Source of the DNA: Promethearchaeati archaeon SRVP18_Atabeyarchaeia-1
GTDB taxonomy: Archaea > Asgardarchaeota > Atabeyarchaeia > Atabeyarchaeales > Atabeyarchaeaceae
Assembly: GCA_037308085.1 (NCBI GenBank)
Contig: CP147779.1
Coordinates: 1,856,001 to 1,920,000, forward strand
DNA length: 64,000 nt
Direction: 5' to 3'
The notes below the pieces were generated by a model. That model ran no database searches. It saw nothing but the letters and a program-made list of their open reading frames with translations, and was not told the origin of the DNA. Made by a program: the position numbers and the translations under genes. This document shows positions 1-64,000 of the stretch, piece after piece; positions within the stretch are counted from its first letter, which is position 1, and every line of letters starts with the position of its first letter.

Positions 1-856
1 CAACGAAACCGCACAGAGTGCAATCACTCTTGCTCAACAGGAGCTTGAGGCAGCGGGATATGTATTCCTTCAGCCACCGGGGACGATCTCAGACTTGGCT
101 GCTGGCGCTTCAAGTGGCACTACGATTACTTTGACTTGGACGGCACCCGGCGCTCATGGCATGAGCGGAAACGTTTCGAGCTACGTTGTCAAATACTCCG
201 AAAGTGGGGCCGTAACCCCCTCAAATTGGGGATCGGCAACAAACTTCACTCAATCGTGGAAGCCAGCCAAGAATGGAACCCTGGAAACGCGTACAATTTC
301 TGGTCTTGACAACGCCACGAGATACTGGTTTGCAGTAGAAGCTTGCGACAACGCGACGCACTGCGGTGATGTTTCGAACAGCCCGATGGGTATAACTGCC
401 GACGCTTTTCCGCCTGCCACAATAGCCGACCTCGCAGCGGGTAGTGCAACTGCTAACTCGATCACTTTAAGTTGGACTGCGCCTGGTGGGAATGGCACAC
501 TAGGTAAAGCGGCCGGCTACGTAGTTAGGTATTCTACGAGCGGGCCCATAACCGTGGTCAACTGGGCATCCGCGAAGAACTATACTCAGTTTTGGGCACC
601 TCTTCCCGCGGGCAGCATAGAGAGTCACGTGATAAATGGGCTAAACACAAGTACCCTGTACTGGTTTGCAGTCAGGGCGTACGACGGGGTTCCCAACATG
701 GGCGGTGTCTCCAATAGTCCAAGCGAATCAACAACTAGCGGAGGAGGCGGGCAGCCTGGTGGAGCTCTTCCCATCGAAGTAATAGCTCTAGTCGGTATCG
801 CAGGAGTGGCGGCAGCCACCGTGGCGGTGGCTATCGCGAAGATCCGCAAGAGATAG
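1..856 (+). CDS. 5'-truncated cell-surface protein with two fibronectin type III domains and a C-terminal TM anchor
   Basis: Frame is open from position 2. Two repeats of ITLxWTAPG...YVVxYS...GL...YWFAV; ends in a hydrophobic helix plus KIRKR. Confidence 0.85.
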   Translation, partial: NETAQSAITLAQQELEAAGYVFLQPPGTISDLAAGASSGTTITLTWTAPGAHGMSGNVSSYVVKYSESGAVTPSNWGSATNFTQSWKPAKNGTLETRTISGLDNATRYWFAVEACDNATHCGDVSNSPMGITADAFPPATIADLAAGSATANSITLSWTAPGGNGTLGKAAGYVVRYSTSGPITVVNWASAKNYTQFWAPLPAGSIESHVINGLNTSTLYWFAVRAYDGVPNMGGVSNSPSESTTSGGGGQPGGALPIEVIALVGIAGVAAATVAVAIAKIRKR

Positions 857-1410
857 AGGTCTGAATAGGACACACTACACAGACCACAACCTCCTTTTTT
901 CATGAATGCAGGTTGAAAGACCCGCGTAATAGACTTGGAGGCTCACAGGATCGGCGTGTTCATTGCAGACCAAGAAGTCCAGCCAAAAGAATGCGGTTCG
1001 ATGATTCCCCTTACACACAGAACTGCGGAAGGTCTATTTCGCATCTAAAAGAATCGCAGACGCCTCGAAGAACCATTACCGCTTCAATGGTACTTGGACA
1101 ATTGTTTATTTCGACCCGCCAAGCGATCCTCCTCGTGGCCTTCTGCAGAGGTTTCTCCTTCGGGAGATGAATTCATATGATTGCCAAAGTAGGCGTACTG
1201 GGAGCGGGGCTTGCGGTGCCAGTGCTGGTTCTTCTCGCCGCCGCAGTCACAAAGAAGCGTTAATACCAAACGCAGCTCTAATACTCACATAGTGATGTGC
1301 TACAGAATAACCCAAGCATATGAAATGCAACGCGCCGCAAGCTGGGCGCCGTTTACACAAATTATGGGCGGCTTCCGTTCTTCGTCGATCATATCCTCCT
1401 GAGGAGACAA

Positions 1411-1710
1411 TCACTTGAGCCCCCCAAGAAGCGTGTCAAACATCTGTTGAGTTCTTGTAGCTTTGATACAGCAATACTCGTCTCTCGAGCCCGCTCGAAC
1501 TGCAACTGGACAGCTTCTGCAAATGCATCCCTTCTCCTTTGCAATCTTTAGGCTTCTCACATTAACTCCGCAAAAGTTCTCCTGAACCTCACCCGTTCCT
1601 TTGTACGTTGGGCATCCAGGGCAGTCACACTTCAAGTCCTTTTCCCCGGGGGGATTCCACGGTTTCGCCTGACTAACCTTTTTCTTGTCTTTTTCAGACA
1701 TGGGGTTCAA
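1411..1710 (-). CDS. Small Cys-rich protein, DUF2769-like
   Basis: CxCPxCPTY...FC...KGCICxxCPV...YCC pattern. Confidence 0.7.
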   Translation of the reverse strand: MNPMSEKDKKKVSQAKPWNPPGEKDLKCDCPGCPTYKGTGEVQENFCGVNVRSLKIAKEKGCICRSCPVAVRAGSRDEYCCIKATRTQQMFDTLLGGLK

Positions 1711-1939
1711 GTTCCCGCGTCACTCCCTCGAATTCATCAGTCGACCTCCGTTCACTGCTCTATCTAGTACTCTTCCCTATAAGTGTGCCCGAGGATCAAG
1801 AATGATGTCCACGGATGCAAGACTCAACGAAGAAGGCTGATGCCACCAAGATTACGCAGAAGCGATTAAGAGCCTGGCGAGCGGATCAACTGGGAAGTAC
1901 GAAGTTGACAAATATGGGAAGATGCCCTCATAGAAGGTA

Positions 1940-2121
1940 CCGCAAGGAGACTGCCCTTTTCAGGGGGTGGAGGAATTGCGGAAACACTTTCATGGAGTTC
2001 CTAGGTTCGGCAGATAACATGAATTGTGGATGCTTGGGACACCTCGAAGTGGTGTAGCCACTGCGGTGCCGTGGCTAAGCGCAGGCACTCCGCCAACTAC
2101 GCGCTCTTCAATTGCCCTCGT
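1940..2121 (+). mobile_element. Internally deleted IS200/IS605 (tnpB) relic
   Basis: Left-end-like hairpin ccgcaa-ggagactgcccttttcagggggtggaggaa-ttgcgg resembles 12061-12104. From 2041 it reads TSKWCSHCGAVAKRRHSANYALFNCP, a TnpB zinc-ribbon fragment. Confidence 0.65.
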
Positions 2122-2147
2122 GGGCGACTATGCGATAGGGGTGCTGA

Positions 2148-3158
2148 ATGGTGACAGATTGGAGATCGTTACTCAAAGGTGATGCCATTGACTGGCTGCT
2201 GGATTATGATAATCCCTCAGTTCGGTGTTTCGCTTTGGCTGATATCCTGGAAAGACACAGCGATGATCCTGATGTGAGCGAGGCAAAAGCGGCAATTATG
2301 GGGACAGGAGCTGTGCGCGAGATTCTGGCAAAGCAGAAGAACGACGGATACTGGGGAACTGCTCAGAGCTTCTACACCGCCAAATACAAGGGAACCGTGT
2401 GGCAGCTTCTGGTCTTGGCGGAACTCGGAGCTGATGGCAAGGATGAAAGAATCAGAAAGGCATGTGAGTTTATTCTTGAGAACTCTCAGGATCGAGTAAG
2501 TTGGGGTTTCTCTCCGTGGCAAAGCGTGAAGACTGGAGGAGGAAGGTATGCTGGCGTCATACCATGCTTGACAGGCAACATGGTTTGGAGCCTAATCAGA
2601 CTCGGTTACATCGATGATCCTAGGATTCAAAGAGGGATCGAATGGATTGCCAAATACCAGCGCTTCGATGACGGGGTGAAGGAAGCGGCAAAAGGCTGGC
2701 CCTACGATAAGTTGGTAATGTGTTTCGGAAAGCATTCCTGCCATATGGGCGTCGTTAAGGCATTGAAGGCTTTGGCGGAGATCCCTGCCGACAAGAGATC
2801 CAAGGATTTGAAGAACACGATAGAAAAAGGAGCTGAATACATGCTCAAGCATCACATTTACAGGAAGAGCCACGATCTGAGTCAAAATTCCAAGCCTGGA
2901 TGGCTGCACTTCGGATTTCCCCTTATGTACCAGACCGATGCCCTTGAGATCCTAGACGTTCTAACCAAGCTCCGCTACAGGGATGATCGGATGCAAGAAG
3001 CAGTTGACCTTGTCGTCTCCAAGCAAGATGAACATGGAAGGTGGAAGCTCGAAAACACTTTCAATGGGAAGTTCCATGTGGATATTGAACAGAAGGGTGA
3101 ACCGTCGAAGTGGATCACTCTGCGCGCTCTAAGAGCGATCAAGAGATTCTATAGTTGA
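2148..3158 (+). CDS. Prenyltransferase/squalene-cyclase-like alpha/alpha-barrel protein, function unknown
   Basis: QW-like repeats (Q-x-x-DGYW, KQDEHGRW), YKGTVWQL, PSKWITLRAL. Confidence 0.75.
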   Translation: MVTDWRSLLKGDAIDWLLDYDNPSVRCFALADILERHSDDPDVSEAKAAIMGTGAVREILAKQKNDGYWGTAQSFYTAKYKGTVWQLLVLAELGADGKDERIRKACEFILENSQDRVSWGFSPWQSVKTGGGRYAGVIPCLTGNMVWSLIRLGYIDDPRIQRGIEWIAKYQRFDDGVKEAAKGWPYDKLVMCFGKHSCHMGVVKALKALAEIPADKRSKDLKNTIEKGAEYMLKHHIYRKSHDLSQNSKPGWLHFGFPLMYQTDALEILDVLTKLRYRDDRMQEAVDLVVSKQDEHGRWKLENTFNGKFHVDIEQKGEPSKWITLRALRAIKRFYS

Positions 3159-3259
3159 ATGCGGGTGCCTAGTGGCATATGTTGGATCAGCGACAGCTGA
3201 AGCTTGAAGAAGGTAGCTTGCGGAGAAGGATCTTCGGAGAATAGTTGTCTGCGAGCGAT

Positions 3260-3943
3260 TTATCTTGAGAACTCGCCAATGTAGCCTTCTATGTATTTGC
3301 GCACTTTCTCTTTTCCTCTAATGACTCCGAAGTGTCCTTCGCAGAGTATGTCTGCGTTCAGGTCCCTCTCTTTCTTCAGGGAGTCAACGAAGTCCACTCT
3401 GCTTGAGCCGAACTCCTCAAACAGCGGTCCGTGGACATCTTGGGCGAAGATGACTCGCTCTCCTCCTATATCGACGAAGGGGCATACTCCGCCCGGTGTG
3501 TGTCCCGGTATGTGCATGATCTTTATATTGTGCTTGCCTATTGCGAATACATCCATTGGCTTGGTGAGTCTCACGTCGACTTTCACAGGCTCATAGGGAA
3601 CATTGTAGAGCGCCGCGCCAGTTTCTACTCCGCCTGCTTCGATCGTTCTGGTGTCAGGATCATGAGCATATACCTTGAATTTCAGCGCCCTCTTCAGGTT
3701 TGCCGAGTTGCCGATGTGGTCGATGTGACTATGAGTAATGATGTGGTGTGCAATGCGTTTAGGCTCAAAGCCGAGGCTTTGGATGTTTCTCAGAATCAGC
3801 TCAGGGTTCGTCAAGCCAGAATCAACCAGTACTAGTTGATCCTTTTCGGTGTCGATGAGGTACACCATGCAGTCACCACTGCTGGAGACGCCACTTCCAC
3901 CAACACAATAGACGTCATTGGTGACTTTAAATGCACCAACCAT
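3260..3943 (-). CDS. Metallo-beta-lactamase-fold hydrolase
   Basis: THSHIDHIG, PGHTPG and LCEGH motifs; start placed at MVGAFK. Confidence 0.9.
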   Translation of the reverse strand: MVGAFKVTNDVYCVGGSGVSSSGDCMVYLIDTEKDQLVLVDSGLTNPELILRNIQSLGFEPKRIAHHIITHSHIDHIGNSANLKRALKFKVYAHDPDTRTIEAGGVETGAALYNVPYEPVKVDVRLTKPMDVFAIGKHNIKIMHIPGHTPGGVCPFVDIGGERVIFAQDVHGPLFEEFGSSRVDFVDSLKKERDLNADILCEGHFGVIRGKEKVRKYIEGYIGEFSR

Positions 3944-4089
3944 CTTTCCCCACACCTCCGGCACTGCAATAACGGTGTTTGATTCTCCGCTCTTCTCATG
4001 TACACTTGGCACTTCTTAATTCTTTTGCTATTCTCTGATAGCTGGGTTGATCCGACAAAAACCCTTATTCCGCCAATTGCGCGATAGGC

Positions 4090-5106
4090 TTGCGAAACCA
4101 GAGAAACAAACACAACAGAAATGAAACCTTGACAAGCAAGTTAAGGAAGGGGAGTCCTCAGTACTTGGAGGTACGTAACTATTCGCCAGACATGATCCAC
4201 AAGTACTTCAGGTTTTACAATAGGGCAAGGGCTGACCGCCCCGACTATGAGGAAACCACTGTTGAGGCTATTCACGCCTTCTTCACTCCGCCGTACTACG
4301 ACCCAAAAGGGCACTTTTTGGCCATGGTTGACAACGAGATAGTTGCTGATGCTCTCGGTTCCCGAAACCTTTCGTACATGATCCTCCCTGAAGGCAAGAT
4401 TGGCTTTATTCTCAACGTTCTGCCTGGGTACAGAAGAAGAGGAATCGGTCGCCAACTGCTCGAAACCGCCATCGGCCGCTTTCTGAGCAGAGGCATGAAG
4501 ATGGCCGTTATTGATGATGTTCATGCGAAGTGCAAGGGCAGCATAGAATTCTATGAGAAACTTGGATTCAAGAAGGCAGGAAGCAGCTACTGGATGGAGC
4601 GAGATCTCTCAGATTTAGGCGAATCTGATTCACAGCGGCCGGAGCCCAGAGCGTACCGCATCAGATCCCTGACTGACCGCGACGAGCTAGAGGAATTCAG
4701 AATTACCGTGAATGAAGCGTTCTCAGACACACTTGGTTTCACGCCACTTAATAGGGAGCAATTCGAGAAGAGATATCTGGATAGACCAGTTTTCGATGTA
4801 AGTGGATTTCTCGTAGCCGTCCACAAGGAATCGAATAAGATAGTCGGCACAACAGCTAGCCTGATCGAAACTGACGACGCAAAGAAGGAGACCTTCGGTC
4901 ACATAAGAGCAGTCGGGGTGCTAATCCCTCACAGGAGAAAGGGACTTGCCAGGTCCTTGATGACGAGAAGCTTAAGCTGGCTAGCCTCGCACAATATGCC
5001 TGTGGCAAGGCTAGGAACGAACAACCAGCACGCATTCAGAATCTACCGCTCGCTAGGCTTCAAAGTGCTTCATGAATATGCCCGATTCGAGAAGGCATAC
5101 GCCTAG
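4090..5106 (+). CDS. Tandem GNAT acetyltransferase; true start uncertain
   Basis: Two acetyl-CoA motifs (VLPGYRRRGIG, VLIPHRRKGLA) with FYEKLGF and IYRSLGF. Confidence 0.85.
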   Translation: MRNQRNKHNRNETLTSKLRKGSPQYLEVRNYSPDMIHKYFRFYNRARADRPDYEETTVEAIHAFFTPPYYDPKGHFLAMVDNEIVADALGSRNLSYMILPEGKIGFILNVLPGYRRRGIGRQLLETAIGRFLSRGMKMAVIDDVHAKCKGSIEFYEKLGFKKAGSSYWMERDLSDLGESDSQRPEPRAYRIRSLTDRDELEEFRITVNEAFSDTLGFTPLNREQFEKRYLDRPVFDVSGFLVAVHKESNKIVGTTASLIETDDAKKETFGHIRAVGVLIPHRRKGLARSLMTRSLSWLASHNMPVARLGTNNQHAFRIYRSLGFKVLHEYARFEKAYA

Positions 5107-5122
5107 TCGGGGCATGTACATC

Positions 5123-5902
5123 CTAAATCTGCTCCTTGATTGCGTTGACCATGGAGTTGAAAATCCTTTCTCCGAGTTTGCCATCCGCCTTAATCATCCT
5201 GCTTGACTTGAAGTGCTCGAGGCACTCACCATTGAGCCTTCGAAGTACACTGAATTTCTCGCCTCCGAACTCAATGAATCCTCCCAGTCCGGCGATTGCG
5301 GGCCATCTTCTGAGGGCCTCCATCGGGTCTCGTTTGGCCACTCTGTTCAGTTCACCCAATCTTTTCGCATCAATGATTCCTAGGTAGGCAGCCACAGAAT
5401 GCTCTGCGATGTATGCATGCTCTCCTGAGTATCCCAGCGGAATTCTTACTGCTTCCGGAACAAAGACATCGACTGGAACTCCAAGATGATCGGTGTACTT
5501 CCCGATCATCGCCAACAACCGGGTGTTTCCGCCATGACCATTCAGGATCACGACTTTCTTAGGTCTCTCTGAAAGTTGTTCCAGGTTGAACTGCATGAAC
5601 TTGAGCGTCTTGTCAGCGAATTCCTCGAAGGGAAGGTAACGCGGCGACCAGTACTTTGCTATGTCGCCCGTCATGTCCGTTGAGAAAGGGATGTGGGCGA
5701 GATAGCTTGCGCCTGAAACGTTGGCAACCTTCACGGCAATCGCCTTCGCAACTCTACTATCGATGTCTTTAGGCAGAGCAGGCCCATGCGCTTCATAGTC
5801 GTTCCCAATGCTGAAAAGCGCCACGCCAGCCTCAGACTCCCCAAAGGGGCCATAACCGCCAATCTCATCTAGGGTTACGCGAGAAGGATCTGTCAAGGTC
5901 AA
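5123..5902 (-). CDS. Creatininase-family amidohydrolase, ArfB-like
   Basis: EAHGPALPxDID, NGHGGN and HA...E motifs. Confidence 0.75.
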   Translation of the reverse strand: MTLTDPSRVTLDEIGGYGPFGESEAGVALFSIGNDYEAHGPALPKDIDSRVAKAIAVKVANVSGASYLAHIPFSTDMTGDIAKYWSPRYLPFEEFADKTLKFMQFNLEQLSERPKKVVILNGHGGNTRLLAMIGKYTDHLGVPVDVFVPEAVRIPLGYSGEHAYIAEHSVAAYLGIIDAKRLGELNRVAKRDPMEALRRWPAIAGLGGFIEFGGEKFSVLRRLNGECLEHFKSSRMIKADGKLGERIFNSMVNAIKEQI

Positions 5903-6011
5903 TCACCACAGCCAGTGTCTTCTAACTCTATTAGTCTACACGAGTAGATATAGGCGAGGGCAAAATAGAAAAGACTATATTTATGGGGAACGAGATATTC
6001 CCTCCATCACA

Positions 6012-6941
6012 GTGCAAAACTTGTCCGGTCTGAGCGGAGGAGGTGCGGGAATCATGTTCCTCGATCATGCAATTGCTCTAGGCTTATCTGCTGGGGCGGT
6101 CTCTTTGGCAAAAGCCACTTTGAGCATGCCTTCTTCTGTGGAAGGCGCCCCGTTTGACTACATTGATCCCACATTGGGGATCTTGCTGGTCATGTTCTTT
6201 ATCATGGTTATTTTCATAGCAGCCGTGGCTTCCACTGGTTCAAGAGCACACCACCCCCCATCTCCGCGAACTGAGGCTGTTACCTTTGAGAGACAGACCC
6301 CCGTGGGGCCTCTAATCGAGGCGCTGAAAAGCACTGACTGGGAAACCAGGCGGGAAATGGTGTCAGCGCTGGGAAACATTGGTGACGAGCGGGCAGTCAC
6401 CCCCTTGACAGGAGTTCTGCTTCACGATGAGAATAACGAAGTCCGGCAGGAGGCTGCCAGTTGGCTGGGGCATCTGTGTAGCGAACAAGCGGTTCCCTTT
6501 CTACTGAAAGTAGTTAAGGATTACCTCGATGGTGCCGAGAAAGCGGTCAACGTGGTTATAGCCTCGGCTATAGCCCTTGGAGAAATCGGGAGCCAAGAGT
6601 CACTCGCCACACTGAGGAGACTGGCAACAGATCTAGGACAGAAAGGCATGGTAGAAGATCTGAGGAAGGTCAATCATGCGACCAAAGATATACAACTGGC
6701 TAACGACTTAACTCGCAAGAAGTGCATCGTGTGCAATCTCCCACTTGGGAAAGATGAGCAGCTAGTTCAGTGCCCCTTCTGCAAGAACGTTGCCCACAAG
6801 GACCACATGCTGGACTGGCTAAGCGGAAGGGACTATTGCCCTACATGCAGAACAAAGGTCAAGGGATCACAGTTGATCCCCATTCAATTTCAGTCGCTCG
6901 CCGCCGTGCCGAAGTCTCGCCCCGTAAAAAGGAAGCAATAG
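6012..6941 (+). CDS. Membrane protein with HEAT/PBS repeats and a C-terminal RING-like finger
   Basis: TM helix; ALGNIGDERAV-type repeats; CIVC-x12-CPFC-x4-HKDH-x3-W-x6-CPTCR. Confidence 0.8.
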   Translation: MQNLSGLSGGGAGIMFLDHAIALGLSAGAVSLAKATLSMPSSVEGAPFDYIDPTLGILLVMFFIMVIFIAAVASTGSRAHHPPSPRTEAVTFERQTPVGPLIEALKSTDWETRREMVSALGNIGDERAVTPLTGVLLHDENNEVRQEAASWLGHLCSEQAVPFLLKVVKDYLDGAEKAVNVVIASAIALGEIGSQESLATLRRLATDLGQKGMVEDLRKVNHATKDIQLANDLTRKKCIVCNLPLGKDEQLVQCPFCKNVAHKDHMLDWLSGRDYCPTCRTKVKGSQLIPIQFQSLAAVPKSRPVKRKQ

Positions 6942-7226
6942 TCTAGGGAGTAGATTGGAGCGGGGCTTTCAATTCCACACCCGAAGATGCAGGGTGACCT
7001 ATGCTGTCCTGAATCGTGTCGGGAATCCACGTGGATGAAATTGCGGAGAAACATTCTGTGAAGAGGCGGGAACTCGAGATCAGCGGCTGGAAAGAGCCCA
7101 CACCGTGTCAAATATCTCCTCGATCATCTTTGCTATCAATGGAGAGTTCATGTATACTTTGCCAACATGGACTTCATGCTTAATCCTGTGTGGTGCTTCG
7201 TGCGGCTGAAGCAGTATCTGATTATC

Positions 7227-7913
7227 CTAAGCATTCTTTCTCCTCGATCTGATAACCACGACTGGGATCACCACGGCGAGAAGACCGACCGCGAATGCGG
7301 CGCCCACCAATACAACCGTCCCTAGTGCCCCATAGTCAACAGACCATAGACTCGTGGACGTCATCATCAATGTCTCAGAATAGCTACCCGAAATCGAAGA
7401 CATTTCCGCAGACATTTCAACCAGAATGCCTGTCAGCTGATCCCAGTAAATGTCCTCTGAAACCGTATTGCCCTGAAAAGAGGCCCCCATACTAAGGAGG
7501 TTGCAGTTTCTCTCCGTTCCAGCGACAGCCACTGGTATAGTCTGATTGATCACGATGGGCGATCCTGGTGAAATGGGATCCCCCTGCGTCAGATTTGCCG
7601 GTATGAGAAAGAACATCAGCGTCAAGAAGCCGCTGTAGGAAGCCAAGTCTCCACTCAACTTCAGACTATATGCGACATGTCCCTGAGCGTCGTAGAAGGT
7701 TTCGGTAAGGTTGACGGTAGTCCCGCTTACTGTTGTGACGTCGACGCGCACCTTGACGCTTCCAGAAACCAACGAGACTGACTCTGAATATTCTGCCCAG
7801 TCCCCCGGCTTAACTCCGACGCCGTACACCGCGCCTTGCGCAGGAGTCGAAACGGCAGCGCCGACCAGAAGCGCCGAAAGGAGCACCAAACCATAGATCC
7901 TGCTCTTATTCAA
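7227..7913 (-). CDS. Secreted, membrane-anchored hypothetical protein
   Basis: Signal peptide, GVKPGDWAEY, YWDQLTGIL, C-terminal TM plus RSRRK. Confidence 0.8.
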   Translation of the reverse strand: MNKSRIYGLVLLSALLVGAAVSTPAQGAVYGVGVKPGDWAEYSESVSLVSGSVKVRVDVTTVSGTTVNLTETFYDAQGHVAYSLKLSGDLASYSGFLTLMFFLIPANLTQGDPISPGSPIVINQTIPVAVAGTERNCNLLSMGASFQGNTVSEDIYWDQLTGILVEMSAEMSSISGSYSETLMMTSTSLWSVDYGALGTVVLVGAAFAVGLLAVVIPVVVIRSRRKNA

Positions 7914-8318
7914 AAGGCTCTCCTCCTCCCTGGTTCTTAACTTTCCCTGTCACTCTCACGCGACGGGTTGGGTATTTAAGCCTATACGTATGGGTCGTCC
8001 GCTTGCTGGGACGATTCGGCGTGGAGAGAGGCTAGATTGGCGATCTGGAACGGGTTCTCTGAGTAGAGTTGGCTTGTCTCGTAGACTTGCACGCAGCAAC
8101 TGGTTCCAGGGATCCTATCACTCGAGAGGAGTTCGAGGGTGGCTGCTCAGATTCTAGGGTTGATCGCCGACATTGTCAACCTTGCATGCAATTGAGTTGC
8201 CGCAGGCTTGCAGCATGGCGTACTTGGTTTCAAGAAGAGGGAAGAATATAAATAGCATGAGATCTTGAGTTTTCCAGCTGATGAAAGCCGACCGACTTAT
8301 TGGAGGGTTTACTAGAGA

Positions 8319-8861
8319 ATGGTTAAGGATATGACTGAGGCAAACCTTCGCAGCGCTTATGGTGGCGAGAGCCAGGCGCACATGAGGTATAGCATATATG
8401 CTGACCGGGCGAAAGACAAGTTCCCCAACGTGTCTCGATTGTTCACTGCCGCAGCAGCTGCAGAGACGATACATGCGACCAATCACTATAAGAACATCAG
8501 GAGCAAAGGTTCGACCAGCGTTGTTTCAGGCGCCATCTTTGGAACAACGAACACCACAGAGGACCTCCAGGCGGGCATCGACGGGGAGTCCTTCGAAATT
8601 AATGAGATGTACCCAGTTTACATCACCGTAGCCAAATTCCAGGCAGAGAAGGGCGCCGAGACCAGCTTCAGTTGGGCTCTGGCTGCAGAAAAGAACCATC
8701 TTGCTCTCTACCAGAAAGCCAAGCAAGCAGTAGACAAGGGCAAGGATCCGACTCTGGGACCGGTTCAAGTATGCGGTAACTGCGGATACACTATAGAGGG
8801 AAACGCTCCAGCCAAGTGTCCTATCTGCGGCGCTTCGATGGAAAGATTCAAGGCTTACTAG
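8319..8861 (+). CDS. rbr: Rubrerythrin
   Basis: AYGGESQA, ETIHA and EKNH diiron motifs; C-terminal CGNCGY...CPICG. Confidence 0.92.
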   Translation: MVKDMTEANLRSAYGGESQAHMRYSIYADRAKDKFPNVSRLFTAAAAAETIHATNHYKNIRSKGSTSVVSGAIFGTTNTTEDLQAGIDGESFEINEMYPVYITVAKFQAEKGAETSFSWALAAEKNHLALYQKAKQAVDKGKDPTLGPVQVCGNCGYTIEGNAPAKCPICGASMERFKAY

Positions 8862-9086
8862 TTGAAGGAGACACGGGAAGAAGGTCTATCTGTCAGGGAG
8901 TTCGTCCGGGGAACTCTCAACTCCCCTTATTCTTTTCAGGAGTTTTGCAGAACTGAGGCGAGCTTCGCCACGGGAAACGGTCTCGACGTCAACAATTGAT
9001 GAATTCTGGCATGAAGAATGCCCATGGTGCGCCAAGCTAGCGCCAATTATCGGCGAGGCCCTCGGCAAAGTCGGCGAATTCATGGC

Positions 9087-9662
9087 CTACCTCATGGCTG
9101 ATTGTACCAGACTCTTTGGCAGCTGATCCTCGAGCACCTTGTAGTCTAGCTTCTGGCTACATGATGGGCATAAGCCCCTCGTATGGATCCACACGAGGAA
9201 ATCGTCTCTGTGAGCGACAGTTCCGCAGTGAGGGCAGAAGACTATGGGATCGGTCTTTGTGATGCTCTCGTGGCAGACTGCGCATAGTAGTTCCTGGCTT
9301 ACCATTGACAGCCTCTTCGCCAGATCTAGGTCAGACTCCTCTTGAGAGGACGATGTCATCGCCCTTTGTGTTGCTTCGAGATTGGAGCCACAGTTGTGAC
9401 AGAAGCTTTGATCCTGCGATTTAAGGGTCGCGCCACAGTATGGGCAGAACCTCGTGCTGAAGCGGGTCACAGGCTGGGTCCTCCTCAAAGCGGGCGAGTT
9501 CGTCGCCACTCCTTCTCTCGATCGTGGTCTGCCATTCGTTGACACCGCTATCGAGACAACTAAGAGCGTAAAGAAGAGAATCGCTATCAAAGGACCAAGA
9601 ATGAGTACAGGAGCAAAGACAGCGAAATACATTCTTATGTCAGCCCTCCCTAAACCGAACAA
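9087..9662 (-). CDS. TM plus zinc ribbon plus RING-like protein
   Basis: N-terminal TM; FCPYCG/FCHNCG; CAVC...CPHC...HRDD...W...CPSC. Confidence 0.8.
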   Translation of the reverse strand: MFGLGRADIRMYFAVFAPVLILGPLIAILFFTLLVVSIAVSTNGRPRSREGVATNSPALRRTQPVTRFSTRFCPYCGATLKSQDQSFCHNCGSNLEATQRAMTSSSQEESDLDLAKRLSMVSQELLCAVCHESITKTDPIVFCPHCGTVAHRDDFLVWIHTRGLCPSCSQKLDYKVLEDQLPKSLVQSAMR

Positions 9663-9838
9663 TCATATGACTAATCGATGTACTATTGATGCAAAGTCCA
9701 CTAATAAGATAATCGCTTGTGCAAACTGAAGGTACAGTTCTGCCCAGATTTCACGCCTATGGAACTTTCCCTGCCGGGTTGGGGTTGAGGCCCCAGACAA
9801 AAAACAGGAGGCAAGGGGCGGTGCAGGATCAGGTCTTC

Positions 9839-9958
9839 CTACTTCTTCTTGGGCTGCTTCTGCTTCTTACCTCTTCCCTGCATGTGCCTCATCTTGTTAT
9901 CAACTTTCTCGCCTTTCTGCTGCTTCACGACTTCTTGTTTCTCTTCCTCTTCTCCCAT
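9839..9958 (-). CDS. 39-aa small charged protein (MGEEEEKQEVVKQQKGEKVDNKMRHMQGRGKKQKQPKKK), absent from the ORF track
   Basis: GGAGG upstream, ATG start, TAG stop, purine-rich coding pattern. Confidence 0.5.
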   Translation of the reverse strand: MGEEEEKQEVVKQQKGEKVDNKMRHMQGRGKKQKQPKKK

Positions 9959-10262
9959 TTCATTTCGCCTCCCTTGGCGGTTGTTCTGACCGTCGCTGGT
10001 AACAAGGTACTCTGTGTGACCTATAATAATGATCTCGGTTAGTCACAATACGCTCCTTAGCAAGCAATCGCATCGGGGTGAAACCCTCATGAAGCAGGAT
10101 ACGAGGGCTAGGCTAGGGGCGGTGTGACCGACCTCGGCAAGGTTCGTGGTACTGGGGGGTGTAGAATTGAGATAATCACAATTCAGTCTCTACCACTCTC
10201 GAGAGTTCGCATGAATTCTTATATAGGATGGCTATAATTCTGAGAGTAGGCGGTGTCGTAGT

Positions 10263-10982
10263 ATGGAAGCTGCAAATCCTACCGAATCGGCTCTGACAAT
10301 AAGTGAGGTCATCGGGCAAGTTCATTGTGGAAGGTGTCTGGTCCCAGTTCCACAGGAAGGAGAACTGATTTGGCCTCCGGAACAGATAGAGAAGCTTTTC
10401 GGTCTGTTGATGCAGGAACGCAGCATCGGGCAATTCATTTTCTGGAGTGTCGGTAGAGACAGAGTTGGGGACTACCATTTCTGCGACTTTTCCGGGGACG
10501 GCAATGAATGCCCGTGCGCGGTAGATCCAACATCAAGCATAGGAAGGCGAGACAACGTTGCAGTAGTAATTGACGGGAAGCGCCGTCTAGCCTCTCTCTA
10601 CGTTGGATTGGTGGGGCTGAACAAGGGATCAGTTCCCAGTCGAAGCCAGGAAACCGAAGATTTCTACCAGAGTAGAAAACTCTATCTGAATCTTCTTTCC
10701 GGAACGGGTTCGTCGCAAGAATGCTATGATTTTAGGTTCCTAACCGAATCCGAGGCATCTGCAAAAGATGAGAAAACCCTGTGGTTCAAGGTTGGGGGAG
10801 TATCATCCTTCACAAAGCCTGATGAGATAGGCAAGTGCCTAATTGAGAAGGGGCTGGGGAAGAACAAGTCTGCGGAAGAATGCCTTGTCAAACTTCAGCG
10901 CGTAATCGGTGAGAAGAGGTTACTACGCTGCGTCGTCGAGACAGACGAGGAAATAGGGAGAGTCTTCCTAATGTTCCTGTAG
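10263..10982 (+). CDS. Degenerate stand-alone DUF262 (GmrS-like) domain protein
   Basis: W..EQIEKLF..L...IGQFIFW and VIDGKRRLASLY, where DGQQR is canonical. Confidence 0.7.
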   Translation: MEAANPTESALTISEVIGQVHCGRCLVPVPQEGELIWPPEQIEKLFGLLMQERSIGQFIFWSVGRDRVGDYHFCDFSGDGNECPCAVDPTSSIGRRDNVAVVIDGKRRLASLYVGLVGLNKGSVPSRSQETEDFYQSRKLYLNLLSGTGSSQECYDFRFLTESEASAKDEKTLWFKVGGVSSFTKPDEIGKCLIEKGLGKNKSAEECLVKLQRVIGEKRLLRCVVETDEEIGRVFLMFL

Positions 10983-11009
10983 AGGCACTTACGCGAATCA
11001 GGGGTCTGC

Positions 11010-11654
11010 CTAGTCAAAGGTGAACGCTGAGGGGCAAAGCTTGTTCAGGTTGCAGCCTACGCAATTCGGTTTCTTTGCTGTGCATATGCTCCTGCCATGG
11101 GATATCAGGAGGTCGGTGATCCTCATCCACTTCTCACTAGGCACAAGATCCATCAGGTCCTTCTCTATCTTGTTGGGATCCTTTTTCTCCGTGAATCCGA
11201 GTCTCCGAGCGAGCCTGTAGACGTGGGTGTCCACCGCGATTCCGACGATGACGCCGTAGGCATTAGACAAGACAATGTTTGCCGTCTTTCGAGCTACTCC
11301 TGGGAGTTCAAGGATTTCCTCCATTGTTCTCGGCACTTCGCCGTCGAATTTTTCGATTAGCATTCGGCAACAGTTCTTTATGTTCTTCGCCTTGTTATGG
11401 TAGAAGCCTGTCGGCTTAATCTGCTTCTCCAGCTTTCTGAGATCTGCGTTCGCGTAGTCTTCTGGCGTCTGATACTTCTGGAAGAGCGTCGCGGTGACTT
11501 CATTCACCTTTTTGTCGGTGCACTGCGCTGAGAGTATGGTAGCCACCAGGATTTCCAGTGGATTCTTGAAGGTCAGCGCTGTCTTCGTGTCAGCATAATC
11601 TCTTTCAAGAAGGGAAATCACCTTCAACATTCTCGAATTCTGATCAAGATTCAT
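11010..11654 (-). CDS. nth: Endonuclease III
   Basis: LSAQCTD, HhH LPGVARKTAN, VDTHV, C-x6-C-x2-C-x5-C. Confidence 0.97.
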   Translation of the reverse strand: MNLDQNSRMLKVISLLERDYADTKTALTFKNPLEILVATILSAQCTDKKVNEVTATLFQKYQTPEDYANADLRKLEKQIKPTGFYHNKAKNIKNCCRMLIEKFDGEVPRTMEEILELPGVARKTANIVLSNAYGVIVGIAVDTHVYRLARRLGFTEKKDPNKIEKDLMDLVPSEKWMRITDLLISHGRSICTAKKPNCVGCNLNKLCPSAFTFD

Positions 11655-11770
11655 GGTTCCTCGTCACCCACCGCCTTGGTTTCGATCGGCTGGACCACAT
11701 TACTCCACTTCTTATGGACCTGCATAAAGTTTTTACGCTTCTGCCTTCACTAATTCTGCTGGTGATCAAG

Positions 11771-11920
11771 ATGGATGTGAAGCTTCTAGTTAATGGAGAG
11801 GAGATAGAGCTGAACGAGTTCGTCAGAAAGGTACTTGCAGGTATGATTAGTGGCGCCGTGAATTCCCTGCGTGGGATAAAGAAGGACTGGAAAGAGATCC
11901 AGATTGCTGTAACAAGATAA
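11771..11920 (+). CDS. Small protein resembling the MobB C-terminal domain
   Basis: VKLLVNGEEIELNEFVRKV...SLRG; GGTGA RBS. Confidence 0.6.
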   Translation: MDVKLLVNGEEIELNEFVRKVLAGMISGAVNSLRGIKKDWKEIQIAVTR

Positions 11921-12060
11921 GTAGTACCCTGATGCCTCTAGAAGCAGGGAGACGACACGATCGCACCTGTCTGCGGGGCATATGCTGCTAAGGGTCCAGG
12001 TTTTTTCTAGTCTTCGCTGTGGCCTGCGGTGCATTTGGTGTGAAGCACTTCATGAACGTT

Positions 12061-13419
12061 AGGACAAGGAGACCTCTGTTTTGAAGCGGGGGAGGAATTG
12101 CCCTCCCACAGATGGTGGTTTTTAAGGCGGCATCACCAGTACTCTTTTTGGTGCGCAAGGGATGAGGAGAGAGGTCGTCAAGTCACTTGAACTGAACCTT
12201 CTCCCACTAACCTCAGCGAAGCAGGGCGAGCTCTCCCACCTCTTCTCCGAGTACACAGGCGCCGCCAACGAAGCCCTCACCACACTCAAGACCCAGAGGC
12301 CACCCTCAGAGACGCGGCTCCACCACCTAACCTACAAGAGGATCCGCGAGAGATCCAAGCTTCCTGCTCAACTCGTCTGCGCAGCGCGGCTCGACGCCTG
12401 GGCGAAGCGCAGGCAAACCATCACCAGCTTCAGGCACCTACCCATATCCTACAACGTGCCTAGGAGCGGCTCCCTTAAACAAACGAGGCGAGGCAACCCC
12501 ATCCTCAGCCCAGCCTCGCTAAACAGGCGCATCGGCCTCCGCGTAGCCAGGGATGGCGCGTGGCGAAGACTCACCCAGATGCTCTCAGACGAATGGGCCT
12601 TCACCGAGTTCAAGCTGCTCAACACGCACGCAGCAAGGGTCACCCTCAAGCGGCGCTTCCAAGTCGCCGAGCCTGGGCCGGGCCAGGCAGTGCTGGGCGT
12701 CGATGTGGGAGTCGGCACACTCGCTGCCATAACCATCTTCGACGCCCACGGAGTGGGGCAGCAGCTCTACTTTGGGCGAGACGTGTGGCAGGTGAAGCGC
12801 GACCTAGGTATACGCCGCTCGAAGCTCCAAGCTCACGCCTCTGCGTGCTCCAGGAGGGCGCGGCGCGCCCTCCGCAACCTCAGGGGCTACGAGCGCAGCT
12901 TCGACAAGACGAGGTGCTACCAGGAGGCGCACAGGATCGTCACCCTCGCCAAGCACTACAATGCAACGATCGCCGTGGAGGACCTCGACGGGCTGCATAG
13001 GACGAGGCTGAGCCGACGGTCCAACCGCAAGGCGAAGCGCATGCCCTATTCGGGGCTCAGGCAGGCGATCCAGGCGGTGGCCTGGCAGGAGGGCATCGAG
13101 GTGAGCCTCGTCAACCCGCGGTACACATCCCAGACATGCTCCAAGTGCGGCGCCAAAGGCGTGAGAAGAGGAGCCACGTTTAGTTGAGGTTGCGGGTTCA
13201 CCGCTAACGCGGATAGGAACGCGTCGGTGAACATCGCCAAACTGCTCTGGGAGCGGACTCGGCGGCGCGCCTCGGGGCGCGAAGCCGTGCCCAGTTTTCC
13301 CGGAGTGGGGCTGAGGTCAACCAGCCCGCCCCGTGCCATGAATCTTGGCAAGATGAGGCTCGCAGCCAATGCTTGCCACCACGAGCACAAGCCGCCTATC
13401 TCAATAGGTGGTAGTTGAC
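12061..13419 (+). mobile_element. IS200/IS605-family tnpB-only element
   Basis: Left-end hairpin at 12061-12104; right end gccgcctatctcaataggtggtagttgac; higher GC than the flanks. Confidence 0.88.
12162..13418 (+). pseudogene. tnpB: TnpB RNA-guided nuclease with an in-frame TGA at 13185-13187
   Basis: RuvC-I GVDVG, RuvC-II VEDL, TSQTCSKCG. The frame continues after TGA as GCGFTANADRNASVNIA (RuvC-III). Confidence 0.85.
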
Positions 13420-13535
13420 TACTCGGCGTATGTGTCCGCAGGCTGGAATTCAGAAACTAGGAAGCTAGCACTAGTCTTTAATATTGGTTGTATAGCTCTA
13501 AAGACCGAACGACAGAATCAAAATGGATAAGATAA

Positions 13536-15638
13536 GTGAAAAAAGGTGTAAATGGAATGTTCAATAGGACAAAGACGACAAGGGCGCTAGCGATGATTCT
13601 ACTCACAATGACCATAGTGACACCGATACTCATAGGGGTGACCGCAAGCTACTCAATCCATCAGGGAGTAATGACGCCATCAGGCTATCAACCCAGAGCC
13701 AGTCATGCGTCGCCAGTGTTGCTCACGTCGAAGTGGAACTACACGGCAGGTTCTCCTGTTGAGTGTTCCCCAGCCATAGCTGATGTCGATGGGGACGGAA
13801 AAATCGAGGTAATAGTGGGTTCCGATTATGGACTCGTTGCCGTGAACAGTTCGGGGAAGCGGGTGTACACATGCTATTCTGGAGCGGCAGATCCCTACTA
13901 TCCTGAATCACCCGGTATCGCAGACCTGTACGGAAATGGAAGACTCGAAGTGCTAAACGTAATCAGTGGCTATCTCTACTGTTACAACGGGACGGATGGA
14001 ACCGAATTGTGGTATGCCGGTTATGGGTACTTGCAAGGTTCTCCTGCGATAGGCGACCTCGATAGCGACGGGAGACTCGAGGTTGTAGTGGGCGATTACA
14101 ATGGATATGTCTACAGCTTCAACGGAACGAACGGCAACCAACTCTGGCAGTACCCAGCGGAGGGCAAGCTACTTTCCTCTCCCACGCTCGCAGACATTAC
14201 AGGAGACGGGAAGCTCGAGGTGCTCGTCCACAGTATGAATTCAGGTGGGTACGACAGTCTTCACTGCCTAAATGCGACCGCGAACGCGGACGGCTACGTC
14301 CACTCATTGTGGGACTTCAGCATGGGCCAGAAGTGGGATACTAGCGAATCCTCGCCGGCCGTTGCAGACATCGACAACGACGGACATATGGAGACAGTCG
14401 TAGGATCGATTGACAACGCAACGTACTGTATCAGCAGCACGGGCACTTTGAAGTGGAGCTACAAGACTGGAGACAATATTCACTCTTCTCCAACTATGGC
14501 AGACATTGATGGAGACGGCAAGCTGGAAATCCTAATCGGTTCAAACGACCATAGGCTCTATTGCCTGGACTCGACGGGCAAGCTCAAGTGGAGCTACACA
14601 ACTGGAGACCTCATTTACTCCTCTGCTGCTGTTGCGGACATCGATGGTGACAGAATGCTTGAAGTACTAGTGGGATCGCACGACCACTACCTCTACTGCC
14701 TCAATAGAACTGGAGGATTAGAGTGGCGCTTTGGAACAAGCGACTTCATCCTCTCTTCTCCTACCGTTGCCGACATCGATGGTGACTACAAGCTGGAGGT
14801 AGTGTTTGGGTCGTCGGACGGAAATGCCTACTGCCTGAGCGTTGCGTCTGCCCCAATTGTTCCAAGCGCTTACCCGTGGCCTTCAGTCGGCTACCGAGAA
14901 GACATACGGCATACGGGGTGCATTACTGACTCGGACAAGGATGGCTTGACGGATGGCTATGAGATCACAGTGGGCACTTATCCCCAGAATCCGGACACCG
15001 ATGGTGACGGATTCACAGACTACCAAGAGTTCTTGATATCAACAAACCCGTTCGCGAAGGAGTGGCAGAGCTATCCACCGGTTCCACTCATCCCTGGACC
15101 TGGGAATAATGCCACTATGCCCGGATCAGCCTTTGCGGAATACCACTTCACGATGAGCACAACAAATGCAACGGGGGTAGTAGTAACAAGTGGAAACCAA
15201 TTGCCACCCGGAGTAGTTGCGCCTCCAAGCGGAACGGCGGCGTTCCTGTACCTTCAAATCAGCGGCACCCAGGTGAATGGTACCACGGGTGCAGCCATCT
15301 ACCTCTACTACGATAGATCACTGGTTCGCTCCCTCGGCGTGGATGAGCTCGCGATGCAAATCCATAGATGGAACGCGACAACATTGCAGTGGGACGCTGT
15401 GCCAAGCAAGGTAACCATCATCAACAGCACACATGGATTAATTAGCGCCCGTCTGAACCACTTCAGCTACTTCGCAGTGTTCGGAACATCAACTGGTCCC
15501 TCAGGCAGCCCAATGGCACTACTCATAATCGCAGGCACAGCAGGCGCAGCAATCGTAGTAGTCCTAGCAATAGTGGTCGTCAAAAAGAGAAGCGTGGTAG
15601 TCCCGCGAAAGAGAAGTAAGACAAGAAAAACCAAATGA
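13536..15638 (+). CDS. Surface FG-GAP/PQQ-like beta-propeller with DxDxDG repeats and a TM anchor
   Basis: About seven SSPxxADxDGDGxLE repeats; DSDKDGLTD and DTDGDGFTD; HFSYFAV; C-terminal TM plus basic tail. Confidence 0.9.
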   Translation: MKKGVNGMFNRTKTTRALAMILLTMTIVTPILIGVTASYSIHQGVMTPSGYQPRASHASPVLLTSKWNYTAGSPVECSPAIADVDGDGKIEVIVGSDYGLVAVNSSGKRVYTCYSGAADPYYPESPGIADLYGNGRLEVLNVISGYLYCYNGTDGTELWYAGYGYLQGSPAIGDLDSDGRLEVVVGDYNGYVYSFNGTNGNQLWQYPAEGKLLSSPTLADITGDGKLEVLVHSMNSGGYDSLHCLNATANADGYVHSLWDFSMGQKWDTSESSPAVADIDNDGHMETVVGSIDNATYCISSTGTLKWSYKTGDNIHSSPTMADIDGDGKLEILIGSNDHRLYCLDSTGKLKWSYTTGDLIYSSAAVADIDGDRMLEVLVGSHDHYLYCLNRTGGLEWRFGTSDFILSSPTVADIDGDYKLEVVFGSSDGNAYCLSVASAPIVPSAYPWPSVGYREDIRHTGCITDSDKDGLTDGYEITVGTYPQNPDTDGDGFTDYQEFLISTNPFAKEWQSYPPVPLIPGPGNNATMPGSAFAEYHFTMSTTNATGVVVTSGNQLPPGVVAPPSGTAAFLYLQISGTQVNGTTGAAIYLYYDRSLVRSLGVDELAMQIHRWNATTLQWDAVPSKVTIINSTHGLISARLNHFSYFAVFGTSTGPSGSPMALLIIAGTAGAAIVVVLAIVVVKKRSVVVPRKRSKTRKTK

Positions 15639-15749
15639 TCTTCACAAAAGAAGTGCGCATAGGTGAAACCGTGGGTTTCACTTGCCACTTTCCTATTTTT
15701 CCAGGTGCCAAGGCGATAGTCGGACTGAGCCGCCGTCGTGAACGACTGG

Positions 15750-16289
15750 TCACTGCGTAGGCAGCTCTTCGAACATCTCTTTCTTGGCTTTGCATATTGG
15801 GCAAACGTAGGGTGGTTCTTCCCGGTAGCATACATACCCGCACTGCTTGCAGTACCAGAGTCTCATTCCCGTCTTTGGCGCCTCCTTAGCGGTGGCTGCC
15901 GTCGCCTTCTTATCAGGTTTCTTCTTTGCAGCCGTTTCCGGCGTTACTCCGAAGGCTCTAGCCTGCTTCTCCTGTGGCCTTCGCTCTGGAACGGGTTGGA
16001 GGCTCTTTTTCTTCTCAAATATCTCCTTGCCCACGTAAAGCCCGCAGTAGCAAGCGCCGTATTCCTGTACATCTGGGTCGCGGTAGAAACACGGGCATAC
16101 AATATCCCTGTCAATCTCAAGGACTCCGGAGGCAAGCCTGCACGGGCATGATGGGTATCCGTAGCGCTCCTCGTTCTTCTTGAGCCCCTCAAAGAGGTCA
16201 TTTGTGAACTTCGCGTCGGGGTTGAGGTAGCAGCCATTTGTCTTCGCGTCGCTCTCGGCTCTTTGCCTGACCTTTTCAAGGGTGATCAT
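15750..16289 (-). CDS. Ferredoxin:thioredoxin reductase-like catalytic subunit fused to a rubredoxin-like domain
   Basis: CPCR, CPC and CYC motifs; WYCKQCGY...CPIC. Confidence 0.92.
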   Translation of the reverse strand: MITLEKVRQRAESDAKTNGCYLNPDAKFTNDLFEGLKKNEERYGYPSCPCRLASGVLEIDRDIVCPCFYRDPDVQEYGACYCGLYVGKEIFEKKKSLQPVPERRPQEKQARAFGVTPETAAKKKPDKKATAATAKEAPKTGMRLWYCKQCGYVCYREEPPYVCPICKAKKEMFEELPTQ

Positions 16290-16570
16290 ATATCTAATGC
16301 CTCCTTTATCTTGTCTTCGCGGTACCCTGTGATTATCTTCTTGTCGTCAACGATCACGGTTGGAAATCCTATGTTTCCTCCACGTTTTCTGATATCGTTC
16401 CTAATCTCCTCCTGGTCTTTGGGATCGCATAGATCGATATCAGCGTATTCGAATTCGATGTTTCTGTCCTTCAGAAGTTGCTTGGTCTTCTTGCACCAGA
16501 CACACGTGCTGAGCGCATAAACGGTGACTTTATGCTTGTTGTTTTTACCTGGAACTTTCGTTGTCTTCAT
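16286..16570 (-). CDS. Glutaredoxin (NrdH-like)
   Basis: TCVWC and FPT motifs; overlaps the FTR-like gene. Confidence 0.92.
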   Translation of the reverse strand: MKTTKVPGKNNKHKVTVYALSTCVWCKKTKQLLKDRNIEFEYADIDLCDPKDQEEIRNDIRKRGGNIGFPTVIVDDKKIITGYREDKIKEALDI

Positions 16571-16734
16571 TCATCTCTCCTCGGAGGACGCTAGTATTGG
16601 AAGGGGATATAAAAGGGTTTGCGGATGGGGAGGAGAGTGCGGGGATTCTTTGCTCATGCCAGTAGTCTAGATTTCGGCTGGCGGGGGAAGAGCAAGGTCG
16701 GGGAGCGCTTCAGCTACGCTCCCGAAAACTCCAT

Positions 16735-17520
16735 TCACTCTCCTGTGAAGTTTGGCGCTCGTTTTTCGAGAAAGGCGCGTATGCCTTCCTCATAGTCGTG
16801 ACTATCGTACACTCTCCTTCTCAAGCCCTGGATGCGCTCAAAACCCTCGGGGGCGATCGGATGGGCACTGGACAGAATCTTGAATTGCTCCTTGATAACC
16901 GAAATTGCCAAGGGAGAGTGCGATGCAATTCTCTTCGCCAAGCCCATGGTAAACTCCATCAGCTTCGCAGATGGCACAAGGTGATTCAATACGCCGATGC
17001 GCTCAGCCTCCTCGGCCGTCACTGGATTCGCGGTGAAGAACATTTCCTTTGCCTCGTTTAATCCAAGCCTATTCATGAAGTGCAGAATGCCACTAACGTT
17101 GTATGGAAGACCGATTCTCGCGGGTGTGATTGCGAAGGAAGACGTTTCATCACCCACAACCATGTCACAGGTCATCACGAGGTCGCAAGCGCCTCCCCAA
17201 ACACCGCCATGAACCATAGCGATAACTGGGCCAGGGTACTCCTGAACTGCCCGCAAGACCTTCTCAATTGGATCAAAATAGCCCAAAGGGTCCCGCCGTG
17301 ATCTGGGCAATTCCGTTACGTCGATTCCAGAAGACCAGACGTTACTTCCGGCTGTTGCCTTCAAGATGGCTACTCGCATTCCCCGTCTCTGGAAATCCTG
17401 GAACGCGTCAACCAATTCCCTCATCAGTTCTGCACTGAGAGCATTCCTTTTCTCGGGATAATTCATCGTTATCAGGCCGATCTTATCTTTGATTTCTTCT
17501 TCAACTAGTGGCATGTTCAC
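16735..17520 (-). CDS. scpB: Biotin-independent methylmalonyl-CoA decarboxylase (crotonase family)
   Basis: RDPLGY.DP, VWGGA and FERIQGLRRRVYDSHDYEEG resemble E. coli ScpB. Confidence 0.85.
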   Translation of the reverse strand: MNMPLVEEEIKDKIGLITMNYPEKRNALSAELMRELVDAFQDFQRRGMRVAILKATAGSNVWSSGIDVTELPRSRRDPLGYFDPIEKVLRAVQEYPGPVIAMVHGGVWGGACDLVMTCDMVVGDETSSFAITPARIGLPYNVSGILHFMNRLGLNEAKEMFFTANPVTAEEAERIGVLNHLVPSAKLMEFTMGLAKRIASHSPLAISVIKEQFKILSSAHPIAPEGFERIQGLRRRVYDSHDYEEGIRAFLEKRAPNFTGE

Positions 17521-17706
17521 CGCCTCATGTTGTATTGGGGCAATCCTCCTTGCTTCAAAGCCCTTGAAGCCAAGACCGAATATTAAGGCATCTGCTAGAG
17601 ATTGACACGAGGCTGGTAGGCTGGAAAAAAGGGGGCTCGGCGCAAGCGACTCGTTAAAGCAGATTGAAGCCGCTTAGGATTCGCGCGAGTGGCGCCAGCC
17701 CAACCC

Positions 17707-18567
17707 CTATTTCATCTCCTCGAGCAAGGAGCTTATATCGGTTCCTTCAAGGGATGACCTAGCTAAGTTCACTCCCTTCACATGTGGAAGGTTCTCGTAG
17801 TATGTGGGTCGTTGCTCCTTGTAGAAGAGGCCTATCGGTATGTGGTCGCCCCACTCGAAGCACTTCTCTAGAGCCTTCTTCCTGTCTGTGAAATCATGGC
17901 CTTTGTCTTCGAGCTTGTACACTCTTTGGCGGTACCAGTCGTAGGTGTTGAGGTAGTTGAAGCTGACGCAGACTTGCAGAATATCAATGTAGCCGAAGCC
18001 CTTGTGCTTGATCGCCTGAACAATTAGGTTCTGTAGATGCCTTGTTTCTCCTACGTAGCCGCGTGCCACGAAGGTTGCGTTGCTGACCAGGGCGTGTGCC
18101 AGCGGGTTTATTGGTGGGACTAGTGCGCCGTAGGGTGTGGATTTGCTCTTGAATCCGACTGAGGTTGTCGCTGTCGTCTGTCCGGTGGTTAGCCCGAAGA
18201 CCATGTTGTCGTGTACAAGGAGTGTCATGTTTATGTTTCTCCTTATCGCATGGACAAAGTGATCCCAGCCCTCATCATAGCAGTCGCCGTCGCCAGAGAA
18301 CCCTATTACCTTCAGGTCTGGGTTGGCGAGAGTTATCCCAGTGGCAAGTGGAAGTACCCTGCCATGGATGCTGTGGAAACCGTTTATGTTTACGTAGTCG
18401 ATCATTTTGCCGTGGCAGCCAATTCCCGAAACTAGGCACAGCTTCTCTCTGTCCAGACCTGAGTCAACTATGGCACTCTTAACTGCAGTAAGAATGCCGA
18501 AGTTACCGCAACCGGGGCACCAAGTGCTCTTTCTTGGAGTTTGGAGATCTTTGAGCGTAGTTCCCAC
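17707..18567 (-). CDS. 2-oxoacid:ferredoxin oxidoreductase beta subunit
   Basis: WCPGCG, SGIGC, GDGD TPP motif. Confidence 0.95.
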   Translation of the reverse strand: MGTTLKDLQTPRKSTWCPGCGNFGILTAVKSAIVDSGLDREKLCLVSGIGCHGKMIDYVNINGFHSIHGRVLPLATGITLANPDLKVIGFSGDGDCYDEGWDHFVHAIRRNINMTLLVHDNMVFGLTTGQTTATTSVGFKSKSTPYGALVPPINPLAHALVSNATFVARGYVGETRHLQNLIVQAIKHKGFGYIDILQVCVSFNYLNTYDWYRQRVYKLEDKGHDFTDRKKALEKCFEWGDHIPIGLFYKEQRPTYYENLPHVKGVNLARSSLEGTDISSLLEEMK

Positions 18568-18569
18568 TT

Positions 18570-20342
18570 CTAGAGCACCCCCTTAATTTTCTGTGCGAGA
18601 CTATCCGGGTTCCAAGGTCTCCCATCGTATTTCAGAATCTTGCTGTCAACATCTCTTAGAGTGTATTGGCGGATTAGGCCAGAAAGCTGCGAGGTGAAGC
18701 TGTTCTCCACGATTACCGTCTTCTTTGCATTCTTTAGCGTGTCTTCGAGCACTTTAATCGGGAAGGGATGCAGGTAGACTATCTGCCGGTAGTTTACCGA
18801 AATGCCCTCTTTACTCAGAATTCTCATTGCTTCTCTTATCGGACCCTTGGTTGAGCCCCATCCTATTATCGTTGCATCTGCGTCTTCTTGTCCGAATAGC
18901 CTTGTTGTTTCTATTTCCTTCTCGACAAGCTCTCTTTCGAGGTATTCGAGTTTCCTCATTCTCTTCTCCATCATCTTGACTGTGAGGTCAGGTCGCTCCG
19001 TGGTGTACCCAGATTCATCGTGTTCATCTGAATTCGTGCGGATGATGGCTCCCATGGTAGATGGAATTAGTCTTGGAGATACTCCTGTTTCGGTAATTCT
19101 ATGCCTCTTGTATTCCTCTGCCCCAGCGTACCTGTCTATTATATCGAGTTCGCCCCTCTCGATTCCTATGCGTTCCGGGTCAAAAGGGGTCACTGACATC
19201 TGGCTCTCGACGAGATACTTGTCGACGAGAAGAATGGCGGGTAGCTGATACTTTTCCGCCCAATTGAAGGCCATCATTGTTTCATAGAAGCATTCATCGA
19301 TGTCTCCGGGGGCGACGACAACTCTCGGGAACTCACCCTGCGACGCATGAAGAACGAACCTGAGGTCTCCTTGAGATGTGTAGGTAGGTAGCCCAGTGCT
19401 CGGTCCGTTTCTGATCCCCATAGCTATGACAACTGGCGTTTCGGTCATGCCTGTCATCCCTAAACCTTCAGTCATGAGGCAGAAGCCTCCACCAGAGGTT
19501 GAGGTCATCGCTCTCACTCCAGCGAACGATGCGCCGGCAGCCATGATCAAGGCAGCGATTTCGCCTTCAGGATGAAACACGATCATTTTGTAATTCCTCT
19601 CTTTCTCCGCCATGAAGGTAAGGAGGCCACTCACTGGGGTCATTGGGTAGGCCACGTAGAGCTTGCACCCAGCAGCTATAGCCGCCGTTCCTATCGACTC
19701 GTTTCCCGTCAGGAATATCTTTGTCTTTCCCGAGGATCTTGTCTTGCTGAGATGGCACCCAAAGTCGTCTGGGAAGTTCTGGTGTGCGTAGTCGTATCCC
19801 TTTCGAGCAGCAGCTATGCTTGTCGCCGCAGCCTTATCGCTGAAGGTGTCTCCCAGCACCTCTTCCAGCATGGCGAAGTCGTAGTCCACGATTTTCATGG
19901 CGGCCCCGAGGGCCACAGTGTTCCTAGATATTAGATCCTGCTTCAGATCCTCAGTGACGATCCTCTTCAGCGGAATAGGATAGAACTTCAAGTCACCTCT
20001 TCCCGCAGCCTGCTTTGGATCGGGCGTATCCTCTGGATCGTATATGATTCCGCCGCCTGAAGCCATCTCATCCTTGTGAAGCGCAATTGTCTCCGCATTC
20101 AGAGCAAGAAGCAGGTCAACAAGGTCAGCTTGGGAGTATACCTCATTCTCACGTATCCAAGCGACGTAGAAGTTGTGTCCTCCCCTGATTAGCGACTGGT
20201 AGTCGTTTGTGCCGAAAGCATGCATTCCTCCGCGCATGCAGGCCTTGGCGAAAAGATAGCCTGCACGGGTTATGCCTGCCCCAGCTTCTCCTCCTACCAT
20301 AACAGAGAGATCGTTGACTTTCATGCAAATCTCACCAACCAT
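18570..20342 (-). CDS. 2-oxoacid:ferredoxin oxidoreductase alpha subunit (gamma-fused)
   Basis: GGEAGAG, IRGGHN, YPMTP, TSGGGF, GPSTGLPT. Confidence 0.95.
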   Translation of the reverse strand: MVGEICMKVNDLSVMVGGEAGAGITRAGYLFAKACMRGGMHAFGTNDYQSLIRGGHNFYVAWIRENEVYSQADLVDLLLALNAETIALHKDEMASGGGIIYDPEDTPDPKQAAGRGDLKFYPIPLKRIVTEDLKQDLISRNTVALGAAMKIVDYDFAMLEEVLGDTFSDKAAATSIAAARKGYDYAHQNFPDDFGCHLSKTRSSGKTKIFLTGNESIGTAAIAAGCKLYVAYPMTPVSGLLTFMAEKERNYKMIVFHPEGEIAALIMAAGASFAGVRAMTSTSGGGFCLMTEGLGMTGMTETPVVIAMGIRNGPSTGLPTYTSQGDLRFVLHASQGEFPRVVVAPGDIDECFYETMMAFNWAEKYQLPAILLVDKYLVESQMSVTPFDPERIGIERGELDIIDRYAGAEEYKRHRITETGVSPRLIPSTMGAIIRTNSDEHDESGYTTERPDLTVKMMEKRMRKLEYLERELVEKEIETTRLFGQEDADATIIGWGSTKGPIREAMRILSKEGISVNYRQIVYLHPFPIKVLEDTLKNAKKTVIVENSFTSQLSGLIRQYTLRDVDSKILKYDGRPWNPDSLAQKIKGVL

Positions 20343-20506
20343 AACCTACTCTTACTTCTGATTCTCTCTACCAAACCAGACCACCGATTCATTCGTCCCT
20401 CAGCCGCTCTTCCGTTCCTTATTGGTGTAGTGGAAGACTCGAGTCGAACATAAAAACTTGTCTTTCATTGCATCCAGCAGGCAATCATGAGAGGTAGTTG
20501 ACTCCA

Positions 20507-22780
20507 CTATTGCAGCTGTATCTCGTGTCTTTCTAGCCTTCCACTTGAGGCAGCCTTCTTTCCGTCCACATAGATGTTTAGTCCTTCCTCGTATCTCTCA
20601 GTGTTCTTGGCTGCCCAGGTTACCCCTATAACATGCCCCTGGTACCTCACTCTTTCTATGGAAAAGCTCCGAAGATTAAATGGAAGTGGATCGACTACGA
20701 GCAATTTCTGTTCCTCATCCATAGGTCTGATGCCGCAGACGTACTTTATTATCAAGTCGACAACCCAAGAGTGCTGGTAGTCGTCGACTCCTCTGTAGTC
20801 GCATGGACCGCCTGTTATTGGGTTGTAGTGCTCGTAGCAGTTGGGGCGGTTAACATCGTCATTGAAGAACATCATCCTGATGTACCTAGAAATGAAATCG
20901 GCTGCGGTTGCCCTCAAATCTCTGTCGCCAAGGTTCTCCCCGGCATGGACTAGCGCTTCAGCTATATGGCTATTCGTCATGGGCCACACGCGCCCATTCC
21001 ACGGGCACATCATTCGCTTTCCCTTCCATTCCGCGTCGGGGCTGAAGTATTCGTTATCCATGCTCAACGTCGCCACGGGGAACGGCGTCCAGAACTCCTT
21101 CTTGTTAAGCAAATGCTGCCTGATTGCTGGGAGGTGATCAGGCGAGGCGATGTCACAAATAAAGGGGTAGAATCCTATTGCAGCCTTCACCTTTGTTTTC
21201 CAGTGGTCGCTAGGTCTCACATCGTAGAACATATTGTCTTCCTTGTCCCACATAGTTGATCGAACGGACCCCCTACACGCCGCGGCACCATTCGCGAAAG
21301 TCTTAGCTTCATCATTCCTGCCCAGCTTGGCTGCTATGGAAGCTAGGGCGTTGTACAGCTCGTAGATATAGACTGTTGCGTCAACGCCCTCCAAGGGCTC
21401 CTGAAGAGGCTTGTCCTTGTCAGCCTCAGCATCTACGAAGAGATACCTTGGATTCATCTCTTGACCAGATTCGTATTGATCTATGATATCGTATAGGTAG
21501 TCCTCGTCCGAGTCTCTTTCGCTCTTGAAGTAGTTCAAGTACTTTCTAAGCGGCTCGTAGATCTGCTCTAGGAAGGATTTGTCCGGATGAACCTTGTCAA
21601 GTTCTCGCACTGCCCTACCCCAATTAGCGTGATAGAACGTGTTGTCCCTCACGTCGCTGAAGCCAACAATGCCAGGAAGAAAACCGTTGGGCTTCTGATG
21701 GCTAAAGAGATCCATTATGCATCCCCGTGCGAGAACTGGGTCAGACATCCACCTCGTCTCCAGCACGTGGCACTGAGCAGAATAGGAGATATGCTTCCTG
21801 AAAACCCTCAGTCCCTCATAGACGCAGGGATGCGTGTGATTCCCGTAACCACCCTCGACACTCATGAGATGTAGTCCATACCACCTATACCAGTAGTATT
21901 TCTCAAGGTACGGATCCGAACAGTGAAACTCTGGGACGAGTGAGAAGAAACTCCTCCAAGATTCCTCGCTCGAGTCTGGCTGCTTGGCTCCGACCTCTTT
22001 CTCGAGTCTGTTAACTGATTCGTCCTCCCTAGTGGCAAAAGAAGCACTGAAGCTAAAGGTGAGTATCCCCCCGGAATTCAGTTTAAGGGGGTAATGGAGT
22101 CCGATGTAAAGTAGTCCGTAGGGGTCAGTTCCAACTTGACGCTTGACTTCGTCTTTGAATAGACCGCCCCAGATCTTGTCAGCGAATGGGGTCAACTCCC
22201 ATCTTGGCTTGTTCTCAGAGCCTTGTGAGAGGTTCACGGTGAATGACGAGAAATCTTGCTTGGAACCGATAACCTGCACTATGTTGGGGTTCTTCCGTGC
22301 AATGGCGAGAAACCTCCTGCCAAGAGGCTTTGCGTCTAGGACAGTTGCGGAGGGATAGGCGACCCAAGCTACCAGATGCAGAAAACGTGGGGCTGGCGAC
22401 TCGGCTCCCTGTTCGCCGACCGCGATCTGCAGAGTGGATGTCAGAGCATTATTCGGCGTCACGGTCTTATGCTCGATGACCTCTATCCCCCTATCGGAGA
22501 AGAACCGCTGCCTAAAGTATGCAGGAGTCCAGAAAAGGCTTGACTGGTCATGCTGCAGCCTTATGGGTTTGAGATCCTCATCAAGTATGTTGACCGTAAA
22601 TACTGGTTCCACCTTGATGTCAAAGTAGTCGGCGTAGTCATAGAACCCAGGAACATCAAGATACTCAGGAAACGACGGCGCGTACACCAAGCCGACCCCA
22701 TTTCCTAGAAACCACTTGTCGCCTCTACGTGAAAGAAAGGAAAGCGGGTCAAAACCAACTGTCATAGTTGCCAACCCCAT
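20507..22780 (-). CDS. GH63/MGH1-like (alpha/alpha)6 glycoside hydrolase
   Basis: YESGQE, WNGRVWP, YEHYNP.TG. Confidence 0.8.
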   Translation of the reverse strand: MGLATMTVGFDPLSFLSRRGDKWFLGNGVGLVYAPSFPEYLDVPGFYDYADYFDIKVEPVFTVNILDEDLKPIRLQHDQSSLFWTPAYFRQRFFSDRGIEVIEHKTVTPNNALTSTLQIAVGEQGAESPAPRFLHLVAWVAYPSATVLDAKPLGRRFLAIARKNPNIVQVIGSKQDFSSFTVNLSQGSENKPRWELTPFADKIWGGLFKDEVKRQVGTDPYGLLYIGLHYPLKLNSGGILTFSFSASFATREDESVNRLEKEVGAKQPDSSEESWRSFFSLVPEFHCSDPYLEKYYWYRWYGLHLMSVEGGYGNHTHPCVYEGLRVFRKHISYSAQCHVLETRWMSDPVLARGCIMDLFSHQKPNGFLPGIVGFSDVRDNTFYHANWGRAVRELDKVHPDKSFLEQIYEPLRKYLNYFKSERDSDEDYLYDIIDQYESGQEMNPRYLFVDAEADKDKPLQEPLEGVDATVYIYELYNALASIAAKLGRNDEAKTFANGAAACRGSVRSTMWDKEDNMFYDVRPSDHWKTKVKAAIGFYPFICDIASPDHLPAIRQHLLNKKEFWTPFPVATLSMDNEYFSPDAEWKGKRMMCPWNGRVWPMTNSHIAEALVHAGENLGDRDLRATAADFISRYIRMMFFNDDVNRPNCYEHYNPITGGPCDYRGVDDYQHSWVVDLIIKYVCGIRPMDEEQKLLVVDPLPFNLRSFSIERVRYQGHVIGVTWAAKNTERYEEGLNIYVDGKKAASSGRLERHEIQLQ

Positions 22781-22830
22781 TCCTGAAATAGCGTAGGCTC
22801 GCTACTGGAAATTCCCACGCTCTTCGGTTA

Positions 22831-23037
22831 GTGAGCTACCAACCCCTTTAAGGGCGTTGGCTTCCTGGTTCACGGACCAAGCTTGCCTTGGCGTGTCGGG
22901 CACCGTTGAGGTACCCAGGGCGCCGGGGTAGCGGCTTCGATCTCCGCAGGCGTAGATTCGGCACGCACCGTACCTACTGCCCAGGCAGAGGCATGTTCCT
23001 CTATTTAAACCCGCCATTCACACCCTAAAAGGTCACG
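22831..23037 (-). mobile_element. ORF-less IS605-type mini element / stand-alone TnpB omega-RNA scaffold
   Basis: Minus strand reads: left-end remnant, TTTAAATA box, then gtacggtgcgtgccgaatctacgcctgcggagat...caggaagccaacgcccttaaaggggttggtagctcac, a typical right end. Confidence 0.75.
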
Positions 23038-23203
23038 CTATATTAAGTCCGAGTAAAGCCAATTTGACACTAATAGAGCTAACTGATATGCAAAAATATT
23101 TATTTGCAGGACTAGTTTGTAGGCTACTTACCGATGGGCCGCAGAAGAATGGTGTGACCCGGGCGAGGAAGACGCTATTTGAAGATGAGTAGAAGGTGAT
23201 TAG

Positions 23204-24529
23204 TTGACTGAACCTAAAGGAGCTGCTATGAAGGATAAGAAGGGCGGAGACGTAGCGATCCAATGGCATGGATTCTACCGGGGAAAAGTGGGTACTCAGA
23301 TCAAGGTTCCGATAACCTCACTTAACGATTTTTCGTACTGGTACACGCCGTACGTGGCTGATGTCTGTCGGGCGATCCAGGCAGACGACCACCGACAATA
23401 CGAGTTAACCAATAAGTCGAACTTGGTTGCCGTGGTCACCGATGGCACGCGGATCCTCGGGCTTGGGGACATTGGCCCCAAGGCAGGCATGCCAGTCATG
23501 GAAGGTAAAGCGCTGATCTTCAAGTACCTTGGAGACGTCGACGCTTTCCCAATATGCCTCGGCACAAAAGACGCGGATCATATAGTCCAGGCAGTGAAAT
23601 GGATAGCGCCAACCTTCGGAGGCATAAACTTGGAGGACATAGACTCGCCCAAGTGCTTCAAGGTCCTTAAAGAGCTAACCAGGCAGCTTGACATATTCGT
23701 CTGGCACGACGACCAGCAAGGAACTGCGACTGTGATCCTCGCGGGGCTCATTAACGCACTAAAAGTAGCGGGGAAGAAGATAGGTGAGATTCAGACCACG
23801 GTAATTGGCGCAGGTGCAGCTGGCATCCCAACAGCAAGACTCCTGATCGAAGCTGGGGCGAGGCGGGAAGATGTAATCATGGTCGACAGCAAGGGGATCC
23901 TCTATGATGGCAGACCAGATATGGACGACTGGAAAGCTGGGATCGCGCGGATAACTAACGGCGACCGAAAAACCGGGGAAATAGAGGAGGCTTTGGAAGG
24001 CTCTGACGTCGTCATAGCAATATCGAAGCCGGGCCCAGGCGTCGTAACGAAGGAGATGGTGAAGTCGATGGCTAGCAACTCGATAGTATTCGCACTGGCA
24101 AACCCAACGCCAGAGATACTTCCCACCGATGCCAAAGAGGCCGGAGCCAAAGTCGTGGCAACAGGCAGATCCGACTTCCCGAATCAAGTCAACAACAGCT
24201 TAGGGTTCCCCGCGATTTTGAGGGGCGCACTGGACGTCCACGCAAAGGCCATAAACACGGAAATGATGATAGAGGCTGCCACTGAGGTCGCGAAGTTCGC
24301 TGAAGAGAAGGGGATCAGCGAGGACTACATAGTTCCCCGGATGACGGAGCTCGAAATGTACCCAAGAGAAGCAGCGGCAATCGTGCGCGCAGCGATCAGA
24401 ACAGGGGCCGCGCGGGTAAAAGTCGATCCAAAGCAGGTGCAGGAAGACATGCTGAAAAGGATAATGGCCAACAAGAAGATCAACGAACTACTGATGAAAG
24501 AAGGCTTCATCAAACCATTCCCACGATAG
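23204..24529 (+). CDS. mae: Malic enzyme (NAD(P)-dependent)
   Basis: YTPYVA, VTDGTRILGLG, MEGKA, NLEDI, HDDQQGT, ATGRSDFPNQVNN. Confidence 0.95.
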   Translation: MTEPKGAAMKDKKGGDVAIQWHGFYRGKVGTQIKVPITSLNDFSYWYTPYVADVCRAIQADDHRQYELTNKSNLVAVVTDGTRILGLGDIGPKAGMPVMEGKALIFKYLGDVDAFPICLGTKDADHIVQAVKWIAPTFGGINLEDIDSPKCFKVLKELTRQLDIFVWHDDQQGTATVILAGLINALKVAGKKIGEIQTTVIGAGAAGIPTARLLIEAGARREDVIMVDSKGILYDGRPDMDDWKAGIARITNGDRKTGEIEEALEGSDVVIAISKPGPGVVTKEMVKSMASNSIVFALANPTPEILPTDAKEAGAKVVATGRSDFPNQVNNSLGFPAILRGALDVHAKAINTEMMIEAATEVAKFAEEKGISEDYIVPRMTELEMYPREAAAIVRAAIRTGAARVKVDPKQVQEDMLKRIMANKKINELLMKEGFIKPFPR

Positions 24530-24837
24530 CCACTGCATAGTGGCATTCATGTGGGCGCCGTCAGCATTCCTCTTATCTCTTCGACATTCCCGATATCGGC
24601 ACAACATTGTCAGTGCACTAGAGGTTGGTTCGGACACGAAATGAGAAGGATGAGGAGAAGCATTGAAAATGCAAATCGTTCTTCCTCAAGGTGATACTCT
24701 ATTCTCCCCCTTTTTCCGCTGCAGAATAGAAAGGCTTTTTTGTAGGAGATTTAGAACTATGACTGTGTTTCAAGCTCAAAAGGGGAATGTCTGGAGAAAT
24801 ACAGGTTGCAAGAAATAGCCTTGGAGAATGATGGGTT

Positions 24838-25884
24838 TTGAGAATACTCAAAATGGAGAAAGATGATCTAGACTGTTTTCTCATGGAGACTAGCTCGTTT
24901 GGTGAGCTCTGGGGCCCCACAAAGGAAAATGGAAGGTTCCTCTATGGAAAAATCGAGGATCGAAGCCGACTATACCTAGGCAACGAGATACCGATGATTC
25001 CTCCGAAGAAGCTTTTTCACCCACCGACTTTCGACATGTTTCGTTTCTCTGAGAAGGGCTTCGAGCCTAACTATGATTGGATTACGAACAGGGTTTTGTT
25101 CGGAATCCATCCGTGCGACATTCACGGGCTCTTGATCCTTGACAAGTTCTTTGGTGGGTACCCCGCAGCTGATCCATACTGGGCTAAGGCCAGAGAGAAG
25201 ACCGTCATTGTAGGTTACTCATGTATTCCGTGTGAGAGCTGCCTATGCAAGTCGACTAATACCGACATCGTTCATGAGGGCTTTGACTTATTCTTCACGG
25301 ATCTCAAGGACTACTACCTTGTTTGGGTGGGGTCGAGCATTGGAGACGACATGACGAGAGTCAGGCAAGACATATTCGATGAGAAGGTGGAAAAAGAGGA
25401 CATTAAGAAGTACTTCGAGTGGCGCAAAGAGAGGGACAGCTGCTTCGTGAAGGGCTTCGAATTCAAGAACCTGCCTGACATGATGGAGCTCAGCTATGGT
25501 AGCAACGTATGGGAAGGCTTTGGGGACAAATGCCTCTCGTGTGGGCAATGCACAATGGTTTGCCCAACGTGTAACTGCTATGACGCCTACGACCAGATAG
25601 ACTTGAGCCCCGAACTCAAGGGTACACGCCGTCGACAGTGGGACTCGTGTATGTTCTCCGACTATTCCCTCGTTGCGGGCGGGCACAACTTCAGAGGCAA
25701 GCGCTCAGAGCGCCTGAAGCTCTGGTACACGCACAAGTTAAGAGCATATGAGGCGGAATTCGGAAAGCCTGGGAGCCCGTCATGCGTGGGTTGCGGGCGA
25801 TGCATACAGACTTGTCCAGTTGACATAAACGTTTTGACTGTTTCTGATGCACTCTTGACAGGGGAGGTGCCAAAACAAAAATGA
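24838..25884 (+). CDS. hydB: Group 3b [NiFe] hydrogenase beta (Fe-S) subunit
   Basis: GIHPCD, CLSCGQCTMVCPTCNC, CVGCGRCIQTCP. Confidence 0.92.
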   Translation: MRILKMEKDDLDCFLMETSSFGELWGPTKENGRFLYGKIEDRSRLYLGNEIPMIPPKKLFHPPTFDMFRFSEKGFEPNYDWITNRVLFGIHPCDIHGLLILDKFFGGYPAADPYWAKAREKTVIVGYSCIPCESCLCKSTNTDIVHEGFDLFFTDLKDYYLVWVGSSIGDDMTRVRQDIFDEKVEKEDIKKYFEWRKERDSCFVKGFEFKNLPDMMELSYGSNVWEGFGDKCLSCGQCTMVCPTCNCYDAYDQIDLSPELKGTRRRQWDSCMFSDYSLVAGGHNFRGKRSERLKLWYTHKLRAYEAEFGKPGSPSCVGCGRCIQTCPVDINVLTVSDALLTGEVPKQK

Positions 25885-26738
25885 ACCGAAGCATTGAGAC
25901 CAAAACCGAGAGCCCTTACATCTCCGAGCCTTGCAAGATACTTCGGAGGACTGACCTTGCGGAAGGAGTGAGGCTATTCCAGATCCGGCCAATCAACGAA
26001 AACTCTACGCTAGCCGTTAACTATAGCCCCGGTCAGTTTGTGATGGTCTCGGTTCCAGGCATAGGCGAAGCACCAATCTCGATCTCCTCAACTCCCACAC
26101 GCCCCGGTACACTGGATTTGGGAATTAGGAATGTCGGAAGGTTGACCGAGGCCGTGTTGCAGCTGAAGGAGAAAGATACGATGTTTGTCAGAGGACCATA
26201 TGGTAACAACTTCAACATCTCAGCAATGGAGGGCAAGGATCTCCTTATAGTTGCAGGGGGAATCGGAATGATTCCACTCCGTTCAGTGCTACTCTTTTCA
26301 CTCGACAACAGAGAATTGTTCAAACGCGTAATTTTCCTGTATGGCGCCCGGACACCAGATGAAAGGCTCTTCAAGGCTGACTTGGACGAACTGAAAGAGC
26401 GAGGCGATGTCGAGTGTCACTACTCCGTCGACCGAGATCCTACTGGAAAGTGGCCTGGGAAAGTAGGTGTAGTAACCACGTTGTTCGCGGACCTGCAGGA
26501 TATCAACCCTGACAGCACATCAGTCGTAATTTGCGGTCCGCCGGTGATGTATACCTATGTCATTAGGGAACTGCTGAAAATCAAGATACCCAAGAACCAG
26601 ATACAAATGACCCTCGAAAGGAGGATGAAGTGTGGGATAGGGAAGTGCGGTCACTGTGCGGTAGACGAACTCTACGTGTGCAGAGATGGCCCCGTGTTCA
26701 CCTACTGGGATGTCATGCACTCCAGGGAGCTGATATAG
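25881..26738 (+). CDS. hydG: Group 3b hydrogenase gamma (FAD/NAD(P)) subunit
   Basis: PGQF, RGPYG, AGGIG, CGPPVM, RRMKCGIGKCGHC. Confidence 0.92.
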   Translation: MNRSIETKTESPYISEPCKILRRTDLAEGVRLFQIRPINENSTLAVNYSPGQFVMVSVPGIGEAPISISSTPTRPGTLDLGIRNVGRLTEAVLQLKEKDTMFVRGPYGNNFNISAMEGKDLLIVAGGIGMIPLRSVLLFSLDNRELFKRVIFLYGARTPDERLFKADLDELKERGDVECHYSVDRDPTGKWPGKVGVVTTLFADLQDINPDSTSVVICGPPVMYTYVIRELLKIKIPKNQIQMTLERRMKCGIGKCGHCAVDELYVCRDGPVFTYWDVMHSRELI

Positions 26739-26753
26739 AAGGAGGAAATACTC

Positions 26754-27557
26754 ATGGTAAAGAAAGAGCAAAGCGCAAAACCCAAGGTGGGAATATACGA
26801 ACTCACAGGATGTTCAGGTGAGCAGCTCATCTTTCTTCACAGCGAGGAGCTTCTGCTTGACCTTGTCAAACTGATCGATCTTAAGGTCTGGGTCATGGCA
26901 TCCAGCGGACCAGAGATAGATGATGTGGATGTTGCCCTAATCGAGGGCTCATGTAGCACAGAGCAAGATGCAGAACGCCTGAAAGAAATAAGGAGCCGCG
27001 CCAAGAAACTCGTGGCCATGGGCGACTGCGCCTGCTACGGTTGCATCCAGGCGCAATCCGCGGCTGACGGACAGTACCTAGAGAGACTGAAGCAAGTCTA
27101 CGGAGACTCGCCCATAGTGAAGATTAGAAAGCCAGTCGAGGCACAGCCAGTCGATGCCATTGTCAAGGTTGACTACTACCTGCCGGGATGCCCAATTAAC
27201 GCGAGACAGACCTTCGCCTTGGTTACGAGACTCGTAAGAGGATTCCAGCCTGAAAACTCGAGGTTCCCAGTCTGCATGGAATGCAGATTCAAGGATAACG
27301 ATTGCATGCTATACAACGGCAAATTCTGCCTGGGCCCGATCACTCTGACGGGCTGCGGCGCGGTTTGCCCCTCAATGAACCTGCCCTGCGTGGGCTGCTT
27401 TGGGCTCAACGAGGACGGTAATCTGGCGGCAGAGGTCAAAAAGCTGGAAGAGAACGGATACAAGAAGGAGGACATCATCAGGAGAATAAGGGTCTTCGGA
27501 GGGGCGAAAACTGCTAAGACCATACAGACAATGCTACAGGAGGGAGCCAAGAAGTGA
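26754..27557 (+). CDS. hydD: Group 3b hydrogenase small (delta) subunit
   Basis: GCSGE, GDCA, LPGCP, C-terminal Cys cluster. Confidence 0.92.
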   Translation: MVKKEQSAKPKVGIYELTGCSGEQLIFLHSEELLLDLVKLIDLKVWVMASSGPEIDDVDVALIEGSCSTEQDAERLKEIRSRAKKLVAMGDCACYGCIQAQSAADGQYLERLKQVYGDSPIVKIRKPVEAQPVDAIVKVDYYLPGCPINARQTFALVTRLVRGFQPENSRFPVCMECRFKDNDCMLYNGKFCLGPITLTGCGAVCPSMNLPCVGCFGLNEDGNLAAEVKKLEENGYKKEDIIRRIRVFGGAKTAKTIQTMLQEGAKK

Positions 27558-28873
27558 AGAGATCAAACGGAAATATCGAGATCGAGTACCTACCCAGAAT
27601 AGAGGGACATGGAGCTATCACCGTTGAATTGGACGAGAGCGGCGGCGTTGGAAATGTCAAAGTAGATATACCGGAAGCCCCACGCCTTTTCGAGGCCTTG
27701 GTCAGAGGTAAGACCCCAGATGAGGACCTGAACATGGTTCCTAGGGTATGCGGCATATGTTCATTCAGCCACAAATACGCGGGAATCCGCGCCTTCGAGA
27801 AAGCCCTAGGTGTCACCCCTTCAGAAAAAGCCATCGCGCTTAGAACACTACTCCACCTGTCCGAAACACTGCAAAGCAATGTCCTCCACGTCTTCTTCCT
27901 CTCCCTCCCAGATCTACTCGGCTACCCTAACGCCATAGAGATGGCGAGCGACTACAAGGACGCCGTGCTGGGCGCCATGAAGATGAAGGGCTTCGCCAAC
28001 AAGATCATGGAGATAGGCTCAGGTCGATTCGTCCACGGCGAGAACCCCGTAATAGGAGGCTTTGGAAGATACCCCACGGACCAAGAGCTGGCTCCTCTGA
28101 AGAGTATCTCCCAGGAGCTAATCCCACAAGCCGAGAAAGCAGCAGAAATGATCGGCGAAATGGAAATACCGGTATTCCCGGAGCGGGATACGACATTCAT
28201 GTGCCTCAACCCGCCGACGGGCGAATATGGTCTCGTCGGCGACAACGTCCTTATCTCCGACGGGAAAGAAATCCCAGTAGAGAACTACAAGCAGCTGACC
28301 AACGAGCGAGTCGTGTCACACTCATTCGCAAAGCGCTCCCGGTACAATGGAAAACCATTCACCGTCGGCGCAATCGCCAGAATCAATCTGCTGGGTGACC
28401 GCCTACAAGGAGTCGCCAAGAAGTACTACGAAAAGTACTACAGCGGACGGTGGAAGAAGAACCCGATGTTCAACATCCATGCCCAAGCGCTCGAAATCCT
28501 ATGGACCCTACAGGCAGTCTACCCCATCGTGGATGCGATTGCGGAGGCAGAAGAACCAGAAGAGCCTATTGCCAAGAGGACTAAAGCGACCGGCAAGGGA
28601 TCAGGCGCCGTCGAAGCTCCAAGAGGCATACTATACCACCACTACGAAGTGGAGAACGGACTCATCAAGAACTCAGACATCATCACTCCAACAGCGCAGA
28701 ACCTGGACGACATAGAGGAATTCATCAAGGTCACAGCAGCGAACCTAATTAGCAGTGGAGACAACGACGACATACAAGCCAAACTTGAGATGGTGGCGAG
28801 AGCCTTCGACCCATGCGTCAGCTGCTCGGTGCACCTCGTAAGAAAGCGGAGTGAAAAGCATCATCAACGATGA
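27554..28873 (+). CDS. hydA: Group 3b [NiFe] hydrogenase large subunit
   Basis: RIEGH, L1 RVCGIC, EAPRG, L2 DPCVSCSVH; all Cys codons, no Sec. Confidence 0.95.
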   Translation: MKRSNGNIEIEYLPRIEGHGAITVELDESGGVGNVKVDIPEAPRLFEALVRGKTPDEDLNMVPRVCGICSFSHKYAGIRAFEKALGVTPSEKAIALRTLLHLSETLQSNVLHVFFLSLPDLLGYPNAIEMASDYKDAVLGAMKMKGFANKIMEIGSGRFVHGENPVIGGFGRYPTDQELAPLKSISQELIPQAEKAAEMIGEMEIPVFPERDTTFMCLNPPTGEYGLVGDNVLISDGKEIPVENYKQLTNERVVSHSFAKRSRYNGKPFTVGAIARINLLGDRLQGVAKKYYEKYYSGRWKKNPMFNIHAQALEILWTLQAVYPIVDAIAEAEEPEEPIAKRTKATGKGSGAVEAPRGILYHHYEVENGLIKNSDIITPTAQNLDDIEEFIKVTAANLISSGDNDDIQAKLEMVARAFDPCVSCSVHLVRKRSEKHHQR

Positions 28874-28891
28874 TGAAACCATTCGTGAGAG

Positions 28892-28937
28892 AAGAAAAGT
28901 TGACGAATGACCCTCTGGGTCAAGTCAACGTTTTCTT
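28892..28937 (+). terminator. Stem-loop downstream of the hydrogenase operon with a GAA/A internal loop
   Basis: aagaaaa-gttgac-GAA-tgaccc-tct-gggtca-A-gtcaac-g-ttttctt. Confidence 0.55.
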
Positions 28938-29227
28938 TCCCATTCTTCCACATTATGCTTGAATGCCATAATTGGATCTATATTGAATAGAACTGTTCCT
29001 TTCTGTGGTGCCGACAGGCGGGGTGGGACATAAGTTGCCATACATACCTCTTCCTTCTCCAGTACTAGGCACATTTCTGTTGTTTGGTGGAATATTCCTG
29101 CTAATCCTTATGCTCGCATTTCGCAGTAGTTCTTTGGAGCATCTTCTTATCAACCTGGCAGCGATTGTCTTAGGAGTCCTGCAATCAGACTGAATTCCAT
29201 GGAGCTAGAGGAAGAAGGTGGACCGAC

Positions 29228-29929
29228 TTGAGAAATGCTATGATGGTTCCCCATTCAGAAGTTCCTCAGCTTGGTGAGACACGCGATGACAAACTTGCCC
29301 CTACTCTTGGTATCATTGTCCTTCTCATTCCCATCTTGTTTGGAATAATAGTGACCGTCATCGGGCTTGTGGGCTGGAGTCAGGGAGGGGATATCGGTTT
29401 CCAATTTGGTCTTTTGGTTATGATAGGTGCTCTGATTACTGTGTGCTCTCTCGGCGTGTTCGTTGGACCCATTCTCAGAATAAGGCGCACCCAGGAAAGA
29501 TACAGGCTTAACACAAGGCTTTACGAGGAGCAGAAGCCCCACATCAATGACCGGTACTGCGTATACTGCAACTACGATATCGGTATCTCCGGATCGAGAT
29601 TCTGCCCAAACTGCGGGGCGAGCCTAATAACGATAAGGGCAGGTACTGACATCGCCGCCATTCGAAGCAAGGTAGCAGTAAATGTGAGCCCGGTATCGGT
29701 CTCCGAGACCCTGGGAACCTGTCCAATCTGCAAATATGATATTCTGAGAAGCGACCCAGTTGCATCATGCCCCTACTGCGGGACCCTTGCTCACAGAGTT
29801 CACCTTCTGGAGTACTTGCATGTTAAGGGAGACTGTCCTTCCTGCGGAAAACGTTTGAGCGAAAAGGAAATCAAAGAGCACCTAGCAAGAGCGGAGACAC
29901 GAATAGGATCTAAGAAGAGAGTGGGTTGA
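29228..29929 (+). CDS. Two-TM plus zinc ribbon plus RING-like protein
   Basis: Two TMs; YCVYC/FCPNCG; CPIC...CPYC...HRVH...Y...CPSC. Confidence 0.8.
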   Translation: MRNAMMVPHSEVPQLGETRDDKLAPTLGIIVLLIPILFGIIVTVIGLVGWSQGGDIGFQFGLLVMIGALITVCSLGVFVGPILRIRRTQERYRLNTRLYEEQKPHINDRYCVYCNYDIGISGSRFCPNCGASLITIRAGTDIAAIRSKVAVNVSPVSVSETLGTCPICKYDILRSDPVASCPYCGTLAHRVHLLEYLHVKGDCPSCGKRLSEKEIKEHLARAETRIGSKKRVG

Positions 29930-30171
29930 CATGACCCCGAAAACATCTAGCCCTCAATGATCTGGCCTGCGGAGCACACCCAGCGTTGTGGGACATTGTG
30001 ATCGGGCTTGACGCTCTGGTGATCCTCTCCTCCCAGATTTATGAGTTACATCCGAACAGTTCTAGACCCCTTGTTTTCTCGCGGCATGAGACCACTCTGC
30101 TTATATATTGCAGTTGTCGGGATCATTATTGGGGATTACTTTCAGTGTGGGCAGTGAGCAGAGGCGAGGGC

Positions 30172-30546
30172 ATGCCATCAAGGCTAGATTTCCTGGAGCC
30201 TGATGAAAGGAAAAGGGAAAAGTGGGGATGGGGTCAAAAAGGGGGCGGAAGAAGTCTTGCGGCCTTGCTTGGGCTGTTTCTCATTGTCGGTGGTACTGTG
30301 TGGATGGTACTCTACTTCTTGACCATGGGGAACGATGCCGTGAAACCGTGGTTCATCATCGCATATCTCGGGTCGTACCCTTTCACGTCGTACCCTGCGT
30401 TGCTACCGTTTTATCCTGTAATGGGTATCAGCATGATAGTTTTTGGCTCGCTCTTGGTTGTGGGAGCTTACCGCCTCTCGGTCCGAGGAATAATCACCGT
30501 GGCGTCAATCACGACAGTAGGATTTGTGTTCTTGTACTTTGCCTAG
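30172..30546 (+). CDS. Small multi-pass membrane protein
   Basis: About three hydrophobic helices; ATG after GAGG. Confidence 0.55.
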   Translation: MPSRLDFLEPDERKREKWGWGQKGGGRSLAALLGLFLIVGGTVWMVLYFLTMGNDAVKPWFIIAYLGSYPFTSYPALLPFYPVMGISMIVFGSLLVVGAYRLSVRGIITVASITTVGFVFLYFA

Positions 30547-30733
30547 GAGATCTCCCACGGCAGCTATATCAGAATCCCAGCAGTCATCACTAGTTATCCT
30601 ACGGCTTCTCCCAATCTCTTCCTTGCCGTTTGGAATCCGCCCCTCGCGGAGCCTTGGCGGGCTTGGTGCTTTGACTGGAAAGCGGTGCCGCAGAAATCCA
30701 TCAAAAACAGGCAAAGCTAGGTTTGAGCGCACT

Positions 30734-31177
30734 TCAAGTCACGGAACTAGGTGACATCATGGACTTATATGATTCAATGAAGCTCATCGCGAAACCCGTT
30801 GCGTTCTTCTCGGTGCCTCTGTGGACTCTACTTGGCCTTGTCCTTAGGTGGTGGTAGAACTCGTGCAGGACGACCAGCGGGTCCTTGAGCACCTCGCTGT
30901 TCAGAATGGATATTGTTCTATCTCTCGCCGTGTAGCAGCCCAGCACATTCTTCCGATGGCCTTTAGGTAACCCGACCTTGATCTCTGGTACGCTGACACC
31001 ATAGCACTTTGCGAGCTGCTCCAAGGCATCTTCTGGCTTGCCATTCAGTATCAGCAGGACCACCGAGGCTTTGAACTTGGTTTCATCCAGAGACATGGTA
31101 TGCTCCTTCACCAAATCGATATTAGTATCCTCAAAGCGTTGAGTCACTCTGACTAATTTGGTCCTCAGCTCACCCAC
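30734..31177 (-). CDS. Small zincin-like HExxH protein
   Basis: VLHEFYHH...E; true start probably MSLDE. Confidence 0.7.
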   Translation of the reverse strand: MGELRTKLVRVTQRFEDTNIDLVKEHTMSLDETKFKASVVLLILNGKPEDALEQLAKCYGVSVPEIKVGLPKGHRKNVLGCYTARDRTISILNSEVLKDPLVVLHEFYHHLRTRPSRVHRGTEKNATGFAMSFIESYKSMMSPSSVT

Positions 31178-31301
31178 TCTTAGAAATATGTTTATTAATC
31201 CTTTATCCTAACGTTTTGACAGATAAACTTGAAGTCTGACTGGAGTGGCAGGCGAAGATTCAGACAAAAGAACAGGTGAAGATTGGTGGTGAGATAGGGG
31301 A

Positions 31302-32489
31302 ATGGCGAAGATACAGTTAGTGGATGGCATTTACTGGGTAGGTGTAGTGGACTGGAATCTGAGAGATTTCCACGGATACACCACGAGCCGCGGAGCAACT
31401 TATAACTCTTACTTGATAGATGATGAAAAGAAGGTATTGGTCGACACGGTGAAGTACCCCTTCTTTAACGAGCTCATCGAGAAGGTGGGTGAATTCACAG
31501 AGCCTGAGAAACTCGACTATATTATCATCAACCACGTCGAACAGGATCATTCCAGCTCTTATCCAATGATCATGAATCTTGCCAAGAACGCTACTGTTGT
31601 GGCGACGCAGAGAGGAAAAGAAGGTCTAATCAAGCATTACGGAGAAGTACCGAACGAGATCAAGGTTGTCAAGACTGGTGACGAGATAAAGATCGGGAAG
31701 CGAACCCTCCGATTCATCGAAGTTCCAATGATTCACTGGCCCGACAGCATGATGACCTACGTGGTCGAGGACGAGGTTTTGCTGTCAAATGACGCGTTTG
31801 GTCAACACTACGCAACTTCCGGGCGCTTCGACGATGAGGTCGACGAACACATCTTGATGGAAGAGCTGGCGAAATACTTCGCGAATATACTGATGCCCAT
31901 AACTACTCTCATCGCTCGCAAGATCGATGAGATAACTCAGATGGGTATACCTCTGAAAATGATTGCTCCCAGCCACGGCTTGATCTGGCGCACGAACCCG
32001 TCGAAAGTCGTTAGAACCTATCTGGATTGGTGCAAGGGCTTCCTCAACAAGCAGAAGGTCGTTGTAGTATACGACACTATGTGGGGGAGCACGGAGAAGA
32101 TGGCTAGAGCTATAGTTGAAGGAATCAGAAGCGCAGGCGCCGAAGCTAAGCTGATGAAGCTGAGAATAACGGAGATGACAGATATTGTCACTGAAATCTT
32201 GGATTCGAAGGCGGTGGTCGTCGGTTCACCAACGCTACACAACGAGATCTTCCCATCAGTTAGCGGTTTCCTAACCTACATATCAGGGCTGAAACCAAAA
32301 GGCAAGGTCTGGAGCTTCTTCGGTTCCTACGGCTGGGGCGGAGGAGCGGTCAAGAAGATGACTGAAATTGCAGCCGCAGCGAAATTCGAAGTTAACGAGT
32401 CGAGCCTAGAAGTCAAGTATATTCCAACGAAAGAAGAGCTCGAGAAGTGTGTTGAGTTCGGAAAGGAAATAGCGGGAAAGATCATCTAG
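31302..32489 (+). CDS. fprA: Flavodiiron protein (A-type flavoprotein)
   Basis: GATYNSY, HVEQDH, HWPDSM, NDAFGQH, flavodoxin TMWGST and SYGWGG. Confidence 0.96.
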   Translation: MAKIQLVDGIYWVGVVDWNLRDFHGYTTSRGATYNSYLIDDEKKVLVDTVKYPFFNELIEKVGEFTEPEKLDYIIINHVEQDHSSSYPMIMNLAKNATVVATQRGKEGLIKHYGEVPNEIKVVKTGDEIKIGKRTLRFIEVPMIHWPDSMMTYVVEDEVLLSNDAFGQHYATSGRFDDEVDEHILMEELAKYFANILMPITTLIARKIDEITQMGIPLKMIAPSHGLIWRTNPSKVVRTYLDWCKGFLNKQKVVVVYDTMWGSTEKMARAIVEGIRSAGAEAKLMKLRITEMTDIVTEILDSKAVVVGSPTLHNEIFPSVSGFLTYISGLKPKGKVWSFFGSYGWGGGAVKKMTEIAAAAKFEVNESSLEVKYIPTKEELEKCVEFGKEIAGKII

Positions 32490-32606
32490 AGAAGACTTCC
32501 AAGCTGAGTATTCTCCCCGATCTGGGACTACCGTCCTGGATCAGGGAACTCCCTCCGTTTTGCTGCGCCACAATAGCACCCCGGAAAAGGGTTCTCAAGG
32601 GATCCT

Positions 32607-34733
32607 TCACTCCGACTTTCCCTTCAAATCCAATAGCTCGAGCATTCTCTGTACACTTGTGGTTGGGAGGCTACATTTGTAGCCTTGGCATACGTAAGCC
32701 GTGGCTCTGTCTTCTTTGCTCGACAAGTCCCTTGTGAATTCAGCTAGTTCCTCTATCTTGGGCGCCTCTACCCCAGTTGGCTTGAAGATCTGCACTTTGT
32801 TGGGGAGAAAACTGCTTCGAAGCGCCTTGAGCATCGCCATCATGTCTTCCGCGCCTCGATCACCGACAATGACTACCTCGGCTACTGGTCCTATGGCGAA
32901 ATCCAGTGCAGTCAACAACTGCGTGTAAGCTGCGGGTGCTCTTGACATTGTGCCGGAAAGTGTGTGAATTACCCGAGATGCCCTATCTTCGAACTCAGGT
33001 TTCTCCGTCATGTGGGCTAGGTGGAGAAGGTTTAACGTTGCAACTGAGTTGCCTGAAGGATGAGCGCCATCGTAGGCATCTTTCTTTCTAACGATAACTT
33101 CTTCCGCATCGTCTGCGCTGAGATAGAACCCGCCGTTTTCCAGATCCCAAAAGTGTTTTGCAGTGTACTCCGTCAACTGGATGGCGGATTCCAGGTATCC
33201 TGTTTCAAAGGTTGCCTCATACAACTCCGTGAGGCCCCAGACAAGAAAGGCGTAGTCATCCAGGAATCCGGGTATCGCCGCTTCGCCGTCCTTAAAGCGG
33301 TGATAGAGCTTTCCCTTCGAATCGCACATCTTTGATAGAAGAAAATCCGCTGCACGTTTCCCCAGCTCCGAGTACTTTGGTTCATCGAAGGTTTGCGCCG
33401 CCTCTGCTAGCCCAGCAATCATCAGACCGTTCAGATCAGTTAGGATCTTGTCGTCTCTACTAGGGTGAATGCGTCTCTCTCGGGCGCTGAAAAGCTTGCG
33501 CCTCGCTGCTTCAAGTCTCTCCCTGAGTTCCCTTATCGGGATTCCAGTATCGGTAGAAGTTCTCTCAAGCGACTTGCTCATGCACAGTATGTTGTTCCCT
33601 GTATCTTTGTACGTAGTTTCATCAGGGAAATTCCCATTCTCTTGAACGTTAAAGACTGATGAGAAGAGTTCTGCTTCCTCCGGGGAGAGTATTTGTTTGA
33701 TTTCGTCTTTTCTCCAGAGGTAGAACTTCCCTTCTTGCCCTTCGCTGTCCGCGTCCACCGAAGTGTAGAATCCGCCTTGGGGTGAAGTCATGTCACGCAA
33801 GACGAAGTTCAGTATTTCATCTGCTGTTCTCTTGTATTCCTCTTTCTTTGTCGCCTGGTATGCCTCGGCGTACGCCATTGTGAGCGTAGCTTGGTCGTAG
33901 AGCATCTTCTCGAAGTGCGGTTGGAACCACCTTGAGTCCACAGAGTAGCGGTGAAAGCCGAATCCTACTTGATCGAAGATGCCGCCCAGCCGCATTGATG
34001 TGAGGGTTTTCTCAACCATCAAAAGCGCCTTATCGTAGGTCGTGCGTTTCCAGTAGCGAAGGAGGAAAGTCAAATGGTGAGGGGTCGGGAACTTCGGTGC
34101 ACCTCCGAAGCCCCCATGCTCCTCGTCGAATTCTGCTGAAAGACTATTATAGGCTGTATCCAGAGTCTCCTCCCCCGACTTCTCCTCTCCAGATGCTTCC
34201 AACGCGTATTCGGCTTTGGTGAGGCGCATCACGATTCCTTGGGCTGAATTGACGAGTTGCTCTCTCTGCGAGTTCCAGAGCTCCCTTATTCTTGGGATTA
34301 GCTCTTTCATTCCCAATCGTCCGAACTTGGCTTCTCTTGGAATGTATGTCGATGAAAAGAAGGGTTTCTTGTCAGGGGTCATGATTATCGTGAGTGGCCA
34401 TCCGCCGCTTCCCGTCATCATTTGGCAGATGGCCATGTATGTGCTGTCTATGTCGGGTCTTTCTTCTCTGTCGACTTTTATGGATACGAACGAGTCATTC
34501 ATGAGCCGCGCAACTTCAGGATCTTCGAAGGACTCCTTTTCCATTACGTGGCACCAGTGGCAGGTGGAGTAGCCGATGGAGAGAAAAATCGGCTTGTCCT
34601 GTTTCTTCGCTTCTTCGAAGGCTTCAGATCCCCAAGGATACCAGTCAACTGGGTTGTGTGCATGTTGTAACAGGTAGGGGCTTTTCTCGGATATCAGGCG
34701 GTTGACTCTTCCATTCTTTGATTCCTCGTTCAT
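32607..34733 (-). CDS. YyaL/SPATA20-family thioredoxin-domain protein
   Basis: [32 protein letters not shown]. Confidence 0.95.
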
Positions 34734-34764
34734 TTAGGCAACCTTCCTTGCGCATCGGAACAGT

Positions 34765-35589
34765 CTACTTGACGTTACTCATGAAGACGCATATCTTGGG
34801 AGGCAGTAGCGTGGAATCGATGCCTATTCTCTTGTCTGTCAGTTTGATTGGCGCTCCTCGGACGATGACGAAAGGTATTCTCTCGTTGGATTCCCCCATT
34901 AGGAGCTTTGCTGCTGAGGAAATGTCGTCGATCACTGATTGGTACGTTACGCGCAGCGTTCTCCCGTAAAGGTCTTTCTTGCCAACGTAATTCCTAGCGG
35001 GCTCTAGTCCAGCAAACCCGAGCGCCACCCCTATTGTTCCCCTTCTCCCGGGAAGCAGCCCGGAGTCTGCAATAATGATGGCAACTCTCTTTCCTGTCTT
35101 GTCCTCTATCCTTCTCTTGAAGCTCCAAGCTGACTCATCGGAATCCGCTGGTGGGAGTATGTACGAGTCCCCTGGAGAGTTGGCGACATCGATGCAGGCG
35201 TTGACGCACGGGAAGCCCCTTCTTACTGCCAGCACGTATCCGGGTGATCCTGCAAGAACGGAATCAGACTCGTCCAAGATCAACTGCATCAAGGATGATG
35301 GGAGGGCAAGCTTTCTCCCCATCTCTTCCGCCTTCCTCGAGGCCACGACGTCTGAGACTTGGCGAACCCGCTTCTCAGTTACGGAAACGATTTTAGAAGC
35401 AACGACGATTACGTCTCCATCTTCGAGAGGGAGTTGCATCCTCCCTATCGAGCTGAGGAAGATTTCTGAAGCATCGTCACTCTCAGTGATTAAGGGCGTT
35501 TTTACGGCGAAAACCTCCATTGCACTATCCAAGAGAATCATGCACCTCCAGGCGGAAGTGATCATGCTTACAGCAAGATGGTGATACAA
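34765..35589 (-). CDS. cofE: Coenzyme F420-0:gamma-glutamyl ligase family
   Basis: ASKIVS, NACIDxxN, IIADS, RRGTIGVALG, LLMGES, PFVIVRG. Confidence 0.85.
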   Translation of the reverse strand: MYHHLAVSMITSAWRCMILLDSAMEVFAVKTPLITESDDASEIFLSSIGRMQLPLEDGDVIVVASKIVSVTEKRVRQVSDVVASRKAEEMGRKLALPSSLMQLILDESDSVLAGSPGYVLAVRRGFPCVNACIDVANSPGDSYILPPADSDESAWSFKRRIEDKTGKRVAIIIADSGLLPGRRGTIGVALGFAGLEPARNYVGKKDLYGRTLRVTYQSVIDDISSAAKLLMGESNERIPFVIVRGAPIKLTDKRIGIDSTLLPPKICVFMSNVK

Positions 35590-35767
35590 TCATCAGTATT
35601 TAGAGTTCGCCTTTGGCGCTTATCTAACTCTCCAGAAGTTGCCCTCGTCCTGGAATCACTGCGAGAGTCGCACGCCGATCGCAACTCTTTTACAAAGGCG
35701 CCCCTAGTAGGATGGGTATCGATTAGACTGTTCCCAGCAGGTTCTTCTAGTGAGGTGAAACCGTGAT

Positions 35768-36235
35768 ATGGTCCGAGTGCTAAATCCTATCTTCACTGCG
35801 GTGGGAATCTGCTCCCTGCTGAGTTCGCTGGACAAGATGGGAGTGACCCCGACGCTTGTCGCCCGCCAGGCCTCAAAGGTGATTGGCCCCGTGTTGGCGG
35901 ACTTCGGAAAGATGACACTAGGCACCACGAACATGGAGGCGCCGACCCTGAACGAGTTTGTCGTAGGTCTGAGAATGGCTCTAAAGATGGGTGGGCTTGC
36001 AGACCCAGATGCTCTAGAAATGGTCAAGACCGAGGATGGCTTCACAGTCAAATGGGTTGACTGCGGGCTAAAGGACATGGCCAATGCTGCTAAGCTGTTC
36101 GGGTACAAGGACTGTCCGCTTTGTCTTCCTGGCGTCATAGTCGCTGGTCTGCTCGGTGCCCTGCATGTCGCAGACGTCAGCGATATGAAGGTTGAGAGAA
36201 ACGGAAATACGTGCCTAATGCACATTCAGATCTGA
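35768..36235 (+). CDS. V4R/DUF6125-like small ligand-binding-type protein
   Basis: Helical N-terminal part, then DC...CPLC...C pattern; RBS GAGGTGA. Confidence 0.55.
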   Translation: MVRVLNPIFTAVGICSLLSSLDKMGVTPTLVARQASKVIGPVLADFGKMTLGTTNMEAPTLNEFVVGLRMALKMGGLADPDALEMVKTEDGFTVKWVDCGLKDMANAAKLFGYKDCPLCLPGVIVAGLLGALHVADVSDMKVERNGNTCLMHIQI

Positions 36236-36430
36236 CATGGGGCACCATTTTTCGGCCAGCCAACTCTCAACTATCTTTTCATCAAATACCGGTCGGGTGT
36301 TGCGTGGTCTCATCAGACACTACCCTGAATCGCATGAAGAGTGGGAGTTATCAGATCCAGTTGTCCCAGGAGTCTTGATGGCAAATGTAATATCAGGCGA
36401 CGAACACGAGGATAGGAGGGTGACATTGAT

Positions 36431-37396
36431 TTGCGTATCAGGGCTCTTGGGCTGCATTTGACGGATCGCTGTAATGCTCGCTGCGAGCACTGCGCCTTTC
36501 ACTGTGGACCTCAAGGCAAAGGCGTGATGGCTTTAGGTGAGGCAAAAAAGTACCTTCGACAAGCCACGGAAGAAGGGGCAGACATGCTCTGCATAAGTGG
36601 CGGCGAGCCACTTCTCTTTCTCAGCACTGTAACCAGCATCGCTCGAGAAGCAAGAAGGCTCCGAATGCAGAGTATCTGGGTTTTCACTAATGCTCACTGG
36701 GCGGCGGATCGTGAATCGACGAGGAGAATACTGGTACGGCTCAAGAATGCCGGTGTCGGCAGACTCTGCCTAGGCGCTGATGGATTCCACCGGCCATTCG
36801 TTGCGACCGAGAGAGTTCGTTCGGCCATGCTTGTTGCTGCGGACTTGGGTTTGGAGCTTACTCTAGATACCCGCATCATGGGCGTGACGCTCCAGGAAGA
36901 CAACCAGATCAACAAGTCAACCGTGGAGATCCTTCGTGAACTCGGAGATTTGAGAAACATCGAAACGTGGCGCGGCCCCCCGCTCTACGTCGGCCGCGCA
37001 GCGGAGGTCCTGCCCCAGAAAATGCAGAGAGAGCCAACCTTTGTTGATGGGGCATGCATGGGCCCATGGGCGGGTGGAAGCTGGGTAAACCCAGTGGGCG
37101 TTGACATCGACTCGCATGGGGAAGTCACGCTATGCCCTGGCATAAGCATTGGCAACGCAAGAACGCAAACACTGAGCAAGATCCTGTCTGACTACAAGCC
37201 ATCGCAGCACCGCATAATCCGTGAGCTCACGGCAGGCGGACCTAAAGGCTTGTGGCGCCTGGCTTCCGACCTGGGCTACAGGCACCAAGGAGGTTACTTG
37301 AGTGCATGTCACTTGTGCTACGACGTGCGGAAGTTCATCCGATCAGATTATCCAGCGGAGCTGGCACCTATTTCCTGCTACGAAGAGCTTTGTTAA
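36431..37396 (+). CDS. Radical SAM protein, YydG/EpeE-like with auxiliary cluster
   Basis: CNARCEHC, SGGEP, TNAHWA, ADGFH, VGRA, ACHLCY. Confidence 0.85.
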   Translation: MRIRALGLHLTDRCNARCEHCAFHCGPQGKGVMALGEAKKYLRQATEEGADMLCISGGEPLLFLSTVTSIAREARRLRMQSIWVFTNAHWAADRESTRRILVRLKNAGVGRLCLGADGFHRPFVATERVRSAMLVAADLGLELTLDTRIMGVTLQEDNQINKSTVEILRELGDLRNIETWRGPPLYVGRAAEVLPQKMQREPTFVDGACMGPWAGGSWVNPVGVDIDSHGEVTLCPGISIGNARTQTLSKILSDYKPSQHRIIRELTAGGPKGLWRLASDLGYRHQGGYLSACHLCYDVRKFIRSDYPAELAPISCYEELC

Positions 37397-37490
37397 GGGT
37401 TTTCCAGTCGAGCTCTTGAGCGCCACATTGTGGACATTCTTCGGACGCTATTTGAATTCTCTGCCTGCATCTTGCGCATTCTTTGGTTTT

Positions 37491-37754
37491 CTACCATTTC
37501 GGTATCACCGAGTTTCGCTCGATATCTTTTCGCCGTTCTGTGATCCTGTCATAGACATCCGAGTCTTCATCTGCGCGGAGTTCGACCGTTAGGAACTTGG
37601 GACATGTGTAAACGTCCATGGGTGCGGCTTCCTCCTCCCCCCAGCGCCATATTGGAAGGTCTATCCTGAAGGGAAACCAACCCATATGCAGCATCTCCGT
37701 GCTGCAGATTCGACAGTTCGGAGAAGACAGCCTATCAGGATATTCTCCCATCAA
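37491..37754 (-). CDS. Small zinc-ribbon protein, possibly decayed
   Basis: CRIC...M...YTCPKF.TVEL; last Cys replaced. Confidence 0.5.
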   Translation of the reverse strand: MMGEYPDRLSSPNCRICSTEMLHMGWFPFRIDLPIWRWGEEEAAPMDVYTCPKFLTVELRADEDSDVYDRITERRKDIERNSVIPKW

Positions 37755-37857
37755 ATCATCAGCCGCTTCTAGAAACGTAGAAATTCATGGAAGTCAACCA
37801 CGCTTCTATTCGGGGCGTTGGCAGCTTGTTCGGTCCCGCCTGCTCCCCCGGCCTTAG

Positions 37858-38706
37858 GCTCTCTGGAGAGCAAAGCTCAATAGAGCAAACCTAAGCAAAG
37901 CCATACTCCGGAGAGCAGATCTTGGCGAGGCAATTCTCTTGGGAACAAAGCTAAGCGGAGCAAACCTGAGCCAGGCAAATCTATCTGGCGCGAATCTAAG
38001 TGAAGCAGATCTCAGCGGAGCAAACCTAAGTGAAGCAAACCTTGAGAAAACGGTGCTAGTTGAGGTGGACCTAAGAAAGGCATCCCTTACGAATTGCCGG
38101 GTTTACGGGATCTCTACATGGAACGTGGATCTGGAGAATGCGACTCAGTTGAATCTGATCATCACCCGTAGCGCTGAGCCCAAGATTACGGTGGACTACC
38201 TCAAGGTTGCGCAATTTGTGTACCTGCTTCTCAACAACAGGGAGATCCGGGAGGTTATTGACACTATCACTTCAAAGGTCGTGCTAATTCTAGGTAACTT
38301 TTCATCAGATCGGAAGGCAATCTTAGATGCGATCCAGGATGAACTACGTAAGCACAACTACTTGCCCATCTTGTTCGACTTCGGGAAACCTGCCAACCGG
38401 GATCTCACCGAAACGATCTCTATTCTCGCACACATGGCGCGATTTGTCATAGCTGATATTACGGATGCCGAGAGTGTTCCCCAGGAGTTGGAGCGCATAG
38501 TCCCAGAGCTACCATCGGTTCCAGTTCAACCGCTGTTGCAGGCCCCAGCCAAGCCGTACGGCATGTTCGAGCACTACCCGCGGTATCCCTGAGTTCTTGA
38601 GATACGTAGGTATGAGAGCCCTGGCAAGTTGCTGGCGTCCCTCCCAGAAAAAGTGATCGCTCCTGCCGAGGCGAAGGCGAAGGAGCTGCAGAAGAGACAG
38701 CAGTGA
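37858..38706 (+). pseudogene. Pentapeptide-repeat protein with a C-terminal alpha/beta domain; N-truncated, with internal TGA at 38590-38592
   Basis: A(N/D)LSxA repeats; VLILGNF...FDF.KP..RDLTET. After TGA the frame continues VLEIRRYE...VIAPAEAKAKEL. Confidence 0.75.
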
Positions 38707-38887
38707 CCGGACAATTCTGCGCCGCCAAAGTCATTGCTCGTGATACAACTGCGGAACTGTGGCAGTGGTTCACTTTCATGGTAGTCCCTTCAACCCCATA
38801 AGGTTTCGCCATCAACGTACCTCTATAGTTGACTTGGGATGCATAGTCTATGAGTAAGCAATTGGCGTGCACGGCAGGTGGGGCGCG

Positions 38888-39061
38888 ATGGTCGTCAACG
38901 AGGAGTGGTGGAGGGGCTTCGAGGACTGCGCCGAGATTGTCATGGGCATCCTCGACGTTGCCCGGGACCTACCGGCCGCCAAGCATAATGTGGATAAGAT
39001 GCTTGCCTTAGTGAAGGAGAAGAAATTCTCGAAGATTAAGGAGGAGCTGGGTCTACTCTGA
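38888..39061 (+). CDS. Small helical protein, GFE[DN]C family copy 1
   Basis: RGFEDCAEIV...VKEKKFSKIKEELGLL; paralog at 41644. Confidence 0.65.
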   Translation: MVVNEEWWRGFEDCAEIVMGILDVARDLPAAKHNVDKMLALVKEKKFSKIKEELGLL

Positions 39062-39072
39062 CGGTTCACACA

Positions 39073-40884
39073 TCATGTATGAGAAGACTTTATCCTGCTT
39101 GCCATCTCGTTGCCGATAGTCTCTTCACGTGCCTTCAGAAATTCGTCGTAATTATTGTTCTTCATAGCATCGTAAGCTCTCTCTTCAATTAAGTGCGTTT
39201 TGAGAACAATCTTCACTTTTTCCTCCGAGCCCAGTTTTTGTTTCATGAGATCTATGTATTTGGATGGTTTCTTGTTTTGTATGATGCTATTGTTTGTTGA
39301 TTCTTGAATCAAAGTTCTGTTCAGTATAGAGTTTTCTTTGGTGAGGGTGATTCCTGATTTCTTTGGAAATAGATGATGATCGTTCAATTTGACAAGCTCG
39401 ATTGACTGTCCATTATAGAAGTCCAGCGCCCCTTTTAGGGCTATCAAATTGAGTATCGCCTTGTATATGGCACCTTTCGAGGTGTCTCTCAAATTTATCT
39501 CTCTTATTCGGCTTTCAGCTTCCTTGACTACTTCAGGCACTCTTAAGTTGTCTCCAAACCAGTCCCTAACTTGGTCAAAATCCTGTTTTATGGCTGTATC
39601 ACTTGCTCCTGCATATCTTTCTGTGAATATAGAACTCCAATACCAAGTGTCCAACTTCTTGAAGTCATTAGGAGCCTTGCAATGTTCAAGTATTGCCGCC
39701 AATGTTGCTACTACAGGCCTGTATGGTAATAGGTTTGGTCTGATAACGCCATATCCAGTCTGGGTGTTTTGTAGTCTTCTCAAAGAATGATTGAGCAAAC
39801 TACAAGATGAGTTCCAGTTGTCCTTGTCAATTTTGAACACTTTTGAGTTCACTAGAACTTTCTTCTTCACTTCTAGAGGATTGGGTTTTTGACGCAAAGC
39901 CATAATTTGAAGTATGATTTTTGGGTATTCCTCATCATCTTCTTCGGAGAACTTATTCACTTCACTTTCTGTGTCATCGAAATACTCTTTCCACCAATCT
40001 CTGAGGTTTATTTTCTGTTTGAAGAATACGGCGGTGGCAAGAGCAAACACCGAAAGCTCCACGCCTGTTCTATTAATCCTCTCGAATATCTCTGCGACCT
40101 CATAGAACTGTTTGTTTTCAAGAGTCAACGATGGGATTTTGAAACCAAACCAATGATTGAAAATATTTCTTATGGTCGCTTTTCTCTCTTTGATCTCGCC
40201 CCAAGGTTTGCTCTTCTTAGAGATGTAGTCTCCAAAATCCTCCAACCAGCTCTCTAGTTCGGAACGTGCTCCTAAGTTGGCAAAGGGTATCCGTCCATTT
40301 TCGTAGCAATATTGCTTGAATTCCTTCTTCATTAACAAATTCCCAAAATTGCCAGCCCAGTCTAGCAAGTCCTTGAAAGAGTATTTCTTAGCCCCCGACC
40401 CCATGTCTACTTCCATGTTTTTTGTTCTGTCATTTTCCGATATTGATTCGATCGAATCTTCCCAATCTTTTTGGGCGAGTCTTTCGTTGACCTTTACAAA
40501 ATATCGGATAGGGTAAGCTGCCCCTTTAGGTTCAACCTTTGGGGGACTGTAGAGAGCGTAGAACAAGGCAGTCAATCTTTGCTGTCCATCGAGCACCGCT
40601 CTTTCAACATTTTTCTCCTCTGGTTCTGATGGTAACTTTGTGTTGACTTTTTCTACTCCCTCAAAATACCGAACTCCAAAATCAAGGGTTTCAGCACGCC
40701 TTAAGAAAAGAAGGGTGCCGACGAAATAGCCGTTTAGAACTGAAACTAATAGACTTTTTATGTCAGGATTTGCCCACACAAAACTCCTTTGAAATTCCGG
40801 AAGGACACACTTTCCTTCACAGATTTCTCTAATTGGTCCTAGAGCTTCCTCAAGTTTCGGATAGGGTTCAGCCATAACACTCAC
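39073..40884 (-). CDS. DUF262 plus C-terminal HNH-like protein (GmrSD-like type IV restriction)
   Basis: LPEFQRSFVW, LDGQQRLT, IFERINRTG, DHHLFPK...N..LN. AT-rich relative to the flanks. Confidence 0.9.
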   Translation of the reverse strand: MSVMAEPYPKLEEALGPIREICEGKCVLPEFQRSFVWANPDIKSLLVSVLNGYFVGTLLFLRRAETLDFGVRYFEGVEKVNTKLPSEPEEKNVERAVLDGQQRLTALFYALYSPPKVEPKGAAYPIRYFVKVNERLAQKDWEDSIESISENDRTKNMEVDMGSGAKKYSFKDLLDWAGNFGNLLMKKEFKQYCYENGRIPFANLGARSELESWLEDFGDYISKKSKPWGEIKERKATIRNIFNHWFGFKIPSLTLENKQFYEVAEIFERINRTGVELSVFALATAVFFKQKINLRDWWKEYFDDTESEVNKFSEEDDEEYPKIILQIMALRQKPNPLEVKKKVLVNSKVFKIDKDNWNSSCSLLNHSLRRLQNTQTGYGVIRPNLLPYRPVVATLAAILEHCKAPNDFKKLDTWYWSSIFTERYAGASDTAIKQDFDQVRDWFGDNLRVPEVVKEAESRIREINLRDTSKGAIYKAILNLIALKGALDFYNGQSIELVKLNDHHLFPKKSGITLTKENSILNRTLIQESTNNSIIQNKKPSKYIDLMKQKLGSEEKVKIVLKTHLIEERAYDAMKNNNYDEFLKAREETIGNEMASRIKSSHT

Positions 40885-40927
40885 ATCCCATAGAAATCCT
40901 CCCCGCCTCCGAGTCGAACTCTATACC

Positions 40928-40982
40928 TACCTGATCGCTGGGCACGTGATATATTCGTTGCGGAGGCATTGCGATATCCACA
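40928..40982 (-). repeat. 55-bp repeat copy 1, promoter-like, upstream of the DUF262 gene
   Basis: 51/55 identical to 44806-44860; contains ATATAT. Confidence 0.9.
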
Positions 40983-41272
40983 AGTCTCTTTAATCGCGTA
41001 TCATCCCCGACTATGCCATGGCATAAGGAGCGTACCAGAGAAACAGGGGCCTGTGTGGGACTCGAGTTGGAGCGGGTTCCTCGGGGACCTCAGAAAGGAA
41101 GTTGAGCTGTGTTGAATAGAAAGAAAGAGGATTGAGGTGGCTAGCCCACCTTGAGCTTTCCTTTGATCTGGTTCATACTGCCCCTGAGGTGCTTGAGGTT
41201 CTGCCCAATTTCGTCGACATCTCTTGTGACGAATATTGTCTTCATGTAGAGGGCTAAGAGAGACATGTTCAC

Positions 41273-41500
41273 TTAAGTAGGAGCAAAGAACTCGACATAA
41301 CCGCAATTATCGCATTTGTAGGCACGAAGTGATTTTCCTGTCCGAGCTTCAAACTGTACGTCTCGTTCTCCTCGAAGGCCCTCTTCAGTTAGTTCCTCAT
41401 CTTTTGCACTATGCCACCGAACTATGCGATCAAAACCTATTACACCCTCATGCATCGCAAACCCACATTTTGAACAATGCTTGTCTTTTACCATAAACAT
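41273..41500 (-). CDS. Small zinc-ribbon protein
   Basis: CSKCG..M.EG...AYKCDNCGYVEFFA; GAGG RBS. Confidence 0.8.
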   Translation of the reverse strand: MFMVKDKHCSKCGFAMHEGVIGFDRIVRWHSAKDEELTEEGLRGERDVQFEARTGKSLRAYKCDNCGYVEFFAPT

Positions 41501-41643
41501 CCTCTATTTTGACAGGTGATTTCCCCATCAAAATATGTTTCGCATTCGTTGCGAGATTCACACATGGAATTCGGATACCTATTGCGGCTTTGCCCCAAAG
41601 AGAGACCCTCACTTCTGCATAGGACTCTTGCACCTCAAATAAC

Positions 41644-41850
41644 GTGGTTGACCATTCTTGTTCTGTCGTGGATTGGACGGCGAGAGAGGCTTCGGGGTAT
41701 CGGCATGGGTTCGAGAACTGCCTAGGTCTGGTGGAGGACACCATCGGGTCCGTGAAGAGGCTGAAACAGGTGAAGAGCTACCTGCTGACGGTGCGGGCCA
41801 GCATGAAGGAGAAGAACGTCGTCCGGATAAGAGGGGACCTCGGTCTCTGA
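41644..41850 (+). CDS. Small helical protein, GFE[DN]C family copy 2
   Basis: HGFENCLGLV...MKEKNVVRIRGDLGL. Confidence 0.6.
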   Translation: MVDHSCSVVDWTAREASGYRHGFENCLGLVEDTIGSVKRLKQVKSYLLTVRASMKEKNVVRIRGDLGL

Positions 41851-41859
41851 TACCCTGGA

Positions 41860-42963
41860 TTACTTTCCCCAGATTCTCTTTTTGATGGCCGATAGGACCC
41901 CCATCCTCCTATTCGTGTTTGTTACTGCTCTGAGCTGCAATGCTTCCTCAAGCGTCCTTGGTCTTATGAATTTCTTCTTTAGGCCCTCGTAGGGTGGAAA
42001 GGCGCCGTGTGTGCCCAAGACTCTTCTCGCATCGGCTACCATCTCTAGTTGTTCAGGGCTCCAGTGGCGACCAACAAAGCTGTCCTTCTTGAGAGCATAT
42101 CGGCCTTTAACCGGCTGATACCTCATTGGATAGGACACTACACCCCACTCCATCGCCTTCTGGAGACGATGCAGCAAGTCTTCCGGGGTATCATTGAAGT
42201 TGTAGAGGAGATAGACCAGGATGTCTCTCGGCCTCACGCCTGCCTGGATCAGCATTTGTATGCCGTCTTCCACTTCCTGTTCCTGCTTTGGTCGATCGAA
42301 GGCAGTCCTTATCATATAGGTTCTGAGTGATGCGAGAACCTCAGCCTTTTCCGGGGTCATTAGCCTCGTGTCTATTCCCTGGTTGAAGTCGACTGGCAGA
42401 TTCAAACTGCGGATCTCAAGGAGAATCTCCTTCCAGTAGGGGGAGGCCAGCATATTGTTGTCCCAGAGGATGATCTTCTTGTGGTCGGGACAGATGAGAT
42501 CCTTGATCGTCTTCCTGCATTTGAACTCCGGCTCCAGTTTCGGGACTGCGCAGAAGGGGCAGTCGTTGATGCATCCTCTTGAACTGAAAACTATGCTTGC
42601 ATTCCAGTCCGGAACCAGGGAATAGTCAGGTATCATGCCTTCGGCTTGCTCGAAGAGCCCCCTATGGATTGTCGCTCCAGACTTCGCTGCATGCTCCGGC
42701 ATGAGCGTTGCGTATATGCCGCCTAGAATGATTTCAGCCTTCGGATATTGCTGCTGATAGAATCTGACAGCCTCGTGCACTGGCTTCCAGGCGTATGTGA
42801 AGAGACTCGTCACATAGATATTGTCTGGGGTCCACGGCGCAGCGACGCATCCCTTCTGAAAGCAGACCTCATCGCCAAGCATCCTGTGATAAGTGGAGAT
42901 CTTCAGAAGCCCAAGAGGAGGGAACCTAGAATAATAGTTTGGCTGAACCAAGAGGGTGCGCAT
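41860..42963 (-). CDS. Radical SAM protein with an N-terminal B12-binding-like segment
   Basis: FPPLGLLKISTYH, VTSLFT, GGIYA, SRGCINDCPFC, DNN, DFNQGID. Confidence 0.88.
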   Translation of the reverse strand: MRTLLVQPNYYSRFPPLGLLKISTYHRMLGDEVCFQKGCVAAPWTPDNIYVTSLFTYAWKPVHEAVRFYQQQYPKAEIILGGIYATLMPEHAAKSGATIHRGLFEQAEGMIPDYSLVPDWNASIVFSSRGCINDCPFCAVPKLEPEFKCRKTIKDLICPDHKKIILWDNNMLASPYWKEILLEIRSLNLPVDFNQGIDTRLMTPEKAEVLASLRTYMIRTAFDRPKQEQEVEDGIQMLIQAGVRPRDILVYLLYNFNDTPEDLLHRLQKAMEWGVVSYPMRYQPVKGRYALKKDSFVGRHWSPEQLEMVADARRVLGTHGAFPPYEGLKKKFIRPRTLEEALQLRAVTNTNRRMGVLSAIKKRIWGK

Positions 42964-43004
42964 AAAGGGTATATGTCTCCGTGATCTTTATTTGTCTTGC
43001 TTCC

Positions 43005-44768
43005 TCATGGAGGGCATTTCTGTGACAACTCAATCATCCTGTATACCAACCCTACTGTTGCAGAGAACATAGTCATCACATTACATCGCTCAGCTTTGGT
43101 CAGATCTTCGAACCATTTGAAGGAATCGCTTCCCTTATCATGCTTCTGAGCGTTGATGAATAAGTCCTGAAGCGCTTGTATTGTCACACCTAATTCCGGA
43201 TTTCGTCTCGTCTCTTGTGGGTCCGTTGAGGAGCCGCTTATCGTCAATTTTCGAGTCGAATGAGAAATTACTTTTTCCCACCCATATGCGGCTTTGGAGA
43301 GACCAAATATTTCATTAGTGCTCAGACCAGTCTTCTTCTTGAGTAGCTCCACAATCTTATCCAGCATGCTTGTTTCAGGCTGTAGCTTTCCTTCCGGCGT
43401 GAGCTTGTCGAAGTCGCTTCTTACAGGTTTGGGCAAAAGACCTAACATACTCTTCTGCAGCTCCTTTGCTTTGGCTAGATCATCTTCTTCAGGCAGTTTC
43501 TTCTTGATCTCGGCTTCCAGTGTCGCAACTTCCTTAGCAGCTTGTTTGCACTTGTCATCTATGACCTGCTTATGAGGCTGAAGCGCAGGGTCTGTTGCGA
43601 AACTTCTGCCGCTACTCATAGCTTTCTTTGCTTTCTCAAGACATTTCTTGGCTGAATTGGTATTTCCCTTTGCCAAATGGTGCTTTGCCTTCTCGATCGA
43701 TTTCGCCTGGTTCTTATCACTTTGGTACCGATTACTGATCTGGAACTCATCCACGAAACTACCAACCTGCTGGAAGAACGGAGCAACAAGCTCGGTACTC
43801 GGCACAAAGTTGTTCCTTGCTGCATTCTCAACTATCTTCGGAGTAACTATGTGGATCTCTCCATATTGCCATTCACTATGCCCACTTGAGAGGTTCTCTA
43901 TGAAATGTTCATCACCGATAGTGAAACCCTTCTTCTTGAAAAAGATGCCCTTGTTCGGCTCGCCTAGTTCCTTATTCTCCTTGTTTGTCAGAAACCAGCC
44001 GAAGGCCACAATTTCGCCGTTTACCTTGAACTCCTTGGGGACAAGATCATTCACAAGGAATATATCGACATCGTCAGGCGGCCTGGATATCGGGTCGCCT
44101 TCAAACTCAATCACAACTTCAGGTAGCTCAACGTCGTGCTCTTTCAGGTAATCGTTCACCTTGTCGGCAAGCAAGAATTTCTTGTTGAAGGGTGCGGGAA
44201 CAGTTCGAGAAAGGTACTTGATTATCTTCTCTTTCTGGAACATAGATTTATGTGTTGTCAGGATTGAGCAAAGTCTTACAACCGTGAAGTGATCTTTGAC
44301 AGACTCTCCTGAGTCAAGATTTGTTTCCTCGATTTCCCCCGTTGACTCTGATAACACATCGGCTGCCGATCTATTGGTTCCATAACTTTGGCGCAGCTTC
44401 TTGCAATCTATTTCTATTCTCAGTTTCTTCTCATTCTTCTTCTTGGTTGTTATAACGATCTTCTCGCAGACTGGGACGCCGCTCCAGATGCCGATACCTC
44501 TCCACCCAACATTTTCAGGTGGCTTGTACGATAGTCCAACGCTCAAAGCCTCTTTCAGCTTGGCTTTATTCATTCCGCTGCCATCGTCGTGAATGACCAG
44601 ATCAAGTGATTCTGGACTCTTAGTCTCGAAGTAGATCTTCACCTTCTTTGGATCGGCGTCCAGACTGTTCTGGACATATTCCCTCAGACAATTCAGATTA
44701 TCAGAATAGAGGCCTTCTGTGATAGCTTCAAGTAGCTTTGCACCAAAATTGTCAATCTCAAACTTCAC
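43005..44768 (-). CDS. GHKL (Hsp90/MORC-like) ATPase with S5-like and coiled-coil regions
   Basis: REYVQNSLDA, DDGSGM, GWRGIG, ENAARNNF. Confidence 0.88.
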   Translation of the reverse strand: MKFEIDNFGAKLLEAITEGLYSDNLNCLREYVQNSLDADPKKVKIYFETKSPESLDLVIHDDGSGMNKAKLKEALSVGLSYKPPENVGWRGIGIWSGVPVCEKIVITTKKKNEKKLRIEIDCKKLRQSYGTNRSAADVLSESTGEIEETNLDSGESVKDHFTVVRLCSILTTHKSMFQKEKIIKYLSRTVPAPFNKKFLLADKVNDYLKEHDVELPEVVIEFEGDPISRPPDDVDIFLVNDLVPKEFKVNGEIVAFGWFLTNKENKELGEPNKGIFFKKKGFTIGDEHFIENLSSGHSEWQYGEIHIVTPKIVENAARNNFVPSTELVAPFFQQVGSFVDEFQISNRYQSDKNQAKSIEKAKHHLAKGNTNSAKKCLEKAKKAMSSGRSFATDPALQPHKQVIDDKCKQAAKEVATLEAEIKKKLPEEDDLAKAKELQKSMLGLLPKPVRSDFDKLTPEGKLQPETSMLDKIVELLKKKTGLSTNEIFGLSKAAYGWEKVISHSTRKLTISGSSTDPQETRRNPELGVTIQALQDLFINAQKHDKGSDSFKWFEDLTKAERCNVMTMFSATVGLVYRMIELSQKCPP

Positions 44769-44805
44769 TTACTCAATCCCCCTCACTTCCTTGCTGAACT
44801 ATAGT

Positions 44806-44860
44806 TACCTGATCGCTGGGCGCGTGATATATCGGTTGCGGAGGCATTGCGACATCCACA
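44806..44860 (-). repeat. 55-bp repeat copy 2, promoter-like, upstream of the GHKL gene
   Basis: 51/55 identical to 40928-40982. Confidence 0.9.
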
Positions 44861-45136
44861 GGATTTTCGAATCTGAGACCATGCTCGGCTACGACACAGG
44901 GACCCAACTTAGAGTCCTTCAACATCTCAGACTACGCGGATTCTCTTAATGTAGATGACCCTTGCGTAAAGTCCGGCGCTTATGAGATTTGGATAAGTGA
45001 CGTGCTCAACAGGCGCACTTGCCAGTCTGATGGTTTTTCTTCGACTGGATCACCTGGACAAGCCAGAACAAAAAAGAGAGAGGGGGAAGACAGGACTCAC
45101 TAGTCTCCAGCTCATCTTCCCTCTGCGATATGTTCA

Positions 45137-45667
45137 CTAGTAGGGGCCTGGAACGAAGAAAGACAATACTGGGAAGTCCCAGTAGTGAACGCCACTGCCG
45201 TCACTGTAAACCCATGATATTACTGCCTTGTAGTTGCCGCCGCCACCACCAGGTCCGTAGGTATATGAGAAGCTTTTGTCGGCTGGTCCATCAAGCCCAA
45301 CGTACTCATTCTGGTTTGTAGCAGGATTCCACATCCAATTGTAGTCCCTGGCAAGCTTGGAGTAGATCACTTGATTGTAGTCCTTCTGGATGACGCCTAA
45401 TATCATTGATCTCAATTTCCACTGTGGGGAATTGCCATCGTAGTTGAGGATTATGTGCCACTCGAACTTCACCGTGTAGTAGTAGACGGGCCCTGATTGC
45501 CAGACGTTAACGGTAATTCTACCCCATGCGTAGTCATCGTTGAGCCAATGGCCCTGTTCCTGAACCAAGGTAGTTGCTGATGCCTGAGTTACTGCGCCCG
45601 CTGAAAAGGTTAGCAAGAAGATCGATAGAACGACAAAGACCATGATGCTCTTACTCATTCTATTCAT
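45137..45667 (-). CDS. Secreted Trp/Tyr-rich beta protein, function unknown
   Basis: GGAGG RBS; signal peptide MNRMSKSIMVFVVLSIFLLTFSAGA. Confidence 0.7.
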   Translation of the reverse strand: MNRMSKSIMVFVVLSIFLLTFSAGAVTQASATTLVQEQGHWLNDDYAWGRITVNVWQSGPVYYYTVKFEWHIILNYDGNSPQWKLRSMILGVIQKDYNQVIYSKLARDYNWMWNPATNQNEYVGLDGPADKSFSYTYGPGGGGGNYKAVISWVYSDGSGVHYWDFPVLSFFVPGPY

Positions 45668-46068
45668 ACTTGTCCTCCACTCAACTGCTTTTCTGTTTCG
45701 TTCTCTTTCTGCCCCTCTTCTGGGGCTAGGCGGTGACCGCCTCCAAAGCATTCAGCTTTGGTTTTGCCCCAATGCATAGGCGGAGCCATCCCCTCCCGGC
45801 ACGGGTCCACCCCTACAATTCTATCCCCTGACGTATAATATGGCGTTTTTCAGGCTGTTATACTTTACTGTTATACCGCTAAACCGCAAGCCTTGAGTAA
45901 GGACTATTCCGTAGACGACAGCAAGGGAGAAAGAAAGAACTTGATAGGAGGTGACAAGAAGTCCTTAATTCGGCAACGCCTGCGCGTTGACCGACAAATT
46001 TATTTAAGATAACAGTGGATATCTTAGCACGCTCTACTATGATAGGGGGTGTAATAGAGGGGTTGAAA

Positions 46069-46281
46069 ATGCCAGTTGAATCACGTGAAATACGCATCGT
46101 CATACCGCCTGAGATAAATGAACTCTTTGCCAAGCAGCCACACATGATCTTCAAAACACATCCTATTCCTGGCCTGTGGCCAGTTACTCTAGAGATTCTC
46201 AAAAACATCGAGGCCCTGAAAAAGCTAGCAGCCAGCAAGGAATTCAACGAGAAGTACGACATCGTAATAATACCGAAGTGA
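46069..46281 (+). CDS. 70-aa protein, candidate radical SAM substrate or partner
   Basis: TTTATTTAAG TATA and GAGGGG RBS upstream; hairpin follows the stop. Confidence 0.7.
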   Translation: MPVESREIRIVIPPEINELFAKQPHMIFKTHPIPGLWPVTLEILKNIEALKKLAASKEFNEKYDIVIIPK

Positions 46282-46360
46282 GTAGATTGACAAATGGGTG
46301 CAATTGTGGCACCCATTCTTTTGTTGTTTACTCTGCAAACTGAGTTAACAGGGTGGATAC

Positions 46361-47413
46361 ATGTCATCCGAACTCGAAGCACCGTTCTTAAAGAACATCG
46401 GTTTCATGCTCACCTACAAATGTACGATATCGTGTCCACATTGCATTGTTGAGGCTGGACCTCACCGTAAGGAAGAAATGGATCTTGATATGGCTCTGGA
46501 CTGGGTCAAGCAGGCAAGTACCTTTAGAAATGGACATATTGTCGGTCTAGCGTTGACTGGGGGCGAGCCGTTCTATGACCTGGAAAAACTCGCGAAGATC
46601 TCCGAATTTGCCAATAGTCTAGGGTTTGTTGTTTCGGTCGTAACTAACGGCTTTTGGGCAACAACAAGGGATGTCGCGCAAAAGACCATCGCAAGACTTC
46701 CAGCAATTCAGATGATTTCACTTAGCACAGATACTTACCACAGAAGGGCGATTCCACCTCAAAATGTCAAGAATGGCATTTGGGCGGCCAAGCAGCTTGG
46801 GCGGCTGTATAACATTGCGGTCTGTACAGACAACGAAGAGAACCCAGAGTTCAAGGAGATTATTAATGACTTGCGTGCGAATGGGGAAGCCGAAAACACT
46901 AGGACCGCCATAACATACCCTGTAGGCAGAGCGCAGAGGTATGAGGGTCATCTTAATTTTGAGATTGAGGCTGAACCTACGGTCGGGGCGTGTACCATGG
47001 CGAGTTCACCAGTGGTTTTTCCAGATGGGAAAGTAAATGCTTGCATAGGACCAGTGCTGACCTTGCCCTCAGCTCACCCACTCTTCCTCGGGAACTTGCG
47101 AATAGATCGGTTGAATGATATATTAGATCGGGCTGAAATGAATCTTTTCCTACAAACAATACGTGTATGGGGACCACAGAAATTGCAGTCGCTTTTGAAA
47201 GAGCATGGTTTAGGCGATTTGCTCCCCCGAGAGTACATTAAAGACTGCATATGCGATTGCTGCTACAAATTGCTCTCTGACCCGCGGATCGTTGACGCTC
47301 TTAAGAGCATTCTGCAGGATGAGAAGATGGTGAGGATCATAGCTTATGCGAGGGTGTACTATCTTAAAGAGACATTTATGGCGGAACGACTTGACTTGGT
47401 GACAAAGGGATAG
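46361..47413 (+). CDS. YydG/EpeE-like radical SAM enzyme
   Basis: CTISCPHC, TGGEP, TNGFWA, STDTYH, VGRA, C...PDG...C, ICDCC. Confidence 0.88.
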   Translation: MSSELEAPFLKNIGFMLTYKCTISCPHCIVEAGPHRKEEMDLDMALDWVKQASTFRNGHIVGLALTGGEPFYDLEKLAKISEFANSLGFVVSVVTNGFWATTRDVAQKTIARLPAIQMISLSTDTYHRRAIPPQNVKNGIWAAKQLGRLYNIAVCTDNEENPEFKEIINDLRANGEAENTRTAITYPVGRAQRYEGHLNFEIEAEPTVGACTMASSPVVFPDGKVNACIGPVLTLPSAHPLFLGNLRIDRLNDILDRAEMNLFLQTIRVWGPQKLQSLLKEHGLGDLLPREYIKDCICDCCYKLLSDPRIVDALKSILQDEKMVRIIAYARVYYLKETFMAERLDLVTKG

Positions 47414-47498
47414 TCTTTGGTTAACCCGAGCTAATGGGCTTCTATGTGTGTTTTGGCTGCCGAGCGCTCGCCTAGCCTGTGGCACAGAAAGTTCGTGG

Positions 47499-47529
47499 AG
47501 AGGTTTTCTCTTTTCCGGTCATCCCAAGC
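47499..47529. repeat. 31-bp perfect direct repeat, copy 1
   Basis: agaggttttctcttttccggtcatcccaagc, identical to 48739-48769. Confidence 0.92.
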
Positions 47530-47548
47530 TCGCCCGCTTATGAACACT

Positions 47549-48391
47549 CTAGCTCCCGGTGGCCTTGTCCTTGAGTTTCGCTATCAATACTGTGAACCAT
47601 GGAATGACGCAGATGGCGAACGGAATGAGGCACAGTATGACAATGCCAACATTGTATAACAGATTGGTCGAAAAATCGGTGAAGATGGCCTCCACAATAT
47701 GAAGAAGGTAGGCTGTCCACAGAAAACCTACGAAGAAGACATTAGCTCTAAAGATGTGCCTTGTCCATCTCATGAGTCGACTCTTCTCGTAAGGTTGTTT
47801 TAGTGTGAGGTGGCAAGAGAGCCCCAATACAAGTTCATATGCGAATATGTGTGGATAGCTTTTCTCATTTAACAGTTGGACACGTCTATAGAAGAGGAAC
47901 CAGGAAAGAACAAACACCAAAGAGGCTGTCATCAGGATATAGGAAGTCAAATCTGTAATCCTATTGATGACGGTATACATGAAGAAGAGAAAGGAGACTG
48001 GAACGAAAAGTGAACTCATCGTGAACATCTGATGACTTCTTTCATCAATCTGTTGGCTGAGAAACTCATGATTCCTCCAATACTTCTTGCATAGAAGACT
48101 GCGGTCCGGTAGCCTTGCCATCCGGGCGGCGAATTTGCGGTAGAGCGATTCCACATTTTGCTTCTCCTGTTTCCTTAGCGACTTCAGGTTTTCTGCTGCT
48201 ATCTCTGCGAATACCCATTCCATCCCTCTCAGGTTTTTGGCTTTCTCTTCTTTTGCCTCCTTGATCAGCGTTGAGATTTCGGCGGGCGCGTCGGCTACCT
48301 TCCTGGTCCTTCGATTCATGCCTCTTCCTCTTTGCCACGTTCGGATTCCCTTTTCAGAGTCATTGTCTTCCTTGCTTGTTCCCGTCGTCAT
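47549..48391 (-). CDS. Membrane protein with about four TMs and a charged N-terminus
   Basis: Two pairs of hydrophobic helices; no family recognised. Confidence 0.65.
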   Translation of the reverse strand: MTTGTSKEDNDSEKGIRTWQRGRGMNRRTRKVADAPAEISTLIKEAKEEKAKNLRGMEWVFAEIAAENLKSLRKQEKQNVESLYRKFAARMARLPDRSLLCKKYWRNHEFLSQQIDERSHQMFTMSSLFVPVSFLFFMYTVINRITDLTSYILMTASLVFVLSWFLFYRRVQLLNEKSYPHIFAYELVLGLSCHLTLKQPYEKSRLMRWTRHIFRANVFFVGFLWTAYLLHIVEAIFTDFSTNLLYNVGIVILCLIPFAICVIPWFTVLIAKLKDKATGS

Positions 48392-48450
48392 GATCCCCCC
48401 ACATGTGAGTCAGATTTTTCATTCGACCTCTCCTTCTCGACAGGGATCCT

Positions 48451-48639
48451 CTAGATTTCGGTCAGCCTCTCAGCGGTTCCTTTCCACGTCTGCCTCATTT
48501 TCTCGATCCTGTCGAAGCATTCGTTAACGCGCCCGCTCACGAGGGTCAGCTCGTACTGCAGCTTCTGAACCTGCTTCTTGACGAGTCCAAGGTCAAGTTC
48601 CAGACCGTGTACTTTGTCTTTCTCATTCATCCCCCTCAC
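48451..48639 (-). CDS. Small coiled-coil protein
   Basis: Heptad pattern; GGAGG RBS. Confidence 0.5.
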   Translation of the reverse strand: MRGMNEKDKVHGLELDLGLVKKQVQKLQYELTLVSGRVNECFDRIEKMRQTWKGTAERLTEI

Positions 48640-48738
48640 CCTCCTAAGTAGATATCAGTCTGTTGCCAGTGTCTTTCCTATCCCAGCTAACTTCCCAGCG
48701 GAGGGTGCTTGGTCTCCAATCCCCCCTCTTCCCTGAAT

Positions 48739-48769
48739 AGAGGTTTTCTCTTTTCCGGTCATCCCAAGC
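48739..48769. repeat. 31-bp perfect direct repeat, copy 2, bracketed by a 12-bp inverted repeat (48701-48712 / 48764-48775)
   Basis: gagggtgcttgg...ccaagcaccctc; the right arm overlaps the last 6 bp of the repeat. Confidence 0.92.
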
Positions 48770-48817
48770 ACCCTCATTCGCACAATTCAGTTAGATGAAT
48801 CACTCTTTTGCATCAGT

Positions 48818-50170
48818 CTACCTTCTGGAGGCGTACAGGTATTCACGCCTCATCTGCTGCCAAGAGGCGCCCGCACTCACGGCAAACGGTTGGCCGCATA
48901 GGCGCAGGCCACGGTGGAGTATCGCCAAGCTGGCGAGCCTATCCCGGTTGTAGTCCACGCTACAGTTCCTGCATCTGCTTATTGCCCAAGCTGGGTGCTT
49001 CAAGGTTCCACCGCAGACGGGGCACTTCGATGAGGTCCCCCTCGGGCTAACGTAGAAAGTCCTCTAACGGCTCTTATACTCAACCATTCTTTGAAACTCT
49101 CTATATGGCTAGCGGTTAAGGTACGTCCTAAACCTCCTGCTGCTTGCCAGGCCCTTCCTTCCTCTTCCCTGCCTTATCCCCTTCAGGTCCTCGAAGACGA
49201 AGGATGTGCTAGGGTTCTTCCGGACGATCTGGGTTGACAGCTTGTGGAGCGCGTCCTTAACCCTGTCTCTCTGTCTGCCCCTTGTCGCCTCAAGCTTCCT
49301 CTCCCTCTTCCCGGGGTTCCTAACGTGCAGCCGGATGAGCCTCCGCCTCCTCGAGAAGTCGTTCTGAACTTGCACTACCCTGTTAAGGGAGTTGGTGTGG
49401 GGTGACTCCAGCCCTATGCTGCCGCTGCTGAACGCTGAGGAGTCTGCGCTGTGGAAGTTGAGGTCCAAACCAGCCAGCCTCGCAGCGAGGGGCTTCCCGC
49501 CACCACGCCCTACGGCGAAGGTGACGCAGAGTTTTCTGTCCGTCAACAGGATCTCGCATGCCTCCCCTGCAGCGCTGTACTCGCTCCACTTCTTGTGGCC
49601 TGGAATGAAAGTGATATATTCATAGGTGAAAGGCTTCAGGGTGACCCTGACGGTCACGCTTCCGTCGGGGTTCGGTGAGAGGCGGAAGAGCTCGGAGTCG
49701 ATCCTCATGGCGAGCCTCCCATGCCTCTTCCTGTACGACCGTAGGAGCGCCACGGCCGTTCTGCAGAGGGGGTTGACGTGGTGCCTCGCATACTCGCAGC
49801 GGGTGTCGAACCAAGGCTTCACCCTCCTCCTCAGCGCAACCGGGTTGGGGATCAAGAGGCGACCGCTTATCTTGGCTGAGGCGTATGCCTGGGCGAGAGA
49901 CGTCGCTAGTGCGTCCTTCATGTCTTCGAGGTATTTGAGTATGCTGCTGGATGGCTGGTACTTTACTGCGATGGTTCTCTTTTCGCCTTCTCTGGTCTTC
50001 CACCTATGATGCTTCCCTGGATCTGCTGCTGCCACTGCGGTGCCGATAGTCCCGCCTCCTTGACTGCTTGTTGGAGCTTCCTGCTCGCCTCGTAATTTCT
50101 CGGTCTTTGTGGCTTCTCGCTGGGCTCCTGCCTGCTCTGTCCCCGCCCTGCATGGCCTCGGCGCAGGCAC
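48818..50170 (-). pseudogene. tnpB: TnpB pseudogene with two in-frame TAG codons (49109-49111, 49064-49066)
   Basis: GLDLN, FEDL; LNR*PYREFQRMVEYKSR*RTFYVSPRGTSSKCPVCG...CRNC...NRDRLA in one frame. Start uncertain. Confidence 0.85.
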
Positions 50171-50421
50171 CCAAGCGACCTAAGGGTGCTTCCCTGGAAG
50201 AGCATAGCTGTTCCACATTCGTCTACATGTAATTGCGTCTATTTATACAGTCCATCCGAACGGTTCGTTTCCCTCCCAAGATGATGTTAGGTGATGAACG
50301 TTGAAGCCAATATCGACGTCTCGCCGGGTAGTAAGATGCCTAGCTTTTTTGCGTGGCAAGGCTAGCTGAACGGAGTCGAAAACGAAGCCTATAAATAATT
50401 CTCCCAGCCGTAGTACCGCCC

Positions 50422-51390
50422 ATGGAAAACATAAAAGAAATCACGTTAAGGGAACTGAACCCGAGAAGGTTCATTGAGGAAAAGGTGAAGGAGATCCAGT
50501 CTACCGTTGGAGATGGAATAGCTGTCAACGCTCTGTCAGGTGGCGTAGACTCCTCGACTGTCACAATGCTGGGACACAAGGCGCTTGGAGAGCGACTAAA
50601 GACCTACTTCATAGAGAACGGGATAATGAGGGGAGGCGAACCGGAGCAGGTTGTCGCAGCATTCAAGAAGCTGGGAGTGAACGTTGAACTCGTCGACGCG
50701 AAGAAGGAGTTCTTCGATGCGCTGAAGGGAGTGACCGACCCCGAGGAGAAGAGGGAAGCCATAACCCAGACCTTCTACCGCGACGTATTCGGCAAGATCG
50801 TAAGGGAAAGCGGATCAAGGTTTCTAATGCAGGGAACCAACTACACCGATGTGGAGGAAACCGTGGCCAAAGTCAAGAGACAGCACAACGTGTTAGAGCA
50901 GCTAGGCATCGACACTGAGAAACAGTTCGGATACAAAGTGGTCGAACCGATAATTCAACTTAGAAAAACTGGTGTAAGGCGGGTAGCCAAACAACTCGGA
51001 CTTCCTGAGTCAATCTGGAACAGGATGCCATTCCCAGGGCCAGCACTCGCTGCAAGAGTCATAGGAGAAGTCACACCAGAAAGAATCGAAGCTGTCAGAA
51101 AAGCAACGAAGATCGTTGAAGAAGAGCTTGCGGGATCTGGAGCCTTCCAGTACTTCGCGATTCTCCATGAGGACAAGGTGACAGGAATGAGAGAGGGGAA
51201 GCGCGACTTCGGTCAGCAAGTGGAAGTGAGATGCTGGGACAGCACTGACGCCGTCACTGGAACACCGACGAACTTGCCCTTCAGGATTCTCGAGAAGCTT
51301 GGGGACAGGATAACCACAGAAGTTCCCGGCATAGTGAGTGTAACTTACAGTGTGACTAAGAAGCCGCCGTCGACAATAGAGGCAGTCTAG
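50422..51390 (+). CDS. guaAB: GMP synthase ATP-pyrophosphatase (B) subunit
   Basis: ALSGGVDS, DPEEKR, QGT, KRQHNV, PFPGPALA, KPPSTIE. Confidence 0.92.
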   Translation: MENIKEITLRELNPRRFIEEKVKEIQSTVGDGIAVNALSGGVDSSTVTMLGHKALGERLKTYFIENGIMRGGEPEQVVAAFKKLGVNVELVDAKKEFFDALKGVTDPEEKREAITQTFYRDVFGKIVRESGSRFLMQGTNYTDVEETVAKVKRQHNVLEQLGIDTEKQFGYKVVEPIIQLRKTGVRRVAKQLGLPESIWNRMPFPGPALAARVIGEVTPERIEAVRKATKIVEEELAGSGAFQYFAILHEDKVTGMREGKRDFGQQVEVRCWDSTDAVTGTPTNLPFRILEKLGDRITTEVPGIVSVTYSVTKKPPSTIEAV

Positions 51391-51502
51391 TCGGAACTCG
51401 GCAGCGCAGCATGCTCGGAAGATCTCCTTGAAGGAAAAAAAGGGTGATGTAGTGGGGGTGTGACTGGCACTCCTCTTTTTATGTTTATCGAAATAACGCA
51501 AG

Positions 51503-52060
51503 TTACTTCTTGTAGCCGTTGATGTAGGCGAACTGCTCGAAGAGGAGCCTCTCCGGTCTCTGCTTCTCGCCGAGCCTCTGCTTCTCTGAGAGTACGGGGC
51601 TTATTGCGTCGGAGTGTTTTCCGACGTTGACGAGCGTGATGACTATCATGTCGGCAGGGATGCCGAGGACCAGCTTGACTTTCTCCTCATCGTATCCTGC
51701 GACGGGATGCGCCACGAGACCCAACTCTGTGGCTCGAAGTATGAGGAGTGCAGTTGCCATGCCCGTGTCGAACAGGTAGTATATTCGGTCTCCAATCACG
51801 CAGTCGAGTTCCTTCTTGCTGACTACCGCTATGATCATCGACGAGGCCCTCATCCACTCGTTCCCCCTATTGAAAGTGGAATGCAGCTTCTTCAGGACTT
51901 CTGGGTCGTAGACGAAGACATATCTCCAGGGCTGGAAGTTGTTACATGAAGGCGCCAGCCTCGCGGATTCAGCCAGATCCCGTACCAAATCATCTGTTAT
52001 CGGGACGGGATCAAGCGAGCGGTAAGCTCTCCTTTCACTAATTGCCTGATTCACATCCAT
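51503..52060 (-). CDS. Nitroreductase family protein
   Basis: RRAYR, APSCNNFQPW, ATELGL. Confidence 0.93.
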   Translation of the reverse strand: MDVNQAISERRAYRSLDPVPITDDLVRDLAESARLAPSCNNFQPWRYVFVYDPEVLKKLHSTFNRGNEWMRASSMIIAVVSKKELDCVIGDRIYYLFDTGMATALLILRATELGLVAHPVAGYDEEKVKLVLGIPADMIVITLVNVGKHSDAISPVLSEKQRLGEKQRPERLLFEQFAYINGYKK

Positions 52061-52174
52061 ACGTTGATTCCTCCTCTCAGCTAATCAGTTTATGATGTGA
52101 TTATCATACTCAAAAATAAGCATTTGGGAATCGTGGCGCGGGCACTAGTAGAGTGCGCTCTTCACGGTATCCCC

Positions 52175-52687
52175 CTACGGTCGAAATACTCGCGCGCCAT
52201 GTCTGCTCACGAGGGAGTTGTTGCAGAGAAGCCTTTTGGAAGGTAGGTCAAGAAGCATTATTCCTGTCTCCCTCTTTGCCTGAGCTTTAAGCAAGCTAAC
52301 TACGCCTTCCTCGAAGCCAGATTCAGACACGTAGACTATCCACGACCACTTAATCTCATTGTCAGCCATGTAGCTCTCGGCGGCAGCCACCAGATTCCGC
52401 AGTTGCTCGACGGGCGCTCTTCCTCCTCCTCTATGGGACAGAACCAAGGCAAGGGTTTCCCAGCGAGGTGCGGTCCAAGACCACATCCTTGAGAGTAGTA
52501 CGCCTTTGACAGCCATATTCCCCCTGGCAAGAAGATCAACCTTTACGTCGCCGACTTTCTGGTCTCTGGACGAGGAGTACCAGGAACTTATCGCCTTGCC
52601 TTTACTGAATATTCTTTTCTCGGCAAAGTTGATGTATTCATCTATGTTCAACGGATCCCCTCTCTTGACTAAGTATGATTGTGGCAT
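52175..52687 (-). CDS. Hypothetical protein, possibly a degenerate restriction-endonuclease-like fold
   Basis: VDLLA...IVYVSESGF pattern; weak. Confidence 0.5.
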   Translation of the reverse strand: MPQSYLVKRGDPLNIDEYINFAEKRIFSKGKAISSWYSSSRDQKVGDVKVDLLARGNMAVKGVLLSRMWSWTAPRWETLALVLSHRGGGRAPVEQLRNLVAAAESYMADNEIKWSWIVYVSESGFEEGVVSLLKAQAKRETGIMLLDLPSKRLLCNNSLVSRHGARVFRP

Positions 52688-52904
52688 GTGATGGCTTGTT
52701 TAGGCGAGATCGGATGCATTCATGGCCTCATATGAGAATCACCGTTCTAAAAAGCATTACTAATTATGACGCGGGTTCTACAAATCACCCATTTGTGAGA
52801 AGGCAACTTGTCCGACAGGTACCTCGAATGCGGAGTTTTCCTGAATCGGTTTCGCCTAGGCCGAAAATAAAAAAAAAGAAGGGAATTCTTGACGATGTGT
52901 TGCC

Positions 52905-54683
52905 CTACTCTGGCGGGATCTCGGAGTAGATGGCGCCAACGTCGATTCCGCGTCTCTTGTTTCGCAACTTGAAGGCACCGTATACTATAAGGCCGATGGC
53001 AAATGTAGCAAGGATCATGACCGACTCCCAGAAGGGCGCGTCAACCATGCCATAGTAGCCTGCGACAATAGGATCAACTGTGAATATGTAGAAGAGCATG
53101 GCTACCAGCATGAACACCCAGAAGAAGGTGCCAATCCAGCCAAAGACCTTCAACGCAGGAACTTTACGTGGCTTCGAATGATCCTCTGAAGAAGCCGCTC
53201 CGGCAATCGAGAAGATTACCCCTATGGCGCCGATCAAGGTGAGGCCGATTCCTATGAAGAGCATGGACGCCGATGAGATGGCTATCGCTATGCCGAACGC
53301 TATTGCCAACAATGAGATCAAAAAGCCTACGCCGAGTGCGTTGCCTGTCGTTGTTTCCCACTCGAGCTTAGTACCCTTGTCGTATGCGGACTTGAATTTG
53401 CCAATGAACGTCAAGCCGGCGACGCATATGAATAGGTACGTGAAGCAGTCGATGAAAGTTATGAAGACCAATGAGCCCCAAGCCGTCAATGCGCTGAAGA
53501 ATACTCCCGGGATTGCTACGATGCCACAGATGAGTGCGGACCACAGTGGACTGTGGAACCTATCACTGACTTCAGCGAACTTCTCAGGGAATTGACGATC
53601 AAATGACCACGCGAATGTCGATCTTGTAGCTATCAGGAAGAATGGCGGCAAGTCATTCAGAAGCCATAGCGCACCAGTGATCGATATGAAGATAGATAGA
53701 ATGGGTATCGAGTAGGTGTAGACAGCTGCGAACAGCGGCAATTGTGCGGGGGCTGGACCTCCAACGACATTGTACGCATAGAGGAATTCTTCTCCAACAG
53801 CTCTGGCCAGTCCTCCGGTGTACACTACGAACAGCAGAATTATGAGTCCCATACCACCGATGAGTGAGAGTACCATGTTCTTCTTCGGGTTCTTGACTTC
53901 TCCTCCAACGTAGGACGAAGCGTAGAAGGCGGAATACGCGAAGATTATGCCTGGGAGTGCTGCAAAGCTGAGGACGAAGTCTGGCGTGTAGGGTACGGCG
54001 CTTGCTGCAATCGTCGCGTATGAGCCTGCTCCAAAGACTGCGTTCCAGTATGTTGGAAGGTCTCCTGCGGTATGTATCAGAAGCGCGGCGATAGTAAAGA
54101 CGCTTCCAACCAGTGGGATAATGAATAGTGCTTGTACTACGCGTCCCCATATATTGGCACCGAGTGCTGCTAGAAGGGTAATTACCACTGTCAATGCGAC
54201 CCCGAGCCAGATCGAAGGCCATATGTCTTGGAAAAGTAGACCCAGGTTTACGAGTGCGCCGTTGTTGTAGATGGCACCTGCTATCTTGAAGCTAGTTCCC
54301 CAGAAGTATATGTCATAGTTGGCAAGTAGTCCCACTGAGAGGGCGATTGATACCCACGATCCCCAGCTTGCCAGGAAGCCTACTGATGGGCTGACTGCTC
54401 TGCTCATGATTACGTAGGGTCCGCCCGATCTGGGCATTGCTGAGGACATGATGCCAAGGCATATCGCTGAACAACCGAAGGGTATTGCCACCAATAGGAC
54501 CATTGCTAGTGGACTTACGGCGTTGATTCCGGCGGCCGATGTCCATCCGTAGGCTTGGACGGCGAAAGAGTTTATTCCAGCTCCAATAACTGCGCTCATC
54601 ACCATCGCGAGTGCTGTAAACCAGCCGATCTCCCGAACCAGTCCGGTTGCTTCTCTAACGAAGACCTGTTTTCCTTTGGACAT
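52905..54683 (-). CDS. APC-superfamily amino acid permease
   Basis: FVREATGLVRE, MPRSGGPY, GGEVKNP, FAWSFDR, terminal IPPE; 12 or more TMs. Confidence 0.93.
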   Translation of the reverse strand: MSKGKQVFVREATGLVREIGWFTALAMVMSAVIGAGINSFAVQAYGWTSAAGINAVSPLAMVLLVAIPFGCSAICLGIMSSAMPRSGGPYVIMSRAVSPSVGFLASWGSWVSIALSVGLLANYDIYFWGTSFKIAGAIYNNGALVNLGLLFQDIWPSIWLGVALTVVITLLAALGANIWGRVVQALFIIPLVGSVFTIAALLIHTAGDLPTYWNAVFGAGSYATIAASAVPYTPDFVLSFAALPGIIFAYSAFYASSYVGGEVKNPKKNMVLSLIGGMGLIILLFVVYTGGLARAVGEEFLYAYNVVGGPAPAQLPLFAAVYTYSIPILSIFISITGALWLLNDLPPFFLIATRSTFAWSFDRQFPEKFAEVSDRFHSPLWSALICGIVAIPGVFFSALTAWGSLVFITFIDCFTYLFICVAGLTFIGKFKSAYDKGTKLEWETTTGNALGVGFLISLLAIAFGIAIAISSASMLFIGIGLTLIGAIGVIFSIAGAASSEDHSKPRKVPALKVFGWIGTFFWVFMLVAMLFYIFTVDPIVAGYYGMVDAPFWESVMILATFAIGLIVYGAFKLRNKRRGIDVGAIYSEIPPE

Positions 54684-54814
54684 TCCCTCTGCTTCTCTCC
54701 TCTGTTCTTTTCTCCTTATTGGAGATGAGTAATAGTATGCTCAAGGGGTTCATATATATACTTTTACTTTTGCCAGGGAAAAGCAGTTACTTTGAGCACC
54801 TCATTTACCATTCT

Positions 54815-55172
54815 GCCGCAGGGGGGCCCACGCCCTTAAGGGGTGGGATGAACTGCGGCGGCTAGAATGTTCGTTTAAGTATCTCTGTTCCATATGTTTC
54901 TTTGGACCCTGGGGCGAGACCGCGCAGGGTGGCGCCCCCGATGCAAAGCCTGAGTCTCTGTTTCCCAGGGCGGATGGTGGTCTCCGAGCACGGAGACGGG
55001 AAGCGTAACCCACCGCGCCTGGCGAGGTGAGCGGGGCTGGAAAAATGTAGCGCGCGAGCCCGGGAGCTCAACTTCCGTAGCAGACTTTGCGAGACCAGCG
55101 GCCCGGCGACGGGCGGAGAAGAAGTGAACGAAACGGAAAGCCCACCGGCTTCAAGCCGTGGGAGGAGGCTAC
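54815..55172 (+). mobile_element. ORF-less IS605-type mini element / omega-RNA-like gene
   Basis: Left-end hairpin gccgcag...cccacgcccttaaggggtggg...ctgcggc, TTTAAGTA box, structured GC-rich body, right end aagcccaccggcttcaagccgtgggaggagg. Confidence 0.75.
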
Positions 55173-56524
55173 TCGACGGTTTCATACCACTGGGATTTCT
55201 CGCCTACCTCTGCCCGTTTCTGCCACTTCTTTGTCTTTGGTTCATCGTCCAATTGCTTCAGAAAATCCGCGAGCCTTGCTAACACTTTTCCATTTTCGTC
55301 CTCCGGAAGGCGATACTCCGCTAACATCTGGGACATTTTCTCCGTGTTCATGGATAGAGTCTTGTACAATCCCCAGTCATCTGAGCACAGTTTGGCGATG
55401 TACTTCACATCTATCTTTCCAGGGTCTCCACTCCCAAGTTCGTGATCCAGCATGATTGCCGTCGTGTCGCGAGCGTCTCTCTCGCTGAATTTCACTATCT
55501 GGAGCTTTGTCATGAGGAGGTCGGCGAGCGGTATCGTGTACTCATCCAGTTCAAGTCTGTCCTTGAGGTCAAGCTTGTGGCACATCTCGAACGCGTCAAG
55601 GTAGACATCAACGCCGATCCCAGTCTTCTCATCAAAGAATTTCAGCCTCTTTCTTCCGTGAAGCGCATTGAACTTCTTGATAGGCTCGAAGCCCAGGCTC
55701 GCAAGCATCTTCTTTATTGCGATATCGTCCTTTGCATGGGCGAAGAGGTCTACGTCCGGATAGTCTCTGGCTAGGGGCGGCTGACTCGCGCTGGGGCAAC
55801 GCATCGCTACTGCTACGCCGCCAAGTACCCTCAATATGCGGTTCTCCATCCTTGCGTCATCGACGATTCTAGTCGCCAAGTTAACGATCTCAGGCGGCGG
55901 AGGCGAGGCTGGGGGTTGTGACTGAGGCGGAGAAGTGGGAGTGGTCTCCTCCTCGGACGGTTGGATGTCGGGGGGAGGCTGCGGCTGCGCAGGAAGCAGA
56001 GGCGTAGGTTGGGGCTGCACCTCTTCTATGATTGGCTCTGGCTGGGCCGTGGCCTCGGGTTCGGGTGGAGGCGGAGGTTGAACTCTCTCAACGGGTCGTT
56101 CCAGCTGAACAGAGGTGGGAGTCGCCTCTTTGGGGGCTTGGGGAGGTGGGGCGGCCGCCTGGGCTCTCGAATCCTCGAGGGCTATGACTTCGTCTATCAG
56201 GCTGCCGTACTTGTCGGCCAGAGTTCCCATTTTGGACAAGACTATGCCAACTTTCTTGTCGGTCAGGGTTATGAGGACCGCCTTGTTCGAGACCCTCGAA
56301 GCCACGATTGTCTTGACAGGGTCCAAGGTTAGTGTCAGGTTGTCGCCTTTCCCCATGATTAGAATGTTATGGTAGAAAGGCGAGACTCTACTCATGGTAG
56401 CCTTGCTCAGATCCGTGTAAAGGACCTTGCCTTGGCTAGATAGCAGAGCTAGCTCAACTATGTCTGGAACCCCAAGGGTTCTAAATTCCTTCTTAAGAAC
56501 ATCCACTATGCTGAGGAGACTCAT
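55169..56524 (-). CDS. Roadblock/profilin-like domain plus Pro-rich linker plus nucleotidyltransferase
   Basis: N-terminal ALLSSQGKVLY alpha/beta domain; Pro runs; LGGVA...DYPDVD NTase motif. Confidence 0.8.
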   Translation of the reverse strand: MSLLSIVDVLKKEFRTLGVPDIVELALLSSQGKVLYTDLSKATMSRVSPFYHNILIMGKGDNLTLTLDPVKTIVASRVSNKAVLITLTDKKVGIVLSKMGTLADKYGSLIDEVIALEDSRAQAAAPPPQAPKEATPTSVQLERPVERVQPPPPPEPEATAQPEPIIEEVQPQPTPLLPAQPQPPPDIQPSEEETTPTSPPQSQPPASPPPPEIVNLATRIVDDARMENRILRVLGGVAVAMRCPSASQPPLARDYPDVDLFAHAKDDIAIKKMLASLGFEPIKKFNALHGRKRLKFFDEKTGIGVDVYLDAFEMCHKLDLKDRLELDEYTIPLADLLMTKLQIVKFSERDARDTTAIMLDHELGSGDPGKIDVKYIAKLCSDDWGLYKTLSMNTEKMSQMLAEYRLPEDENGKVLARLADFLKQLDDEPKTKKWQKRAEVGEKSQWYETVE

Positions 56525-56586
56525 GTTTGAATGCCCCCAAATTCATCTCGGCTATTTAGAGACTACCATAAGATCGGGTTTGCGGA

Positions 56587-57324
56587 TTAGCGTCTCACTT
56601 CCTCAACAGTTTCATACCAGGGAGAACTCTCGCCTCTGGCGGCCCGCATGCGCCACCTCATGGATTTTGGTTCTTCCTCCAGTCTTCTGAGAAACGATGC
56701 CAACTTGGACTTGATTCTACGAGTGTCATCATCTGACAAGCCGTAATCGGCCACCATCTTAGATATCTTCTCCGCGTTCATGGACAGCGTCTTCCAAAGC
56801 CCCCAATCGCCGGAGCACAGCTTCGCTATGTAGTCCAAGTCTATCTTGTCAGGGTCTCTGCTCCCATAATCATGGTCTTTCAGGATGACTACGATATCCC
56901 TAATATCCTTCTCATTGATCTGGACGACCTGGAGCTTTGTCATGAGGAGGTCGGCGAGCGGTATCGTGTAACTATCCAGTTCAAGTCTGTCCTTGAAGTC
57001 GAACTTGTGGCACATCTGGAAGACATCAAGAAATATATCGACGTCGATTTTCTCCTTGGTGTTCGAGAACTGCAGTCTCTTCTTTCCATGCAGAGCGTTA
57101 AATCTCTTGTTGGGCTCGAAGCCGAGGCCTGTGAAGAGCTCCTTGATGGATTTGTCCTGTTTTGCATGCCCAACGAGGTCTATGTCGGCATAGTCCCTGA
57201 TCAGATTCCTATGTTTTGCGCTGGGGCATCGCATTCCTATAGCCGTGCCACCGAGTGCCCGCAGAACAACTCTGCTCTTCTGGGCCTCGTCAATAATCCT
57301 TGTTGCTTGTTGGACGATGTCCAT
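56587..57324 (-). CDS. Uncharacterised nucleotidyltransferase (Pol-beta superfamily)
   Basis: LGGTA...DYADID, third Asp in VDIF, LLMTKLQ, KD.RD. Confidence 0.85.
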   Translation of the reverse strand: MDIVQQATRIIDEAQKSRVVLRALGGTAIGMRCPSAKHRNLIRDYADIDLVGHAKQDKSIKELFTGLGFEPNKRFNALHGKKRLQFSNTKEKIDVDIFLDVFQMCHKFDFKDRLELDSYTIPLADLLMTKLQVVQINEKDIRDIVVILKDHDYGSRDPDKIDLDYIAKLCSGDWGLWKTLSMNAEKISKMVADYGLSDDDTRRIKSKLASFLRRLEEEPKSMRWRMRAARGESSPWYETVEEVRR

Positions 57325-57406
57325 CTAGCTCACACTCGCATGGGCCCACAAGTGAGATATTGTTGCCCCTTAAGACGGAGGGCGCAAAGCCTCTCTCGCT
57401 TTCTCA

Positions 57407-58351
57407 CTAGCCTTCAGTTCTCCAGTACTTGGAGATCTTATCCTTCTCCAGGTCAACGATGAAGCCTCTGAGGATCCCTTCACCATACTCAGAGCCCGGG
57501 TTGACACAAAGGGTTTTACCTATCTTGGCGATTCCGGGGGATTCGTGAACGTGCCCGTGAAGTCCAAGTTTCGGCTGGTACTGCTTGATCAGATCGTAAA
57601 CGGCCTTACTCCCTACGGGAATCATGACTTGTTGTCCACCTTGAACTACGGGGGTGAATTTCTCGTCAAGCTTGGGCGCCGCGTCAAGACTGGACTTGTA
57701 CGGTGGAGGATGCAGGTTTGCGATGAGATGACCGTAATCCTCCGTTAGCTTGAAGAGCCTCTCAAATCGTTTCATGAGCCTATCCTCAGGCTCCTCCCTA
57801 GCGGTATTCCACGGGGTCGGATTCACCCAGCCAGAGGTAATCATGAGGTGATTTTTGTCGATCTCGACCAGTTTCTCTTCAGGGTCTATTATCTTGTTGC
57901 TTGATTCTAGGATGGGGTCAACTATGAATCTGTCATCATTTCCAGGGGATACGAAGACTTTCACACTTCCATCGAGTTTCCGTTCCGCTATCTCCATCCA
58001 TCTGTTAATACCTTCACCGATGAGCTTATCAAAGAGCCTGCTGAGGTCAGCGGAGTCATTCTGAAGGTGCTCATATTCCTTTGTGCCACACATATACGGG
58101 TAGTAGCCCGAAGACATGACCTTCGCTTTGAATTCATCGACTTCCTGCCTAGACTTCATAACCTCGTCTCTGCCGAATATGTGTGCCTCGTATGTTCCGC
58201 CGTCAGCTTCGACGATTGGTACAACAACCTTGCCGGTGATGTCTCCTCCCATTATAGCCACGTCTGCCTTGTAGAAATTCCCGGCGTTGAGAAACTTCTT
58301 CCAGCAGACTTCGCTGCCATGAATGTCGGACGTGAAGTATATTCTTGTCAA
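57407..58351 (-). CDS. Calcineurin-like metallophosphoesterase (Icc-related)
   Basis: SDIHG, GGDITG, PGNDD, HPPP, HGHVHE, NPGS. Confidence 0.93.
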   Translation of the reverse strand: MTRIYFTSDIHGSEVCWKKFLNAGNFYKADVAIMGGDITGKVVVPIVEADGGTYEAHIFGRDEVMKSRQEVDEFKAKVMSSGYYPYMCGTKEYEHLQNDSADLSRLFDKLIGEGINRWMEIAERKLDGSVKVFVSPGNDDRFIVDPILESSNKIIDPEEKLVEIDKNHLMITSGWVNPTPWNTAREEPEDRLMKRFERLFKLTEDYGHLIANLHPPPYKSSLDAAPKLDEKFTPVVQGGQQVMIPVGSKAVYDLIKQYQPKLGLHGHVHESPGIAKIGKTLCVNPGSEYGEGILRGFIVDLEKDKISKYWRTEG

Positions 58352-58733
58352 AGCATGCTCTCCTTGATGGGAGACTACTCTTAAAGTGGTATTTCAACTT
58401 TTTCGTATTTCTGCACCCAGTGCCCAACTGATTATCGCGCATCTTCTGATCGGCGCTGCCGTCTCGACTCCTTCGCAAGGCGCGGTGATTTCCCCCGTAA
58501 GCGCTTTGGTCCCACTCTTTCCGCGGAATAGAATTCAGCTTGCTCGATTCGAAGTGACGCGTCAGGCTCACCGGTGGCAAGTTCATTGATTTCCCTCAGA
58601 ACCTCGTCGCCACAAAAGCTCCTTCGACCCATAATTCAGTCATTATCTCCTCGTTTAGGAAACTGGAGGTCTTCAGAAAAAGGCGACTACGCCTTTGCAG
58701 GAATCAGTCACTCCGAATGAGTGCCTTGGGAAT

Positions 58734-60110
58734 CTAGCCGGAGACGGTTAGGTCATCGAGCACCATACTAGGTATCTTGCCTTCACTGAGAAGCCGCACG
58801 TCTTGTCCTACCAGTTGTACTTTCTTTAATGCATCAAGGATGTTGCCAGCTATGCTCACGGGTTCAAGAGGATAGGTGATCTCTCCTTTCGCGATTAGAT
58901 AGGCGTTAGGCGCAACCACGCTGAACTCACCTGTTGTCAGGTTCGACATGCCGATCCCTATTGGCCTGTCGGTGACAAGAATTCCTTCGCCGATTTCGGC
59001 TGCTAGTTCGTCGATTCGCTTTGCTCCTGGTATCACCACAAGGTTAGTTATCGAAGTGCCTGGTAGCTGAAGGAATGGTTCGGGCCAGTCGCGGCTGGCG
59101 TTTCCCGTGCTCTCCCTATTCTGCCTCGCCGACGAGTAGCCGTTATATATGTACGTCTTCAGGACGCCTCTATCGATTATCTTGGTCGTTCGCCTTGGGA
59201 TTCCTTCGCCATCTACCTTCGAAGTTGCGATCCCTTCTGGCAGCTGACCATCATCAATGGCGGTGATGTCTGGGCTTGTTACCTCCTCTCCGACCTTGCC
59301 CTCGTAGCGACTTCTACCATCCATGGCGTTCCCTGCATCTGTAGCAGAGCCAAGCGTATCTTTGAGCAGTTCTCCGATCGATACGTTTTCCCAAACGACA
59401 CTACTTTTGAATGTTTGGCTCAACGGCTTTGCCCCCAACATCTTAAGGGAGTTCTTGGCCGCGCTTTCGCCAATTTGACTGAAGTCTGTGAGTCTGCGCG
59501 AAACAAGGGAGTCCGTCCCAGTCTTCTGCCTACCTTCTTCAGCGGTTGTGCACCTAGCGCTTGCCTCAATGTAAGACGTTTTTGAGGACGCCTCTATTCC
59601 CCTTGAGCTAGATACGGCGAAGCATGCCCTGTTGACCAAGAGAGTGCCATAGAAGGATTTCACCCGCTTGTCGAGTGCGAGAGCCCTCTTCGCGAACTCG
59701 CTGACTGATGCGAGCGCGTCATCCTCAGAGAACTCTGTGATGCTGCTGTCAATTGTGCCATCTTCTGAGGCTAGTTTGACTGGATCTGGCAGATGCTTGA
59801 AATTCGGGTCTGCCGGGCGTATTCGTGCGACTGCCAGGGCTTCTTCAACCACGGCATCGATCAGTCTCTTGTCGGTTCCAGTGGCGGCGGCGAACCCTAC
59901 CTTACCTTCTACCGCCACGCGGATTCCCACGCCAGAGGGCGTTCCACATCGGGCCTCAGCAGTCAGCTTTCTGATATTGACCGAGATCATATCAGCTTTC
60001 GAGGAGAGGGCTTCAGCCTCGTTCGCGCCTTTCTGCAAAGCTCTCCTGACTGCGAGGTCAGACAAGGCTAGCAGTTCGCTTTGAATCAGGTCCAATTCCC
60101 GGGTCTTCAT
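58734..60110 (-). CDS. pmbA: TldE/PmbA subunit
   Basis: GIRV, DGEG, STGNA, TGEFS; lacks HExxH. Confidence 0.9.
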   Translation of the reverse strand: MKTRELDLIQSELLALSDLAVRRALQKGANEAEALSSKADMISVNIRKLTAEARCGTPSGVGIRVAVEGKVGFAAATGTDKRLIDAVVEEALAVARIRPADPNFKHLPDPVKLASEDGTIDSSITEFSEDDALASVSEFAKRALALDKRVKSFYGTLLVNRACFAVSSSRGIEASSKTSYIEASARCTTAEEGRQKTGTDSLVSRRLTDFSQIGESAAKNSLKMLGAKPLSQTFKSSVVWENVSIGELLKDTLGSATDAGNAMDGRSRYEGKVGEEVTSPDITAIDDGQLPEGIATSKVDGEGIPRRTTKIIDRGVLKTYIYNGYSSARQNRESTGNASRDWPEPFLQLPGTSITNLVVIPGAKRIDELAAEIGEGILVTDRPIGIGMSNLTTGEFSVVAPNAYLIAKGEITYPLEPVSIAGNILDALKKVQLVGQDVRLLSEGKIPSMVLDDLTVSG

Positions 60111-60112
60111 CC

Positions 60113-61558
60113 TCAGGCACCTCCAAATTGTGCTTCACTCAACAAGAGGTGCGGCCCTCCGACTCCAACGGGCAAGTGGTTTTGCCCGAACTTGCCGCAA
60201 CCGGCGAAGTAGCTGCTCCACATGAGAAGCTCTTTCGTCGCGCCTTCGATCTTCTGGAGAAATGAGAGTATGGACCCTGAAAGTGTGACCTCTCGCAGTG
60301 GGTACTTTATCTCGCCCTTCTCGATACGGTAGCCTCTGGCGGCATTGAAGGCGAATGTTCCTTCGTCACTTGCCTGACCACCAGATGTTCCGATAGCGTA
60401 CACGCCATCTTTCAGAAGCTCGAGAGCCTCCTCTAATGTGAGGTCGCCGGGTGCGAAGTAAGTATTCCGCATCCTTACGATTGGCGGATAGTTGTAGTCT
60501 ACTGCCCTTGCGTTACCGGTTAAGTCGGAGCCCATCAACGAGGCAGTCTCTTGACTATGCAAATAGCCTTTCATTATGCCTTTGTCCATTATGACGACTT
60601 TCCGCGTCTCCACTCCCTGGTCATCAACCGGTATCCAAAACCCGTTCTTCCCCAGCTGCTGGGGGGTTCCTTCATCTATAACCGTTGCGTGTTCAGACCC
60701 CAGTCTTTCTCCCAGTTTCCCTGCAAGGGCTGACATTCCGGATGTTATGAAGTCTGCCTCAGTCCAGTGACCGAAGCTCTCGTGCGCTAGAACTCCAGCC
60801 AACATGTTTTCGCAGAGGGCTCTGTGTTTGCCCGCTGGCGCGGGTTTTGCCCCAAGTTTCTCTGCTGCCCACCTGCCGACATTAGCTCCAATAACGTCTG
60901 GCGTGTGGTCTTTTGCTTCAAACCCCTCAAGCCCGAAGCTACCTCCGTACCAATCCATGCTATCGGCGAGCAGACCTTCTCTTTTCGAGACTACCTGGAT
61001 CATGATGTCGATGACTAACGGAAACCATGAACTCTCGTTTCCATTGCTGTCGACGAAACCTTTCTCGCCGTACAGCTCGTTGTACATCGCGTTGATCGAA
61101 ACTATCTCTCTGCCATGATCTTGAGCACCATGAACAGCCCGCATGATGAGGTCCTTCTTAAGTTCGAGGGAGACATCTTTTGGATGTAGCTTAGCGCTGA
61201 GCTTCATCCCGCTTTTCTTGAATTGGGGCGCCTTGATAGATTTCAGTTTTCCTTGAGACGAGAGACTGGCGGCCTTGGCTATTTTCAAAGCCTTGCCGGC
61301 TGCCTCGGCCGTAGCGTTCCTTGTAAGGTCCACAGTGAAGGAGTAGCCCGCTGAACCTCCGAAGAATGCGGTGATACCAATTCCTGACCTTCGCAGTGTC
61401 TTAACGTCCCTGATAGTATTGTTCTCTGCCATAATTGTTCGGATAGATTGCTCATCGAATCTCGCTTGTGCGAGCTCGGCACCGAAGGCCTCTGCGCTTT
61501 TGACGCCATGTTTCAAGAGATCGAACATTCCGACCACCATAGACAATGCACAGATCAA
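60113..61558 (-). CDS. tldD: TldD metalloprotease subunit
   Basis: HESFGH, DDQG, TGNARA, PIVRMRNT, CGK.GQ..PVG.GGP. Confidence 0.93.
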   Translation of the reverse strand: MICALSMVVGMFDLLKHGVKSAEAFGAELAQARFDEQSIRTIMAENNTIRDVKTLRRSGIGITAFFGGSAGYSFTVDLTRNATAEAAGKALKIAKAASLSSQGKLKSIKAPQFKKSGMKLSAKLHPKDVSLELKKDLIMRAVHGAQDHGREIVSINAMYNELYGEKGFVDSNGNESSWFPLVIDIMIQVVSKREGLLADSMDWYGGSFGLEGFEAKDHTPDVIGANVGRWAAEKLGAKPAPAGKHRALCENMLAGVLAHESFGHWTEADFITSGMSALAGKLGERLGSEHATVIDEGTPQQLGKNGFWIPVDDQGVETRKVVIMDKGIMKGYLHSQETASLMGSDLTGNARAVDYNYPPIVRMRNTYFAPGDLTLEEALELLKDGVYAIGTSGGQASDEGTFAFNAARGYRIEKGEIKYPLREVTLSGSILSFLQKIEGATKELLMWSSYFAGCGKFGQNHLPVGVGGPHLLLSEAQFGGA

Positions 61559-61692
61559 CGAAGTACTTAGCGAGTTCGGCTACTAGAGTCGAGGCGATCT
61601 ACCTATCGCCATGAAGTTGCAGGATCAAAATGATGAATGGGATCCGCGAATGCGGACCTCAAATCGGTGGGCAATTGGCTTGCCCACTTTTT

Positions 61693-62466
61693 CTAGTCTG
61701 CTATCTTGCTGAATTCAGTCTTGGCAGCTCCACAGACAGGGCAAACCCAGTCGTCTGGCAGTTTCTCAAAAGGCGTCCCAGGTTTCACGCCTGAATCAGG
61801 GTCGCCTTTCGCTGGGTCATATACGTACCCGCAAACGGAGCACTGGTATCTTGCCATCTTTGCGGGGGCAGCTGAAGCTGACGGCTTGGTTGCTTTGGGA
61901 ACAGGTGCTTTCTTAGACACTTCCTCAACCTCCTCTTTTCTCTGCGATTTTATATATGTTGCAGCGGTTTCAGGGGTGTACCCCTTCTTAACTTGATGGT
62001 AGTAATCATAAGTCATTGGCTCTGCCTCTTCATTGATCATTTGGGCATCAACAACTTTTCCCAGGAAAACCACGTGGGTTCCGCAGTCGAGGCTGCCTGT
62101 GACCTGCGCCTCGAAATAGCCAACGCCATAATCAAGAACTATTGGCGCGCCAGTCACCCCAGTTTTGTGCTTAACGTTCTTGAACTTGTCTATGTCCCTG
62201 CCTGACTTGAAGCCAAAGGTTCCAATGAAAGTCATTGGGGTTTCTGTAGAGAGAATAGTGGCAGCGTACACCTTGCTAGCTTGAATGTAGCTGTAAGTCA
62301 GGTTCTTCTTATTGATGCTTCCAACGATCTCGGGAGGGTCACCAGTGACTTGGAAGATCGTGTTGCAGATCTGCCCATTTATCTTCTTGTCCATTGTTGA
62401 AGAGACCACGAACATTCCGCAACAGATCTTCCGAAAAGCATCAGTATTCATGGTGTTGAGCCTCAT
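61693..62466 (-). CDS. Flavin reductase-rubredoxin fusion (high-molecular-weight rubredoxin)
   Basis: [22 protein letters not shown]; CSVCGYVYD...WVCPVCG. Confidence 0.93.
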
Positions 62467-62894
62467 GAATGGAATGTTGCCAAGGGTGAGTTTGCGCGCA
62501 CAGCTAATTAACTTTTACCTTCGCTTTTTGTCAACAGCAAAAAGCCCTTCATGCCGCCTCAACTCCTCCAGGACCGTCTGAGCCAGGGCCTTGAGTGCCA
62601 TAGGAATGGCGTAGGCGATGGCACTGACTCCAAGGATGGCGATTAACACTGCGCGTTTTGATGTTCCCTGCTTTTGGGATAGCGGTGTCTTTACGTATTC
62701 AGTTTCACTTATGGTCGAGTGTTTGCCGTGCCTTCCTGCTGAACCATTTGTCGAAAGTCTTAAGTACAACCTTCTTGATAGCCCTGAACCAGTGCAGCTT
62801 ACAGGAGGAGGAACGAAGGAGGGCAACACTTGGCTTGACGCCAAGGACTAAGCTTACACTTGCTCGGGCGCGAAAGAGAGAAGATCACATCACA

Positions 62895-64000
62895 TGGGTC
62901 GATGCCGTCTGCCTAGCAGTCATCTTCATCTTCGTAGTTCCATCGGCTCTTCAACCAGCTCTTACGGGGGCAGGATTCGGCCAACGCGGCACACCACCAA
63001 ACACTGATTCAAATACTGGCCGCGTGAGCCAGCATTCATCCGGCTGCGTCGGGTACGCTCGCAGCAGTGACTGGGAAGAATGGAGCTACGGCAATGGAAC
63101 CCGCTTGAGGAACATATAACCGGCTGGGCGCTACGTCTTCAACACATGGAACAGCTCATGGTGTGACTGGCTCTTCACGCGTAACAGCAGTGGCTGCTTC
63201 GCGGCGACATCAAGGGTTTGGGCATGCATAGACGACTACGGCGCAACCTTCTACTCACAAGATTTTGCGCTGCAGGTTGGAAGAGCTGAAGTAGGGATGT
63301 CCTCATGTCCACATCTTGGAGGTGCCCGCCCCCTTTTGGAGGAGAACTCCACAGGCGCCTTTGTAACGCAAGTCTTCGAACCCTCAGACGCCTCCGAAAT
63401 GAAGGTCAGCGTCACTTATAGCTTCCTCCCTGGATCGCCGCTCAAAGTCGGATTCCTTGTTGAGTGGTTGGGCGGCGAGACTGCGGAGGATGTTCAGCTC
63501 ACCTGGAGGATCTCCAGCATCAACGGAGACTACTACACGTACGCCGGCGCACTTGTGCAGATGCAAACCGAGTCGCCCAGTACCGAGATCCTTCTAAAGC
63601 CATCGACAGGCAAAGCGGGCGATTCCTCGATCGGCTTCTACCACGCAGGCAAGGAGATCACGCGCGAAGGGTACGCAGCGAACCAGTCGGGCTGCCTGGC
63701 AATGAAGGTTGATTGGGGAGACGCGGGGCTGGCTGTGGCAAGGGCGGCACTGGATCCAGCAGGCAAGGTCCTCACCCTCACCTTCGGCAACTTCACGCTA
63801 AGCAGATCAAGAAGCATATGTGTAGACCCTACAATCACCACTAAGGATGACTTGGATGATGCCAGCGTGGCAGAAGAAGCCCCTCATGATAACTTCGGCT
63901 CGTCGGAAGTCATCCAGACAAGGCTTTACAAGGAGGAGAATGGCACCATCTTCAGGTATCGATTCTACATCAAGTTCTCCCTTGTGAGCCTGCCCGCCGG
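62895..64000 (+). pseudogene. N-terminus of a large secreted protein with a DNRLRE-like domain; single in-frame TAA at 63117-63119; runs off the window; start uncertain
   Basis: Signal-like AVCLAVIFIFVVPSA. Frame is open from 63120 to 64000 and ends CVDPTI...DDASV.E..P..NFG...RFYIKFSL..LPA. Confidence 0.65.

What the first reader, a model, noticed from the sequence alone, without database searches (positions are those of the whole stretch)
37491..44860. Tandem 'fixed chassis, swappable cargo' defence cassettes
Seen: the same layout occurs twice. A zinc-ribbon gene (-; 37491 and 41273) precedes a small GFE[DN]C...KEK...LGL gene (+; 38888 and 41644). That gene converges within about 10 bp on unrelated cargo (-; GmrSD-like, or GHKL plus rSAM), which is preceded by the same 55-bp sequence (51/55 identical). 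The repeat holds an ATATAT box, and similarity ends about 20-25 nt downstream of it, where a transcription start would fall. A pentapeptide pseudogene interrupts module 1. Inference: a cargo-capture hotspot in which one promoter and one terminal mini-gene bracket exchangeable defence genes, integron- or satellite-hotspot-like. No integrase is visible in the window.
Basis: partly seen in the sequence, partly recalled or inferred. Interest (0 to 1): 0.8.

Follow-up and report, generated by a model that had tools for sequence, protein, structure and literature searches.

The report
Reused promoter heading unrelated archaeal defence genes
In a wetland Asgard archaeon, two neighbouring and unrelated defence units each start with the same ~60-base promoter-like element and end against a paralogous mini-gene, inside an 11-kb piece of DNA that landed in a dead transposon; this looks like promoter reuse and leftovers of a mobile-element module rather than a dedicated gene-capture machine.

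Summary
The genome is Ca. Atabeyarchaeum deiterrae group 1 (2,808,651 bp; size match in PMC11291895).

**Confirmed.** The repeat (56/62 identical), the mini-gene pair, and their 9-11 bp tail-to-tail joints with unrelated minus-strand cargo.

**Not confirmed.** A twice-repeated zinc-ribbon "chassis". The first zinc-ribbon gene is a truncated native gene lying outside a 10.96-kb block. That block (37869-48823) split an IS605-type TnpB element and is flanked by a 7-bp duplication, TCTGGAG.

**The repeat.**
- It has four copies here and one in the sister species, each before a different gene.
- One copy heads a conserved KaiC/V4R operon, whose counterpart in the other genus keeps a diverged version.
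- It has no shared fold and no codon periodicity.
- Its ATATAT box sits where TATA-like hexamers peak in this genome.

**The mini-gene.** It belongs to an unnamed family of ~55-aa helical hairpins. In 8 of 12 contexts its convergent partner is a small winged-helix regulator.

**Reading.** Repeat and mini-gene were not found together outside this block. No recombinase lies in the window. This fits promoter reuse plus relics of a mobile-element module; a recombination-driven cargo hotspot remains a minority reading.

**Limits.** The scan made a similar "promoter-bearing repeat" reading on a Thermoplasmata genome.

The parts
36431..37396 (+). Native radical SAM/SPASM gene A (weakly YydG-like). 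It lies outside the inserted block and is a paralog of 46361-47413.
   Evidence: Pfam Radical_SAM and Fer4_12. Weak NCBIfam rSAM_yydG match. 28% identical to gene B, E 2.6e-21. An ortholog is present in the sister species on contig C183.
37491..37754 (-). zn1: truncated native zinc-ribbon gene that has lost its second CxxC. It is not part of the inserted block.
   Evidence: 53% identity, E 2e-22, to the 144-aa double zinc-ribbon protein of the sister species. No Pfam match. Not significantly like zn2.
37763..37868 (-). Detached 3'-terminal piece (~105 nt) of an IS200/IS605-type TnpB element, ending in the 7-mer TCTGGAG (37862-37868).
   Evidence: 80-84% identical to the ends of four intact copies in this genome and three in the sister species. 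It abuts the rest of the element in those copies.
37869..48823 (.). 10.96-kb inserted block carrying both modules, flanked by the duplicated 7-mer TCTGGAG (37862-37868 and 48824-48830).
   Evidence: Left and right IS pieces are contiguous in intact copies and overlap by the 7-mer. The region is missing from the syntenic loci of both relatives.
37869..38592 (+). Pentapeptide-repeat ORF, open from the block's left edge with no upstream start (first start codon is TTG at 37939). It is a 5'-truncated gene.
   Evidence: Pfam Pentapeptide E 3.9e-17. The repeat frame runs to the joint, as read from the sequence.
38867..39061 (+). mini1: a 57-64 aa two-helix protein, member of an unnamed family.
   Evidence: Called as a 57-aa gene in public assemblies. 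Profile search found 46 relatives. AlphaFold2 pLDDT 92 with helices 5-24 and 28-53.
39073..40884 (-). Cargo 1: GmrSD-like (DUF262-type) candidate type IV restriction enzyme, GC 0.41.
   Evidence: Pfam GmrSD_N E 1e-23. PADLOC PDC-M55C and HEC-05. GC. Found in only 2 of 100 other Asgard genomes.
40895..41138 (-). REP1: promoter-like element. Its core is 40921-40982 and holds a near-palindrome TTGTG-N5-CGCAA (one mismatch from a perfect inverted repeat), two CGCAA boxes 11 bp apart, and ATATAT 64 nt before the GTG start. The long form is shared with copy 3.
41273..41500 (-). zn2: DUF6487 zinc-ribbon gene lying between REP1 and mini2.
   Evidence: Pfam DUF6487, 32.8 bits against a cut-off of 24.
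41644..41850 (+). mini2: paralog of mini1. Its N-terminal VVDWTAREA matches the MEVDFTTA motif of its closest relatives.
41860..42963 (-). Cargo 2b: radical SAM-like protein with a weak B12-binding-domain match, GC 0.52.
   Evidence: Weak Pfam matches. Homologs in 5 of 100 Asgard genomes, none next to a GHKL gene detected with this query.
43005..44768 (-). Cargo 2a: GHKL (HATPase_c_3, MORC/MutL-like) ATPase, GC 0.45.
   Evidence: Pfam E 3.5e-16. Weak NCBIfam BbrUII/HgiDII and MzaB matches. No homolog at E <= 1e-10 in 100 other Asgard genomes.
44775..44896 (-). REP2: second copy of the promoter-like element. Its core is 44799-44860, with ATATAT 58 nt before the GTG start.
48824..50275 (-). Remainder of the split TnpB element. 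The gene is also frameshifted (ORFs 49109-50170 and 48818-49003).
   Evidence: 89% identical to the intact copy at genome 1555763-1557243. ORFs. The sister-species TnpB is 463 aa.

Best explanation
The two 'cassettes' are real but are not the product of a dedicated capture system.

**Setting (shown).** They lie inside a 10.96-kb block of accessory DNA that inserted into an already resident IS605-type TnpB element. That element sits within a 14-kb island specific to this species.

**The repeat (inferred function).** It is an archaeal promoter with an operator.
- A TATA box sits 58-64 nt before the start codon, with a BRE-like CGCAAC next to it.
- Further upstream are a second CGCAA box one helical turn away and a near-palindrome TTGTG-N5-CRCAA.
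- Downstream is a leader of about 35-40 nt with a Shine-Dalgarno-like site.
- This promoter type is native to the lineage. It heads a conserved KaiC/V4R operon and survives in diverged form in the other genus.
- Near-identical copies have been reused in front of at least four unrelated accessory genes. This probably puts them under one regulator.

**The mini-gene (shown family, inferred history).** It is a helical-hairpin protein whose gene normally sits tail to tail with a small winged-helix regulator on virus- or plasmid-like DNA. Here defence genes sit where that regulator usually is. In the sister species a truncated regulator of this family still lies downstream of a repeat copy. So the modules are best read as relics of a promoter -> regulator <- mini-gene unit, remodelled by duplication and ordinary recombination.

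**What is shown and what is inferred.** Sequence relationships, the insertion and the distributions are shown. Promoter activity, co-regulation and the replacement history are inferred.
For: **Repeat copies**
- The repeat is real and has four copies in this genome plus one in the congener. Each precedes a different gene: GmrSD-like, GHKL plus radical SAM, a 417-aa membrane protein, a small membrane protein, and a 194-aa/V4R/KaiC operon.
- It was found in none of 39 other Asgard genomes, IMG/VR, JGI metagenomes or GTDB representatives.

**Promoter reading**
- Mismatches show no codon periodicity: 23/21/21.
- There is no shared fold; z-scores are -2.2 vs +1.2 and -0.8 vs +1.3.
- No Rfam family or tRNA was found.
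- ATATAT starts at -70 and -64. This falls in the genome-wide peak of TATA-like hexamers at -75 to -65, and Shine-Dalgarno-like motifs peak at -20 to -11.
- The upstream region of the orthologous operon in the other genus keeps TC.CAAT...GCAACG.TTTTATC.

**Age or constraint**
- The repeat is 90% identical between modules, against 52.5% nucleotide and 32% amino-acid identity for the mini-genes.
- It is 91% identical between species whose orthologous genes are 71-84% identical.

**Insertion**
- The block splits an IS with a 7-bp duplication.
- The relatives lack it.

**Mini-gene family**
- 46 relatives exist, predicted as a helical hairpin.
- The convergent partner is a homologous winged-helix protein in 8 of 12 contexts.
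- The family is sporadic: 3 of 400 Asgard genomes.
- A truncated winged-helix gene of this family lies downstream of repeat copy 4 (E 3e-10).

**Precedent**
- Promoter reuse before unrelated genes is documented in prokaryotes (PMC3575422).
Against: - There is no transcript or transcription-start data, so promoter function is inferred from geometry alone.
- A loose search for the double-box-plus-TATA motif is not enriched over shuffled sequence (8 hits vs 5-12). No wider regulon is shown and no regulator is identified.
- No relic of a winged-helix gene remains in either window module. The proposed ancestral unit therefore rests on one truncated gene in the sister species and on distant metagenomic contexts.
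- The mini-gene profile finds nothing next to that truncated gene.
- The sharp GC steps at both cargo borders, and the two adjacent units with the same flanks, are also what a recombination hotspot would produce.
- How the promoter is copied is unknown.
Confidence: 0.55

Rival explanations
1. Active cargo-exchange hotspot. The repeat and the mini-gene serve as homology arms, so that incoming DNA from related mobile elements carrying the same arms swaps one defence gene for another. This would resemble PeSL cassettes of T4-type phages or defence hotspots of phages and satellites, with no dedicated recombinase.
For: - Two adjacent units share both flanks but hold unrelated cargo.
- Homology stops at the cargo start region on one side and exactly at the mini-gene stop codon on the other.
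- Cargo GC is 0.41-0.45 against 0.52-0.58 for the flanks.
- Cargo genes are sporadic in Asgard genomes.
- The repeat is far better conserved than the mini-genes, as expected if it is repeatedly homogenised.
- The mini-gene family lives on virus- or plasmid-like contigs.
- PeSL-mediated shuffling is a documented precedent (PMC2839356).
Against: - Repeat and mini-gene co-occur only in this one block.
- Repeat copies 3 and 5 have no mini-gene, and other mini-genes face one conserved winged-helix gene.
- No alternative cargo was seen: four assemblies are identical, and neither relative has the block.
- mini1 and mini2 share only 52.5% nucleotide identity, which is too little to serve as a shared homology arm now.
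Confidence: 0.2
2. One old tandem duplication of a single [mini-gene, gene, promoter] unit, followed by divergence. The repeat's similarity is kept by gene conversion or strong selection, and the cargo difference arose by unrelated later insertions. Nothing is reused or mobile.
For: - The two units are adjacent, in the same orientation, and 3,878 bp apart.
- The mini-genes are clearly old paralogs.
Against: - The repeat also occurs 240 kb and 426 kb away and in another species, before unrelated genes. Its spread is therefore not explained by one local duplication.
- Copies 1 and 3 share about 240 nt (77% identical over the 192 nt aligned by BLAST), while copies 1 and 2 share 62 nt at 90%. This nested pattern needs several events.
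Confidence: 0.12
3. The repeat is a site-specific recombination site (att-, dif- or attC-like), and the block is an integron-like array served by a recombinase encoded elsewhere.
For: - Direct repeats bracket a gene unit.
- The genome has four tyrosine recombinases, one of them 7 kb from repeat copy 3.
- Another stretch of this genome was read as a dif-like site array (earlier finding e1-5499652, not checked here).
Against: - No recombinase lies in the window.
- The copies share no folded structure.
- The inverted repeat is short (5+5 nt) and sits in an operator-like position beside a TATA box at the usual distance from the start codon.
- One copy is the vertically inherited upstream region of a conserved operon.
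- The block's own joints use a different 7-mer.
Confidence: 0.05
4. The repeat is mainly a transcribed RNA element (a leader, riboswitch-like sensor or small RNA) shared by the operons.
For: - About 27 nt downstream of the TATA box are nearly identical, and weaker similarity continues into the leader.
Against: - Most of the conserved core lies upstream of the expected transcription start.
- No Rfam match was found.
- There is no shared or unusually stable fold on either strand.
Confidence: 0.05

Closest known systems
Promoter reuse / putative mobile promoters in prokaryotes (Nijveen, Matus-Garcia and van Passel 2012, PMC3575422)
   Same: Highly similar upstream regions stand before non-homologous genes within a genome and between related genomes, with no recognisable transposon around them. 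The effect is to rewire regulation of the downstream gene.
   Different: This case is in an Asgard archaeon, with a TATA/BRE-type promoter. One copy is the native promoter of a conserved operon, and the others head horizontally acquired defence-type genes. Two copies are additionally paired with a paralogous convergent mini-gene.
PeSL (promoter-early stem-loop) mobile regulatory cassettes of T4-type phages (Arbiol et al. 2010, PMC2839356; Comeau et al. 2014, PMC4122927)
   Same: A short repeated regulatory module flanks non-essential, unrelated genes in a variable region. Direct copies a few kb apart could recombine to delete, swap or circularise the gene between them.
   Different: PeSLs combine a sigma-70 promoter with a terminator stem-loop, occur in many copies per phage, and their recombination products (indels, mini-circles) were demonstrated. 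Here there is no conserved stem-loop, only 4-5 copies, a cellular chromosome, and no recombination product seen.
Integron cassette arrays and CALINs, including archaeal ones (Ghaly et al. 2022, PMC9668308; paper not read here, cited from earlier finding e1-5476186 and my own knowledge)
   Same: Unrelated accessory genes stand in a row, separated by copies of one repeat.
   Different: Integron cassettes are promoterless, end in a folded attC site and are moved by IntI. Here each unit has its own promoter at its 5' end, the repeat does not fold, and no integrase is nearby.
Defence hotspots of P2-like phages and P4-like satellites (Rousset et al. 2022; from my own knowledge, not checked here)
   Same: Conserved flanking genes bracket exchangeable anti-phage systems.
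   Different: Those hotspots are defined by many related elements with the same core flanks and different cargo. Here only two units in one genome exist, and relatives of the mini-gene flank one conserved regulator gene instead of variable cargo.
GmrSD-family type IV restriction enzymes (Pfam GmrSD_N / DUF262)
   Same: Cargo 1 has the N-terminal DUF262-type domain (E 1e-23) and matches PADLOC candidate defence models.
   Different: No C-terminal DUF1524/HNH nuclease domain was detected by Pfam, and its activity is untested.

Membership tests
Integron / CALIN cassette array | An IntI-type tyrosine recombinase next to the array (integron); absent in CALINs | tested here: not met
   PF00589 search of the whole genome gives four hits, none within the window. 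The nearest is about 95 kb from the window.
Integron / CALIN cassette array | attC sites: imperfect inverted repeats that fold into a conserved bulged hairpin on one strand, at the 3' end of each cassette | tested here: not met
   Both strands of both copies were folded. No shared structure was found; z-scores are -2.2/+1.2 and -0.8/+1.3. The repeat lies 5' of the genes.
Integron / CALIN cassette array | Cassettes mostly promoterless, expressed from a common Pc promoter | tested here: not met
   Each unit carries its own TATA-box element 58-64 nt before its start codon. This is inferred from sequence; there is no transcript data.
Reused / mobile promoter (PMC3575422) | Highly similar upstream regions before non-homologous genes | tested here: met
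   Five copies stand before five unrelated genes. Core identity is about 87-92% among four of them; the fifth (KaiC/V4R operon) is more diverged.
Reused / mobile promoter (PMC3575422) | The element actually drives transcription | not testable with these tools
Only the position relative to start codons supports it.
PeSL-type mobile regulatory cassette | Promoter coupled to a terminator stem-loop in one short module | tested here: not met
   No conserved stem-loop was found. Only a T-rich tract at the far edge of the long form shared by copies 1 and 3.
PeSL-type mobile regulatory cassette | Recombination between copies produces indels, replacements or mini-circles | not testable with these tools
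   No reads could be examined. Four public assemblies are identical over the region.
Phage/satellite-type defence hotspot | The same flanking genes bracket different cargo across many related elements | tested here: not met
   Of 12 mini-gene contexts, 8 face the same winged-helix family. Repeat and mini-gene co-occur only in this block.
IS200/IS605-family TnpB element (the split element around the block) | A TnpB gene with a C-terminal zinc ribbon, in multiple near-identical copies with a conserved 3' end | tested here: met
   The sister-species copy is 463 aa with a CPVCGG...CRKCG motif. A public gene call on a related metagenomic contig carries MJ0013/Cas12f1-like_TNB. At least six copies lie in this genome at 72-89% identity.
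GmrSD type IV restriction enzyme | N-terminal DUF262 (GmrSD_N) domain | tested here: met
   PF03235, E 9.9e-24, 85 bits against a cut-off of 33.2.
GmrSD type IV restriction enzyme | C-terminal DUF1524/HNH-type nuclease domain | tested here: inconclusive
   No Pfam match beyond residue 287. The C-terminal half matches only PADLOC candidate model PDC-M55C.
DUF6487 zinc-ribbon proteins | Match to PF20097 above its cut-off | tested here: met
   Met for zn2 (41273-41500): 32.8 bits against a cut-off of 24. Not met for zn1 (37491-37754), which has no match at E <= 0.1.

The most novel reading that the evidence does not exclude
An Asgard archaeon and its mobile elements may use a recombinase-free way of capturing and exchanging defence genes. 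A portable promoter/operator module at the 5' side and a conserved convergent mini-gene at the 3' side would act as homology arms. A foreign gene that lands between them would be expressed at once, placed under a host regulator, and swappable. This would be an archaeal counterpart of PeSL shuffling or phage defence hotspots.
Probability: 0.17. Interest if true: 0.7.

Novelty: new variant of a known kind. Interest (0 to 1): 0.45.

Why it matters
**If the reading holds**
- It gives a concrete case, in the archaeal lineage closest to eukaryotes, of how newly acquired defence genes get expressed. They are placed behind a copy of a resident promoter/operator, which may tie them to a host regulatory circuit (a KaiC/V4R operon).

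**New material for other work**
- An unnamed, widespread family of ~55-aa helical-hairpin proteins is defined. Its gene is almost always tail to tail with a small winged-helix regulator on virus- or plasmid-like archaeal DNA. This looks like a regulatory pair worth testing.
- The exact limits of an 11-kb accessory block in a published complete genome are set.

**Practical use**
- The repeat is a candidate native promoter for future genetic tools in these uncultured archaea.

**Caveat**
- The stronger claim of a gene-capture mechanism would matter more, but it is not supported by the present data.

Tried and rejected
- **Strain variants.** Four Logan contigs carrying mini1 are 100% identical to the window. 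They give no information on cargo exchange.
- **First mini-gene searches.** The two-sequence profile found nothing in the word-indexed 5.8-billion-protein search and nothing credible in 400 Asgard genomes. Only the exhaustive HMMER search found the family.
- **Family and fold searches for the mini-gene.** Pfam and PHROGs gave nothing consistent. Foldseek against PDB and BFVD gave no match below E 1, as expected for a bare helical hairpin.
- **Repeat in public collections.** The only hits were chance matches in coding DNA of bacteria and the sister-species contig already known.
- **Coding and RNA readings of the repeat.** Coding was rejected because mismatches show no periodicity. tRNA or Rfam RNA readings were rejected.
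- **A wider regulon.** A loose double-box-plus-TATA pattern is not enriched over shuffles. A site before NurA-HerA (genome 1982014) is only E 4.3.
- **A mini-gene relic next to the truncated winged-helix gene in the sister species.** The 42-aa ORF holds WYRLHGFLSEC, but the family profile does not score it.
- **Published element list.** Table S1 of PMC11529989 (coordinates of the 14 integrated elements) is not held. I could not tell whether the 10.96-kb block is one of them.
- **Sigma-70 promoter scan.** Not used, because the organism is an archaeon.

Full report
**Organism and setting.** The window is bases 1,856,001-1,920,000 of a single 2,808,651-bp contig. The 16S gene matches the archaeal model over 2.4 kb. 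The genome length equals that reported for the complete genome of Ca. Atabeyarchaeum deiterrae group 1, a wetland-soil Asgard archaeon (PMC11291895). PMC11529989 reports 14 integrated mobile elements in this genome, but its coordinate table is not held.

**Check of the observation: repeat, mini-genes and cargo.**
- The repeat is real. 40921-40982 and 44799-44860 are 56/62 identical, with genome-wide BLAST E 1e-15.
- On the strand of the downstream genes it reads TTGTGGATATCGCAATGCCTCCGCAACGAATATATCACGTGCCCAGCGATCAGGTA. About 35 further bases follow, with a GGAGG/GAGGGGG site, and then the GTG start.
- The mini-genes (38867-39061 and 41644-41850) align without gaps at 31-32% identity. Each is the other's best non-self hit in the genome.
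- Each mini-gene ends 11 or 9 nt from the stop codon of a minus-strand gene.
- Cargo 1 has a GmrSD_N domain. Cargo 2 is a GHKL ATPase followed by a weak radical SAM/B12-domain protein.

**Check of the observation: the zinc-ribbon 'chassis' does not hold.**
- zn1 and zn2 are not significantly alike, and only zn2 reaches DUF6487.
- zn1 is the truncated ortholog (53% identity, E 2e-22) of one of four tandem zinc-ribbon genes. In the sister species (G001, MAG LC30) these follow the ortholog of the radical SAM/SPASM gene 36431-37396. zn1 is therefore a native gene.

- In the other genus (G002, complete genome), the counterparts of window 36223 and 50412 are about 730 bp apart.
- In G001 the radical SAM/SPASM gene and zinc-ribbon array run straight into the gene of window 50422.
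- In this genome an IS605-type TnpB element lies after zn1, and it is split. Its last ~105 nt are at 37763-37868 and the rest is at 48824-50275.
- In intact copies here and in G001 the two pieces are contiguous. In the window both joints carry TCTGGAG, at 37862-37868 and 48824-48830.
- Hence 37869-48823 (10.96 kb) is an insertion with a 7-bp duplication.
- Its left edge cuts a pentapeptide-repeat gene, so the block does not look like a tidy transposon.
- zn1 and mini1 lie on opposite sides of this joint.

**What the repeat is: copies and distribution.**
- A profile search finds only three strong copies in the genome plus a diverged fourth. A sequence-only covariance model finds four here, one in G001 and none in G002 or 38 other Asgard genomes.
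- Pattern scans of IMG/VR, JGI metagenomes and GTDB representatives add nothing.
- Copy 3 (genome 1655402-1655462) precedes a 417-aa membrane protein. It lies in a region with DpdB-like and HNH genes and a tyrosine recombinase 7 kb away.
- Copy 4 (G001) precedes a small membrane protein.
- Copy 5 (genome 2322992-2323055) precedes an operon of a 194-aa protein, three V4R-domain proteins and a KaiC-like ATPase.
- Copies 1 and 3 share about 240 nt (77% over the 192 nt aligned by BLAST), up to the start-codon region. Copies 1 and 2 share 62 nt at 90%.

**What the repeat is: sequence properties.**
- Mismatches show no codon periodicity.
- The copies have no common fold.
- Rfam and tRNA scans are empty.
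- The ATATAT box starts at -70 and -64 from the start codons. This is inside the genome-wide peak of TATA-like hexamers at -75 to -65 before long ORFs.
- The core holds a near-palindrome TTGTG-N5-CRCAA, which is perfect in copy 5. It also holds two CGCAA boxes 11 bp apart, the second abutting the TATA box where a BRE would lie.
- The operon behind copy 5 is conserved in G002. Its upstream region there keeps TC.CAAT...GCAACG.TTTTATC.

**What the repeat is: inference.** I infer that this is a native promoter/operator type of the lineage. Near-identical copies of it were placed before accessory genes. Between species the core is 91% identical, while orthologous genes are 71-84% identical. So it is either strongly constrained or recently copied.

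**What the mini-gene is.**
- The exhaustive profile search of 1.84 billion representatives gave 46 hits at E <= 0.001, nearly all 50-80 aa.
- They share Y.RG(F/W)(E/D)DC...KE(K/R)K...(I/L)R.ELG.
- AlphaFold2 on the family alignment gives a confident two-helix hairpin (pLDDT 92).
- No Pfam, PHROG or fold match was found.
- Only 3 of 400 Asgard genomes carry the family.
- In 12 contexts examined, the downstream gene is convergent in 11, usually overlapping or within a few bases.
- In 8 of them it is one homologous family of 64-102-aa winged-helix proteins (PadR/HxlR/ArsR-like).
- The other partners are a CPBP protease, the GmrSD-like gene, and the radical SAM plus GHKL pair. One context has no convergent partner and lies beside a TnpB fragment.
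- Several contigs look viral or plasmid-like, with STIV B116-like, RHH, N6/N4 methylase and many small ORFs.
- In G001, the gene string behind repeat copy 4 ends in a truncated member of this same winged-helix family (E 3e-10). No mini-gene is detectable there.

**Synthesis.**
- The tail-to-tail habit of the mini-gene is a family trait, and its usual partner is a regulator, not variable cargo.
- The repeat is a reused promoter.
- The only place where both bracket unrelated genes is this one inserted block.
- The cargo looks foreign: GC is 0.41 and 0.45 against 0.52-0.58 for the repeat and mini-genes, and cargo genes occur in 0 to 5 of 100 Asgard genomes.
- The simplest history is a mobile-element-type unit, promoter -> winged-helix regulator <- mini-gene. 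It would have been duplicated or acquired twice, with the regulator displaced by defence genes.
- That history is inferred. A homology-driven exchange hotspot of the PeSL kind (PMC2839356) would leave the same picture and cannot be excluded without reads.
- Integron membership fails on recombinase, folded site and promoterless cassettes.

**Limits.**
- Only two genomes of the genus exist.
- No regulator was identified, and a crude motif search shows no wider regulon.

**Verdict.** The finding is a new archaeal variant of promoter reuse (PMC3575422), plus an undescribed small-protein/regulator gene pair. It is of moderate interest.

Noticed in passing
window 47499-47529 and 48739-48769: Perfect 31-bp direct repeats bracket a 1.24-kb segment with a 280-aa membrane protein and a 62-aa coiled-coil ORF, just inside the right end of the 10.96-kb block. 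A third, 88%-identical copy of the surrounding 69 nt lies at genome 1711308-1711376. Two public assemblies break exactly at the first copy. PMC11529989 mentions integrated elements as small as 1.3 kb in this genome.
   Followed up: partly
L041 (G001 contig C183) 1429-4230; window 36431-37754: In the sister species, a YydG-like radical SAM/SPASM gene is followed by four tandem paralogs of a 125-156-aa double zinc-ribbon protein. In this genome only one truncated copy (zn1) remains. A second radical SAM/SPASM paralog (46361-47413) and a DUF6487 ribbon (zn2) lie inside the inserted block. This may be a peptide- or protein-modification system.
   Followed up: partly
L079:8001-8260 (JGI Ga0436470_0001057) and five further contigs: The closest relative of mini2 carries an in-frame stop (…LLTVRASI*EKNVVRIREDLGL) that is identical in six contigs from different samples. 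It is either a conserved pseudogene or a recoded stop. It sits tail to tail with a CPBP (Rce1-like) protease gene near a TnpB gene.
   Followed up: no
genome 2318001-2326000 (L060) and G002:C1:1591000-1594500 (L064): An operon of an unknown 194-aa protein, three V4R-domain proteins and a KaiC-like ATPase is conserved between the two Atabeyarchaeia genera. It is headed by the native version of the repeat's promoter type.
   Followed up: partly
genome 1982014-1982048 (L061:3014-3048): A weak look-alike of the repeat core (GGAATATCGCAAATACCCCGCAAAGTATAAAATC; E 4.3 only) lies directly before a NurA-HerA gene pair.
   Followed up: partly
genome 1555763-1557342, 750745-752045, 1735532-1736823, 1176820-1178123, 1995542-1996745: At least five further copies of the same TnpB element (72-89% identical) lie in this genome. 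The copy at 1555763 sits beside a tyrosine recombinase gene (1554621-1555175).
   Followed up: no
L001:6303-7250 (genome 1654303-1655250): About 1 kb without any ORF of 60 aa or more lies upstream of repeat copy 3, in a region with DpdB-like, HNH and other defence-type genes. Its nature is unknown.
   Followed up: no
genome 448464-450889 (L002): The 16S rRNA gene spans 2.4 kb against a 1.48-kb model, so it holds large insertions (introns).
   Followed up: no

Follow-up and report, generated by a model that had tools for sequence, protein, structure and literature searches.

The metallophosphoesterase (MPE), nucleotidyltransferase (NTase) and dedicated APC permease encoded together in the analysed window, a 64,000-nucleotide stretch of an Atabeyarchaeia genome, constitute a widespread, undescribed three-gene module, beside which lies a lineage-specific NTase duplicate fused to a Roadblock domain. 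The reading favoured here, with a probability of about 0.4, is that the NTase and the MPE act on the cargo of the permease as a nucleotidylation/hydrolysis pair and that the Roadblock domain is a regulatory add-on.

The four co-oriented open reading frames described in the earlier note were all confirmed on the minus strand. They encode the MPE P0001 with a calcineurin-like fold (57407-58351, 314 aa, TTG start), the stand-alone pol-beta-fold NTase P0002 (56587-57324, 245 aa), the fusion protein P0003 (55169-56524, 451 aa) and the APC-superfamily permease P0004 (52905-54683, 592 aa). P0003 comprises a Roadblock/LC7 domain (residues 1-118, 56171-56524), a linker that is Pro/Gln/Glu-rich in composition (residues 119-210, 55895-56170) and a second NTase domain (residues 211-451 plus the stop codon, 55169-55894). 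Between the fusion and permease genes lies a 485-bp gap with a 364-bp non-coding insertion of a multi-copy repeat, assigned to neither strand, at the stop codon of the fusion gene (54809-55172). Seven further genomic copies cover at least about 200 bp of this element with 75-84% identity, it is missing from the corresponding gap of L108, a syntenic relative, and the element is outside the system. A TATA-like A/T box ahead of the permease gene (54751-54770, minus strand), whose sequence is kept in L108, is probably the promoter of the permease itself, judging by sequence.

The conservation of the neighbourhood, proposed in the earlier note as a check, was surveyed in 80 genome loci and 41 Asgard genomes; the trio was found far beyond this genome and represents a larger core than had been claimed. 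It is kept in Asgard archaea, Bathyarchaeia, Nitrososphaerales, Chloroflexota, Actinomycetota and Bacillota, at roughly 35-50% identity over two domains of life and with stable synteny. An MPE homologue was present within the fetched flank at 72 of the 80 loci by tblastn and at 68 by clustering, with full-length matches outside Asgard showing 37-47% identity, and an APC permease at 60 of the 80. The MPE and the APC permease were the only real gene families common to all seven lineage groups. A few other families occurring in five or six lineage groups resemble antisense shadow ORFs inside the trio genes. All 18 Asgard genomes with the NTase domain also encode the MPE, and the NTase and MPE copy numbers track each other closely (7/7, 4/4, 2/2, 2/2 and 3/2), with up to seven trio sets per genome; such co-occurrence is as expected of a writer/eraser pair. 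The four Asgard genomes without a permease match belong to one genus, and in the complete genome inspected from this genus a divergent APC permease adjoins the MPE-NTase pair.

P0004 matches AA_permease_2 with an E-value of 1.3e-26 and belongs to the permease subfamily that accompanies the MPE-NTase pair, being the only APC match in the genome when a trio permease was used as the query. The subfamily is marked by an N-terminal VF.R.A.GLVR motif and an extreme C-terminal GIDV...F.EIPPE tail. The conserved tail looks, from its sequence, like a docking motif, a feature that agrees no less well with regulation of the transporter than with nucleotidylation of its cargo. An analogy with SLC38A9 and Ragulator, drawn in the earlier note, found no support, the permease being of the APC/AA_permease_2 type and most trio-bearing organisms having no Roadblock fusion.

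P0002 consists of an N-terminal NTase core and a C-terminal helical domain (predicted model, pLDDT 96.3) and carries the catalytic residues G25-G26, D47-x-D49 and D96. The C-terminal 240 aa of P0003 are 59% identical to it and all the corresponding residues (G235-G236, D257-x-D259 and D306) are intact; this domain is a paralogue born within the Atabey/Njord-type clade. The GG and DxD motifs read earlier in both NTases are accompanied by the third Asp, and these positions are nearly invariant across 277 family members (G25 in 273, D47 in 268, D49 and D96 in 267 each). Pfam NTP_transf_5 (PF14907), an uncharacterised family, gave sub-threshold matches to 40 of 64 NTase members, P0002 scoring below the gathering cut-off. 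The best structural matches of P0002 include MenT1 (Z 12.1), ANT(2'')-Ia (Z 12.0), LnuA (Z 10.5), TglT/MenT3 (Z 9.7) and MenT4 (Z 8.5). With these enzymes and AbiEii the family shares the NTase core, the helical C-domain and the GG/DxD/D motifs, but the sequence identity to the ANT(2'')-Ia, LnuA and MenT structures is only 11-16% at Z 8.5-12.1, and the invariant residues N76, H106, Q132, W174-G175, W224, R227 and Y237 are specific to the family.

ANT(2'')-Ia and LnuA catalyse small-molecule O-nucleotidylation, whereas MenT1, MenT3, MenT4 and AbiEii are tRNA NTase toxins. The high rank of the former speaks for nucleotidylation of a small molecule, although MenT-type tRNA NTases fit the model as well. 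It is very improbable that the NTase extends the 3' ends of tRNA or other RNA while the MPE heals 2',3'-cyclic or 3'-phosphate ends, or that the two form a toxin-antitoxin-like pair. Such a role would agree with the MenT matches, with a marginal PADLOC match to AbiEii (E 0.009) and with the MPE-type phosphatase domains known in the RNA-repair enzymes Pnkp. However, the partners of the NTase are an MPE and a permease, with no AbiEi- or MenA-type antitoxin among them, its conservation and synteny in two domains of life are unlike those of mobile toxin-antitoxin systems, and the link to a permease would be left unexplained. The NTase domain is also not basic; its median pI of 6.4, unlike that expected of RNA-binding toxins, favours the small-molecule reading. 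The resemblance to ANT(2'')-Ia and LnuA, together with weak profile matches to ANT(2''), could alternatively point to inactivation of a xenobiotic or antibiotic, with the NTase tagging a toxic amino-sugar or amine imported by the permease and the MPE processing the adduct. This is the least probable of the proposals, since a dedicated toxin importer makes little sense, the trio occurs in archaea without the usual targets of such drugs and there is no resistance context, while amplification to seven sets and an obligatory MPE partner are foreign to resistance NTases.

The MPE matches Pfam Metallophos weakly, but all five metal motifs are invariant in an alignment of 32 sequences (D9, H11, G36-D37, G137-N138-D139-D140, H214 and G266-H267-x-H269). 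The five motifs are shared with the nucleotide-directed metallophosphoesterases LpxH, Rv0805/Icc/CpdA, YfcE and aq_1956. Profile search brought up no other solved relatives, and these only with E-values of 8e-5 to 0.2; the nearest, all of them weak, were aq_1956, LpxH and Rv0805/Icc. The family differs from this group in that an inserted segment of about 90 aa separates motif II from motif III and that motif III is an invariant GNDD instead of GNH[DE]. That these relatives are nucleotide phosphodiesterases and pyrophosphatases is in favour of a nucleotide-linked small molecule as the substrate. The presence of the cNMP phosphodiesterases Rv0805 and Icc among them would also suit a second-messenger module: a linear or cyclic (oligo)nucleotide synthesised by the NTase would be sensed by the permease or some other protein and broken down by the MPE. 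The pairing of a synthase with a hydrolase in matching copy numbers fits this idea, as does the protein with four CBS domains encoded after the NTase in 47 loci, all of Chloroflexota, because CBS domains bind adenosyl ligands. It is nevertheless improbable: the structural neighbours are of MenT, ANT and Lnu type, CD-NTases and OAS appeared only at low rank and with low probability, a receptor or effector domain common to the lineages was not found, and it would be unusual for a genome to run seven such systems in parallel.

Further support for the small-molecule reading comes from the gene neighbours, which in bacteria include a DeoR regulator, an APH/choline-kinase-like kinase, a DAO-GCV_T oxidase, an aminotransferase, a HAD hydrolase and an aldolase, and in Asgard Fe-ADH, GFO/IDH/MocA and M20 peptidase genes. 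In one relative an NTase fused to two PRTase domains directly follows the MPE. The catabolic-looking neighbours occur, however, only in Chloroflexota and Actinomycetota, where shared ancestry alone may account for them. A writer and an eraser of one metabolite would moreover cycle futilely if both worked on the same bond, and we know of no pathway with such a pair acting on such a metabolite.

The N-terminal domain of P0003, called roadblock- or profilin-like in the earlier note, proved to be the former, with a predicted true Roadblock/LC7 fold (AF2 model, pLDDT 89.7, topology a-b-b-a-b-b-b-a). The top Foldseek matches were Asgard roadblocks, then MglB, Rag C-terminal domains and LAMTOR, and the profile of the domain found PDB roadblocks first (E 1e-3 and 7e-3). 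Profilins ranked 41 or lower, and the linker (31 Pro in 92 residues) varies in length and sequence among orthologues; the suggested binding of profilin type to polyproline found no support. Roadblock/LC7 domains dimerise into platforms for small GTPases (PMC10933270). The domain of P0003, predicted from sequence and model, matches such platforms (the Asgard roadblocks 8YQK, 7F8M and 9JUE, MglB, Rag C-terminal domains and LAMTOR/Ragulator) in fold and topology, but as a divergent subfamily it escapes detection by Pfam PF03259, is tethered to an enzyme by the 92-aa linker and has no linked GTPase gene. Two other proteins of the genome join the same subfamily, again followed by a Pro-rich linker, to a winged-HTH domain, the fusion of P0003 type adjoins the MPE and the plain NTase in 5/5 contigs examined, and the complete sister genome of Atabeyarchaeia carries the trio but no fusion. 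These observations argue for the Roadblock domain as a modular input. Such domains are known as signalling or scaffold modules and not as metabolic ones, which counts against the small-molecule reading.

Roadblock-NTase fusions also occur in Anaerolineae, in the same domain order with a low-complexity Ala/Pro-rich linker and an NTase-like domain of the same family. Their operons contain an MglA-like GTPase, four Roadblock proteins, a PatA_N protein and a GAF histidine kinase, but no MPE or permease, a setting that likewise counts against the small-molecule reading. Since the Asgard and bacterial NTases fall in separate clades and the Roadblock domains show no detectable similarity, the fusion arose twice independently, as far as sequence comparison tells. 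D47 and G26 are lost in 6/7 bacterial representatives, whose NTase-like domain is probably a non-catalytic binder, whereas the Asgard fusion keeps the catalytic residues and sits in the MPE-NTase-permease cluster. The GTPase wiring proposed earlier found a counterpart in the bacterial MglA operons but not at this locus: the genome has 25 Ras-like and 16 Robl_LC7 genes, all of them outside the cluster and not adjacent to it.

The main competitor, an idea of the earlier note rated as unlikely but well above the others, is a protein-level switch. The NTase would NMPylate the permease, an associated regulator or a small GTPase, the MPE would reverse this modification, and the second NTase would be brought to a GTPase/Roadblock platform by its Roadblock domain, so that nutrient uptake is tied to signalling. 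Reversible NMPylation has precedents in GlnD/PII-AmtB and DrrA/SidD-Rab1. The trio shares with GlnD (NTase + HD) acting with PII/AmtB, with GlnE and with DrrA/SidD acting on Rab1 the logic of an NTase and a metal-dependent hydrolase, and it has a genomic link to a nitrogen-compound transporter. The matching NTase and MPE copy numbers, the two independent fusions, the bacterial one among MglA-like GTPase, Roadblock, PatA_N and kinase genes, the input-output architecture of the winged-HTH proteins, the conserved cytoplasmic permease motifs and the Ras-like GTPases and Roadblock proteins of the genome as possible partners all accord with it. Unlike in those systems, however, the hydrolase is a calcineurin-type MPE, neither HD nor PPM. 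No GTPase, PII-like, GS or other candidate target gene is conserved beside the trio, Tyr, Ser and Thr are nowhere invariant in the permease tail, and GlnE-, DrrA- and MntA-type enzymes, like GlnD, are absent from the best 50 structural matches. The absence of the fusion from most trio organisms weighs against the switch too, and the loss of D47 and G26 in bacteria weakens the inference that this NTase family NMPylates GTPases. Enzymes merely processing an imported substrate were rated slightly more likely on account of the small-molecule O-nucleotidyltransferases among the nearest structural relatives, the up to seven-fold amplification of the trio and the catabolic-looking islands around its bacterial members.

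According to the favoured small-molecule reading, the permease would import a solute, speculatively of the amine or organocation type, the NTase would move NMP from NTP onto it or its phosphorylated derivative, and the MPE would hydrolyse a nucleotide-linked phosphodiester or pyrophosphate bond of the product. We infer that both enzymes are active and work, in sequence or opposed, on the same nucleotide-tagged small molecule. Asgard archaea of the Atabeyarchaeia/Njordarchaeia type underwent a duplication of the NTase gene, and one copy was joined through the flexible tether to the divergent Roadblock domain, a putative module for dimerisation or for docking of a still speculative partner, by which the second, still catalytic NTase may be scaffolded or regulated. 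The Asgard locus is thus a conserved but unstudied trio to which a second copy of the NTase, carried on a Roadblock domain, has been added.

The four genes that the earlier note had described as running in the same direction were all found on the minus strand of the window. They encode a metallophosphoesterase (MPE; P0001, 57407-58351) with weak matches to Pfam Metallophos, a plain pol-beta-fold nucleotidyltransferase (NTase; P0002, 56587-57324) for which only a sub-threshold match to PF14907 was obtained, a fusion protein (P0003, 55169-56524) composed of an N-terminal domain of about 118 aa, a 92-aa linker and a C-terminal NTase domain, and an APC permease (P0004, 52905-54683). The MPE, NTase and fusion genes are separated by gaps of 82 and 62 bp, and 485 bp lie ahead of the permease gene. 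A 364-bp GC-rich non-coding repeat (54809-55172) has been inserted precisely at the fusion gene's stop codon. Seven more copies, each at least about 200 bp long and with 75-84 % identity, lie in the genome; the repeat is absent from the corresponding gap of L108, the contig of a syntenic relative. Since an A/T-rich box 5' of the permease gene is also kept in L108, this gene probably has its own promoter.

The permease gene is followed on the minus strand by a gene for a 170-aa protein without a family match (52175-52687) and by a nitroreductase gene (51503-52060), an order also seen in L108 and in the locus L003. The 170-aa protein shows 57 % identity to its L003 counterpart, and L108 has an ORF of corresponding size at this position. 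Upstream of the MPE gene, the minus-strand region 58734-62466 encodes a TldD/PmbA peptidase pair and a fusion of flavin reductase with rubredoxin; this order is retained in L108, and the flavin reductase-rubredoxin gene lies near the cluster in L003 too. Wetland soil has yielded two complete Atabeyarchaeia genomes (PMC11291895). Among named homologues, the one nearest to the plain NTase carries the annotation Candidatus Atabeyarchaeum deiterrae, and one homologue of the fusion is annotated as Candidatus Njordarchaeum, in agreement with an Atabeyarchaeia-type Asgard source.

The cluster read in the earlier note as a nutrient-sensing switch proved to be conserved, and the true unit at the locus is a trio of MPE, NTase and dedicated APC permease that recurs across archaea and bacteria. 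The surroundings of NTase homologues were compared at 80 loci from species-representative genomes of Anaerolineales and other Chloroflexota, Thermoleophilia and other Actinomycetota, Bacillota, Bathyarchaeia, Nitrososphaerales, Heimdallarchaeota and another Asgard MAG. A homologue of P0001 was detected by tblastn in the flank of 72 loci, with 37-47 % identity for the full-length matches outside Asgard, and most of the remaining eight loci are on contigs that are cut short. When all ORFs were clustered without bias, the MPE was recovered in 68/80 loci and the APC permease in 60/80. NTase, MPE and APC permease are the only real gene families shared by every one of the seven lineage groups; the other clusters that reach five or six groups seem to be antisense shadow ORFs inside the trio genes.

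The two enzymes are also coupled at the genome level. Of 41 Asgard genomes, 18 encode the NTase domain and 20 the MPE; every NTase-encoding genome also has the MPE, and the two with MPE only are 76-84 % complete. Copy numbers of NTase and MPE are closely matched (7/7, 4/4, 2/2, 2/2 and 3/2). The permease was detected in 16 of the 41 genomes at E<=1e-10. The four genomes with both enzymes and no permease match all belong to one genus, and in the complete genome inspected from this genus a divergent APC permease is encoded directly upstream of the MPE-NTase pair. Another Asgard genome, G025 (4.4 Mb), gave seven NTase, seven MPE and six permease matches, several of them on one contig (e.g. G025:C57:1-20000, locus L112), and its sets adjoin genes for type I phosphodiesterase/nucleotide pyrophosphatase and acetamidase/formamidase.

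The C-terminal domain of the fusion is 59 % identical to P0002, and the catalytic residues correspond: G25-G26, D47-x-D49 and D96 in P0002, G235-G236, D257-x-D259 and D306 in P0003. Across 277 family members G25 is kept in 273, G26 in 250, D47 in 268, and D49 and D96 in 267 each, so that the family is predicted to be catalytic; the family-specific residues N76, H106, Q132, W174-G175, W224, R227 and Y237 are about equally conserved. P0002 scored 18.4 bits (E 1.8e-3) against NTP_transf_5 (PF14907) and did not reach the gathering cut-off of 31.2 bits, and 40 of 64 relatives matched this model at E<=0.01 (best 2.1e-8); the family is either distantly related to PF14907 or an unmodelled sister of it. 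An exhaustive search with the whole fusion as query gave 1,886 clusters (50 % identity) at E<=1e-3, and the best matches listed all align to the NTase half. On a soil metagenome contig (L113:2-2205) an MPE gene is followed after 3 nt by one for an NTase with a C-terminal extension of about 300 aa; this extension scores as phosphoribosyltransferase (PRTase), and we read it as two tandem PRTase-like domains.

The AlphaFold2 (AF2) model of P0002 (pLDDT 96.3) comprises a pol-beta NTase core and a helical C-domain. Its structural neighbours are MenT1 (Z 12.1), ANT(2'')-Ia (12.0), the NTase-like protein 5UVD (11.7), LnuA (10.5), JHP933 (10.3) and TglT (9.7), with pol beta/pol X at about 5; the protein NMPylases GlnE, DrrA and MntA are absent among the structural matches listed. 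Because the nearest solved structures include both MenT1/TglT and ANT(2'')-Ia/LnuA, the model suggests kinship with small-molecule O-nucleotidyltransferases as well as with tRNA-modifying toxins. A toxin-antitoxin or defence role of the MenT/AbiEii type was rejected: the neighbours are MPE (68-72 of 80 loci) and APC permease (60 of 80), and PADLOC matched AbiEii only at E 0.009. MenT/AbiEii genes have an adjacent AbiEi/MenA antitoxin gene and a patchy, mobile distribution, whereas the trio NTase adjoins MPE and permease instead.

P0001 scored 23.8 bits against Pfam Metallophos (cut-off 21.5) and carries all five motifs of the calcineurin-like pattern DxH, GD, GNH[DE], H and GHxH. In an alignment of 32 orthologues all metal motifs are invariant, motif III being the variant GNDD where the superfamily has GNH[DE]. 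The permease belongs to the APC superfamily (PF13520, AA_permease_2, E 1.3e-26, 94 bits), reached no NCBIfam equivalog at its cut-off, and is the sole match in the source genome to an Anaerolineales trio permease. Trio permeases share an N-terminal VF.R.A.GLVR motif, and a cytoplasmic tail at the extreme C-terminus, GIDV...F.EIPPE, closes the protein in nearly all 30 that were aligned, in every lineage sampled (Asgard, Bathyarchaeia, Nitrososphaerales, Chloroflexota, Actinomycetota and Bacillota); in P0004 this tail is encoded at 52905-52967. The tail was set aside as a modification site because no hydroxyl residue in it is invariant. The C-terminus of the NTase family (consensus WYELPEE) resembles the permease tail in its acidic-proline character.

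The reading preferred here, at a probability of roughly 0.4, is that NTase and MPE act on the cargo of the permease. The NTase would tag the cargo, or a phosphorylated derivative of it, with NMP, and the MPE would then cleave the nucleotide-linked bond. ANT(2'')-Ia and LnuA among the closest NTase structures speak for this, as do the weak sequence relatives of the MPE, which are nucleotide-directed hydrolases, the amplification of whole trios within single genomes, and the relative in which an NTase apparently fused to two PRTase domains directly follows the MPE. Neighbours of the trio in Chloroflexota and Actinomycetota also look catabolic (DeoR regulator, APH/choline-kinase-like kinase, DAO-GCV_T oxidase, aminotransferase, HAD hydrolase and aldolase), and genes for Fe-ADH, GFO/IDH/MocA and M20 peptidase are found repeatedly around the genes in Asgard. 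On the other hand, the cycle looks futile as drawn, and the catabolic-looking neighbours may reflect shared ancestry only. Second-messenger, RNA-end and xenobiotic-inactivation readings are each regarded as improbable.

The N-terminal domain of the fusion had been judged by eye to be roadblock- or profilin-like, and of these two assignments the first stood and the second did not. The AlphaFold modelling proposed in the earlier note gave a confident Roadblock-type model (pLDDT 89.7), an alpha-beta-beta-alpha-beta-beta-beta(-alpha) sandwich of Roadblock/LC7 topology with the elements H3-16, E22-29, E34-37, H41-55, E62-66, E72-77, E82-88 and H92-117. Foldseek returned 43 matches at E<=1e-3, the best being 8yqk (E 9.8e-6, TM 0.65/0.69); the Asgard roadblocks 8yqk, 7f8m and 9jue came first, followed by MglB (6izw/6hjm), RagA/C C-terminal domains and LAMTOR subunits. 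Profilins appeared only from rank 41 (TM 0.45-0.51), with dozens of Roadblock chains ahead of them. In the PDB, a profile built from 11 orthologous N-domains matched Roadblock structures alone (E 1e-3, 7e-3 and 0.15). The single sequence gave no Pfam match even at E<=10, thus missing the gathering threshold of Robl_LC7 (PF03259), is absent among the 16 PF03259 matches in the genome, and found nothing significant in NCBIfam or the PDB. The 92-aa linker contains 31 prolines, which are not conserved among orthologues, and the reading as a polyproline-binding profilin was rejected.

A word-indexed search among proteins of 64-216 aa revealed no stand-alone relatives of this domain. Later genome searches did reveal paralogues, in which the same divergent Roadblock subfamily and a Pro-rich linker are fused to a C-terminal winged-HTH-like (wHTH) domain of about 80 aa: two in the source genome (L104:5520-6389 and L105:5219-5962) and one in the sister complete genome G002 (L107:4978-5772), all on the minus strand. 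In L104 and in its G002 counterpart L107 the gene is followed by one for a V4R-domain protein. Since the same subfamily precedes wHTH domains as well as the NTase, the Roadblock domain behaves as a portable N-terminal module ahead of differing output domains.

At least 18 distinct Roadblock-NTase fusions with a P0003-type N-domain were found in metagenomes, 17 of 18 keeping all five catalytic positions, and a search for longer NTase fusions found only Asgard Roadblock fusions. In a quick maximum-likelihood (ML) tree (IQ-TREE) the plain and fused Asgard NTase domains form one clade (SH-aLRT 100) in which the plain copies are a subclade (93), and this nesting suggests that the fusion arose by duplication inside this Asgard lineage. 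The fusion adjoins MPE and plain NTase in all five contigs examined, in varying gene order. The sister genome G002 has MPE, NTase and permease together and no fusion gene there, nor was one found elsewhere in that genome with the query used.

Seven bacterial representatives of about 380-400 aa combine a canonical-looking Roadblock domain (sub-threshold for PF03259 in 3/7) with an Ala/Pro-rich linker and the same NTase-like domain. They form a separate clade in the ML tree, and no sequence similarity was detectable between their Roadblock domains and the Asgard ones; the bacterial fusion arose independently of the Asgard one. One bacterial fusion operon encodes a GAF histidine kinase, four further Roadblock proteins, a PatA_N protein and an Arf/MglA-like GTPase, without MPE or permease. 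D47 and G26 are lost in six of the seven (P0181, P0189, P0208, P0229, P0248 and P0250) and both kept in P0134. Because the first catalytic Asp and the second Gly are replaced, the NTase-like domain of those six is probably a non-catalytic binder, a pseudoenzyme. The bacterial fusions of MglA operons are thus mostly degenerate, in contrast to the Asgard fusion, which is catalytically intact by its motifs.

These fusions bear on the reading of the earlier note, a switch acting at the level of proteins, which is considered possible and rather unlikely. The existence of Roadblock fusions, the GTPase context of the bacterial one, the wHTH paralogues with their input-output architecture and the conservation of the permease termini favor it, but no target gene is conserved alongside the trio, no GTPase is linked at this locus, and most bacterial fusions are catalytically dead. 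In one version of it the Roadblock-tethered NTase, as a catalytic effector, would dock on a small-GTPase/Roadblock platform and reversibly NMPylate a GTPase or the permease in response to the permease's solute, with the MPE as eraser; this is considered very unlikely. The proposed wiring to a GTPase did not hold at this locus, where no GTPase or Roadblock gene lies inside or adjoining the cluster.

The likeness drawn to Rag-Ragulator-SLC38A9 likewise failed. That system uses Rag-type GTPases, Roadblock partners and an SLC38 (AAAP) transceptor, whereas P0004 belongs to APC/AA_permease_2 and not to Aa_trans, and the trio mostly occurs without a Roadblock fusion. As to a possible writer-eraser of the GlnD/GlnE type, GlnD/GlnE carry an HD or second NTase domain and act on PII or GS; here the hydrolase is an MPE, no HD domain is present, and PII and GS genes are not among the conserved neighbours of the trio.

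Every domain at the locus falls in a known superfamily. In the literature searched there was no description of the conserved trio, of the MPE subfamily with invariant GNDD, of the NTase family scoring below the PF14907 threshold, of the EIPPE-tailed permease subfamily, or of a catalytically intact Roadblock-tethered NTase. The trio is a real conserved unknown, present in two domains of life, with closely coupled enzymes and up to seven sets per genome. Solving it would assign a role to over a thousand proteins that now count as hypothetical, and would probably uncover a new use of nucleotidylation linked to the uptake of solutes.

The Asgard fusion suggests that a predicted active enzyme can receive a Roadblock domain as a portable module for input or docking. 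Elsewhere this domain is chiefly known from GTPase platforms of eukaryotes and their archaeal relatives, and the fusion and its wHTH paralogues therefore bear on its pre-eukaryotic use. The Asgard fusion and its mostly degenerate bacterial counterpart form a natural experiment on the contribution of the NTase-like domain. A link to Roadblock/GTPase signalling in Asgard archaea is of low probability and high value: if platform-docked NMPylation were true, prokaryotes would have a nutrient switch that is coupled to a transporter and made of the same Roadblock parts as eukaryotic Ragulator.
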